In this document: in pieces, positions 1 to 64,000 of the stretch
Numbering within the stretch: the first letter of the stretch is position 1
Layout of the letters: the number at the start of each line of letters is the position of its first letter
DNA from: Zygnema circumcarinatum SAG 698-1b
Lineage: Eukaryota; Plantae; Zygnematophyceae
Assembly (NCBI GenBank): GCA_037447605.1
Contig: CM074816.1
Span: 1,262,283 to 1,326,282 of the forward strand
Direction of reading: 5' to 3'
Length of the DNA: 64,000 bases
Position numbers and translations under genes: made by a program
Notes under the pieces: model-generated
Database searches by the model: none
What the model saw: only the letters and a program-made list of their open reading frames with translations
What the model was told of the DNA's origin: nothing

Positions 1-757
1 GCGCTTGGTCCGGGTATAGCCAATTGCAGAGTTTTTGAAAGTGTGAAGAGGCTTCATATCTATGTAAAAAAGAAAAGGGGCTATGGAGTTTTTGCGCGCT
101 TTCTTTGCTTGTTTCCAAATCTTGCGTTTTTGCGCTTATTCGACAATGGTGATTTGTATAGAAAACATGATTATGTGGTTGAACACGCTAACTTGGAGGA
201 GCTAGATGTACGTGGAAGTTATTATCATCGTTTGAAAATTACATGTCCACAGTTGAGAATTCTTAGTCTTCATGTATATGTGAAAGAGTTGGTATTCGGG
301 CGAAACGGTTGCTTGGATGAGATCCTTTTACTCGAAGGGATCCATGACCTCAGATTCGAAATGGATTCGTTGAGAATTGAACTCCACAACTCCATATTCC
401 AATTTACCTTTATGTGAGGAGGATATTATTCTCAAGTTTCTTTTGAGGAGCATGAACAGTTTGGAAAAATTCCAGGTGACAAGAGACTATGGCTTACGTT
501 GGGCGAACGTTTGTAAGGCTTTGAAGAATAGTTTTTTCTTCCCTCGACTTGTTGAACTTACAATTTTACAAGTTTTGAAGCCTCTCGATATACAGATGTC
601 ACGTGAGTGGCTGAAAGTCAGCCCGAAGCTTCAACATATGCGCTTCGAATTATGCTCGAAGGTATATAGGGTTGACGGCGACGGCGATGAGGCCTTCATG
701 GAGAAGGTTGAAGAATTAGAGAAGCTATTTCCAAGGGTTTGCTTCAGCCTTATGTGA
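1..757 (+). pseudogene. 3' part of an F-box/LRR (RNI-like) protein paralog with a +1 frameshift; 5' end lies outside the window
   Basis: Position 1 aligns to 5628 of the intact paralog. ORFs 43-417 and 377-757 together match its C-terminal half (LEELDV..YH.LKITCP.L, EWLKVSPKLQHMRFE, LFPRVC). There is an extra T in the TTT run at 409-411 (ACCTTTATGTGAG versus ACCTTATACAAG in the paralog). This could also be a homopolymer sequencing error. Confidence 0.75.
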
Positions 758-2345
758 GATAGCAAGATGACAAACGGATCAGCATACGCCAAGTATGGGA
801 CTCTCACCTTTATAACGTGTATCTACTTTTTTGAAGAAGGAAGTAGACAAATTTGAAAGTTCCTGTTGCTTGTTCTTATGATTTTTGAAGATTATCTCTC
901 TGCATGTACCTGTTTAACCTATGGAATTCTTTCTTTTGTCACGTGTGTCTACTGTCTTGCCTAACTCACCCAAGCATGATGCTTTGGTGGTCGTTGGATT
1001 CATAACAGGTGATTTTCTGGCCGTTAAGAGTTCCATGGACAGTTTTTCTGAAGGAGGCCGCACGCTTGCTTTCAATTTCTGTAAACAATGGCGATGATTC
1101 GAGACTCGGTTCAAAAGCTTACGTTTGGACTGCAGAAGTGAGGCAGATTCATGATGAATAGATCTCTTTTAGATGCGATATCGGTTCGGGTGTTTACTGG
1201 CGACATTTTAGCGCTTTTTGTGGCCTAGTTTAGGATAGTTTAGGATGGTTACAGTCGTTTAGGTATCATCAGACTGCTTTGGCCAGTATTTGGATTTTTT
1301 TCCTTTGGGCTTGGCGACGCTTTGATGTTTCCTTTGGATGTCTAGGCCACCCTCTCGAGTCTCTTCATCCCACTCTTTCTTGCCTTGGAGTGCAAGTGCC
1401 CTTCACTGCTAGTGCCCTTTCTCTATATGCTGATGCCTCATCTCTCAAAGCATGATTGTGGGTAGATTGCATTCAAATTGACTCCAAAGAAAATATACAA
1501 AGACATAAAAGCACAAAGAAATCATATCCATACAAAATACCCCTCGAAAGCCTCAAAGGCTTGAAACTACATTAAGAATGAACAAGGACGCACAACGTAA
1601 TAGTTAAGCCCACAGCTCTCACTACCTATTTTTACAAACCCTTCTCTGAAAACAATTACTATATCCTACCATTCAATCCTGGACCATACACCTCCTAATC
1701 CTGTCCACCTCCTAATCCTATTCATCCAAAGCAGCCACTTCCCTGTTGCACTCCTCCACGTCCTCTCGACACCTCCATGCCTCGGCGGTCACCTTCTATG
1801 CGCTCATGGAACCCGGCCCTCAAGAGGGGCTGCGGCAGGGCGGGGCAGGACCAGCAGACAGGCATGGACATGAGCATGGCATGGCATGGTATGGCATGGC
1901 ATGGCTCCGCACGGCATGGCATGGCACGCATGATGGCTGACCCAGTGTCTCCGCGGTCTCAGATCCGCTCCACCTATCACGAGCACTGACCGATCATGTC
2001 ATTTCTTACAAAGAAATAATGGATAATGTTCGGCATCAAGCGGCCCTTACACTGACCACGAACACTACTGTACCAAGATTGTGACTGACTCTTGCTCCCT
2101 CCTTTCCCTCGCCTCCCTCACTTTCCTCTCTCTCCCACTTGCCATTCTCATGTTGACTACCCTCCCTCACTTTCCTCTCTCTCCCACTTGCCATTCTCAT
2201 GTTGAGTACGAAGACAGGAGGGAGCCATTGCAGGACACCGCCGTGAAGGTGACTGGCTTGCAGACTCAGCCCCCACCTCATTTTCCCGCTGCAACAAATT
2301 TCAACGTTCTGCATATTCTCGAAAAGGTAATGCTCTCCCATTAAT

Positions 2346-2489
2346 GACGGAACGCGAATCGCCGAAGAGAAACGATGGCGTAAGGCGGACGGGCCTGCCG
2401 CAAACATCTGTTACTATTGTAATTTATCGGGTCATTGGGCGAGAAATTGCAAGAATAAAGCGACTGATTTGAAAATGTCAGAACAGGCA
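2346..2489 (+). mobile_element. Gag-like CCHC zinc-knuckle fragment (possible retrotransposon relic)
   Basis: 2409-2450 translates to CYYCNLSGHWARNC (C-x2-C-x4-H-x4-C) in a short frame that closes soon after. No pol or LTR was found nearby. Confidence 0.45.
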
Positions 2490-5057
2490 TATTGAATGTC
2501 GACAAGGAGTCGTCGTTAGGATTCCACACTGAAGCTCCGCAGCGCTTTTCTTTGAAGAAATTTGTTAACATGTTACGAGAGCGTTATCCTGAGCAAATCG
2601 AGGCAGTAGCTTAGAAGCTATTGGAGAAGGGATGCGGCAACTGAAGCCTTTGCAATTGGAAGGAGTGAGTAAAAAGAGTGAGAGGAAGAGAGAGAGAGGA
2701 GGAGAGAGTGAGAGAAAATTGTTCCTGACCATACGAGAAGCCCATCGACAGTTGTTACTTTCAATGTAAAACCCTTGAACTTGGGGAAACCTCCCACCTC
2801 TCTCTCCCCCCCTCCTCCCCCTCACCCTCTCTCTTCCTACCTTCCCCCTCTTGATCTTCCTCTCCCTACCCCCGCGAATTTATAATGTAGAAAGCATGGT
2901 GAAGATCAAGATCAAAGGTTTCCAAACATGTTTCGAGTTCTTTTCGAGTTCTTGACATTAGCAATTACGTATCGTTGTGGATTTAATTGAACATCGATAT
3001 CGAGTTGAGGTTTGTTCAGGGTACTTTTAATGGTACTTTTGAGTGAAATGAAAAGAAAATTGAAGGGATCTCCACATCTTCCAGACATGGATATGGAACA
3101 AACACTCAAATTTCCTACACCCTCTCCCTCTCGTTCCTTCTCTAATGCGCATCATCTCGTCCATAGAGACTTCACTGTTCTGTAGTTTCCACTATGTATA
3201 ACCCTTGCGAAGGTCCCCCTCTCTCGGCCTTCCTGTCTCGGGCTATTCTTTCCCCTCTACTTCTGTCCCTCATACCTTCCTCCTCTCCTCTTTCAGTCCC
3301 TCCTCCCTCCTACCTTCCCCTCCGGCCCACCTTCTACTTTGCTACTAATCGTCATCGTCAAAATCGTCATCTTCGTTCACCGGAGCATTTCGAGCAGCCG
3401 CACGCTGAGCCCGTGAGGCGAAGCTGCCCTTCTCTACACGGCCCCCGTGAGCACGCGCCTCCGCGCTCTGCATCGGAAAAAGAAAAGAAAAAATAAGGCC
3501 TAATACTGCAGACTCCATCACATTGAACCGTCAGACGGAGCAGCTACAGGTAGAACTGGATAATGTTCGGCATCCAGCGGCCCTTACACTGACCACGAAC
3601 ACTACAGTACCAAGATTGTGACTGACTCTTCCTCCCTCCTTTTTCCCGCCTCCCTCCCTCTCCACTTTCGACCACTTGCCATTCCCATGTTGCGTAAGAC
3701 GCCGCAAGCTACTGACCTGAATCCGAGCAGCCTCTTCAGGTGTCATCGGATTCTTGCTGCTCTGGGCCCCTCCGCCGCCGCTCTGTCATGTACAAAACGG
3801 AGTAAATAACGTTCTATCAAATCATATATTAGCCAGGCGGAAGAGGGGATGGTGGGGGTGTCNNNNNNNNNNGAGGGAGGGAGGGAGGGAGGGAGGGGAG
3901 GGAGGGAGGAGTAGGGGAGGCAAGGATTCATGTATCAACCCATCCACGTCACTTCTCCTCAAGAAATCACACCATCGCTCCAATACGCTCTTCTTAATCC
4001 AGAAAAATATTAAGAAGAAAACTAAGCCAAGTAACGACAGCCTGAAAGCCCTTCACAATCCTCTGACGATGCTCCAGTTTTACTGCTTCAGTTTCAGTTA
4101 CGCAACTGCGGTCATGGAATCACTCACCCCAGAAGCCCCTTTGCCCGTCCTCCCCTGGCCCTTCCCTCCCCCTCCTCCGCCCTTCCCCTTCGCCTCCACC
4201 ACGAGGCGAGGAAAGCGCTCAACGGTCGTCATAGTTTTCTGTCCCTTTCCAACACTTGGCTGAGTGGAGACAGGAGGGAGCCGTTGCAGGACACCGCCGT
4301 GAAGGTGACTGGCTTGCAGACTCAACCCCCACCTCATTTTCCCGCTACAACAAATTTCAAAGTTCTGCATATTCTCAAAAAGGTAATGCTCTCACTCTCT
4401 CTCTTCCCCCTCCCTCTCTCTTTCTTTCTCTCTCGCTCGCTCAGTCTCACTCTTCCCTTGCCCTCACCTCCTCCCTATCCCTATCTCCTTCTCTCTCTCT
4501 CAACCTTATCGCTGCCGAAGCCGTTCCATGAGCCTCGTGTGTCACTCCTTTCTGCACAATAAAACGGAATCGCGTCACAAGGGCAGCGTTTCAAGGGCAG
4601 CCTGCCACGCGCAGTGCCCGGCGGCGCATGCAGTTTGCAGCGGACTCGAGCATGGCCTCGTCGCAGACCTCTCGGCCTTTCTCGAACAGTCCCGCAAAGT
4701 GCGATTGCGCGCATGCAAGACACTCTTGGAGACTGAGAAGACATCCGCCGTGAATGGGTACTTGAATGGCAGTGGATGACTCGGAGTCGATGTAAGAGTT
4801 AGATTTGAACTAATCCCACGCCGTGACGCTGAAAGTACTGTATTGCAAACGCGGCAAGCGTCGGTGGCGTCCGTACACTTCTAGAACCTTCCTGCCGGCG
4901 GCTTGTGAGCTGCGGCTTTAAGGATCTCCCTCCTATCGCCATCTCCTCACCCCCCCTCCTTGTCCTCCTCTCATATTTCTCCTCCTATTCCTCTGCTTAT
5001 CTCTCTTTCCTTTTAAAACATTTCTTTCCTTCGTTTTTTTTTATCTTTCTTGTCTCC

Positions 5058-6377
5058 ATGGACGCGAGCAGCCAACGAGAAAGTGACACTTGCGATGGCA
5101 GCTCAATCTTGGGCCTTCCGATGGTCCTCTTGGTGCTAATTCTCTTCAGGGCTGTTGACGCCAAAGATTTTATGACGAGCGCTTTGCGGCTGTCAACTGT
5201 TTGCAAGGCCTTTCAAGAAGCGGTGCAGGCATTCACGGAAGCAAGTATTGGAATGAGAACAATGGCTGCCATAAAAACAAGAGTTCATGGAGAGAAAGCT
5301 CAATTTCTTGAAATTGGAAAACTTGTGCGTCTAACGCCGAAGGTGGAGTCCCTTATTGTTAATTGCGTTGTTAACCCGTCCGATACCGAGCCTAGGGATC
5401 CCTTTATTCCTGTTAATGGCCTTTCTCTTTCGTCCTATAGTGTCCTTTTCTCATCACCCCCTCCCGGGCCTAGTTTTCCCGTTGTTCCTTCGATGATATC
5501 TTCTTGGTCGACTGTGATTGGGACTACTCTTCGAAACTTGTCTATCAAGATGAAAGGAGGTCTCAATTGGAAGCATTTCCAAGCTCTCAGCAGCTTTTCA
5601 GTTCTTGAAAGCCTAACTGCCAGTGTTGCGCTTGGTCCGGATATAGCCAATTGCAGAGTTCTTGAAAGTGTGAAGAGGCTTCGTGTCAATGTAAAAACAC
5701 GATTGGACGATGGAATTTTATCGTGCTTTCTTAGGCTGTTTCCCAATCTCACCTTTCTGGGCTTCTGCCATGATTCTTTTCCGACGCTCAAAAGATATGA
5801 CAGTCTCATTGAACACGCTATCGTGGAAGAGCTAGATGTAAGTGGAAATTATCATGGTTTGAAAATTACATGTCCTCGGTTGAAAGTTTTCAGTCTTCAT
5901 GCATATGTAGACGAGTTGGTATTCGGGCACAACGGTTGCTTGGATGAGATCCGTCTACTCGCATGGATCCGCGACCTCAGATTTGAAATGGAGTCGTTGA
6001 GAAATGAACTCCATAATTCCATATTCAAATTTACCTTATACAAGGAGGATATTATTTTCAAGTTTCTTCTGAGGAGCATGAACAGTCTGGAAAAGGTCGA
6101 GGTGACAAGAAACTGCGGATTACGTTGGGTGAACGTCTGTAAGGCTTTGAAGGATACTTTTCTTTTCCCTCGACTTGCTGAACTTACGCTTTTAGAAGTT
6201 GAGAAGTCTCTCGATATACAGGTATCACTTGAGTGGCTGAAAGTCAGCCCGAAGCTGCAACATATGCGCTTCGAATCATGCCCAAAGGCAGACAGGGTCG
6301 ACGGCGATGATGCGCTCATGGAGAAGATTGAAGAATTAAAAAAGTTGTTTCCAAGGGTTTGCAACAGTCTGGTGTGA
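5058..6377 (+). CDS. Intronless F-box-like/LRR (RNI-like) protein, 439 aa
   Basis: ATG at 5058 follows a CT-rich leader. The N-terminal SILGLPMVLLVLILF...ALRLSTVCKAFQEAV resembles an F-box. Downstream LxxLxL repeats are present (LRNLSI, LESLTA, VKRLRV, LTFLGF, LKVFSL, LAELTL). An in-window paralog shares the frame. Confidence 0.8.
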   Translation: MDASSQRESDTCDGSSILGLPMVLLVLILFRAVDAKDFMTSALRLSTVCKAFQEAVQAFTEASIGMRTMAAIKTRVHGEKAQFLEIGKLVRLTPKVESLIVNCVVNPSDTEPRDPFIPVNGLSLSSYSVLFSSPPPGPSFPVVPSMISSWSTVIGTTLRNLSIKMKGGLNWKHFQALSSFSVLESLTASVALGPDIANCRVLESVKRLRVNVKTRLDDGILSCFLRLFPNLTFLGFCHDSFPTLKRYDSLIEHAIVEELDVSGNYHGLKITCPRLKVFSLHAYVDELVFGHNGCLDEIRLLAWIRDLRFEMESLRNELHNSIFKFTLYKEDIIFKFLLRSMNSLEKVEVTRNCGLRWVNVCKALKDTFLFPRLAELTLLEVEKSLDIQVSLEWLKVSPKLQHMRFESCPKADRVDGDDALMEKIEELKKLFPRVCNSLV

Positions 6378-7536
6378 GATAGCAAATCGACAAACGGTTT
6401 AACACACCAAGTGAGGGACTCCCACCTTTATAACGTGTATTTACTTTTTTGAAGAAGGAAGACGACAAATTTGAATGCTTTTGTTGCTTTTGCTTATGAT
6501 TTTTGAATATTACATCTGTGCGTGTGCTTGCCTAACCTATGGTATAATGTTTTTTTTCACTTGTGTCTACTATCTTGCCTAACTCACCTAAGCTTGATGT
6601 TTTGGTGTTCGTTAGATTCATCACAGGTGGTTTTCCGGCCATTAGAGTTCCATGGACAGTTCTACTGAAGGAGGTCGCACGCTTGCTTTCAATTTCTGTT
6701 AGCAATGGCGATGCTTTGAGACTCGGTTCAAAAGCTTACGTTGGGACTGCAGAAGTGAGGCAGATTCATGATGAAAAGATCCCTTTTCATTGAGATGCGG
6801 GCAAGTTTTTTTTGTTGCATAAGTGATATCGTTTGGATGTTTCAGTAACAGGTTCGGGTGCTTACTAGCGACATTTTAGCGCTTTTTTTGGCCTAGTTTA
6901 GGATGGTTACAGTCGTTCTTGTTGGCTGCTTCAGGTATCTTCAGACTCCTTTGGCCAATATTTGGATTTTTTTCCTTTGTTTGGCGACGCTCTGATGTTT
7001 CCTTTGGATGTTTGGGCCACCCTCTCGAGTCTTTTCACCCCCGTCTTTTTTGCCTTGGAAAAGCAACAGTTCCTACCGAATCCGCCGGTCCGTGTCGTTC
7101 CTGTAAAGTTGAGCAAAATCTGTCAGTGTGTATAAGCTCAAATCCACTGCTAGTGCTCCTTCTTTATATGCTGATGTCTCATTTGTCAGAGCATGACTCT
7201 GGGCAAATAATATTCAAATTGACTCCAAATAAAATATACAAAGACATAAATGCACACAGGAATCATACACATTCAAAATGCGGAATAAAAATGGAGAAAG
7301 CCTGAAGGGCTTGAAACTACATTAAGAATAAACAAGGAGGTACAGCATAATAGTCAAGCCCACAGTTCTCACTACCAGCCTCTACAACTCCATATCCCTC
7401 AAAACAAGCATTGTAGGCTACCATCCACGCCTGGACCACACTCCTAATCCTATTTGTCCTAAGCAGCCACTTCCCTGTTGCACGCCTCCACGTTCCACGT
7501 CCTCTCGACGTCTCCATGTCTCGGTAGGCACCTGCT

Positions 7537-7655
7537 ATGCCATGCCATGCTATGCCCTACCATGCCCTACCATGCCCTACCATGCCCTACCATGCCCTAC
7601 CATGCCCTGCCATGCCCTGTCATGCCCTGTCATGCCATGCCATGCCATGCCGTGA
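7537..7655. repeat. CATGC/CATGCCCTAC micro-minisatellite (related arrays at ~1860-1931 and ~36765-36845)
   Basis: Tandem ATGCC/ATGGC pentamers and CATGCCCTAC decamers are directly visible. Confidence 0.85.
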
Positions 7656-7780
7656 CCTGCCCCACCGCCCTGCCGCAGTTCTCCTCCCCAGAGCGCCGGG
7701 TTCCATGAGCGCATTTCGTAACGGCCCGTAGCGGCCCACGGAGGATGCATCGTTTCGCAAAGGAACGCCGGCTCCATATA

Positions 7781-8583
7781 CAGTCTAATCACGTTATAGT
7801 GACTGTGTCGGTCCCCACTAGGGATGGCTTAATTACGACTATATAATCTATATTATATTATATAACTGTGACGACTAAATAACGGCTGTTATATAATACT
7901 TTACAACGCCTTTACAACATGTACGGTCGTACGGTCATACGCCAAAACGACCTAATTTTGGTATGGTACGACCGTACGACCGTACGAGTACGGTCGTACG
8001 GTTGTTAATTGTTCAAAACGAGTGGGTATAATATATGTAATAAAGTGTTTTACTTTGTACTATATTACTACTTTTAAACCCGTTGTAAAGTATATAATAT
8101 AGTCGGACTTTATAACGCGGGCCATCCCTAGTCCCCACACATTTGTGTCACTATATCGGTAATGACCCGTTTGTCATTTCACATTTATAGTAACAATGTT
8201 ATTACATATGTTTTGCGGTATATCCGTACGACTTTGATACCGTACATTGTACTTTTTGGGCAGTCGTCACGTGGGTAGGTGTGTACGAACCCTAGTGAGC
8301 ATGTGTACGGACAAGTTGATATGTACGGTCAAGTCGATATCTGACGATATTAGTCGATAATGTGTACGGTCGTCATATATTTGTAACGCATATTCCAATA
8401 CGTGGGTGGATAATATCGACATTTTGAATATATAGTAACAATCAGGGTTTTTCAACGTCATTATATCCGTAATAGCGTCACTACTGGCGCAGGATCTGCA
8501 GTGGTGCAATTCCGTTCCCGGAAAAAAAGTCAGTATATTCATGCTGTTCTTATAAACAGTGTCACTATAACGTGATTAGACTG
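7781..8583. mobile_element. Tc1/mariner-type non-autonomous element (MITE)
   Basis: Perfect 23-bp TIR: CAGTCTAATCACGTTATAGTGAC (7781-7803) and GTCACTATAACGTGATTAGACTG (8561-8583). Flanked by TA on both sides. No transposase ORF. Confidence 0.9.
7819..8130. mobile_element. hAT-type MITE nested in the Tc1/mariner MITE
   Basis: 10-bp TIR TAGGGATGGC/GCCATCCCTA, whose first 8 nt match the maize Ac end TAGGGATG. Perfect 8-bp TSD GTCCCCAC at 7811-7818 and 8131-8138. Subterminal 13-bp inverted repeat at 7896-7908/8081-8093. Confidence 0.9.
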
Positions 8584-8916
8584 TATATAGAAACCACGTT
8601 ATCCAATCAGCGGTCGCCACGTGGACTCCAGTCCAACGCCAGCGTTGCAGTCGCACGCTGCCGGATCTTTGGTAGCCACGTGGCGGCACGCGAATTGTCG
8701 GAAAGGCCGCCAATTGTCGGAAAGGCGCCTTCAGAGGTGAGTTGGGTGGTCCCGTCAGCGCTAACGTGGCAGCCACGCCGGCGCCACGTTGGCCAAACAG
8801 ACCCCGGGGCCCGAATTGCGGGACGTCTTCTAAGCTCAGACGACTAGAGTCGTAGTGTCTCTCTGTCAAATCGTATAAATCAAATTTTGTTCGTAAAAAT
8901 CCACAGATTCATATTC

Positions 8917-10143
8917 AAATTTGATGGTGGAGCCTCCAGAGAGGCTTCCCAAAAATAGCGTATGCCGCTATTTGTGCGAGGCGAACGGTATTCTTTAGTA
9001 AAAGGCGAAAGAATAGTTCGCTATGCGCCTCACACGCGGCTGATAGTTATTCTGCCGGTCGCGGGCGCCTTTACCCGCGGCCTGGGCGCCAGCGCGGACG
9101 GCGTTGTGGGACATTGCGGGGCGCGCCGGCCGGGGAATCGGACAACGGGGAAGGGAAGTCTCGTGGGGCGATACGACACGATATCGATATTTTTCGGTAT
9201 CGTATCGCAACGTATCGGTATCGTATCGTGGGAGCCATGCACAGTTCGGACCAGTGGATCGGCAACCATTGGACAACCATTGGATGGCAATGGTTGGACG
9301 TCTACTGGTCGGCAACCAGTCGACTGGTTCGGAACCAGTGGATGCCACTGGTTGGCAACCAGTCGAATGGTTGTTTCGATCCGGCGGCACTGGTTGGCAA
9401 CCAGTCGACTGGTTGTGAACCAGTGGCATCCACTGGTTGGCAACCAGTCGAATGGTTGTTTCGATCCGGCAGCACTGGTTGGCAACCAGTCGAATGGTTA
9501 TATCCATTAAATCAAATGGTTGGCAACCATTAAATTGTCGGTGTACGGATCCCCGTATTGTCAATATACTGTAAATATTTTCCGTACGATTTTCCGGCAA
9601 TTTTAAAAAAATGCCGGAAAAATTGCCGGAAAATCGTACGGAAAATATTTACAGTATATCGACAATACGGGGATCCGTACACCGACAATTTAATGGTTGC
9701 CAACCATTTGATCACTGGTTCCGAACCAGTCGAATGGTTGTTTCAGTCCTGCGCCACTGGTTCGCAACCAGTCGACTGGTTTCCAACCAGTGGATGCCAC
9801 TGGTTGGCAACCAGTCGACTGGTTTGGAACCAGTGGATGCCACTGGTTGGCAACCATTCGACTGGTTGCGAACCAGTGGCATCCACTGGTTGGCAACCAG
9901 TCGAATGGTTGTTTCGGTCCGCAACCACTGGTTGGCAACCAGTCGACTGGTTTGGAACCAGTGGATGCCACTGGTTGGCAACCAGTCGAATGGTTGTTTC
10001 GATCCGCAACCACTGGTTGGCAACCAGTCGAATGGTTTGTCTAATGGTCCGATCTGTGGAGCCATGTGAACAGAGACGGCAGCTTTTCATTGCGACAGTT
10101 CTGAGTTCTCGTGTAACCGTAAAACCGAACAGGTTGAGAAAAA
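8917..10143. repeat. Interspersed repeat copy 1 (~410 bp, split by the foldback insertion); copy 2 at ~13161-13573
   Basis: GGAGCCTCC.GAGAGGCTTCCCAAAAATAGCGTATGCCGC... through ...AACCGAACAGGTTGAGAAA is shared in direct orientation with 13161-13573. Confidence 0.85.
9240..10058. mobile_element. Foldback-type element with internal palindromic tandem repeats
   Basis: 8-bp TSD GAGCCATG at 9232-9239 and 10059-10066. 14-bp TIR CACAGTTCGGACCA/TGGTCCGATCTGTG (1 mismatch). Arms are built of CCACTGGTTGGCAACCAGT units. Central 92-bp stem at 9511-9602/9621-9712 (1 mismatch). A single-copy empty site exists in the paralogous repeat at ~13492-13499. Confidence 0.85.
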
Positions 10144-10925
10144 ACAGAAATTAAAGATTTTGGCTTCTAAAAATGAAAATAAATTCAAAAGCAGTAAAGC
10201 CTTGATGTACTCTCTACATCAATAAAATCTATATAGGAAGATTGCTTAAACAATAGTCGTTTACTTGGGCTTCTAACTTTTGCTGAAAATTTAAAGGATT
10301 TTCTGGCCGGTGTGCTTTCTCCTACATTTCTTGGTTGATTAAGGGTCTTTTGCTGTGAGATATTAAAAACCTTTTAGGGTTAGGACTTAGGGTTTAGGGT
10401 TTAGGGTTAGGGTATCTACTGAGATTATCTACTGAGATTTTGCTCTTCAGATTGTGCTTTGTCTTTTTTCAGATCCACGTTTTGTAGATGCCTTCTAAAA
10501 TGTTTTGATTGAGATCTTGAATAAGAGGGCATGGGAACATGTGAGTACACTGAAAAAAGTGGATCGTAGGCTTCAAATTTGGCGCGATGATCTGCATTAC
10601 AAAGCTCGAAATATTGAGTTCAAGTCATAAAAATCCAGATCGTGAAGCCCTAAACCCTAAATCTTCAACCCTGAATCTTAAACCCTCAACCACTTCCAAA
10701 GAATCCCAATTCCAACACAGCCGATATGAGAAAACAAAGGGCTTTGGAGAAGATAAGGTAAAGACAACACGATTCTTTGATCTTTCAGTGACACTGTTCC
10801 TATTATCTCGACCTTCTATGCCCGAATATTAACAGTACTTCAAAACCACCCCCATAAACTGAGAACACCCTTGAAACCCAAACGAAACGAAACAAAGCGA
10901 AACCCCTAAACCCCTAAACCCAATC

Positions 10926-12627
10926 CTAGTACACGGTCTTGAACACAACGCAGCGCCGCTTGAAGGGGAACAAATTCTCGTAATCCGGCGGTACATTGTA
11001 CGCCTGATTCCACTCCAAATGTACCACAAAGGTAGAAATAGAGAGAACGATGCAGCGGTCGAGGAAGAAGCTCACTCCCGGAGAGTTCTGATAAGTGCGC
11101 GCCTTAAGCACTGCCTCGTCTCCGCTGAGATAAAATTGGGTCCCTACGGAGCCGTTGTTGGGGGGACAGCCTTTGAAAATTCCTTCCGTGGTTTCGTCCA
11201 CTTCCACTGCCACGTCGGAGCCGGTCTTGGAAGTGCGGAGAGGCGGGCTGAGGGGGTAGTCGGGGGAGGCTCCCTGGACGAGGTGGAAGGAGGGGATGGT
11301 GGTCTCATAGCCCGAGAAGTAGAAGTCACAAATTTCGAGAGGGGTGGAGGGGCACTCTTCGGGGCAGGGTGGAGGAGGGGAGGGAGGGGGAGGCGATGGG
11401 GGAGGAGGGGAGGGTGGAGGAGGGGAAGGTGGAGGAGGGGAGGGAGAGGGAGGGGGAGGAGATGGGGGAGGAGGGGAAGGAGGAGGAGGGGAGGGAGGAG
11501 GGGGGGAGGGAGAGGGAGGGGGAGGCGATGGGGGAGGAGGGGAGGGTGGAGGAGGGGAAGGTGGAGGAGGGGAGGGAGGAGGGGGGGAAGGAGAGGGAGG
11601 GGGAGGCGATGAGGGAGGAGGAGAGGGTGGAGGAGGGGAAGGAGGAGGGGAGGGAGGAGGGGGGGAGGGAGAAGCATATTTGCAGTCTAACTTCTTAAAG
11701 AAGAGATGTTTATCCAATAAAATGCAGCGCCGATCATTGGGGTACTTCTGCTGCTGTGCGTCGTCCCATTCAAGTTGAATCGCTCCGTTGGATGTTGGAA
11801 CGCGGAGGGAAGTGAGAGGGACAAGCAGGCAGGGATCTAGAAGCTTTTTGATCGGCATCTGTTACAATAAAAAAATACGCCTCATATGAGTTGTCCATAA
11901 TGACCTGATTTTGTCTTTGTATTGCCCTTTTAGTTTTATTAGATTTAGCTAAAGAACAACAAATCAGAACCCTAAAAAAACGAAAAAAAAAAAAGAGCGA
12001 TTAAGAAAAAACGTATAGGGAAGGAAAATAATAAGAAAGGGTGATATTTCTTTACTTCTTTCTTGCAGAGAAAAGAAACAATGGCTTCTTTGTCCACTTC
12101 TACAGCGGCGCCAGTGGCGGCATCGGTCACGTCCCATGTAGGCGCATCTCCAAAGCTGTACACGTGTCCTCACATAACTCCGTCAGTAGGCATGCTCAGA
12201 TCTACCCGCTAAAATTCCGCTCTGGTGTATATATTTCTTACTAACCCGAAATAATAATTCAGGTTAGCACCTCAGTAACCCCATTAAAATGTGTGCGCGG
12301 AGGAGAGGGACTAATCGCTTTGTATGCCTCCAATTTCCCACATCTTTGATACATAGAGACCAACATAAAGACACCCTTTTCCTACAGCAGCTTTTCCACG
12401 TGGCTGTTTATTGCTGAGGTGGCATCTAATGTGGCATGTGAGGTGGCATCTGACCTGTTAACGATGGTATTCAGTCGAAAGTCGCAACGTTTAGAAGCCG
12501 CCAAGGTACAGCCGCCCTCAGTGAGCAAAGCGGCGCCACGCAGAGGAACGGAGAGAAGTATCGCCGCCGCCATAGCCGCCACTGCTCCGCCCATCCCTCC
12601 CTTGCTCTGCCGCTTCGTGACCGCCAT
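10926..12627 (-). CDS. Secreted Ser-Pro-rich (extensin/pherophorin-like architecture) glycoprotein, ~401 aa: signal peptide + Cys domain + (SP3-4)n rod + homologous Cys domain
   Basis: Phase-consistent GT-AG model: exons 12627-12455, 12155-12056, 11858-10926. Hydrophobic N-terminus GAVAAMAAAILLSVPLRGAA. About 105 aa of SPPPP/SPSPPPP. TATAAAAG at 12661-12668 (minus). The exon 2 acceptor has a weak pyrimidine tract. Confidence 0.7.
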
Positions 12628-12660
12628 GGCGCGCTGCATGCCTCTGCATGCCAAGGCGGC

Positions 12661-12668
12661 CTTTTATA
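12661..12668 (-). promoter_or_regulatory. Candidate TATA box of the Ser-Pro-rich gene
   Basis: GGATATAAAAGG on the minus strand, ~35 bp upstream of the ATG at 12627. Confidence 0.45.
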
Positions 12669-13160
12669 TCCTCGCCGCGACGGAAACGTTCTGGCGGCAA
12701 CCGACATTTTGGTCGGTGGCGTGGATCATGGGCTGCGTCGCACGCGTTCGGGTTTCAACTTTGGCGAGGGTGGATCGGTAGTTTTACCGAGGATGAGGAG
12801 GTCCTCGGGATCAACAACGTGTACGGACGGCAGTTGGATGTCTGCGGGGAGTACGGACGCATGTGCCAGTTTCAGACAAGTTCAAGGTTTAAGTTTGGCA
12901 GGTCCCAAGGTCGAACCTCGGCTCGGTAAAGGCGTACGTGCCGGCCACGGGCGGGTATGGACAGCAGCGTTGCAGACGTCGCATGAAGTGTTAAGCCTTG
13001 TGTTTCCATGAGTGTTTATTTATTTGTAACGAACGTCGACAGGCTCTTTAGTAGCTACACACTTTATCTTCAATATCCAGGCCTCAAAGAGTGAGGTTTT
13101 TTTTTTTTTGTTCCAGATGCCAACGATTATTCATATTTTAGAATCCAACTCCATGTTTAA

Positions 13161-13573
13161 AATTGATTGTGGAGCCTCCGGAGAGGCTTCCCAAAAATAG
13201 CGTATGCCGCTGTTTGTGCGAGGTACACGGTATTCTTTAGTAAAAGGCGAAAGAATAGTTCGCTATGCGCCTCACACGCGGCTCGTACCTCTTCCACTGA
13301 TCGCGGGCGACTTTAGCCGCGCGGCCTGGGCGCCAGCGCGGACGGAATTGTGGGACATTTCGAGGCGCGCCTGGAGGACCGGACAAAAGGGAAGGGAAGT
13401 TTCGCAGCGATGCGATACGATATGATACGATACGATATTCATATTCCGTGGTATCGCTTCGCTTTCGCTTCGATCAGTGTCGTATTGGTGGAAGCCATGT
13501 GAACAGAGACGGCAGCTTTCAGCTCGACAGTTTTGAGTTCTCCTGTAACCGTGAAACCGAACAGGTTGAGAAA
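13161..13573. repeat. Interspersed repeat copy 2 (uninterrupted, empty-site allele)
   Basis: Direct-orientation match to 8917-9239 plus 10059-10143, with only one GAAGCCATG at the insertion point. Confidence 0.85.
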
Positions 13574-14180
13574 TTGAGAAACGAGTTTAATTAATTTCTC
13601 AATTCTCAATCTTAATATTGAATAGGGTTGAACTTTGAACACTCGAGGTCGAAACTTTTTCGTCTTAAGAAAGCTGAAGTTTTGAAGAATTTGTTTTACC
13701 AACTCCGAACTGGAACATGGAAACGCTTGCAACAGAGAGCGCTCAAAATTCTCCGAGGTTAAAATCGGCATACTGAATTACTAAAATCTTACGATTTCCT
13801 TTTTCCCTTGACGTGGTCTGACCTCGCAGGACAGACCTCCTTTCACTCTAAACCTCTTACAGCCATAAAATCCGTCACTCTGCCACCCCTAAAACCCTAC
13901 AACCCCAAACCCAATTTCCATTTGGCTATGATAGCATAGGTCGCCTATTTGCTGCTTTTGAAGCCAATCTCAAGCCGTGCGAAGCAGCTCTGATTTCTTC
14001 CCTTTTATTCCGAACCAATGCCCGTTTTTGAAGAATATCTCCAAAACTGAACGCCAATTGCAAAGCAAAAAAAAAAGGGGAAGGGGGATGGGAGGGGCAA
14101 AAAAGCGCTAGAGAAAAAACACGGGGGGTGGTTTACAAGAAACTAAACGTAAATCCTAAAGGCCCTAAACCCAAGTACCT

Positions 14181-14294
14181 ACACCCTAGAGGCCCTGAAC
14201 CCTAACCATTACACCCTAGAGGCCCTGAACCTTAACCCCTACACCCTAGAGGCCCTGAACCCTAGCCCCCACACCCTAGAGGCCTTGAACCCTA
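14181..14294. repeat. 30-bp tandem repeat x~3.8, telomere-like (ACACCCTAGAGGCCCTGAACCCTAACC..)
   Basis: Units start at 14181, 14211, 14241 and 14271, just downstream of the MED18 stop codon. Confidence 0.85.
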
Positions 14295-14317
14295 ATTTCC
14301 AAGCCCCTCCCCCCCCC

Positions 14318-17300
14318 CTACTGCCGCGGAGGGCAGACAGCTGTCGCCGCCGTATTGGCCGTCGGAACGACTCCGGTCACTTGGCCCGGCTTCGAGAGTC
14401 GCAAAATTCTGCTCAAATTGGGGCAGGCCCCGGAAAGAAAATAAGAAAAATAATTTAGTTTTTCCGAGTAGGGCAAAATGAGAGAATTCCAAAAGGCTTT
14501 CCTCGTGGTTTCCTGGATGCCATGGGCCATGCCTTGAACATGCATGATGTAAAAGAGCGAAAAAACGAAAACGAAAAATCACGAGGCAATCTTAAATCCC
14601 CAAACCCCTAAAACCCTGAGCCCTAAACCTTCAACCATAAAACCCTAAACCCTGAACCCTGAACCACCCCACACCCTGGACCCTGAACCTTTAACCTTAC
14701 CCCCGAACACCCTCAACCCAAGACCCTACAACCTCCCTCCCTAACCCTAAAACCCTCAACCCTAGACCCTACAACCTCCCTCCCTAACCCTAACACCCTC
14801 AACCCTAGACCCTAACCCTAACACCCTCAACCCTAGACCCTACAACCTCCCTCCCTAACCCTAACACCCTCAACCCTAGACCCTAAAACCTTCATCCCTA
14901 ACCCTAACACCCTCAACCCTAGACCCTAAGACCTCAACCCCTAACCCTAACACCCTCAACCCTAGACCCTAAAACCTCCATCCCTAACCCTAAAACCCTA
15001 AACCCTAAACCCTAAAACTCCATCCGTAACCCTAAATCCCTAAAACCCTAAACCCCTGGGCCCTCCCTCCCTCCCTCCCTCCCTCCCTCCCTCCCTTACG
15101 GGCGCTGAGGTGTTCCCACAGCAGGAGGCTCTCAAGGACGCTGCCAAGCAGAGGTCTCTGGGCGTATACGCCACTGCCGACGATGCAGGTGGCGTGGCGC
15201 GCCAGCGGGGCGCCCCTGGAAAGGAGGACACGCACGCCCGCTTGACGCCGGGAGGGGCGAGGGCCACGTGGCAGCTGAGCAGCGAAGCCCCGAGGAGCTC
15301 GCGGGTCGCAGGCGAGGCCGAAGCGCCGAGAGGGCTTAGGGCTGGGCGCTGGGCAGAGGCCCGGCGGGATCGCAGTAGTGCACACCGCCAAGATGGGATG
15401 TGGGAGGATGCTCCTGAGGAGTGGGGAGGGGGAGGGGGGAGGGAGGGAGGGGGGAGGGGGGAGGGGGGAGAGAGGGGGGAGAGAGGGGGGAGAGAGGGGG
15501 AGAGAGGGGGGAGAGAGGGGGGAGAGAGGGGGAGAGAGGGGGGAGAGAGGGGGGAGAGAGGGGGGAGAGAGGGGGGAGGGGGAGATGAGGGAGATGAGGG
15601 AGATGAGGGAGGTGAGGGAGATGAGGGAGATGAGGGAGATGAGGGAGATGAGGGAGATGAGGGAGAAGAGGGAGAAGAGGGAGATGAGGGAGATATGGGA
15701 GATGAGGGATGACGGAGATGAGGGAGATGTGGGAGAAGAGGGAGAAGAGAGAGAAGAGGGAGAAGAGGGAGATGCGGGAGAAGAGGGAGAAGAGGGAGAT
15801 GAGGGAGAAGAGGGAGATCCGGGAGAAGAGGGAGAAGAGGGAGAAGCGGGATGAGGGAGATGACGGAGATGAGGGAGATGTGGGAGATGAGGGAGATGAG
15901 GGAGATACGGGAGATGAGGGAGATACGGGAGAAGAGGGAGAAGGGGTAGAAGAGGGATGAGGGAGATGAGGGAGAAGGGGGAGATGAGGGAGAAGAGGGA
16001 GATGAGGGAGATACGGGAGATGAGGGAGATACGGGAGAGGGAGAGGGAGAAGAGGGAGATGAGGGAGATGAGGGAGATGAGGGAGAGATGAGGGAGATGA
16101 GGGAGAAGGGGGATGCAGGAGATGAGGGAGAAGAGGGAGATGAGGGAGAAGAGGGAGATACGGGAGAAGAGGGAGAAGAGGGAGAAGCGGGATGAGGGAG
16201 ATGACGGAGATGAGGGAGATGTGGGAGATGAGGGAGATGAGGGAGATACGGGAGAAGAGGGAGAAGGGGTAGAAGAGGGATGAGGGAGATGAGGGAGATG
16301 AGGGAGAAGGGGGAGATGAGGGAGAAGAGGGAGATACGGGAGAAGAGGGAGATACGGGAGATGAGGGAGATACGGGAGATGAGGGAGATACGGGAGACGA
16401 GGGAGAAGAGGGAGAAGAGGGATGAGGGAGATGAGGGAGATGAGGGAGAGATGAGGGAGATGAGGGAGAAGGGGGATGCAGGAGATGAGGGAGAAGAGGG
16501 AGATGCGGGAGACGAGGGAGAAGGGGGAGATGCGGGAGATGCGGGAGAAGAGGGAGAAGAGGGAGATGAGGGAGAAGGGGAGAAGAGGGGGGGAGGGATA
16601 AAGAGAGAAGAGATGGTGAGGGAGGGAAAGTATATAAAGCGGGAAAGTGATGAAGAGACGGGGGGAGTGGCTGCCGTACACATGTGCCTCCATTGAAGAC
16701 GAGTCAAGAGAAGACTGGAGGGTTTGCTGTAGTTACCAGACAGGTGTCGGCTCAGAGAGAGAGCAGAGGAGGCGCACTTCAGAGGGGATGGCTCCTGCAG
16801 CCGGTAGTGCCACGTGGAAGAACGGCAGCCAGTCAGCGTCCAAGTATTCACTGTAACCGTACTGCAGCACACTCTCTATAAATGCGGAAAAAATCACTTT
16901 AAATAAATCGCGGTAAAAGTCTTTGAGTAAATAATGGCGTGAGGAAAAGCATGAATAGCATGTGAAGGTGAGAGCGAGCCAATGGCGTACCGACACCTGG
17001 TGCGCTTTTGAGCACGAGCTCGTGCTCATTCACGGGCAGGAGAGGGGTCCCGCAGAGCCCCTGGAGGAGCTCGCGGAGGGCGTCTACATGCTGCAGTGCA
17101 ACGGAAATCCGTAGAACAAGAAAGAGAATCAATGATTGCATAGGAGGGTGGGAGGGTCAGAGAGGCGAGCGGGAAAGGGAGGAGCGAAAGCGAGAGGGTG
17201 AGGGAGAGAGGAAAAGGCATGGGAGTGGGAGAGTGGATATAGGAGCTGATGGAGGGAGAGGGAGAGGGAGAGGAAAAACTATGAGTGAAAGACACAGCGG

Positions 17301-17596
17301 GGTTCCAATTTGCAGAGCAGAGTCCTACAGAGTCCAAAGTTCAGAGCCCCTAAAGGCAGTCCCGCACCCCTAGGGTTCAGCACACAGGGATTGTTGTAGC
17401 GCAGCTCCAGCCCTAGGTTCAGAGTTGCGGGTTTTAGGGTTTAGAAGCCAAGGAGGCTGGGAGATAGACAGAGAGAGAGAGAGAGAGAGTTAGGGATAAC
17501 GAGTGAGTGCAGAAAGGCGAGATAGAGAGAGAAGGACAGAGAGAGAGAGAGAGAGAGCACCTGCGCCTCCACCACGCCCTGCGCTGCACACTCCAT
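14318..17596 (-). CDS. MED18: Mediator of RNA polymerase II transcription subunit 18; exon 4 is frameshifted as assembled
   Basis: Exons 17596-17561 (MECAAQGVVEAQ), 17090-16997 (HVDALRELLQGLCG...HELVLKSAP), 16794-16737 (GAIPSEVRLLCSLSEPTPVW), ~15413-15100 (motif pieces HLGG, RELL, GFA, WEHL in different frames) and 14408-14318 (ILRLSKPGQVTGVVPTAN...). These match recalled plant MED18 (MECVVQGIIETQHVEALEILLQGLCG; SSEVRLLCDL; HLSKPSISTGVVPTA). All introns are GT-AG, and phases are consistent except across exon 4. Confidence 0.9.
14600..15055. repeat. Degenerate telomere-like (CCCTAAA-derived) array with a ~42-bp higher-order unit, filling MED18 intron 4
   Basis: Repeated AACACCCTCAACCCTAGACCCTACAACCTCCCTCCCTAACCCT units plus AAACCCTAAACCCTAAA. 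Confidence 0.8.
15421..16610. repeat. Purine-rich 9-mer satellite (GAGGGAGAT/GAGGGAGAA/ACGGGAGAT) plus GGGGAGAGAG tract, filling MED18 intron 3
   Basis: About 1 kb of tandem 9-mers from ~15580. This array produces the spurious long ORFs at 15032-16872. Confidence 0.9.
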
Positions 17597-17610
17597 GGTC
17601 TACCCCGTCA

Positions 17611-17686
17611 GCGAACGCCACGTGGCGTTCGCGCTCGCCAGCGCCCTCCTTCCCGCCACGTGGGCCATGCTGGGCCTGCCACGTGC
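17611..17686. promoter_or_regulatory. G-box cluster with a perfect 22-bp palindrome in the MED18/DUS divergent promoter
   Basis: GCGAACGCCACGTGGCGTTCGC at 17611-17632, with further GCCACGTG motifs near 17655 and 17678. The two start codons are only ~430 bp apart. Confidence 0.55.
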
Positions 17687-18029
17687 GCAGGCAGGCAGGC
17701 CGCCCGGGGGGGGGGACGGGGACCGCCTCCATTGCGAAGTGCATCGCAGACGATACTGTATCGACAGCGATAACATATTGAAGTCAATATTATATCGCAA
17801 AAGATATTGTATGCTAGAGACATTGTAGCGTATACGATACTATATCGAGTACAGTATCGTATCTATATCGTCATATATATATCGTATTGACTACGATATT
17901 GGAAATAGCCGTTGGACGAGTCCGGGCTTCCCCCTCCCTCGCTCCCTCTTGTCCCACTTCTCTCCTCTATTTGCCTCTCGCTCTGTCTGCCGGTGCTGCC
18001 TCCGGGGCGGGCGGGCGGGCTACGGCAGC

Positions 18030-21000
18030 ATGCGCTGCGCGTTGCTCCGCCCCGGAGGAGTTAGGGTTAGGGTTGGGGGTGGGATTAGGGTTACGGTTCC
18101 GACTCTCAAGCAGCTTCACATAGCCACCAACAAATTGGGCTCAGCGGCTCCCGTAGGGCTCGTTGTGCACGTGTCCCCCGCAGAGCCGCAGTGCTGCAAG
18201 TCGTTAGTCCCTAAAAGAAGAATAAAACATGTTCCTTCGCGGCTATGGCGGCTGGAATGCTCCTGTTCCACGCAGCTAGGGTTTGCAGGAGCAAGCGGGT
18301 CGGAGAGTGAGAGAGGAGGGAGAGCGGGAGGAAGAGAGGAAGGGAGAGTGGAAGAGATAGAGGGAGGAATAGCGGGAGGGAGAGTGGGAGGGAGAGAGGG
18401 AGGGAGAGGCGAAGGGAGGGAGGCGCTGAGGAGCGCGGTGAACGAAGGGGTCTCTCCGGCAAAGAGCGGTGAATTTCCTGCGCTCAAGTTAGGGAGGCGG
18501 TTGGTGGTGGAGCCGCCCGTGGTTCTGGCCCCCATGGCGGGCATTACCAAGTACGGGAAATTTAGGGTTTTCGCTTATTGTTATTATTTTACATTGTTAT
18601 TTTTAATTGTCTTGGGCGTGGGGTGCTTAGCTGGAGCTGCCGGACACCTGCATTAGTGATTGATGAAGTTATTTATTGGAACCACGTGGAATTGTGAAGT
18701 TATTATACTTGTATATCATTATTTGTCAGTTTTCTTGAATTTCAGCTTCTTGACCCTAAGATCCCTAAAATCTCTCTGTGCCTCTCTACTCTCTCCTCTT
18801 GCTTTGTCGTTCTCTCCTCTTTCTCTCCATTTCTGCTCTCCCTTTCCTTTTCATTCACTCTCTCCCTCCCTCTGTTTCTTTCTTTTCCTCTCTCCCGCTC
18901 CCTCTCTCTCCTCTCTCTCTCCTCTCCCTCCTTTTTTCTTTCCCTCTCTCCTCTCGCTTTCTTTCTCTCTCTCTCACAGTGCCCCCTATCGCCAGCTTTG
19001 TCGGGAGGAAGGAGCGGGGCTTTGTGTCAGCGAAATGATTATCGCTCATCTCTTTGTTAAGGTACGGTTGCAAAACCTAAAATAAAAAAAATCTAAAGAA
19101 GTAAATTGAAGGCTCGATTTTTTTAAACAAATCCAGCAACATTTATCTAAAAAGTTTGAGACAACGTACCCTTAAGTTACCAAACCTTCTAAAAATCGCA
19201 CTTATCTGAGGATCAAACCGACCAACCAACCTGAATTTTATAAGTCCAAAACCTAAGATGAACAATACTTTGGCTATAAGGACCCCACCGACCTATCGCC
19301 CAAATATCTCAAAGGAATTTTTAATGGAAAAGCTTGGTTTTGAGCACTTGTCTAAAACCAAAAAACTTGCTGTCGACAAAGTTTGCTGTTGAAGCCTCCT
19401 TCATCCTTGAGCCTGATTGAAAAAAACCTACATATAAATACAATGATTTATCTTCACTTTTCGCTGTCTTATAGGAAATCTTTCCTCCTCTATTGGACCT
19501 CTATTGGAAGGGTCCCTCAGGGGCACAAGCCGACAAGAAAACTGGCGTCCTTCGCCGACACAGAAAGTCCCCGTTCCGTTCAGCTTTACGGAACAGACCC
19601 ATTCTCTCTGGGAGAGGCCACTCGCCTCCTTGTTGAGGAATTCGGGCAAGTTTATATACTTACCTGTCTCCCACTGTGTGTCTCTCTCCCGCTGCCTTCT
19701 TCACCCACGTCTCTCTCCCTCTCTCTCTCTCTCCTCTGCTTTCCCTCCTCCCTGCTTTCTCCTCGCTCTTCCTTGCTCCGCTTTCTTCCCCACCTGCCTC
19801 ATCCCCTCCTCTCTCCTTCACTCCCTCTCTCTCCCTCCTTCCCTCTTTCTCTCTCCCCCTCGTCCTCCCTTCTCTCCCTTCTCTCGCCACCTCTCTCCAA
19901 CCTGTCTCCTCCCCTCCACTCTCTTTCTCTTTCTCCCCGCTCCCCCACTCTCCCCCTTCTCCTCCTCTCTCTCTCTCTCCCCTAGTTTCGCACTCTCTCT
20001 CCCCCACTCACTCCCCCCCTTAGTCTGTCTGCCCATAGCCTTGCCTTCCTAGCATCATCTTAATCCTTTGTCCTTTCCTTCAAAACCCTAACCCTTCTGC
20101 AGAGTGGACCACATCGACCTCAATTTCGGTTGTCCGGTTCGGAAAATAATTTCAAAAGGTGGTGGAGCTGCGATTCCGGAAAACATTCAACTTTTTTCCG
20201 CTCTCGTGAAAGCATGCACAAATGCCGCTCGAGGACAGGTGGCGTCTTCTGTTTGGCTCCTTCGTCAACCCAAAATTCTTTGCAATCTGGAACAGTCTTT
20301 TGACGATTTCTATGCATACTAGGTCTAATTTCTTCCAATAATCTGAAACTTCAACTTTGTGTCCCTCGGAGAATTTGAACCAAAAATGGGTTTTCTTTTT
20401 TTCAATTGAAATCAGTTGGGGATGTGCGCAGGTTCCGGTGACGGTAAAAATGCGATTAGGGTTGGACTCGAAAAAAATGACGTATTTAGAAGCCGGCCTT
20501 GCAGCCCAAGATGCGGTAAACCCCCCCCCGTTGTTTGTTTTCTTCTTTGTTAAATAGACGTACTTTGTTCTTCCCTCTCTTCAAGAGCAATCCTTGCCTC
20601 AAATTTGTTTCTCTTAAAATTTCTACAAGGATCGGAAGAGAGCTACGGAACCGTTACACGTTTCTCCCTCTTTACTTGCTTATCTCATCCCTTTTGTTTA
20701 GTTAGTCATTTAGTTAGCCGTTTAGTCACTCGTTTAGTTAGTCATTTAGTTGGCGATTTAGTTAGTCATTTAGTTAGTCATTTAGTTAGTCGTTTAGTTA
20801 GGTATTGAGTCACTCCTCTGCTGTTTGTTTGTTTCCTATTCAGGGCGCCGCGTGGGTGGCGTTACATGCGCGAACTGCGGAACAGCTCTACGCGCCACCT
20901 GTCACATGGAACGCCGTTGCTGAGCTGGCAGGCCGCCTCTCCGTTCCCGTCCTCGGGAACGGAGATGTGGGTTCCGTCCCTCCCTTCCCCATTCTTTAAT

Positions 21001-21652
21001 TTCATTGTAATTTTCTTTTATGGGCTTTTTTCCTTAAATGTCTTCTAAAGTTAATCTCCCCCCCCCCCCTCTCCCCCTCCCTCTCCCCCCTTCGCTTCCA
21101 CCCGTTTCCCCACTTCAAACATTTCTCAATCGTACTGGGGATTTTTGTTTTGGGGCTCTCTCCGCTTTTTTCACTTCCCCCTTTCTTTGTTTTGGGTGGG
21201 ATTTTGCTATATTCTGTTTAGTCTACTTGCATCGTAATCGGAAAGTTTCGTCTGCCCCAAATGTCTATCTGTAGGCAATTTATGAATGAGTTTGGTGCGG
21301 TCCATGTGGAATTTCTGTTCGCTTTCTTTCCCGTACTACTGAGACAATTTCTGCCCGAACCCGCTGAATTCTGCTTCGATTATTGAGATATTGAGGGGCT
21401 CAGAAGTAAGCCTGACCGGCCCATTTAATGAAAGAAAGCATATTGTATTGCGAATTCTGGAAAGAAACGAGTGTTTCATTCGAACTCTAGAGGTGAAATT
21501 CCGAACAAAGTTATCCTAAATCTTAACCCTCCACTCGAAATCCGCCATTGCAGGTTTTCGAGTGTTGGGATGCCCTCCGTCTGATGAGGGAGACGGGAGC
21601 AGCGGGCGTTGTGATTGGACGAGGCTGTCTCGGCAGGTTTCTCCTTTCCCCC

Positions 21653-21697
<45 letters not shown>

Positions 21698-22759
21698 NNN
21701 NNNNNNNTCCCCAACTTTGCACGATAGCACTTCTGCAGCCCTCCCTCCTCCGTGGACTCCTCTTGAGCCCGCCCGTTCCTCTGCATTAGTTTGCCCTTCT
21801 TCCGTCCGTTCAACGCTCGCAGTTGCAGCGAACGGTGAACCCCTCTCCATGTGTTGCCCTCCCCTTTCCCTTTCCCTTTCTTCGCAGACTTTGGCGGAAT
21901 GGCTCGAAAGCGACCGCGCTGCGCTCCTGCAAATGCGCAAGTGGGGCTCATACCACACGGGCCCAACTGCCACCAAGTTTTAGGGCTTTTAGCTGCCCTA
22001 AAAGTTAGGGTTTTGGGTTTTGGGTTACCGCATTGAGTCCTTATGAATTAAAGTCATGAATGCGGGAAACGAAAAATTCAAAGTTGAATATCATTTTTTG
22101 ATTGAATTCAGGAACACACTCCACTTGCGGTGATTTTGCGTAAAATTCTTCGCAATTTTGGCAAAAAAATATTCAGTGAACGAAGAGGACGGTGTCGATA
22201 CAATTATTGTTTTCAGTAACTGATTGGGTATATGTACTTTATTTCTATTTTTATTTTATTTCTGGCAGATTTGTTCCTCTCTACTTGTACGGCTTCAGTT
22301 CGGTGACATTACTGCAGCAGCAACTTATGGAGGTCGGCTGCCGAATTTTGCTTTTCTTTTTTACTTTTTGGCCTTTCCTTTGTTTGTCGAAATTGGAATA
22401 TAAAAATTTACGTTTTCTACAATTGTTTAATTAATAAATAACGTTTACCAAAATGTGGGAGTTTTGTGTTCGTAATTTTTTTTCGGTAATTTTAGCAGTT
22501 TTGGAGGTTTTGAAGTATTTTGTAAGTTCAGCGAATTTTGTAACGTTTTGGTGTTTAAGAGCTTTACTATAACTAAATTTATTCACGAAGATCGATCGAG
22601 TCCCTTCGATTAAATCTAACTCCCCTTTCTTTCTTGCAGGCAAAATCGTTGTCCGAATGGGAGAGTTCCGTCACTAACGGAGACTATGACCACATGGAAC
22701 TGTTCCCAGTAACGGCGCTCCGTTATGCGCGATTGAAAGGAGGAGAGATGCTCGGTTAG
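18030..22759 (+). CDS. dusB: tRNA-dihydrouridine synthase, DusB/NifR3 type, with N-terminal transit-peptide-like extension
   Basis: Exons 18030-18550, 18980-19061, 19521-19645 (GC donor), 20103-20238, 20432-20515, 20844-20966, 21554-21636, [one exon apparently lost at gap 21698-21707], 21888-21940, 22269-22332, 22640-22759. Motifs: VLAPMAGIT, VSEM, SVQLYG, IDLNFGCP (catalytic Cys), GGGAA, PVTVKMR, HARTA, GNGD, IGRGCLGR, MRK. Start codon is tentative. Confidence 0.92.
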
Positions 22760-22763
22760 GAAG

Positions 22764-23162
22764 TGGATATATCCACGTCAGCATGGAGTTGATCTTTCCA
22801 TGTCAGCATGGAGTTGATCTTTCCATGTCAGCATGGAGTTGATCTTTCCATGTCAGCATGGAGTGGGTCTATTCACATCAGCGTGGAGTGGGTCTACAGT
22901 ATCGACATCAGCATGGAGTGGATCTATCCACGTCAGCATGGAGTTGATCTTTTCGTGTCATTATGGAGTGGGTCTATCCACGTCAGCATGGAGTGGATCC
23001 ATCCACGTCAGCATGAAGTGGATCCATCCACGTCAGCATGGAGTGGATTTTTTATGTCATTATGGAGTGAGTCTATCCACGTCAGCATAGAGTGGACTAT
23101 CCACGTCAGCAGGAGTGGATTTATCCACGTCCGCATGGAGTGGATCCATCCATGTCAGCATG
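22764..23162. repeat. 25-bp minisatellite, ~16 copies (consensus CCACGTCAGCATGGAGTGGATCTAT)
   Basis: Directly visible tandem array beginning a few bases after the DUS stop codon. Confidence 0.9.
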
Positions 23163-23458
23163 GTTTTCATGCCATCGGCATCCGTTCAATCTCGACAAAA
23201 AGAGTTTTTACTTTACAATTATTTTTTCAATTGTTACAAAAAGGGAGATATGAAGATTGTCTTTCCAACGATCAATATCTATTAATCTCCGCGTCCTATA
23301 TTCCAAACTTATGCCTTTCTTTATTTTCTCTAAAATAAAAAATCAGGAGCATGCCTCTCCAGTCTTATGTATGTATATATCACATTTTTGAAGAGCTTGG
23401 CTTTATATGCATACAGCGAAATTTTGGGTCCCACCTTTCCTTTGTTTCCTTCATTAAT

Positions 23459-23724
23459 TTACACCTTTTCGCCAGCATTGCAAAAGTGGCCCTTAGGGGT
23501 CTCCGAGGGAGGGAGGGCCGTTCCATGGTCTCCGTTGCAGTTACCGTCGGAGTCTTGAACGGCGGACGGAACTGAAGAGCGCATGGAACACCTCCGCCGC
23601 TTCAAGCAGTAGGCGCAGCATAGGGTAGCTATGACGCCTACGATGAAGAGCGTCAGGGCTATGCCCACAATTCCCGCAATCGGAAATTCGCATGCATTGA
23701 AGCATAAGGCATCCACGAATATGT
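23459..23724 (-). CDS. Terminal exon of a single-pass membrane protein (TM helix + Cys/basic stop-transfer); upstream exons not identified
   Basis: CAG acceptor at 23725-23727 followed by an open frame: ..IAGIVGIALTLFIVGVIATLCCAYCLKRRR..KV stop. Confidence 0.55.
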
Positions 23725-23841
23725 CTGCATTTAGGCAAAAAATCAAAATAAGAAAAACTAGTAAAGGAGATGTGAAGCAGCGAATCTACAGTTTAAAATG
23801 ATAGGAATATCGTCTGCAGATTCAACTAGCAAAAATTTTAT

Positions 23842-26800
23842 TTCATTTGTGGGCCTTAAAAAAATTGGCCTAAAAGAAAGGGAGAAAAAAAACGGAGGAG
23901 AGAGACGTACTTTCGGAGTCGTACCGGGCGCTAAAGTGCGAGCATCTCTCTCCATATTTTTGTTTGCAGGCCTGCCCAGAATTCACGGTCAGACAACTGA
24001 TTTTTTTCCAGAAAAGAAAAATTAACCGCAGGTCCTAAGCGAGCCGTCCGATTCGGAGTGGAAACAACTACAAAAAAAAAGGGAATTACTATTTACACAC
24101 CTATTTTGTCTAGATACACGTATTTTTTAAAGAAAACCCCCAATGCCATAAAAACCTTCAAATAAAAACTGACCGGCGAAAAAAGGTGTGTATCTAGACA
24201 AAAAGGGTGTGTAAATAGCACTTTCCAAAAAAATCATGTATTTTTTCCGCCAAAATGAAAATATCGGGAAACGTGGAACAGCGCTGAACCAAACTGTAAC
24301 TGAGCATAAACTGAATCTGGACGGAGGCGCCATGGAGCGACCTTTAATGCCGCACTGCACATTGAGGAAGTCGAGACTCCCGCCTCGTCCACGCGACACG
24401 TGTCACGCGTAATAGAAGCCATGGCTGCCAATCGAGCGAGCACAGCGAGGGAGAGAGAGAAAGAGAGAGAGAGAAAGAGAGAGAGAGAAAAAGAAAGAGA
24501 GAAAAGAAAGAGAGAGTGCGGCTGTCTGTCCCTCTCCCACTCTCCCTGCCTTTCTTTTGTCCTCTCCCGCTCTCTTTCCCCCTCCTCACTCCCTACTTAT
24601 CCATCCTTTCCCAATCTCCCTCCTTCACCTCCCTCCCTACTCTTTCCCTGCCCCTCTCTCGCTCGCTCTGCCGCTGCCTTTGCCTATTTCTCTCTCCTCA
24701 CTCTCTGCCTCTATCTCTCCTCTCTCGCTCGCTGCCTCTTTCTTTCTCCCCCTTCACTCCCTGCCTCTGCCTTTCTCTCCCTCCTCTCTCCTCCCTCTCC
24801 CCCTCTCTTCCTCCCTCTGCCTCCCTCCCTCCCCCTCCAATTCCCGCCCCATCGAAAAACTCGAACCCGCGCGGCGGTTCGCTTGCGCGGCTCCGCTTGT
24901 CGTCCAAGCCACGCCGAGGGCTGCCGGCCGGCAGGTCTGCGCCGGTCATCGGCACTCCGCCTCGCCGGCCGGCAGGCGGCCTCGCCGGCCGCGGGGGCTT
25001 GATGTGACCCCGCCGAAAAGTTTTAGAAAAAAATTTCGTCCACTCGAAATGTTTTCTTCATATTACAAATATTTTCATACTGTTTAAAATTTCCTCAAAA
25101 GTTGCAAAACTAGAAGGCCTCGGTGCCAGGAATTAGCATGAAAATCTATTTTCGGGCAGAAAACGTTTTCGACAAAATGAAACGTAAGGAAATTTCTCGA
25201 CGGCTTTTGCCGTTGACTTGCTTTTGTCGCCATCTGAACAGACATTTGTCAGTTCCAAGTCAGCGTCACCGACCTTGTTCTTACAAATTCGTACGCTGCC
25301 GACAAATTCCAAGAGCCGCTCTCCGCCCGCCACGTGGCCAGTTCTTGACAAAACATGTACCGATAATCTCCCCAGCATTTGCAAATCATGCGCGGGCCAC
25401 AGGCTCGACACAGGTCCGGGCGACCACAACGCACATCCGTACAGGCTCGGCGCAGGTGTGGAGGGAGCCGCCTGCCGGACCTATACCGAGCGAGGGACCA
25501 CCGGGCACCACCCGCGGCCTGCCACTTGTGTCCGTACGCCTGCCAGGGCTGTACGTCCGAGTTGACCCCCGCGCCCGCAAAGGACCAAACTTTTGGAAAG
25601 CGCGTTGACCGTACGGCCCGCCCGCCTGGCCGTACCCGTCACCACGCAGTTCTGTGCGGGAACACGCTTCCAGTTACAGTGTCACGTGGCAACGGCTCAT
25701 CTTTGCAGGTCAAAACTGGTCAGGGACCAACAGGTTGTTTCCAGCCTTCAAGGTCTGCGAGGCGGCGGATCGAACCCGCGCGCTCGCCAGGCCGAATCGA
25801 ACGGCTCGGCCGCCAGGCCGCTACGGANNNNNNNNNNTTCATTTGTGGGCCTTAAAAAAATTGGCCTAAAAGAAAGGGAGAAAAAAAACGGAGGAGAGAG
25901 ACGTACTTTCGGAGTCGTACCGGGCGCTAAAGTGCGAGCATCTCTCTCCATATTTTTGTTTGCAGGCCTGCCCAGAATTCACGGTCAGACAACTGATTTT
26001 TTTCCAGAAAAGAAAAATTAACCGCAGGTCCTAAGCGAGCCGTCCGATTCGGAGTGGAAACAACTACAAAAAAAAAGGGAATTACTATTTACACACCTAT
26101 TTTGTCTAGATACACGTATTTTTTAAAGAAAACCCCCAATGCCATAAAAACCTTCAAATAAAAACTGACCGGCGAAAAAAGGTGTGTATCTAGACAAAAA
26201 GGGTGTGTAAATAGCACTTTCCAAAAAAATCATGTATTTTTTCCGCCAAAATGAAAATATCGGGAAACGTGGAACAGCGCTGAACCAAACTGTAACTGAG
26301 CATAAACTGAATCTGGACGGAGGCGCCATGGAGCGACCTTTAATGCCGCACTGCACATTGAGGAAGTCGAGACTCCCGCCTCGTCCACGCGACACGTGTC
26401 ACGCGTAATAGAAGCCATGGCTGCCAATCGAGCGAGCACAGCGAGGGAGAGAGAGAAAGAGAGAGAGAGAAAGAGAGAGAGAGAAAAAGAAAGAGAGAAG
26501 AAAGAGAGAGTGCGGCTGTCTGTCCCTCTCCCACTCTCCCTGCCTTTCTTTTGTCCTCTCCCGCTCTCTTTCCCCCTCCTCACTCCCTACTTATCCATCC
26601 TTTCCCAATCTCCCTCCTTCACCTCCCTCCCTACTCTTTCCCTGCCCCTCTCTCGCTCGCTCTGCCGCTGCCTTTGCCTATTTCTCTCTCCTCACTCTCT
26701 GCCTCTATCTCTCCTCTCTCGCTCGCTGCCTCTTTCTTTCTCCCCCTTCACTCCCTGCCTCTGCCTTTCTCTCCCTCCTCTCTCCTCCCTCTCCCCCTCT

Positions 26801-27821
26801 CTTCCTCCCTCTGCCTCCCTCCCTCCCCCTCCAATTCCCGCCCCATCGAAAAACTCGAACCCGCGCGGCGGTTCGCTTGCGCGGCTCCGCTTGTCGTCCA
26901 AGCCACGCCGAGGGCTGCCGGCCGGCAGGTCTGCGCCGGTCATCGGCACTCCGCCTCGCCGGCCGGCAGGCGGCCTCGCCGGCCGCGGGGGCTTGATGTG
27001 ACCCCGCCGAAAAGTTTTAGAAAAAAATTTCGTCCACTCGAAATGTTTTCTTCATATTACAAATATTTTCATACTGTTTAAAATTTCCTCAAAAGTTGCA
27101 AAACTAGAAGGCCTCGGTGCCAGGAATTAGCATGAAAATCTATTTTCGGGCAGAAAACGTTTTCGACAAAATGAAACGTAAGGAAATTTCTCGACGGCTT
27201 TTGCCGTTGACTTGCTTTTGTCGCCATCTGAACAGACATTTGTCAGTTCCAAGTCAGCGTCACCGACCTTGTTCTTACAAATTCGTACGCTGCCGACAAA
27301 TTCCAAGAGCCGCTCTCCGCCCGCCACGTGGCCAGTTCTTGACAAAACATGTACCGATAATCTCCCCAGCATTTGCAAATCATGCGCGGGCCACAGGCTC
27401 GACACAGGTCCGGGCGACCACAACGCACATCCGTACAGGCTCGGCGCAGGTGTGGAGGGAGCCGCCTGCCGGACCTATACCGAGCGAGGGACCACCGGGC
27501 ACCACCCGCGGCCTGCCACTTGTGTCCGTACGCCTGCCAGGGCTGTACGTCCGAGTTGACCCCCGCGCCCGCAAAGGACCAAACTTTTGGAAAGCGCGTT
27601 GACCGTACGGCCCGCCCGCCTGGCCGTACCCGTCACCACGCAGTTCTGTGCGGGAACACGCTTCCAGTTACAGTGTCACGTGGCAACGGCTCATCTTTGC
27701 AGGTCAAAACTGGTCAGGGACCAACAGGTTGTTTCCAGCCTTCAAGGTCTGCGAGGCGGCGGATCGAACCCGCGCGCTCGCCAGGCCGAATCGAACGGCT
27801 CGGCCGCCAGGCCGCTACGGA
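23842..27821. repeat. Near-identical 2-kb tandem duplication straddling an N gap (probable assembly artefact)
   Basis: 23842-25827 equals 25838-27821, and the only difference noticed is in a GA microsatellite (offset 1996 changing to 1994). Copy 1 ends and copy 2 starts exactly at gap 25828-25837. Confidence 0.85.
24089..24218. repeat. Small 31-bp inverted repeat (~130-bp MITE-like hairpin); duplicated at 26085-26214
   Basis: CTATTTACACACCTATTTTGTCTAGATACAC pairs with GTGTATCTAGACAAAAAGGGTGTGTAAATAG (2 mismatches). No clean TSD. Confidence 0.55.
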
Positions 27822-28916
27822 TTTGAAGTCCGCACCCGAGACCACTCGGGCTCAGTCGAGCATTCATTCAAGCCTAAGATAATTTACTTGACAGTGCAGC
27901 GCTTCAATTTACTTACCCTAACAGTGCAGCGCTCAGAGGCGGCGGATTCCATGACTGAGTGCCTGTATAGCCTCCTCGAGAGGCCTGCCAACAGGGGCGT
28001 GGCCACGGTGGATATAGTGTGCCTAGGCATGGAGACCGAGGGCAAAGGCACCAGGCCTCTGTGGCATGTGGGGCACCCGTGAGGGCAAGCCGATGACAGT
28101 GATGACGAAGGCCACACACCCCGCCAAGGCTGCAAGGCAGTCGTGGCATGGCTACTTGTTCCCACAGGCTTGGTGAAGATTTGTCAAAATTAATCAGTAT
28201 TAGGTAGAGCTTGATAGGATAACATCACTTCTATTGTTTCGATTGAAGTAGGCCGTACTTGTTCAAAATCATTACAAAGGGTTTGTAGCATAACAAATCA
28301 AACAAACAGAAACACAGACACAAAAACAAACACAAGCAGGGTGAAAAAGGTAAATCAGACAAACACAAAAAACAAGAAAAAAAAAGCAGGCACACCATGG
28401 TACAAAGTGGCGCACATCAACGTGCTTCCATGTAACTTCCATTGGCCCGTACTCGCTTTCCTATGAACAGGGAAAACACACTCGTCAAATACCATTTCGT
28501 CCTCGAAGCTTTGCAACACAAATGGGCCCTAGCAGAAACTCTACCCCTACACCCCATCCCTCTTCTTCCCCCCTCTCTCTCTCTCTCTCAACCTCCCACT
28601 TTCTCAGTCTATGTCCAGGTGCGATGGATCTGGCTACAGCTGTACAGAAGTTCAAGCCAATGACACCCCAGCAACTCTGAAATCCATAAAGCCCTAGAAA
28701 CTCCTAATATGAGTGGAAACTCCTACCGCGTGGTACAAGAAATGGAAGTGTATGTTGACGTCGAGAGCATCTCGAACAAAACTAGTCAAAATCAGAGGCT
28801 TCAATACCTGCAGAGCGAAGGGCATGGATGACATGTCTACACTCTCTTCTTCTCCTTCCCCGTTCCACTCGCCCTCTTCCTCTTCCACCCCCACTCCCTC
28901 TCGCTTGCCTTCGGCT

Positions 28917-31900
28917 CTATACAGCCTGCTCAACAGTATCGGGAGCCGATGCTTTCCCAGCAGCCACTCTCCCCATCCACTCTCCTCTCCCTCTCTGAGA
29001 GCCGCTCCCTCCTCTCCCCCCTCCCTTCCACCCGCTTGCACCTCCCGGCCGCCCCAAATAACCATTACCATTTCTATGTCTGTCAACAATCTGCACTCGT
29101 CGGGTAACTCCTGAACCCTGTTGAGCAAAGTCTGAGTTCACACGCTGCTGTGAAAAGGGAATAGAAGAAGAAAAGGGAGGGAGCTGCGGCTGCGGTAGAA
29201 GGGGCTGTCGGTCACTCTCTCCCGCCTGCAAGTCAGGCTGAGCAGAGGGATGAGACTGTACATTCCTCTGTGGAATTGGCCTTATGCTTGTATTTGCGGA
29301 TTTAGTCAGCCTCACATGCTGTAAATTCTTATCGGGGCCTCCCATCCCCCCTCCTCCTCCTCCTCCTCCTCCTCCTCCTCCTCCTCCTCCTCCTCCTCCT
29401 CCTGCTGCTGCTGCGGTTGCTGCTGCATGTGTGTTCATGCACTTATCCCCAAACTTACACAATCCCTTCTGGAAAAAGACGCATAGAGGAGGCCTCTCTG
29501 CCAAGCCTCCATTCCCTACACCACGGGAATGCATGTGGGAGGTAGGGAGGTGAGCTCCCTGCTGTCGGTTATCTCCATGGAAGGAGGAGCCTCCCTGCCA
29601 CCCTCCTCTACCCCTGTTCACACTAGGATTCCCCTCCTCCCCAGAGCGCCTTTTTCCCGAGCGTTTCACTCCCTCTCGATTGCTCTCTCCCAGCTTCTCC
29701 AACTTGTTGCCTTTCATTTCTGGAGATTCACTAATGCTATTGCTCTGAATACCGTCCTCTTCTCCAATACGAGCTTCCGATCCCTCCTCCCGGGAACTTC
29801 TCACCCCTAAACCTGCATCCAAGTTGCTAACAATTATGTCTGCTTGCTCTTCACCCTCTCCACGACTGCCTTCATTAATAAGCGGCTCCTTCTTCGCCCC
29901 AATCTCTGCACCTGGACTTGAAACAGGTCCAAGTTCAAGTCCCCTCATTGGTGCCCCTAACGCCTGTTCTGAAGGTCCATCTCTGTCCTTCCCTATATCC
30001 ACCACTTCAGAAGAGGCTGTAGGAGCAGAAAAACTTTCCATAAGGGGAGAATGAACCTCCACTCCCTCCCTCAAAGGTGGACCAGGCTGCATTTGCTCTT
30101 CATAACTCTGCTGAGCTCGGAGCTGCTCTGAACTGGACAAATTTCTAAGCTCAGGGGTTTCCAGAATTGGAGCACTTGGACCTGGGGTTGGCCCATTCTG
30201 TACCGGAAAATAGCCACCTGGAGATCGATAGAATTGGGCAATTCCGGGTTGGTAGGGGACCCCATAGCTCACCATTTCCTGATACTGTGCATGGTAAGGC
30301 TGATATGGGTTGGGAGGAGGTGGCATCATATATGCAGGCTGAGGGTACCCTACATAGTAGGAAGGCTGAGAATGGAAAGCATAGGTGAAATGGGACCCAT
30401 CTTGGGCCATGCCTGGGAGGAATTGGGCTCCATTGGGATGGCCATACATTGAGGGATCTTCAAAGTGGTGCTGAACACTTCCTGGCCACGTGGCAGCATT
30501 TGGTTGGAACTCTCCTCCATTTCCTTCCCCTCCCCTCTCCTGCAAGTGTGTGTTTCCAGAAGTTCCTTCTCCCACTCTCTCTGCTGGGCCATTCAGCTCA
30601 TGCTCAGCTTGATGTACGGCTCCGGATGATATTGGTAATGTATGTGGGGTGGGAGAGGCCTGATAAATGGCTTCCCTTGAGAGCATCTCTGCTACTTCAC
30701 TCTCCGAAAAAACGCCTTTTTCATGAATCTCAGGTCGTCTCTGAGGCTCAGCCAATTGCACTTGTGGGGATAAGGAAGAGCCATTCTTAGTCGAGAAGCT
30801 CACAGAGGGAGGCTGACTGCCTGGAAGGAGAAAGGAAAGTCGAGCTGCTATTGATGAATTGTGAGATGAGGGAGAGGCGGTAGTATAGGCTTGCGGTTGC
30901 GCTTGAAACGATGAAGTATTCGCTTTACTTATTTGAGATCCATTTTGAGTCTGTTCGACTCCTAGTTGTAGGGTAGCAGAAGAGGATTGATTCTTCCGGG
31001 AATCGGGTTCAGAATTGGAAGGAAAAAATATGGGTAGGTTTGCAAACTGTTGCTGGACTTCAATTTTCTGCAAAGCTTGGACTCCATTTGCATCAGAGAA
31101 AGTGGAAGCAGATTCTAAAGGAGAAGTTGGAGAGTTTCTTGGGGCTTTAAAGACAAGGGAATTCCCCGGCCCATTTTTCTGCCAAAACAAAGGAAAATCC
31201 CACTGCGCCAGTCAATTTTTGTGGAATTCGCTATTCATCCACCTTTTCACCGCATTAAAATTTCTCTCCTTTCCCCTTGTCTTTCCCTCTTGCATGCCAT
31301 TAACTCCAAATATGCAGCTATCAAATAACAATAGCAACAGTCTCCGAGTTTGAAAAATAGGATGCCTAAATATCTTGCTTTGGTGAAGTTATATGCATGA
31401 GAGCGCTCAGACAATCAGAAAATGAAGGGCAATTCCAACAATGAAATAGTTTAAGATTTCAAAGTTCACATTTTGAATAAACAATAAAGGGTCCGATATG
31501 CATATTTATCCAAGATGGTGGATTTGAAAAATGCACACCTGTGTCCCAGGTAAAATTGTCGCCAAATCCCAACTCTGAGACCCAAGTCCTGTTGAGGGAG
31601 GTTGCTGCTCCGCCTGCATTTGTAAACATGAAGCAATTTTCAGAAAAGGAGAGAGAGAGAAAACGTTCATGCGTGTATATGTGATTGTCAACACGCAAGA
31701 GATTCGGCTTCAAGTTGAACGGAAACCCAACAAAGAAAAAGAAAAAAATTCACACCTGGGAATAGAGCTCTCGTTCAAGATCCTCTGCCAGCATCCATTC
31801 CCCAGGCTTTCCCCCTTTCACTCCATGAAGCACTCCTTCTTGGCCTTCATTGCTCTTTTGTCTCTCATCCAGAGGGGGATTAATCCTACCCTTTACTCCT

Positions 31901-34900
31901 CCCTCAGATCCGCTCTGCAGCAATAGCCCCGCTCCTACACTGAATCTCTTCTCCTCATCATGGCCCAGCACACTTTCATTAGCCTTACTCTCCTGAGCAG
32001 AGGAAGCACCTCTGTAGTGCTCCTGCATTCCAGCTAAAGGCTTCTGAATAGCATCCTTCCCCTGCCTCACATCCTTCATCCGAGATTCTATCCCTCCATT
32101 AATCTGCTCCCGTTTCCCTGACTCAACCTCTCCTCGTTTTGTGAAGTTGCTTAACCGATTGGAAATGGAGCCTGCATTGAACTCAGTCTCAGTCTGTGCT
32201 CGCTTTTGCGAGATATCTGCACTAACATTTGTTGCATGATTAGAGGAGACATCCCTACTAGCAGCACCCTGCAGATTAGGCAGTCCTACTCTCGCTCCAA
32301 TTGAAGTAGCCGACTGATTTGTTGTCATTCTATCTCCAACCAGACTTCCAGCTTCACTACTTGACCTGCTGACCGACCCGCTCCCTATAAGGCCGTTAGT
32401 TGGGAGGCTCTCATTCTGCCCTTGACCCCTCTCATTTCCAGCTCCCTTCTCCTTTTCCCTCATCTTCTCCTTCTCCTTCTTCTTAACCGCCGGTCCTCTC
32501 GCCTTGCTTGCAGTCTTCTCCATCAGTTTCTCCTCTGCTTTTCTCCGTCTCTCCTCCTCTGCTACCAGCAGCTCCTCCTTCCTCTTTCTCTGCTCCACCA
32601 CCTGCTGCTGTCTCTGTTCGTCCAAAATTCGTCCTGCTTTGAGATTTTGCATTTCCATTCGCCACTGCTGGTCTGCCGACAGTGAATTTGAAGCTAAAGA
32701 ATGGGAGCCATTAACATTTTTGGAACCATAAATCTTCATTCCTTCACTCCCACTTGCCAAGCTACCTGCAGCTTTCATTTCAGAAGGTGGATTTACTCCT
32801 GTCTCTGTTGTCCTCCCATTAACGACTGTTCGAGTTCTGGGCTTCTTATGCAAGCTATTCGGAAGTTGAGATGTAAAAACATTACCAGAAACTCTACCTT
32901 GGTTAGAGATAATCGGTCCCTGAGAGAGCACTCCCTCTTGAATCCCTCCCTTCTCATGCTGCAATGCACCACTTGCATCCACAACTACTGCTGGACAATT
33001 CCCTCCTTCCTTGATCCCGTTCACATTTGACAAAGGTTTTGGGATTGCCTGAGGAAATTTTGAAGCAAGCGGACCTGCCAAAGAAGCAGATCCGCCGTCT
33101 GGAGGTAATCTACGCTCTGTTGAGGACTTCCTTTCCTGAACACCCAACAATGTCTCCTCCACTATAAGTCGCATATACTCTCAGATGATGCATTTAAATG
33201 GGAGATATCTTCCACCAAAGTTTGAAAAGCATGCCCACAAAGAAGACCTGACATCACCGAAAACGGGGATATCCTCACTTCAGTTGTGCCTACGCTTATT
33301 GAAACTGTTCCAATGAGCAAAAAAATCACAACGAGGTGAGCTAAAACAGCAGCAAAGTGAGGAACTGATGAATAATCTGACATACCATCGTGTCGTTTGA
33401 AAACTTTGTAGTCGAAGCATCCCACCCCGCTTGCTTTTCCTCCTCTGCTTGAAGCTTCATGGCTAATTCTTCATCCAGAAGTTCTTGTCTCCTCCTCTCC
33501 ACTTGACCTCCCTCTGCTTGAACTGTTCCCTGCTGATAAAGCCCATTACGAGGAACTCCATTCCGAGAAACTCCCATCATTTCATTCGGCAGAAATGAGG
33601 CCTGCTCTTCTGGCCTCTTAAAGCTCCTGGCATCCACTTTCATGCGAAATTCAGGCCCTGTATGTCTCTCAAAGTGTGGGCCTCCCGCACTTCGAGGAGC
33701 GGAAGAAGCAGAATGTCCTCCTATTGTTCTCTCTCCTGTCCTTTGAGGCCCAATAGTTCGGACCCTCACATGCCCCTCCTCCCTCGAGAGCGCTGCGAAG
33801 GGATTGGTGGATGCTGCACACATTATAAATTATGCCGTAAATGAATGATTCCAGAACGCATATGACTTGCTACACATAGACTTAGAAGAAAGAGCGCCAT
33901 AAATTCCTAAGCAGCAGCTCGAAGTGAAAACAAAATAGAATTGCTAAAGCCAATCCTCGATTTTCACAAAAAAGGCGAAAAACATCAGTCTACAGCTGTC
34001 TACCGTAAGATCCCAAATCACTACTTATCTCACAAGCTAAGCTTTAGATAGTCACCTGTGGAAATGTCCGCTCGTCCATGAGCTGCAGCACCCGCCTCTA
34101 CCCGCCTATCCCCCTTCTCCTTAACACGCTGACCCTTTCTATCTCGCTGCCTATCTTTCTTCTCTTTAGCCTTACTCGCTGCCTCTGCAGCTTTTCCTGC
34201 TTGATCATTCACTGATGCCGATCTATTTTCAGATCTCATAGGCACTTCCTGGCTCTGAGAAAGTGGTGAATAAAGCTTATCAGCTACTGCAGTAGCCCCT
34301 GCAACATCACTCTCATTGACTGCCCCTCTTTCATCAACTTCGGAGATCCCAATACTGGCAGGAGTCCTCTCATTCTCCCTTGAACCCTCGCAGGTTTCAG
34401 GTAATCTCGTTCTCGAAGCTTCCTGTCCTTCAGCAATAACACTTTGTCCACTTTCTGGTTTGCTTTCAGTATCTCTCGCACCTTCAACTTTGGACACATC
34501 TCCATCTTGAACTCCCAATTTTGCAGATAGATTTTCACAATCATCAGTTGACACATGTTTTCCGTTCTGCTTTGATTCAGCCCCATTAACACTCCCTCCA
34601 AATACTTGCTTCTCCTTATTCCGTGCTTTTTCCTGCTTCTTTCTCCTCCTCTCAGCCTCTTGAGCAGCATGCTTTGCTTGAGTCTCCTTTTTCGCGAACT
34701 CCTCTTCATCTCGCCGCTTCCTTGAATCCGCTTCTTCATCTTCTCTTCTCTTTGCATTCACTTCCATCCTCTGTGTCTCATCCTCCTTCATCCTCTCCCT
34801 CCGTCGATACATCCACGAGTCATCGTCATCTTCACTGTCAGAGCCTGTTTCCAAAATGTCTTCGCTGCCTCTGCTGCTTCCAAATTCAAACGGTGCAGTT

Positions 34901-35980
34901 TTGAATGCCGGATTTTCGAAGCCATGCACATGGAAGCGGTTCGGAAAGGCGCTTGTAAAGAAACCAGTTCCATTTCGACGCTCCGGAGGGTTTTCCCGCC
35001 TCATGAACATGCGCAAAAAAAGACTGAAAAATGGAAACAACCAGCACGGAGAGTTGGAAGTTAACCAAAATCCCGAAACAATTAGGCCATGTAAGTGAAA
35101 TGTTCGACGAAACATACCAACTTGTCAGTCAAATCTGTGACTAGCCAAAAATGTGTTACCTTAGCCGTGCGTATAAGCTAGAGTGCTACTTACAAGTCAA
35201 CAAGTTCATCAAACGGAATGATATCGTCATCATTCATTCCATAATCCTCTTCATCACTCGTTTCATAGTCATTTGCTTGCAACCGATTATACGCCGCGTT
35301 GATCTGCTTGAACTTTGTAGTGGAATCTGCTGAATTCCCATTTTTGTCTGGATGATTGGCCAAAGCAAGCTTTCGATACGCAGCTTTGATCTGAAAAAGT
35401 CCACCAAAACCCTCAACAGTAAACCATAAGAAGGCACATTTTCTGGGTAAATATATCTAGGTTGCGACGACATGAATAGTCCCACCTTCACCTCATTAAA
35501 TTTCCAACTTAATGTGAAACCACAATGCCTTTCCAACACCAAAGCCCAAGCCTGCATGTTTCCCCAACACATGACTGTGAAATCACATAACTCGCATATT
35601 ATTGCGTGGATGTAATTCTGCACATAACTCCATTATGCATAATAGTTTTTCCCCCCGTTTAATTCAGATATCAAAATAGAAAAAGAGCCGAAGAGGGAGC
35701 AGGGACGGAGGGAGTGCGAGAAAGAGAGTTCAGAGGGGCAGAAATACAAGATGGGAGGGGAAAAGGTGGGAAGGGAGCGTCGAAGGAGGGGGGGAGGAAG
35801 GGCGAGGGGGATAGACTGAGGTCCGAGGGGGTGAAGGGAAAGAAATGCAGAGGGGATAGAAAGAGAATGGGGAGAGAGCGGGAGAAGGGAGAGAGAGAGA
35901 GAGAGCTGTCTAACCTCCGCCTGAGACGCATCTGATGAAACCCCGATGATTGCATATGCCTCCACCCGCGACAGCTTCAT
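28917..35980 (-). CDS. Large J-domain (DnaJ type C) protein with long low-complexity region and C-terminal CCCH zinc finger, ~1791 aa
   Basis: Exons 35980-35915, 35390-35194, 35023-34056, 33813-33386, 33135-31756, 31613-31539, 31178-28917; all GT-AG and phase-consistent (5376 nt). J-domain AYAIIGV..IKAAYRKLALANHPDK..KFKQINAAY. CCCH CVFFQKGLCKFGDKCMNTH at 29483-29427. Poly-Gly tract. Confidence 0.85.
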
Positions 35981-36296
35981 GGCTGCAGTCCTAAGCCTGT
36001 AATGTAGCGAGAAATTGGCCGCAAAACAAACCCTAATTGTTACAATTCGACACAAACACGGCGCTAGAATGCAGCGATCATTAAATATACTTTATGCATG
36101 CAGAATGTTTCTGAGGGCGGGTTTCTATTGACGGTACACGGTAACGAATGAACCAATCACAGCGCGACACATCAGCAAAAGTGTATACGTGGCAAGCTGG
36201 AATTGGCCAAGCTTGTCAGGGTACCCTCAATATGGACATGACTACAGGTCACCGCGATGATCCTCAGCACTTAGCAGTAGGTATGGTAAGAGAGGA

Positions 36297-36300
<4 letters not shown>

Positions 36301-36366
<66 letters not shown>
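36301..36366. repeat. (CT)33 microsatellite
   Basis: Perfect dinucleotide run. Confidence 0.95.
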
Positions 36367-36371
<5 letters not shown>

Positions 36372-37870
36372 CCCCTAACTCTCTCCCTCTAGGAGTGCTG
36401 AGCAGGGCTTCTATGCTACAGCAATGGGAATAATAATTATTTTTTCATTCCTGTTAAATTTCCATACCCGTTGAATTTCCATCACCTACTTCAACTTTTT
36501 TGGTAAGCAAACAGAAGAATGTAAAATTGAAAGGAGAAGCACCTGGATCAGGACCAGACTTACTAGCACAAGCCGCCTGCATCCGGAGTTGACAGTGAGA
36601 ACGAGAAAAAAAACCTCAAAAAAAAACCTGAAGGTAAGCTTCCGGCAGCAATTCCACAGGAAAAAATTGTGTCCCCGGATCAGAAATTAGGCAGCGGTTG
36701 CAGGGATTGCATGTGAACTCCCTTCCCATCCCATCATCATTGGCATGCGTTCATCCGAGATAGCCATGTCATGCCCTGTCATGCCATATCATGCCATGTG
36801 ATGCCATGCCATGCCATTCCATGCCATGTCATGTCATGTCCATTCGATGTGTTTCAAGGACGAGCGTTTCAAATATTTGAAGGGGGAGTCGGCGCAGCAG
36901 GAACAAGGGGAGCCGGAAAACGGCTCCGCTTGCTTCCTGCAACTGCTAGCTGCCCCGCCCTGCTCCAGACATTGCAAGGTTCTATGGAGCGAAATTCCAG
37001 AGATCAGTTCCGGACGATAACTAGGAGAGGTCCAGTTTTTGTAATGTGAGCGGGGCAGTTCGCCAGCGTGGCAATAGGACAAAATATCTTGGAAAAAGTG
37101 TTTATAAAATGATTTTTACCATTGTGGTCGGAAAATGCGGCAGACCAATAGGAATCGCCTCAATTGGCACGTGGAAATTGTTGGTATTCTGCACGAGGTG
37201 GATCCGCACCTCCGGTGGCCGGATTGAACACGCCACGTCGGAATTTTTTGAACCCTGCCTTTGAAACGACAAACGTGTCACTTGTTGGTAATCGCGGACG
37301 ACGAGTCCAACGACTTTGTATCGTATCGTATCATTTGGCAGAACGGTATTCGGTGATCGCGATATTTGGAAAGTTGCAGTGTCCTTTTCGCTATTGCGAA
37401 CCGCCGTGGAGCTCCTCCAATGGGACTTCGCCACGTGGAGGAAAGTGCACACGTGTCCAATGGGAATCCGTCACGTGTACAGAACTGGACGTGTCGAATC
37501 CCCATTGGGTAAATTGGCGCATTGACAGGGACTGGCTTTGAGGATGCAAGCGTAGGGTCCAAAGTTTGGAGCTTTCGGCACAGAGCCTCATCTGTCCCTG
37601 CATACAGAAGTTAAGGTTTAGGGTTTAACGCCGAGGGTTAGGGTTTAGGGTCTAGCGCCAGGTTTAGATCCTTCAGGGTCTCCCTCAATTTTCGCATCCC
37701 TCTACTCTGACAATTTGCCTGTTTCAACGCCATCGCTGAAACCACGAAAGCTCCTTAAACCCGAAACCTCTCAACCCTATGCCCTGAACCCTTAACCCTA
37801 CTCTCCACCCTATGCCTTAAACCCTGAACCCTAATTCTTAAGCCCCGCAACCCGGCGAGGCCTCTGCGCC

Positions 37871-40800
37871 ATGGCCTCCCGCTTCCGCCGGGAACAGCGG
37901 CGGCGGCGGTGGGCGGACAGCGGCACCGTCTTCCCGGCCTACTACGTGCCAGCTGTCGAGCGCCTGCTCCCCCCCGCTGGCCGCCATATGGCAGCCTCTG
38001 CGCTCGGCGTGGAGCTTCTGCAACTGACACGTGTCGGCTCGAGCTATGCAGAGATGGCGCATATGAAGGCGCTTCCACCCGCTCTTGGAGCTCTGTGGGA
38101 GGCTGCCCTCCTCTCTCCCTCAGGGAGGGAGGGGGAGAGGAAGAGGGAGAGAGAAGCCTCTCTCGAGGCGGACTTGGCAGCAGGTTTGTGCTCAGCAGAG
38201 ATCTATTGTCTAGTTACTTAGTTAGTTAGTCTAGTTAGTTATAACTTTGTCTAGAATTGAGTGACTTAAGCGCTTCATGGAGTTGAGGGGCATTTGGATA
38301 AAGCCAACCCTAAGTCTAGTGTGCGTGCTGACATTTTATCCGAATTCCGGCCTTTCCTGACGTAATGTCGTTTTAACCTTGACTGTACAACTAGTGTTAA
38401 CTTCAATAATAGCTCCGCTACATTGACAAGTGTTAAGTTTTACTGTAGCTGTGCTACAAACCTTAATTGGAAGACTGATAAGACTTCTATACGAATTCAA
38501 ACTGTAAAATTGCCTTCAGCTCGAATCCTAATCCCTCAATTTCCTAAATTCTTTACTCTAACTTTAAAATTTATCCCTGATTAACCTTAAGAAGCCTCTT
38601 GCCTTTTATCAGGATCAATTTTGAAGCTTGAAAAAACTTGCAGGCTCATTAATATTGGACCTTTGCTCTGTTTTTCCATGTTTGCATGTTTCAGGTCTGC
38701 GTCTCTATGTAGAAATTCTGTTCTTGGAAAATTCCAGACCAATACATAGAAGCCTGTTGGCCTATCTCATAAAGTTCCCAAAGGAACACGTGTCACGCCT
38801 AGATGACGCCATCTGGCAGTGCTGTCACGACTACGCTCCGGGAGGCTCCAAGTATCGACGATTTGCTGTGGGGGGAGCAGCGGCTTCCCTTACAGCTGCC
38901 CAGTTTCAGGTACATTTCTTGCTAACTTAGAAGGAGATATCTTGCCAACTGAGAAGGAAATTTCTTGCTGACTAAGGAGGAGATTTCTTTCTGCTACAAA
39001 GACTACTGGGTTCTTCGCGTCGAGCTGAGTTTTTGAGGTTTTTTTGGGCTTTCTGAGTGCACTTCTGTTGACTTGTGGAGAGGCAGCTACGTCTGTATGG
39101 TTCACATGTATATGTTTTTTCACTTGGGATCGCTGTATTTGAAGATTAGATTGACTGTGAAAGCAGTTTTTGACATCACTTCTTCCGCTCACATTTCTTC
39201 CCTTTGGGTCTGAAAGGGTTAATTTCTGGAGATTGTATACTTTACTTCCATTCTGTATCATTTTCACTCATTTCACTTTGATTTGTACAGAACAGGTTTT
39301 GCTAGACGGTGCGGGACGCAAATGTGCAAGAATTCTTGTCAAGGCGCTGAGCTTCGACATTTCATATGCGTTGGCCGTTTCACGGAGCGGAAGCCGTTTA
39401 ACGCCAGCGAACATGGATGACTGTCAGGAGGCTCTCTCATCCATCTACTACCTCCTGCAGCGCTTTCCAGAGCAGTTCAGATCACCCCCCATTCTTGAGC
39501 CTAAAAATCCGGATCAAATAAATCGAATTAATGAACTGGACACGTTAATAAGTCAGCCTGACGCTACACTAGGAGTCGGGAGCACTTTCATTGGAGAAGA
39601 TGGCGTGAGAAGGGAGGAAAGAGGAGTGAGAGCGGCTGTGACTGATATTGAACCAAAAGAAGCATTCGAGGCAGTAGTGAATGTCTTATTAGACGTTCTT
39701 CAGATGGGAGTATTGACACAAGACTGTTCCGTGGCAGCTGCCGTCAGTCTATGTGCCGCAATTCAGTTGTCAGTTCATTCGTCTGCCGAGCCGGAGTTTC
39801 TTTCTCTATATTTGGCTCGATCCTTTTTTTCGGCAGAAAAGGAGGAGAAGTGGGGAAGCCATGGAGGTAGAGTGAGAGAAGAGGATGAGAGAGGCGAGAG
39901 CGGAGAACATTTGGAGTTCAGCCTGCTGGACGGGGAAAAGGGAGAGGCGACGGAGGAGAATGCAGTAGAGGCGGTAATTAGGGTTTGCCGTAAGAGTACT
40001 TTGAAAAAGGAAGCGAAAAAATTTGCAGAATTTAGTCATCTATGTTGGCTGCGAGGTCTCCTCACCGCGATCCCTAGAGAAGCTCTATGTGCGCATCTCC
40101 TGTGGAGGAAAACTGTAGGCTCCAATCTGAGTCATGGAAACGGAAGCGTTGACTCTAGTTTGACCGGTCCAGCATGTGATCGTAGGCGTTCTTGGACTCT
40201 GCTTTTCGACGGAATTTTACCCAAAATCTGTCGTTACTGTGAACTGTCCACGGACGCACATTTCAAGTTCCATGCAGTTACATGTCTGCAAATATGTCTT
40301 CAGCAGATGAAAGCTGCAATTTTGGATGGAACGGAAGCGGCTATGGCTGACGTGGCATCAGAGAAGGCTGGCCTGAATTTTCCGGCCTATGAGGCGGTGC
40401 CAGGTGGCACGATCTCACGAATTCTGCAGATGGTCTGGAATAATTGGGAAGATCCGGTCGCTCAAACTGTAAAGCAGGTCCAAACCGTTTTTGATTTGTT
40501 GGTAGATGTAGTGCAGGCTGTGTCTGCGACAAAGAAAAGCAAGAATCAGAGAATTCTTAAGAACTCTACAAATCTTGATAAAGTGAAGCACGTTGAAAGC
40601 CATGAAACTGTGGTTGTAGGAGCAGAGGGGGTGAAAGGCTTTAGTTCAGACACGTGTGAGTGGGACGAGGAAGGAGGTCTCGGATTAGGGGAATTAGAGC
40701 AAGGATGGATGGATGAAGAAGCGCAGGAAGCGGAAGAAACTAATAAAAATACTCCTTCTGATGCTGAGCTGATTATAGTAGAATCTACGGGTAAATTAGG

Positions 40801-43800
40801 GTTAGAAGAGGACCTTCTTAAGGACGGGGCATGGATTGACACAAAGCTCTTCTTAGAGAGAATAGCAATGGACCTTTTGCAAGCAGGAGGGCATCGGAAA
40901 GGGCGATACGTACCTCTTGCCTCTCTCTCCTTCAAAATTGGGGCTTTGAAATGTTTACAAATGGACCCGTATTTGCTGCACGAATCGATTGCGGCTATTT
41001 CTGACGACGGAGTTTGCTGTTCTGTCAGTTCCTTTTTAAAGACTTTCTTAGAAAGACTGAGGGAGGAGTGTCAAAGGGAGGAGGGAGGAGCCTTGGAAGG
41101 GGATGCCAGGTGGCGCCGTCTCTGGGTGCCACCTGTCCTGAAAGCCCTCCTTGGAACCAACGGAAAACTTCGTGCAAATGTGACAACATATGCACTTCCT
41201 GTTGGTCTGCTAATGGATAGAGACAGCCTTTGGCCTATGGTAGCCTTCATTCTTGACATGGAACACCGAAAAGATGAAGGGGTGAGAGTGGTAGGAGAGA
41301 GAGATGCTGAGATGGGAGTGGAGGGGGCAAACCCTAGATTTCTGAAAAACCCCAGAGGCCCTAAAAAGGGGTGGAGTGAACTGGAGGGGGCGGAGGGGCT
41401 ACCACTTGATGCTTCTGCAGATCAGAGAGTGGGAGGTTTGGTGTCAGTTTTGAAGGTAGCACGGATTTTAGCTCTTGTAGATGGAGGAATGGAGAATCTG
41501 TTTGAGGAGCCTCAGGTAGAAGTAATAGAACATTCGAAATTTGGGGTGAAATTGACATGGAACGGGACATGGAACAAGGGCTTGTCTGAAATGGAACAAA
41601 TGGAGGGTGCTTTGGTGGAAGGAAATGGGGGAGAGAGAGAGAGGGGGAGGGAGAGGCAGCGGGGCAGGAGAGAGAGGGTCGGTGGGGGGATTCAGATTCC
41701 TTTTGTGTTTTTGAGGAGTTCTGTGATTCACAAAGACGATGGATTGAGAGTGGATGCTGCAGAACTCCTTTCTTTGAATCCGCGAACTTCTGCGATGCCA
41801 ACTGTACTAGAACTGAAACTGCTGAGGTTTGCGATTCCATTCAATTTACGGTGCTCCTCAACGGCATTCCGTATGAGGTGGACTAGCCTCATGAAGAAAT
41901 TCTTTGTACGGATGCAAAATGCTCTGGAGAGGAAAGCTGTGGAAGCTGCAAAAGCGACAGGAAATTTGAAGGTATCTGAAAACCTCAAGAATTCCAGGAA
42001 CTCTAAAGTTTCGGGCGTGAGACTGAAAACAGCGAGTGTGGAGAGGAGGAAGATGCTGAGAAAATGGGGTTTCGGGGGTGAGGGAGATGTGGGTTTGAGA
42101 GGAGGGGTGAGGGTTTCAGAGCGAGAGGAGGATGATGAGGCCGGGAGCGATGGCTTCATAGAGAGAGAGAGAGAGGAGGGGGAGGAAGGAGATGAGAAAG
42201 AAGCGAGTGTGGGAGAAGTGCAGGAGTTCTTGATTTGGTTAACCAATTTACTCACTAATTCCCTTTACCCGGGGGCACCTTATGAGCGGAAAAACATGGC
42301 AATGGAGCTTTATAATGCGATTATTGAAGTATGGAATCCTGTGGAGGCCCTTGCATCATGGGAACGTGCAAAAACCAGAAACAGTTTAGCAAATACGGTA
42401 GTGGATAACGGAACAGCAAAGACGGAAGAGCTGCATGGAGAGCCGTTCTTTCCGTTCCAAGAAGGCCTGCTTTCGTCAGGGGGAACTTTTGCCCTAATTG
42501 GAGCGGCTGTGGATAGCTGGGATAGGCTGAGAGAGGGATCGTTTACTCTTCTGCAAAAATACCCTACTCCCTTTCCAGGTGTGAACGGAGCTCCGGAGGT
42601 AGAGGATATATTGAAGTGGGTCAAAGGACTGATTTTGAGTCCGAGAGTGAGAGAGGCAGATGCAGGGGCTCTCATCCTACGGCTCATATTTAAGAAGTAC
42701 GTGATCGAGCTCGGATGGAAGGTTAAGATGCATCCTGAACCGAAAGTCGTATGTTTGAAAGGAAAGGGAGATGATGAGGGTGAGAAGGGACACTTGGCAG
42801 ATGCAGGTGATGCCATGTGGCAGTACGTGGAATCTTTGAATGATTGGTTGGAGGCAGGAGTGGTAGAGGGAGAGAGGGATCTAGTGAGTGCGTGCAAACG
42901 TAGCTTAGTGCATGGGATTTTAGTGGCTATTAGATATAGTATGGAGGAGATAGAGTGGAGTTCAAGGCCGGTAAGGAGGAGGAGGGAGGAGTTGAGAGTG
43001 GCGTTAGAGAGGTTGCTTGGCCTCGTATTGAGAGTGACTTCTTTGGCCCTGTGGGTGGTCTCGGCGGATGCATTGAAGGTACCGAGAGAGAGGGAGGGAG
43101 AGGAGAGGGATGGAGTGGGAGGGGGAGGGAGTGGGGGAAAAGTGGAGGGAGAAGCGAGGGTGCTGAAGAAGGAGAGAGAGGTGGATGTTTGTCTGGATGT
43201 GAGTGAGGGCAATGAGGTCGTGGCGGAAGGAGAGATGTACGAGATAAACAATGGAGAAGAGATGTGGGAAGAGGGAGAGGATTTGGAGGAATGGGAGGGG
43301 GATATGGAGGGAGAGGGGCTGGCTCCAAGAGAGCAAATGGTTATGGTGGGATGCTGGCTGTCGATGAAGGAGGTAGAACCCTAAACCCACGCCCTAACCC
43401 TAATACCCTCAAAATTCCTGGAAAGGGAGAAATTAAGCTAAATTTCAGTTGCAACGGGGTGATATTCTATAGATTTTCATGTTAAGCGATCGCTAATGTG
43501 CTTTCGAATTATTGTTTTGCAAGTCCGGTCATCACGATTGTAAACTTTGGAGTCTTAAATTCCTTATTTAGCTGATGTTTTTCTGTGTTTCAGGTGAGCC
43601 TGCTCCTTGGCTCCTTAGCTCACGCAGTTCCGTTGCCGGGAGCGGAACCGGATACCAACGGAAATACGGAGGACACAACGGTTAACGGAGACACAGAGCC
43701 GGACATGGAACCCGACGGCGAACAGCCGTTGCTCAATGCACAACAGTTGCAGGTGAACCCCCCTCTCCCACGACCCTAAGAACCCAATTTTATCATAATT

Positions 43801-46800
43801 ATATTTCCAAACAACGCTAAAAAACTCTGATCAGAAAATCTAGACTCTGAAATCGAAAAGAAAAACCGTAAAACTCAGGACTATCAAAAAGCCGGAACCC
43901 TACAAACGGTAACATTCAAATGCTCTTGAAAATGTTGAATTCTGCATAGCTAAGTGCTGGCTATGCAGAACTACCGGATTCGTCATTTTGTTGGCCCGAA
44001 ATTTTTTTTAAGCCCGAAAAACCCAAGAAATCCGGACTTGCCCTTTGTTCGTTCTTTATTCTACTTGTCTCTCTATTTATTTTTCCCTGTAAGCAGGCGA
44101 TAGGGGAGCATTTTCTGAGCGTGCTACTGGCTCTAAAGCATAATGGAGCCATAGATAAAACGAGAGCAGGCTTTATTGCTCTCTCCGAGCGATTGCTTCG
44201 ATCCGAGTCCTTTGAGTGAGTTTCTATTACAAAGTGTGAGAAAGAAGCAAAAAAAGCATTTACATTGTACGTTTTCTCGTCTTGAGAGGAACTTGAACTT
44301 CAAAATATCAGCTTGTTTATGAATGAGGCTTACAAATTCTCCCTCTCCCTCCCATCTTCTTCTCTTTCTCTTCTCCTCTCTCTCTCTGTTCCCCTCCCCT
44401 TTTCCTTTCTCCTTTACTCTCCCTTCTCTTCTCCCTCCCTATTCTCTCGTTGCCTCTCTCGCTCCCGTCTTTCCATTCCCCCCCCCCCCCTCTTCTCACC
44501 CTCCCCCCCTCTCTCTCTTTTCTCCCCCTCCCCCTCTCCCGCTCCCCCTCCCAACCTTCCTTCCCACCCCCTCCTCCCACTCCCCCCTTCCCCACTCTCT
44601 CCCTCTCCCCTCTCCCCTCCTGCCTCCCTCCCCCTCCTCTCCCTTCCCCCCTCTCGCCCTTCTCCCCCTCCCCCGCTCCCACCCCCCCTCCCCTTCCTCC
44701 TCTTCCCTTCCCCCCCTCCCNNNNNNNNNNGACAGGGAGTGGGAGGGGGAGAGGGAGGCGGAAGGGGAGAGGGAGAGGGAGAGCGTGAGAGAGAGGGAGA
44801 GGGGGAGGGAGAGGGAGCAAGACGGGGGGAGGGAGAGGGGGAGCGTGAGAGAGAGGGAGAGGGGGAGGGAGAGGGAGCAGGACATGGGGAGGGGGAGGGA
44901 GAGGGAAACAGAGAGAGGGAGAGAGAGGCAGGGAGGGAGAAGTCAGACGGCATGGTTCCGCAAGTGCACGCATTCAACTCCCTCCGCGCGGCCTTCAACG
45001 ACGCCAACCTCACCACCGACATGTCCGGCTTCTGCGCTGAGGGCCTGCAGGCGGCCATTGCCGCCTTCTCCTCGCCCCATTGGGAGGTGCGGAACAGCGC
45101 CTCTCTCGCCTTCACAGCGCTTGTCAATAGGACGCTCGGGTTCATGAATATCATGCAACAGGAAACGGCTCGGAGAGCAATCACTGGGTTCGAGTTTTTC
45201 CACAGGTGGGCTCTCTATCTCTCTCTCACTCACTCTCTCTTTCGCTCTCTCGCTTTCTCTCTCCCTCTCTCTTCCTTTTTCGTCACCTATCTTCTTCTCC
45301 TTTTCAGACGTTCTGCAATGGGGTGTTTTCTATCTGGACATCAAGGCCTCCGACTTCATCTTCCCCTGCAAAATCTCTGAAGATATAAGATCCAAACTAA
45401 CCTAAAACCCTTGTTCTGACAAATGCAGGTATCCCTCCCTCCACCCTTTCCTCTTGGGCCAATTGGAAGTCGCCACGTGTCTCCTCGACGGACCCGCAGG
45501 CGCTCCCTCGACGTCTGAACCGCTTCACCCCAGCCTTTGCCCTGTACTGATTCTGCTTTCCCGCCTGAAGCCATCCGTAATCAATACCAAGCAAGACGAT
45601 TGGCTGAGCCCTTCCGCCTTCCTCCCATTCGTCAGCCGCTGCGCCCTCCAACGGAATCTCCATGTGCGCGTTTTAGCGTCGCGGGCCCTCGCGCCACTTG
45701 TCGCCTCCCAGGACGTGACACGTGTCCTCCTCGGAATGGCTCACATTCTCCCCCTCGTTGCCGATGGGCCCGGTCAGAATCCAGACGGAACGGCGAATCC
45801 GATTGCGCCACGTGGCAGTGGGGACCGGCTGGAAGACGGGGGAATGCCAAGTGGCGGGCAGGGATTGGGTAAACTGAGAACGTACAACGCTGTGCATGGA
45901 ACCTTACTGCAGATGCACTCGTTGCTGGTGACGTCAAGGAGCTCTATTGCTGACGCTGAAGCAAGGGAGAGGATCATACTATTGCTTCTACCGGAGCTGG
46001 AGGCTCGGGATTGGCTCGGAAACCCATATAAATGTAAATGCTATCTAGTAGTGCGTGAGTTTCTGAGGGTTTTGGCCGTGCTGGGAGAGCTGGGAGAGGG
46101 AGAGAGAGAAGAGGGAGGAGAGATAGGAGAGAGAGGAGGGAGAGGAGAGAAGAAGGGGCGGAATTTGAACGAGAGTCGGCCTATCGATAGTTATCCTGAA
46201 AACCCTAAAAGCCTTGAAATTATTGCAAACCCTAAAGACCCCAAAGTTTTGGCGACGGAGGTAGCAACGATATCTCTCGATATGGAGATTAGGAGGGAGT
46301 GGGGGGTTGTGGATGCAACATTCGTTAAATTGAGGGAACAAGCGGCGGAAATTTATTTCAAGATGGGACTCTTTTTGGAGGGGGATGAGGTCCACTTTGG
46401 TGAATTTTTTCAACGTCTCAAAGCAGCACTAGAGGACGAAATGTATGAAGTAAGGTTGGCTGCATTGAAGTTTTTGAAGAAGGCAGCTTCGGGAAGCATA
46501 GGTGGAGGAGTTTCCGGGCAGGCGGAAAAAGTTTTGGCCTGTGTTCAACCAATCCTAGTCGAGCTTTTGGTCAAAGAGGGGCATCCGCAATGCATGCGTC
46601 GAATTTTGCAGGTTATGTTCATGTGGAGCTCAAGAACTGGAAATTTTTGGACTCGGGCAGGTGGGGAAAACAGGTCGGTAGAAGCAGAAGATAGCTTTGA
46701 GGGGCAGACCAATGGGGGGTTGACAGGTGGATCTCCGAACGAAAGTTTTTCCTTGCAGCTTTGGAAAAAGATACTAGAGATTTTTGAACGTTCTCGACAA

Positions 46801-48309
46801 ATGAAAACGAAGGAAATTGCTCTGAAGTGTTTGGGCATCTGCTTGCGAAACATTTTGCCTTCTGTGAGGCAGGCCGTCTGGGGGGATGTATCTGGTCAAG
46901 ATTTTGTCCAATGGGAGGACGCAGAATCTGTACTTGCCACGTGGCAGGAGCTGATTCGTCGGCACAGCAGGGCAGATCAACCTGCGACTTTCAGGAGAGC
47001 TACAGCTGACGCAATTATTGCGTCACACTTGCTGAGAGAGGGAAACTATGTGGGTGAAAAGTGGGAGGAAACCCTAAAAAAGTTGTATTTCGTTGATACC
47101 CTGAATGGAATTAGGGCATTCTCAGAGGGGAGAGATGCGGAGAGAGACAAGTCGGGAATCACGGCAGGGAGGGAGAGTGGGGGAGTGGGAGCGATGGAGG
47201 GAGAACGAGACGGGGCTTGGAGAGAGAGAGAGGAGCGAGAGACGAGAAGTATTGGGCAAAAGGAAAAAGTGAAGATATATTTGGACGCAGTTTTACGGAT
47301 ATGGGCGTTATGTGTGCGAATGTTGGAGGATGAAGATTTGGATTTGAGGCAGAAATTGGCGACTTCAATGCAAGGAGTGGTAGAGGAGCAGATGGGTGTG
47401 AGGGGGGTGGGAGAGAGCGCCATGCGGGAGGAGATGGGTCAAGAGAGAGAGAGAGAGAGGGAGAGGGAGAGAGAGGGGATGTGGGTTCAAGAGATGATTC
47501 CTGCACAAGAGGAGGTAGTGCTAGAACTTAGCTTCGATTATATGTCTATGTGCTTTTGGTGGTGGGACCCATACTTGGATATTTTGGCCGAATGGGTGAT
47601 GGGTCCGGTAGGGCTTGGAGGAGAGGGAGAGCGAGGTACTGATTTCGATTTGGTGAAGAGGCTTTTTGATAAGGAGATTGACAACCATCATGAGGAGGAG
47701 CTTCTTTTTGTTCAACTCTCATGTCTTCATTTGAAGAAGGTTATTCAAAGGAGGGGAGAAGAGGAGGAGAGGGAGAGGGAGAGGGAGATGCAGATGGAGA
47801 GAGTGGCGGGAGAGGGAGGATGGGGCAGGGATGAGCAGCCGGAGGTGAGTCAAGTTGGGTCGAAGCTTGTGGAGAAGGTGAGGGATTGGAGGAGGAAGTT
47901 TTTGGAGAGGTTTAAAGTTTATGTGAACGTGGTAGTGAAGATGGAGAGGAGGATGAAGTGGGTGGGAGGGGTAACGAACCATCAAGATGCCTTCATGCTC
48001 CTCCTTAGGACACTGCTCGGGCTGTTGACTTTGGTTGACCCAACGGGGGAAGAGAGGGGGGGAAGCTCCTTGGAAGCTTCCCTTCAAGAGAGAACGGAAG
48101 AGGAGAATATACGAAGGGAGTTGAGAGAGGCGACGGCGGTGCTGTTGGCTTTACGGCTTCACTCTCTGGTGGGGAATACTCTTTTTATGGTTCTGGAGGC
48201 CTACGAGACGAGAATGAGTACTCCCCAAACTTTGGGTGCCGAGTCCGTGAAGTTGCGTCTGGGCGCCATGTGGTCGAGAACGTTCAATCCGCTCTTTTTG
48301 CTCGCGTGA
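37871..48309 (+). CDS. THADA: THADA / Trm732 homolog (tRNA 2'-O-methylation cofactor, DUF2428); incomplete at an N gap
   Basis: Exons 37871-38183, 38695-38909, 39296-43372, 43594-43752, 44097-44215, [gap 44721-44730]..45205, 45429-48309. Motifs match recalled plant THADA: YVEILFLENSRPIHRSL, WNNWEDP, HRKGRYVPL, VDSWDRLRE, LSPRVREADAGAL, VGCWLSMKEVSLLLG, KHNGAIDKTRAGF, VHAFNSLRAAFND, WEVRNSA, TGFEFFHRYPSLHPF. Confidence 0.93.
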
Positions 48310-48770
48310 CGAGCAGCCATTTTTTTTTTTTTTTTTTTTTTGTTCCGGTTCTGGAGGAAATGAAGTCAGCAAAGGTTATCATTTATATGTCTATGTGTCA
48401 TCGTCGCTGTGCCGATTGCTGTTGAACGGTGGTGTGCGCATAGAGCCTTGTGTTTAAAAAAAAAAATTGAAGGATGTGTGGACCGTTTTTGAGTACTTTG
48501 GTTGGGTCCGTTCCGTTGATGCGTTCCAAATGCAAACATTCAACAAGTATACAACAGAGGTATATAAACCAGTTTGCAGTTAGGGTAACTGTTCTATGTC
48601 CCTGTTCGCAGTTGCGTAGTAACGGCTCCGTTTCACAGCGATCGGAGACATTCATAGGAAAGAAAAGGCGCGGAAACCGTACATCGTTCCCGTACACATT
48701 TTGTACGTTTGATTGTACGGACGTCGATGGATAAAGAATTCACGTCGCTTGTCGGAACCTGAACGACTTT

Positions 48771-48990
48771 GTGCCACGTGGTGGATAGTGAATAGTCCAC
48801 GTATCAAGGTCCGTACAATTATGGTCGGTCGGATTAGGGCGGTCCTGACTCAGGGCGCTCCCGGGGGTGCCACGTGGTAAGTGGTCCTGCTGCCTCAGCT
48901 TTTGCTAATTTGCTTGCAACACGTGGCCTGCATCCACGTCAGCACTTGTCGTTTCTTAAAAATATGGCGACACGTGTCCATGCCACGTCA
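48771..48990. promoter_or_regulatory. ABRE/G-box cluster ~0.8-1 kb upstream of the At1g27990-like gene
   Basis: CACGTG at 48775, 48871, 48920 and 48971; CCACGTCA at 48934 and 48983; CCACGTA near 48797. Confidence 0.5.
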
Positions 48991-49796
48991 TCGGAAGGCG
49001 CTTGGACGAGGCGATGAGTGGGCGGATGGCCATGCGACATGGCGGCCATGCAGGGGGCCATGGGGGAGAGGACCAAAAATGAAATTTCATTTGGGGGTCG
49101 GAGAAGGAAACTTCTAGGCTCGGGCAGGAGTTGACGGCTGTGGAAAATTTTTGGAAGGCGGGCTGTGGACACGCAAAAAAATATTGGAGGGAAGAAAATG
49201 GAAAAAGGAAAGGACGGAAAGTAAGTAAAGTCAACATTGTAAATATTTTTGGAATGAATGATTGGAGCGGAAAGTAAACCGACTCCAAAAAAAAAAAATC
49301 TGGTTTGCGAGAATTTGAAGCTGAGAAATAAAAGGAGTGGCGAATGAAAAAAAGGTGAATAGAGCGCGGAATGTTACGTAAATGAAAAGATCGGAGGGAA
49401 GGAACTCAGAAAGTGTTGAATCAGTTCCTTATTTTTGCGAAAAGGATGGTTCTTTGCTTGCCGCCGAAATTCTGAAAAAAAAAGGGAAAAGGAGACTTGA
49501 AACTTTTCTGCTCTGAACTTGGAGCGAGTTTTGGACGAGAGACTGCGCATGCCAATACAGAAATTTGGAGGGAATAAGGGCAGGGCAGGGCAGGGCAGGG
49601 CAGGGCAGGGCGGGAGGCGGCAAGGGGGAGGGAGGCCTGTAACAGGAGGGAGAGGACAGAGGAAGAGGAGGAGAGTAATTCTCCCCTGACAAGGTGTTGC
49701 AGGAGGTGGAGGAGGAGTTTCAAGACATGCAAGAACAACAAATAAGCAGCTGCAGTTGCATCACTTGAAGTGAGGAACAGCATTGGCATCCATGCA

Positions 49797-54064
<4,268 letters not shown>

Positions 54065-55713
54065 TGAGATCTCTGCTCTGCAGTTTCAGTTTTCCAGTGT
54101 TCCAGTTCAATCTTAATTTCAGTTCCATTCTCAGTTTCAGTTGTAGCGCTGTTAAATGCAATAGGTTTTAGGCTCTTTAGTGAAAGCTGGCAAGGGCTGT
54201 GCCTCGGATGTCGATGTACATAGAGACGGGAGACTCTGGAGTGCGTCTGCAGATTTTGATAGTGACAGGTTAGTCATTGCGTAGTGTATTTGAGAGCTTC
54301 GAGAGGAAGAGGGTAAGGTGTGCTCCTGCTGCTGCTGCTGCTTGCTGCTGCTGATTGCTAAGCCCTGGGGTTCAGGGGCGGATGATCTTTGCACGTGTAT
54401 TGGGAAATTGAGGAATTGTGAGCGAGCGAGAGCAGTGCTCAGTGTGTGGGTCCATATGTTGTCCTGCCGTTCCATGTGCATGGAATCCCGCTTCAGTTCT
54501 GGCTTTTTTACAAAGGAGACCTGTACTGCTATATGCTTCATGACCGTGAGGTGACGGTGGGGGATCGTTGTCTTAAGCGGGAGGTTTCCCAGGGTTTTGC
54601 AATTACGTGCAAGTTTTTGAATAAACATATTTTTTTTGGAACCACGTATGATTCTTGCATTTAAAGAGGTAGAAAAAAAAAAAAATCGTCCATGCAATTC
54701 GAAAGAACACTTGATTGAACGTTTGCTGATTTGATTGTTTTGCTCTTAAGAGCCAATCATTTATATCGCCTCTGTTTTAAAAAAGAAACCTAGTCGCCCA
54801 ACATCTGTAAATTCAGTCTGCTGGCGGATTAGTCCGAGCAGGGTCCTGAGGGGACAAGTGAAGCCGAGCCGAGCCGAGCCATTTCTTCTCTTTTTTATGT
54901 GAATTAAAGTACGAAGAAGAGAACACAATGAAGGAGCACAATGCATAGAAGCAGCACGAGCATATAACGCATGAATAGAATGTCTAGAATTTGAGATTTA
55001 TGGACACGACTCATTTTATTCCCTCGATTAAGTCGAGTGTCTAACTTCACCGAGTTAAGTTGACCATCTAAGCATCTCGGCAGTTGAATATCACGAAGAA
55101 TAACCAATAGAAAAGTATTTTGCGCGAAGGGAAGCGCGCCAACTTCAAAGAGCACAACTCTTGAACCTAAAATCTTGTACGCTTTGAAACCACAGCCGAC
55201 AGGGTGTCTCAAGTTCCATGTTCTGTTCCATGCCACAAGTTTTTTCTCTTTTAAGGAACTAGTTCACATTGATCTTCCGCAGTCACTACTGATCGAGATT
55301 GGCAACTGGTCAACTGGCCTGGTCAACTGGCCTGGTCAACGCTCTGCCGCCATTTCCCACTGAGAGAGGTAGCAAGGCAAGTCGATCTCGCCGCATGCTT
55401 GCAGTTCGCATGGTGGGCCTGAGCACATGAAGAATGAAATGTCATTCATCTCGCGATGGCGATGCCACCAACTGCACATCGACATAGTCAGCATTGGGAA
55501 CCACGAAGACCCAACCGCTCACAAAGGAGCACCTGAGAGCAATAGAAAAACGCTACGAGCGGAAATCTGCCTCTAGGCCCGACAAGGCGGCCCTAGAAAT
55601 TTTGATGTTGGGGCACATCAAGGTGTTGGTACTTAGTTCCTCGCATGAATGTTGTCCGGGACATCAATGTGTTGGTATAGGGACAATGTCCATGCATGGA
55701 CGGTCATGTTTGG

Positions 55714-56675
55714 TGTAGGACCGAACATGGGGGGTGCCCGTATCATAAGCGCGGTACGGCAGGTCTAGGGATGGTCTAGGGTCGTCGGTTGCGGCGTAGG
55801 CTTAGACCGTACCAAAGGGGGTGCGCGGAATGCGCCTCAACGGGAGCGCGGCCGTACGGACGGCGCGCCATTGTACGGACGACGTGGAAGTGTACGGACA
55901 TGGAGAGGCGGATTTGCACGCAGCGACATGATTGGTCGCGACAGCGCGCAGATCGCGGCGCAACCTCCTTGCGTGACGTGACGCATGGTTCAGCAATTAT
56001 CGGTGGAGAAGATTTGAGATGTCTGCGGCGAATGGGGAGGCGCCACGTACATCCTTACGTTAGGTCAGGATTTGCAGGGCGGCAGACATGTACGGCTGGG
56101 CGGCGGACTCGGACGGCCGGGCGGCGGACGTGTACGGCTGGGCGGCAGAACAGTACGGTTGGCCTTTCGTAGGTCGGTGCTGGCATAGGTTAACGTGAGG
56201 CTGCGTAGCTGGCTGTTGAATGCATGCACTTGCTAGTGCGGCTGTGATGGGTGGTCACGTGACGCTGGCCGCCATTGTATAAAAGGGAGCAAGCTTGGCT
56301 CTCTCACTCACTCTCTCTTTATGTTATGCTGCTCGACCCTTGTTATTCAGGACGAGTATGCGGAGGCTGAGGCCTAGAGGAGTCCGGGATCGTGTAGGAA
56401 GGTCGTCAAGGAAGAAGATCTCGTCATGCTAAGCTTTAGGGAAGGCGTTAGGTGGTGTGTCCCTCATGTGTTGAGGTAGAGGAGTTCTTGGAAGTATGAA
56501 GTGCTTGGCTATTGTTGTTGGGGTGTAAGTTATTTATCAGAGGATAAGACAGTGCTCATGTGAGGAGGACAATCTAGCATAAGGGATTTATGTAGATTTC
56601 CTAAAGAGCTTGTATTACACTAATGAACATTTAAGGAGTTTCAGGGCCGTGGGCTTTCTCCTTATTATTGTGTCA
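55714..56675. mobile_element. Possible solo LTR
   Basis: TGTAGGA...TGTCA ends with TTTGG/TTTGT flanks (4/5 match). Internal TATAAAAGGG (~56277) followed by a CT-rich stretch. Boundaries are uncertain and no second copy was seen. Confidence 0.3.
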
Positions 56676-56872
56676 TTTGTCATGTGAGTCCTCGTGTGGG
56701 ATTGGCCTGGTGGATGAGCAGGTCTCGCCTTTCTATGTTCCCGCAGTTGCGTTTTTTGCAGCATTGAGTACGGCAGCTTCGGTGGCTGCCTGCCCCCGTA
56801 CGGTGCCAGACAACCGTACCGTTCCGTGTTCTGTGTAAAGGCGAAATCCGTGGAAAACTTCCCAGTACGGTA

Positions 56873-57578
56873 CAGTGGAGGGTCCTCATATTTTCGCCAT
56901 GGTATCGGCCAAAAAGGGGCAAAAATATTGATTTTGCAAATATAAGGTACGTGTTACCAATAGGCTTTCGGTACCATGTTAGAGTTCATGTTTGTCCGTA
57001 CGTATCATATCGTCTAATATCGTATCGTATCGTACCATATCGTCCAGTATCTAGCGTACCGTGCCGTATAGTATCGTCTAATATCGTACCGTCGTACCGT
57101 ATCTATCGTACCGTACCGTATCGTATCGCATACACGTAGTTTTCCGCTCTTCGCGTTGTTCGTCTCATTGATGATGCTATAATTATCAATAGTGGAAGAG
57201 CACACCCATGATAAAATAAATGAGTGAGTTAATATTAGGCTGGGGGTTGACGGGCTTCCACGGCAATGAAACAAAACGGGTGCCTTGTGCGACTTGGAAG
57301 ACGCTCAATACCAAAACACCTCTTAAAGTCAATATGCTTGCCGTGTAGATGGTTGATGTGGATGGTATACGGAGCAGACGAGGAGAGGAGCGAGCGCCTC
57401 TTACGGCGGACACCTGTGGGAAGATTCTACAACTCGTACGGCTAGTACGAATAGTACGAATAATACGGACAGTACGGCTAACATTGAGTTACCGTACAAA
57501 AAGGTAGTTTCGGCAAAATCGGGGCGAATTTCTTGGGAGCGCACTGTACAGGGTGGAAAATATGAGGACCCCCCACTG
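56873..57578. mobile_element. Tc1/mariner (pogo-like) MITE, copy A
   Basis: TA|CAGTGGAGGGTCCTCATATTTTC ... GAAAATATGAGGACCCCCCACTG|TA (23-bp TIR, 1 mismatch). Subterminal sequence is shared with copy B. Confidence 0.88.
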
Positions 57579-57589
57579 TAATACGCAAG

Positions 57590-57968
57590 TCAAATTTTCG
57601 TACGCTTTTGTGAAAAGTTTGACTTGCCCGCCCGCCCTGATGTGTACAGCCGGCCCGAGGAGCGCGAAATTCCGCGACCAGAATCCGCCGTTAGGGATCG
57701 GATCGAATTCGTACGAACAGCGGCTGGCAGCCAGCTGGTCACTTTGGTCAAATATTTTCTCGTACGTCAAGCGAACAGAAAACTTTTCAGTTTTCGTACG
57801 ATTTTGTGAAAACCCTTGACCTGCCCGCCCGGATGTGTACGAACAACCGGAGGCGCGCGAAATTCCGCGACCGAAATCACCGCGGCAGATCGGATCGGTT
57901 GCTCGTACTAGCCGTATGAAAAATCAGCTGGTCAGCCAGTTGCTTGGTCAACTTTTTTCTAGTACGAA
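57590..57968. repeat. Diverged ~200-bp tandem duplication
   Basis: TTTTCGTACG.TTTTGTGAAAA..TTGAC.TGCCCGCCCG, GCGCGAAATTCCGCGACC and GATCGGATCG recur with a period of ~198 bp. Confidence 0.7.
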
Positions 57969-58312
57969 AGCATATACCCGCGGCTACCGGCCGACCCCGC
58001 AGGCGGCAACATTGTACGGAGGGAGCCAAGTGGCAATATCGCGCCGCCGCAACCGACAATTTCGCCGAGCCAGCGGTCCATTGGCTGCGCGGCCTGCTTT
58101 TGTCGTTACCTGGAAGCCTTGTTGGTTTTGCTGATCGACCGCAGGGCGGAATCAGTTCCCGACATTTGCGGAAGCGGTCCAAACCAGAACGTGCTTTCCG
58201 GCGGTTTTCAGAGTCGAAATCCAAGAGTACGGATAGTACGGTATGGTACTGATTTGTACGGTACCCGTAGAGGGGCGAAAGAATTGAAAGGGTCCTCCAG
58301 AAATGAAAAATA

Positions 58313-59334
58313 ATACAGCAGCCCCACTTTTTGGATATCAGCGCCCCCTTTTGGGAAAAATTGTACTTTTTTTTTTTGGTTAATCATCCCCCCCCTTGGA
58401 TCTTTCGGGAGGAGAGATCTTGTAGCCAATCGGACCCCGCGCCTCGCGCGCAGGATCCGACCGTGCACCGACGTACGGCGCCGCGCATCGCGGCGCGGCC
58501 CGCGAGATGCGGCGAGCCTACGGAAACGTTGTCCTCACCTGAACCTTTTGGGTCAGAGGTTGCCACGTGACAGTCTTCCATTGGACAGCCCTGATGCCGG
58601 TCCCCCATGCCGATACAGTGGACCCCCATAATATTTTCGCGATGGTTTCGGCAAATACTGGGCGAAAATTTTGCATTTTGCAAATATAAGGTCCGTGTTA
58701 CCAATAGGCGAGCGGTATTATGTTAGAGTTCATGTATGTTCGTACGTATCGTATCGTATCGCATCGTACCGTGCTTTTATATATACGAGCTCCTATTGGT
58801 GCCGTACGTACACCGTACGATTTAGAGATTTTATTCGTACTTACCGTACAGCGTAAAAGCGTAACTCATGTTTGAAATCCGTTTCGATTAACAGATTTTG
58901 TATTAGAGAATAGGTCATGTTAGGTTAACACCCCTAATACGTTAACATTGAGTTACCGTACAAAAAGGTGGTTTCGGCAAAATCGGGGCGAATTGCTTGG
59001 AGACGCACTGTGCAAGGTGGAAAATATTATGGGGGTCCACTGTATCGGCATGGGGGACCGGCAGCAGGGCTGTCCAATGGAAGACTGCCACGTGGCAACC
59101 TCTGACCCAAAAGGGTCAGGTGAGGACAACGTTTCCGTAGGCTCGCCGCATCTCGCGGGCCGCGCCGCGATGCGCGGCGCCGTACGTCGGTGCACAGTCG
59201 GATCCTGCGCGCGAGGCGCGGGGTACAAGATCTCTCCTCCCGAAAGATCCAAAGGGGGGGATGATTAGCCAAAAAAAAAAGTACAATTTTTCCCAAAAGG
59301 GGGCGCCGATATCCAAAGAGTGGGGCCGCTGTAT
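58313..59334. repeat. Long inverted repeat: ~290-300-bp arms directly flanking MITE B
   Basis: 58313-58613 is the reverse complement of 59045-59334, with about 9 substitutions and one 10-bp indel. Confidence 0.92.
58616..59042. mobile_element. Tc1/mariner (pogo-like) MITE, copy B
   Basis: TA|CAGTGGACCCCCATAATATTTTC ... GAAAATATTATGGGGGTCCACTG|TA (perfect 23-bp TIR). Internal blocks match copy A (TTTTGCAAATATAAGG...; AACATTGAGTTACCGTACAAAAAGG...). Confidence 0.85.
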
Positions 59335-61561
59335 CATTTTCCCCAGAAATTCGGAAACTCTTGCGCAGGCCTCTACAGTGAAGGGAATCCGTGTACGGAA
59401 TCCCTGAAATCCCTTAAAACGATTCTGGGCCATCCCGTATTTTTTTGGAGGGACGTTAAAAGGAAATAGGATTGTCAGAAATGACGTAATCGTACGAAAC
59501 ATAGACGCTCACTGTTTACGGAAAGCACAGCCACGGCTGAAATCTCAGTAAGGCTTACTGACGTTTTCTATGTCTTACATGCAATTTTTTTCTTCCTCCC
59601 CCTCTCTCCCTTTTCCTCCTCTCGTTTTCTTCTTACTCTCTCGTCAATCTGCAGGTGTCGGCGTGGTCGGGCTGCAATTTTGGAGCATGAAATGGCACAA
59701 AAGTTGAAAAGCAACAAGTTGCAGCACGACCACGAATGATTGAAGACCACTTTGGTCCCAAGGTCACTCGCTGCTCGGGACCGGGCAACAAGCTCTGTCT
59801 TTTTGTGCGTGTGTCGTTTCCACGTTTTTTGGGCGAGAACACGAGGTTGGCAGAAACCTACGAGACCTACGCTTCGTGTGAAATATTTTGATTGCTTTTC
59901 TTGAGCGATCTCAACGTATCGCATCTCAGATTGCGCAGAGGGAATCCGCAGACAGCCAATCAGCGCCGGCCTGAATGTACGGAAACGTCGTCTCCACAAG
60001 CCGACAGCTGAGCGGTCCTGTTTTTGTCGTTAAGGACTGTGGGATGTTGCACGTGTCGCACGCGTGCGGAGGGAGGGCTGTCTAATAAAAAAATTCCGCG
60101 CCTCCCAACTTTGTCGGTTGTGCTCCCGCGGCTTGGGATGGCATGCATGCGCCATGTAATGTAACGCGGACGATTTTCATAATCTTGATCAAGGTCAAGA
60201 CGACAAGGTCACTGACATTGGTTCAGAATCTCAACGCGCAGAGTCCACTCAGCAGTGCGGTACAGCACCGCTGTCTCCCGCCGCGCAGCACTCTGAGACG
60301 ACGCGGTTGATTGGCTTCCCAACCCAAGGATCCACCACTCTTTACCCGCCCCTTCTAACGATATCCTCAGCGCATCGTGGCCCTTGATCTGCCGCTATTG
60401 ATCCCTTCCCAAACCCTGCCCGCCACAACAAGCTCACCGTTTCACACGTGTCGGAAGATTGGATCCGGATCCTACCGCTCGTGTCGTTTTGTACGAACCT
60501 CAGAAGGACAAATAGAGGGAAAGCTGGCATTTAAATCGACGAGAAACCGACAAAACCCATCTATCATTGCAGCGAGAGCATTGAATTGCGGTCCAACAAC
60601 ACGGGCAGCTTGAGCTGGCGTCTGTAGAAGCGACAAAACAACGACGTGGGGTCCACCGGTACATTTAGCCCTCTCTTGTACGTTTGGGCGGCAAGACCTT
60701 GGCACCGTCGAAGACAGCTACCTCCGTACAGTAACCGACAAAATGGCCGTACATATTAATAACGAAAAGTGATACGAAGTACGAATAGTCAAGATTGTAT
60801 GTACGGCCACCAGTCATCCGTGTCCGTGCACTGATTATTCGGCGCTTGTATCAGCGGCTCCGCCCTGTGCAGTGAACTGCATCGGGACGTGGGCGGGAGA
60901 GGGAGAGGGAGGGAGAGGGAAGGGGTGAGGGAGGGGGAAAGAGTGGGGGAGGGAGTGGGAGAGGGAGAGAGCGGGAGGGAGAAGGGAGAGGGAGAGGGAC
61001 AGGGAGAGGGAGAGGGAGAGGGAGAGGGAAAGGGAGAGGNNNNNNNNNNAGAGGGAGAGGGAGAGGGAAAGGGAGAGGGAGAGGGAGAGAGGGAGAGGGC
61101 GAGGGAGAGGGAGAGGGAAAGGGGAAAGGGGGAGGGAGGGAGGGTGGGGGAGGGAGGGGGAGGGAGGGAGGCAGAGAGTGAGAGAAAGGGGGAGAGTGAG
61201 AGGGAGGGGATAGGGAGGGAGAGAGAGAGAGGGGGAGAGAAAGAGTCAGAGGGAAGAGGGACAGTCGGAGGTATTGGGGGAGAGAGAGAGAGGGAGAGGG
61301 AGGGAGAGAGTGAGGGAGAGTTCGACGTAGGGAGGGAGAGTCCGAGGTAGGAAGAGCGGTGAGGGAGAGAGAGGGAGAGATAGCGAGAGTGTCCGAGGTA
61401 GGGAGGGAACGAGAGAGCGAGAGAGGGAGGGAGAGATAGCGGGAGTGTCCGAGGTAGGGAGGAAGAGAGAGAGAGCGCGAGAGAGAGAAAGGTGAGGAAT
61501 CCCACGCCCAGTAGCGCGGGCGTCGAGTGAGAGAGCCCGCGATAGTCGAACTGAGCGAGAG

Positions 61562-62788
61562 ATGGCGCCCCCCCCCGTCGCCCCCTCCCCCTCCCTCTCC
61601 CTCTCCCTCTCCCTCCTCCCCCCCCTCCTCCTGGCGCTGCTCCTCGTCTCCCTCCCCTCCCCCGCAGCCGCCCTCCTCCCTGCGGACCTGTTCCCGTACG
61701 GCACCGCGAACGGCGACAAGGTCCTCCACTGCGACGACTGCGCCAGCGCGGAGATCGCGCTGCCCGGCGCTATGACCTTCTTCCGGAACCGGGTCACGGC
61801 CCTGCGCGTGTCCGCCAACGGCTACTTCGGGCAGATGTCCTCTTCGGTCATGAACGGAGCCGTGGACGCGTGCGTGGGCTCTGTCTCTGTGCCGCTAATT
61901 GTTCTGCTTTTGGGCTCACATCATCAATCGCTCTCGATTTTAGGGTTTTTACGGTTTTAGGGTGTTTAGGGTTCTAAAGTTTTAGGGTCTTAGTGTTTTT
62001 ACGGTTTTTAGGGTTTCATTGTCATAGTTTCTTTTCATATTGTCTGATTTTGCCTTTAGCTGACAATTGTGCTATTGTGCGAGCGAGCATGCAAGAATTT
62101 CACGGCCAATGTCGGATTTGGTTTTTTGGTCAATTCAATTTACTTTGTTTTGGAAATGTAAAAGAAGGTATTCAATGCATGTTTTGCACTCTTTTTGTCA
62201 TATAATCAAACCGAAAATTCTCTATGTGCAGGTATTCGACAGGATTACCGTACATCGCTCCGTTCAATTACGACATCGGTGGGTGACTGAATGTGGAACA
62301 TCTTCCAGATTTACACTCGTTACTTTATGCTTCTTGTATCTTAGTTGTAGTTATTCATTTTTTATTTTTAGTTATTTACTTATTTATTTATTTTTTAGCA
62401 ACCCTGTCATCTTAACTCAATTGAACCCAGACGTGAACTCGTCCAATCTTTAACCCTAGACTCAGAGAACCTTGGTTTTCAGTGAGATAATTTTTTCCTT
62501 CCATCTGCTTACTGTTTTCTCTATCTTCTACCGGTTTTCATTTTTTTTTATTTGACACGTCTCGTCAACATCTAACCTGTTTCTTCCCTCTGCTGCAGAC
62601 ACGACCGGCAGTGGACTCGGATCCGTGTACTACAGAATGGTCAGCAGTTTGAGTCGCCCGTCGGACCTCGCCCGCCTCTCGCTCGATGTGAAGACCTCCT
62701 TTCCCGCAGATTTCGAGGCTCAAATTTTCCAACCGGTCGGAGGGTTCGTGGTTTCATACATCAATGTGTCGTACATTGACGGTGACGG
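61562..62788 (+). CDS. 5' part of a secreted NIDO-domain (nidogen G1-like) protein; continues beyond the window
   Basis: Exons 61562-61869, 62232-62278, 62599-62788, phase-consistent. Signal peptide LLPPLLLALLLVSLPSPAAA, then LFPYG..GD..L..DD..S..I.L....FF...VS.NG, PYIAPFNYDIDTTGSGLGSVYYR and SFP...FQPVGGFVVSY..V, matching the recalled NIDO profile. Confidence 0.85.
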
Positions 62789-62819
62789 GTGAGTAACCAT
62801 TCATCTCTCTGACGATGAA

Positions 62820-63989
62820 GTCATGTTTCCCCTCTCAGTGAAGTCTTCCTTACTGTCCCCAATCTTGCTAACCATCAATTAAAAGCTGATGCATCAAGTA
62901 CAAAAAGCGGGATCTTTTGTTTGCTTGTTCATTTCAGCAACTAACCATTTCAACTCAATTGTGCTAAAACGATGACTCAAGTGAACGCTGCTTTTGCTTC
63001 GCTCCTTTGTAGAATTGTTTTGCATGTCCAATTCTACAAACCAAGAAATTCCACGCCAATGTTGCTTTATTTGTTTGAGTGCCAAATGACTACCTTGATC
63101 GACGCAAAATATATGCGGTGTCTTGAGAAATTTACCTTCATATATATGCTCAAGTACCAACCTAATCGCTCTATGGAGAATTTGATTTTGAGGTATTACT
63201 TTTGGTATGATACGTATACATCGAGTGCACTCAACCCGAGCAACCATAGGGTGGAACAAGCGAACGCAGTGAGCGCCTTGGTCAAACAAACAGCGACCAA
63301 CATGTGAGTGACGAACCTGTCGACCAATCGGTTGAAATACTCGCGACCAAACGGTTTGCGAGTGGTACCACGTTCGTTGTTTGCCGTACCTACGTTTCGT
63401 CTCAAGCGCCTTCAGATCAGCACTACGGCGCTTGTTCTGCACTCCCTTCGGTCGCCTGTTACTTCGTAACCCTTCGGTCACGGTGAAACAAGCGAACGCA
63501 GTGAGCGCCGCGCGAGCGGAGCTGGCTTTGAGCGAGGCGCTCAACACACTTTTGTTGGTCGTTTGCTTCTCCCTTAGTTCATGTCTGTTAACAACAATCC
63601 TGTGTTTGGTAGTTGGTTGTAGCTTATAATTTCCAGTGTATAAGCGTTGTGCTACCTTATCAAACCATGAAGTAATGGGCGTTACCGTTTGGTCCCCAAG
63701 TTTCTCCATCACTCCATGCAACTTTCTTACCTTGCCTAATTTTGATTGGTTTAAATGTTTGTAAGCAGCTAGTAGCACTGTTGGGTCAGCAAGCACTTCT
63801 AACACGTTGGTGTATTTGCCGTTTTTTTGGACAAACAATTCGAACTTTTGTTTAGGATATTCGCTGCTATCATTAGCGGAAACAGTCCGGGCTAACCTAT
63901 TCGAAGGGCAGTTATTAACAGGCAATGCTCCACAGCAGCACTTTGCGTCTACGACGTTTAGCTGTTTGCTCAATTTAGGGTAATGTAGC
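62820..63989 (-). pseudogene. Organelle-derived group II intron-encoded RT/maturase fragment (probable NUMT) inside an intron of the NIDO gene
   Basis: AT-rich 359-aa ORF open to the gap at 63990. RT0/1-like LADPTVLLAAY..WFDKVAQRLYTGNYKLQP; RT2/3-like RAIRLVLEHIYEGKF..H.F..GSHLALKQIK..W.GISWFVELD. A frameshift after KDPAF continues as LMHQLLIDG then a stop. No YADD region precedes the host exon. Confidence 0.85.
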
Positions 63990-64000
63990 NNNNNNNNNNC

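Follow-up and report, generated by a model that had tools for sequence, protein, structure and literature searches.

From position 61562 on, the window (the whole 64-kb stretch of DNA analysed here) carries what is probably the 5' portion of a gene native to the nucleus of a streptophyte alga; in this gene a leader would be followed directly by a NIDO-type domain. Judging from single-exon searches and from the order of the conserved motifs, the three exons of this gene almost certainly encode the first ~60% of the domain. The locus is a new but incomplete member of the NIDO family, which is already known from streptophyte algae.

The NIDO domain (Pfam PF06119 / SMART SM00539), which takes its name from nidogen G1, is found in animal nidogen G1, alpha-tectorin, SNED1, mucin-4, Mesh and DEX-1. 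In nidogen/entactin proper it is followed by EGF, G2 beta-barrel and thyroglobulin type-1 modules and by an LDL-receptor YWTD propeller. The domain lacks an established function, also in the animal proteins (bioRxiv 10.1101/2020.07.27.223107).

Gene structure and NIDO homology

The features of the locus are collected in Table 1. The split codons at the two exon junctions (GC/G for Ala and G/AC for Asp) make the reading frame continuous across the three exons, which are GC-rich whereas the introns are AT-rich. The translation of exon 1 consists of a hydrophobic leader followed by LLPADLFPYGTANGDKVLHCDDC...VSANGYFGQ..., and the exon 1 sequence after the 37-residue leader reads LLPADLFPYGTANGDKVLHCDDCASAEIALPGAMTFFRNRVTALRVSANGYFGQMSSSVMNGAVD. 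Exon 2 is translated as YSTGLPYIAPFNYDI, preceded by the split-codon Ala, and the translation of exon 3 starts with (D)TTGSGLGSVYYR (in a longer stretch, TTGSGLGSVYYRMVSS) and contains FQPVGGFVVSYINVSYIDGD and FQPVGGFVVSYINVSYIDGDG in its later part. All the peptide strings quoted in the preliminary description were recovered in these three GT-AG exons, in one frame. Intron 1 contains, at 61938-62016, about nine degenerate units of the plant telomere type (TTTAGGG / TTTTAGGG), that is, an interstitial telomere-like array.

Table 1. Features of the NIDO locus and its flanks; positions are those of the window.
Feature	Positions	Strand	Details
Upstream (GGGAGA)n array	60890-61490	.	~600 bp; assembly gap 61040-61049 inside
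Putative start codon and leader	61562-61672	+	37 residues; Pro/Ser/Leu-rich n-region, core LLPPLLLALLLVSL, AAA/L cleavage-type site
Exon 1	61562-61869	+	Putative start ATG at 61562; donor GTGCGT at 61870
Exon 1 remainder, N-terminal part of the NIDO-type domain	61673-61869	+	LFPYG..GD..HCDDC..FF..VSANGYF
Intron 1	61870-62231	+	GT..AG, 362 nt, AT-rich; acceptor AG 62230-31
Exon 2	62232-62278	+	47 nt; donor GTGGGT at 62279
Intron 2	62279-62598	+	GT..AG, 320 nt, AT-rich; acceptor AG 62597-98
Exon 3	62599-62788	+	Donor GTGAGT at 62789
Presumed intron 3	62789-64000	+	Opens at the GTGAGT donor, reaches the window end
Open frame, 359 codons	62894-63973	-	Weak match to group II intron RT/maturase, TIGR04416

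The conserved motifs of the family appear at the locus in the family order: LFPYG-GD-DD, FF..V..NG..F, IAPxxxDxD, G.VYYR and FVV[ST][WY]. For comparison we used a profile (A1) of 20 aligned NIDO units, each with a ~40-residue N-terminal extension, which covers 218 positions. Four of its five invariant columns are kept (the D of DD, the N and G of NG, and an F). In the fifth, all 20 reference units have the Trp of FVVTW, for which exon 3 has Tyr (FVVSY). In the core motif IAPxWxDxD, encoded by exon 2, the Trp is replaced by Asn (IAPFNYDID). The segment from YYR to FVVxY in exon 3 measures ~35 residues, and the DD motif of exon 1 is flanked by two Cys (HCDDC).

Homology tests were run on single exons, each searched separately, exon 2 being too short for a Pfam scan. 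The Pfam NIDO model gave no match at E<=10 for exon 1 (102 aa) or exon 3 (62 aa) scanned singly. By phmmer, the mature part of exon 1 (65 aa, 61673-61867) matches 19 proteins at E<1e-3 among 1.84 billion cluster representatives, many of these library-wide E-values being sums over several units. The gathering threshold of PF06119 (25 bits) is reached by 10 of the 17 exon 1 matches that were scanned, with E-values down to 1e-211, and several of the Pfam-positive proteins carry two to five NIDO units. The NIDO-positive matches named are P0002, P0003, P0004, P0005, P0011, P0013, P0014, P0016 and P0017, with P0006 marginal, just short of the cut-off. In the positive proteins, the stretch matched by exon 1 abuts the start of the Pfam NIDO domains and runs into it (e.g., in P0016, exon 1 matches residues 27-73 and the Pfam NIDO match begins at residue 64). 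The best matches over a single stretch are P0018 (35.6 bits), P0011 (25.5 bits) and P0009 (23.1 bits).

Three of the 19 phmmer matches, P0001 (the top match, 3328 aa, with IQ motifs), P0007 and P0019, were rejected as sums of many weak repeats.

When compared with profile A1 by HHalign, exon 1 aligns to columns 4-58 (probability 97.4%, E 9e-12), and in hmmsearch it scores 46-48 bits, values that are partly circular because the A1 units were picked by their likeness to exon 1. The Pfam status of the matched proteins and the result for exon 3 are independent of this choice. Exon 3, a marginal match when taken singly, aligns to columns 89-135 (probability 59%, E 9.4e-5), and its phmmer comparison with the sea-urchin NIDO protein P0013 matches both units of that protein colinearly. 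On the hmmsearch profile the exons occupy positions 4-64, 74-82 and 89-134, respectively; they are ordered and non-overlapping, the gaps between them equal the family spacing, and jointly they reach from about position 4 to about 134 of the 218. By itself exon 2 is too short to yield a usable score (-1 bit), and it is its position and spacing that fit the family.

As a chance control, a profile HMM of NIDO units was run against every stop-to-stop fragment (2442 in total) from the six frames of the 64-kb window. Exon 1 came first (46 bits, E 7e-13) and exon 3 second (about 7-7.9 bits, E 0.31), both on the same strand and colinear on the profile, and nothing else stands out. In the ESM Atlas, exon 1 retrieves a NIDO cluster on top at 0.94, with 12 of the 30 matches; exon 3 gave no usable match there. 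The NIDO homology asserted in the preliminary description is, in sum, supported by phmmer, HHalign and hmmsearch on single exons, next to the negative outcome of Pfam on the same exons.

On the structural side, PDB sequence searches with exons 1 and 3 returned chance-level matches only (E>0.1). AlphaFold2 on the A1 alignment of NIDO units reached a pLDDT of 58, with nothing below E 0.17 in a Foldseek comparison of the model with the PDB, and no fold is assigned to the NIDO units on these values.

Probable native origin and comparison with animal nidogens

The nearest match of exon 1 is an animal nidogen-type exon, to which it is 43% identical over 58 residues. This protein, P0018, is a 79-residue product encoded on a 2.9-kb Logan contig (L001), taken to be from a non-human animal, and a profile scan of the contig reveals three NIDO exons in colinear order, with wording typical of animal nidogens (e.g., APFLADIDTSRGRGQIYYR). 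The statement in the preliminary description that the sequence tracks animal nidogen G1 is therefore a fair one. The algal locus has the same motifs as the animal NIDO units, in the same order, and the long, ~35-residue spacer between YYR and FVVxW of the animal units is common to algal exon 3. As in animal nidogens, the algal domain would be N-terminal, directly after the leader, and it starts at the equivalent place. In contrast to the animal units, the algal gene has two conserved Trp replaced (by Asn and Tyr) and carries the Cys pair of HCDDC, which animal units lack and which occurs in the metagenomic proteins P0009 and P0015. The EGF, G2 beta-barrel, thyroglobulin and YWTD modules are not seen in the window, where ~60% of the NIDO domain is visible, so that the gene is not to be regarded as a nidogen orthologue.

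The introns of the animal gene on L001 lie near profile positions ~46-50 and ~107, whereas those of the algal gene lie near ~65, ~84 and ~136. The two genes have none of these positions in common, a finding that speaks against the algal gene being a recent copy of an animal one. The same difference, together with an identity to animal sequence of only 43%, makes it very improbable that the locus is foreign (animal or bacterial) DNA in the assembly or a chance resemblance, even though single exons have no Pfam match and the best single-stretch match of exon 1 comes from an animal nidogen-type gene. Chance would also have to produce, on a single strand, three pieces that are colinear and correctly spaced and that include ranks 1 and 2 among the 2442 fragments; a foreign origin would have to accommodate exons embedded in AT-rich GT-AG introns and CT/GA microsatellites of a kind shared with the 50.5-52.7 kb region of the same window. 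In the preliminary description, contamination was considered unlikely and the gene native, and this assessment is borne out by the AT-rich GT-AG introns, by CT/GA microsatellites that recur elsewhere in the window and by the placement of the introns, which is unlike that of the animal gene.

The affinity of the genome itself is streptophyte. A THADA/Trm732 homologue on the plus strand at 39170-48309 has unusually long uninterrupted exons, with open reading frames of 1404 and 951 codons, and can serve as a taxonomic marker of the genome. The best named relatives of the 1404-codon frame are bryophytes and a lycophyte (38-40% identity); its other relatives include Closterium (33-34%) and a prasinophyte (31%), and none is closer. 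Such a set of relatives fits a streptophyte outside the land plants whose own proteins the database does not contain.

Between this homologue and the NIDO locus, at 50473-52728, lies a pure (CT)n/(GA)n array of more than 2 kb, with a GC skew reaching -1.0 in 51001-52000. No link was found between the NIDO gene and the "dumbbell HRGP" located 50 kb away, with which it had been connected in the preliminary description.

Leader and boundaries of the gene

The putative start codon at 61562 is the sole in-frame ATG upstream of the NIDO domain. The leader that it would open has a hydrophobic core and an AAA/L site five residues before LFPYG, and we regard it as a putative signal peptide. Its composition is atypical. 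A (CCCTCT)n tract (61568-61643) makes up the first ~25 codons, so that the n-region of the leader is encoded by a microsatellite, and this n-region has no basic residue. The tract is the reverse complement of the adjoining upstream (GGGAGA)n array, with inverted-repeat arms between the two of up to 65 nt at 71-88%. The array itself probably represents the promoter/5'-UTR region. Of the earlier description of the product as secreted, the hydrophobic leader with its AAA/L site stands; secretion as such is a prediction made from a leader that is unusual and microsatellite-coded.

The same features could be read differently, with the NIDO unit as an internal part of a larger gene. The CT-rich stretch at 61568-61664 would then be a polypyrimidine tract, the intron would end with the CAG at 61665-61667, the next exon would start at 61668, and the true first exons, together with the genuine signal peptide, would be located 5' of the GA array. 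We consider this arrangement, including its upstream first exons, rather unlikely. It would account for the strong pyrimidine tract followed by a CAG five codons before LFPYG and for a leader that is microsatellite-coded and lacks a basic n-region, but in the frame opened by the ATG at 61562 the domain is immediately preceded by a hydrophobic core and a site of the AxA type. Moreover, the upstream plus strand of the window showed no exon resembling a NIDO unit or a signal peptide, and the place of any upstream exon is occupied by the 600-bp GA array with its assembly gap.

At the 3' side, the part of the domain that is missing amounts to ~40% (~85 profile positions), which is absent from the 1.2 kb left in the window. 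For the C-terminal half of the domain (FQxVL...NY..I...G...PG.W.F, positions ~135-218), no fragment above 1.4 bits was detected on the plus strand of 62789-64000, a segment that ends with a run of N at 63990-63999; an Rfam search of 61500-64000 gave no match. Under the gene model that we favour, in which the 5' part of a native gene is present, the NIDO domain would be split by two short GT-AG introns, a third intron would open at 62789, and the remaining ~40% of the domain, with whatever follows it, would lie beyond the window. The gene would on this model be complete and expressed from the ATG at 61562.

The segment downstream of exon 3 contains, on the opposite strand, an open frame of 359 codons, residues 263-319 of which match NCBIfam TIGR04416 (group II intron RT/maturase) at E 6.5e-4. 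This frame has no Pfam match and no homologue among 5.8 billion proteins, and a direct repeat of 28 nt occurs in it (at 63250 and 63482). The frame may represent a decayed piece of organelle-derived DNA.

Such a remnant bears on a further possibility, namely that the locus is a truncated or decaying 5' NIDO fragment, cut or disrupted, e.g., by organelle-derived DNA downstream, with no full domain behind it. We regard this as not very likely, though it deserves more weight than an internal unit of a larger gene. A fragment would be in keeping with the lack of a further NIDO-coding piece in 62789-64000, with the weak RT/maturase remnant there, with the replacement of the reference-invariant Trp by Tyr and of the Trp of APxW by Asn, and with the lack of near-identical proteins in public sets. 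Against this, the frames of all three exons are open, their splice sites are canonical and four of the five invariant residues are retained; the exchange of Trp for Tyr is conservative, and an intron of 1.2 kb is not a long one. As for the public sets, the library of 1.84 billion cluster representatives contains no protein whose identity to exon 1 exceeds 45%, the exon 1 ORF had no exact match on record in public assemblies, and a metagenome scan for related loci produced 600 pattern matches, none of which was confirmed.

Algal and bacterial relatives and proposed role

According to Feng et al. (Nat Genet 2024; PMC11096116), filamentous Zygnema and algae outside Phragmoplastophyta have NIDO, whereas land plants and three unicellular Zygnematophyceae lack it. 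Loss was judged likelier than gain in that study because such families occur in algae outside Phragmoplastophyta. The report takes the form of a line in a Pfam inventory, with no gene structures, architectures or function, and the supplement text has no per-species counts (PMC11096116). The proteins listed there belong to the same domain family and to the same part of the tree as the present locus. The preliminary description had hinted at an undescribed algal toolkit and had named prior records of NIDO proteins as widespread among streptophyte algae and plants as evidence that would tell against its reading. Documentation of this kind is in part provided by the inventory (PMC11096116), and since it lists NIDO for Zygnema, "undescribed" is too strong a word.

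The bacterial or metagenomic surface proteins P0014, P0008 and P0012 have the N-terminal half of the domain in common with exon 1. P0014 (metagenomic, 1500 aa) combines a subtilase (Peptidase_S8), fn3 and NIDO-like units, whereas P0008 and P0012 are S-layer-homology proteins with NIDO-like repeats. The sole solved structure matched by the NIDO profile is that of the Flavobacterium gliding adhesin RemA (PDB 8gl6_D, E 6.6e-7). The bacterial and metagenomic NIDO proteins are extracellular and surface-attached, and in most of them the domain is repeated in tandem. Units of the short type (P0014, P0009 and P0015) have a segment from YR to W that is ~25 residues shorter than in algal exon 3, whose long form is that of the animal units and of the other, long-form metagenomic ones.

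Since all the NIDO relatives found, among them animal matrix and mucin-type proteins, are extracellular or surface proteins, we propose that the algal domain is a secreted N-terminal binding head. The product would most likely enter the secretory pathway, with the leader removed near AAA/LL, and the NIDO domain would be exposed as the N-terminal head of a protein of the cell wall or cell surface. This head may bind a component of the wall or matrix. NIDO is located at the N-terminus in animal nidogens and alpha-tectorin as well, which agrees with the proposed position of the head.

On a broader scale, we tentatively suggest, while regarding it as the weaker bet, that NIDO is an ancient eukaryotic extracellular module that was kept and multiplied in streptophyte algae in the form of wall or surface proteins and was lost towards land plants. 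With the same reserve, the algal units would be of the long, animal-like type rather than of the short bacterial type. The present locus would then be one more member of this set, with its C-terminal partner beyond the window. By itself it adds little to the question of ligand and ancestry, because it comprises a leader and 60% of one domain and because algal NIDO is already in print. The broader interest lies in the family: NIDO proteins of the algae most closely related to plants provide a second system, genetically far removed from the animal one, for asking what NIDO binds, and they are relevant to whether modules of the extracellular matrix are older than the divergence of the animal and plant lineages. 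If NIDO is indeed an ancient module, animals and the sister lineages of plants would have drawn on one common ancestral binding domain for part of their extracellular matrix.
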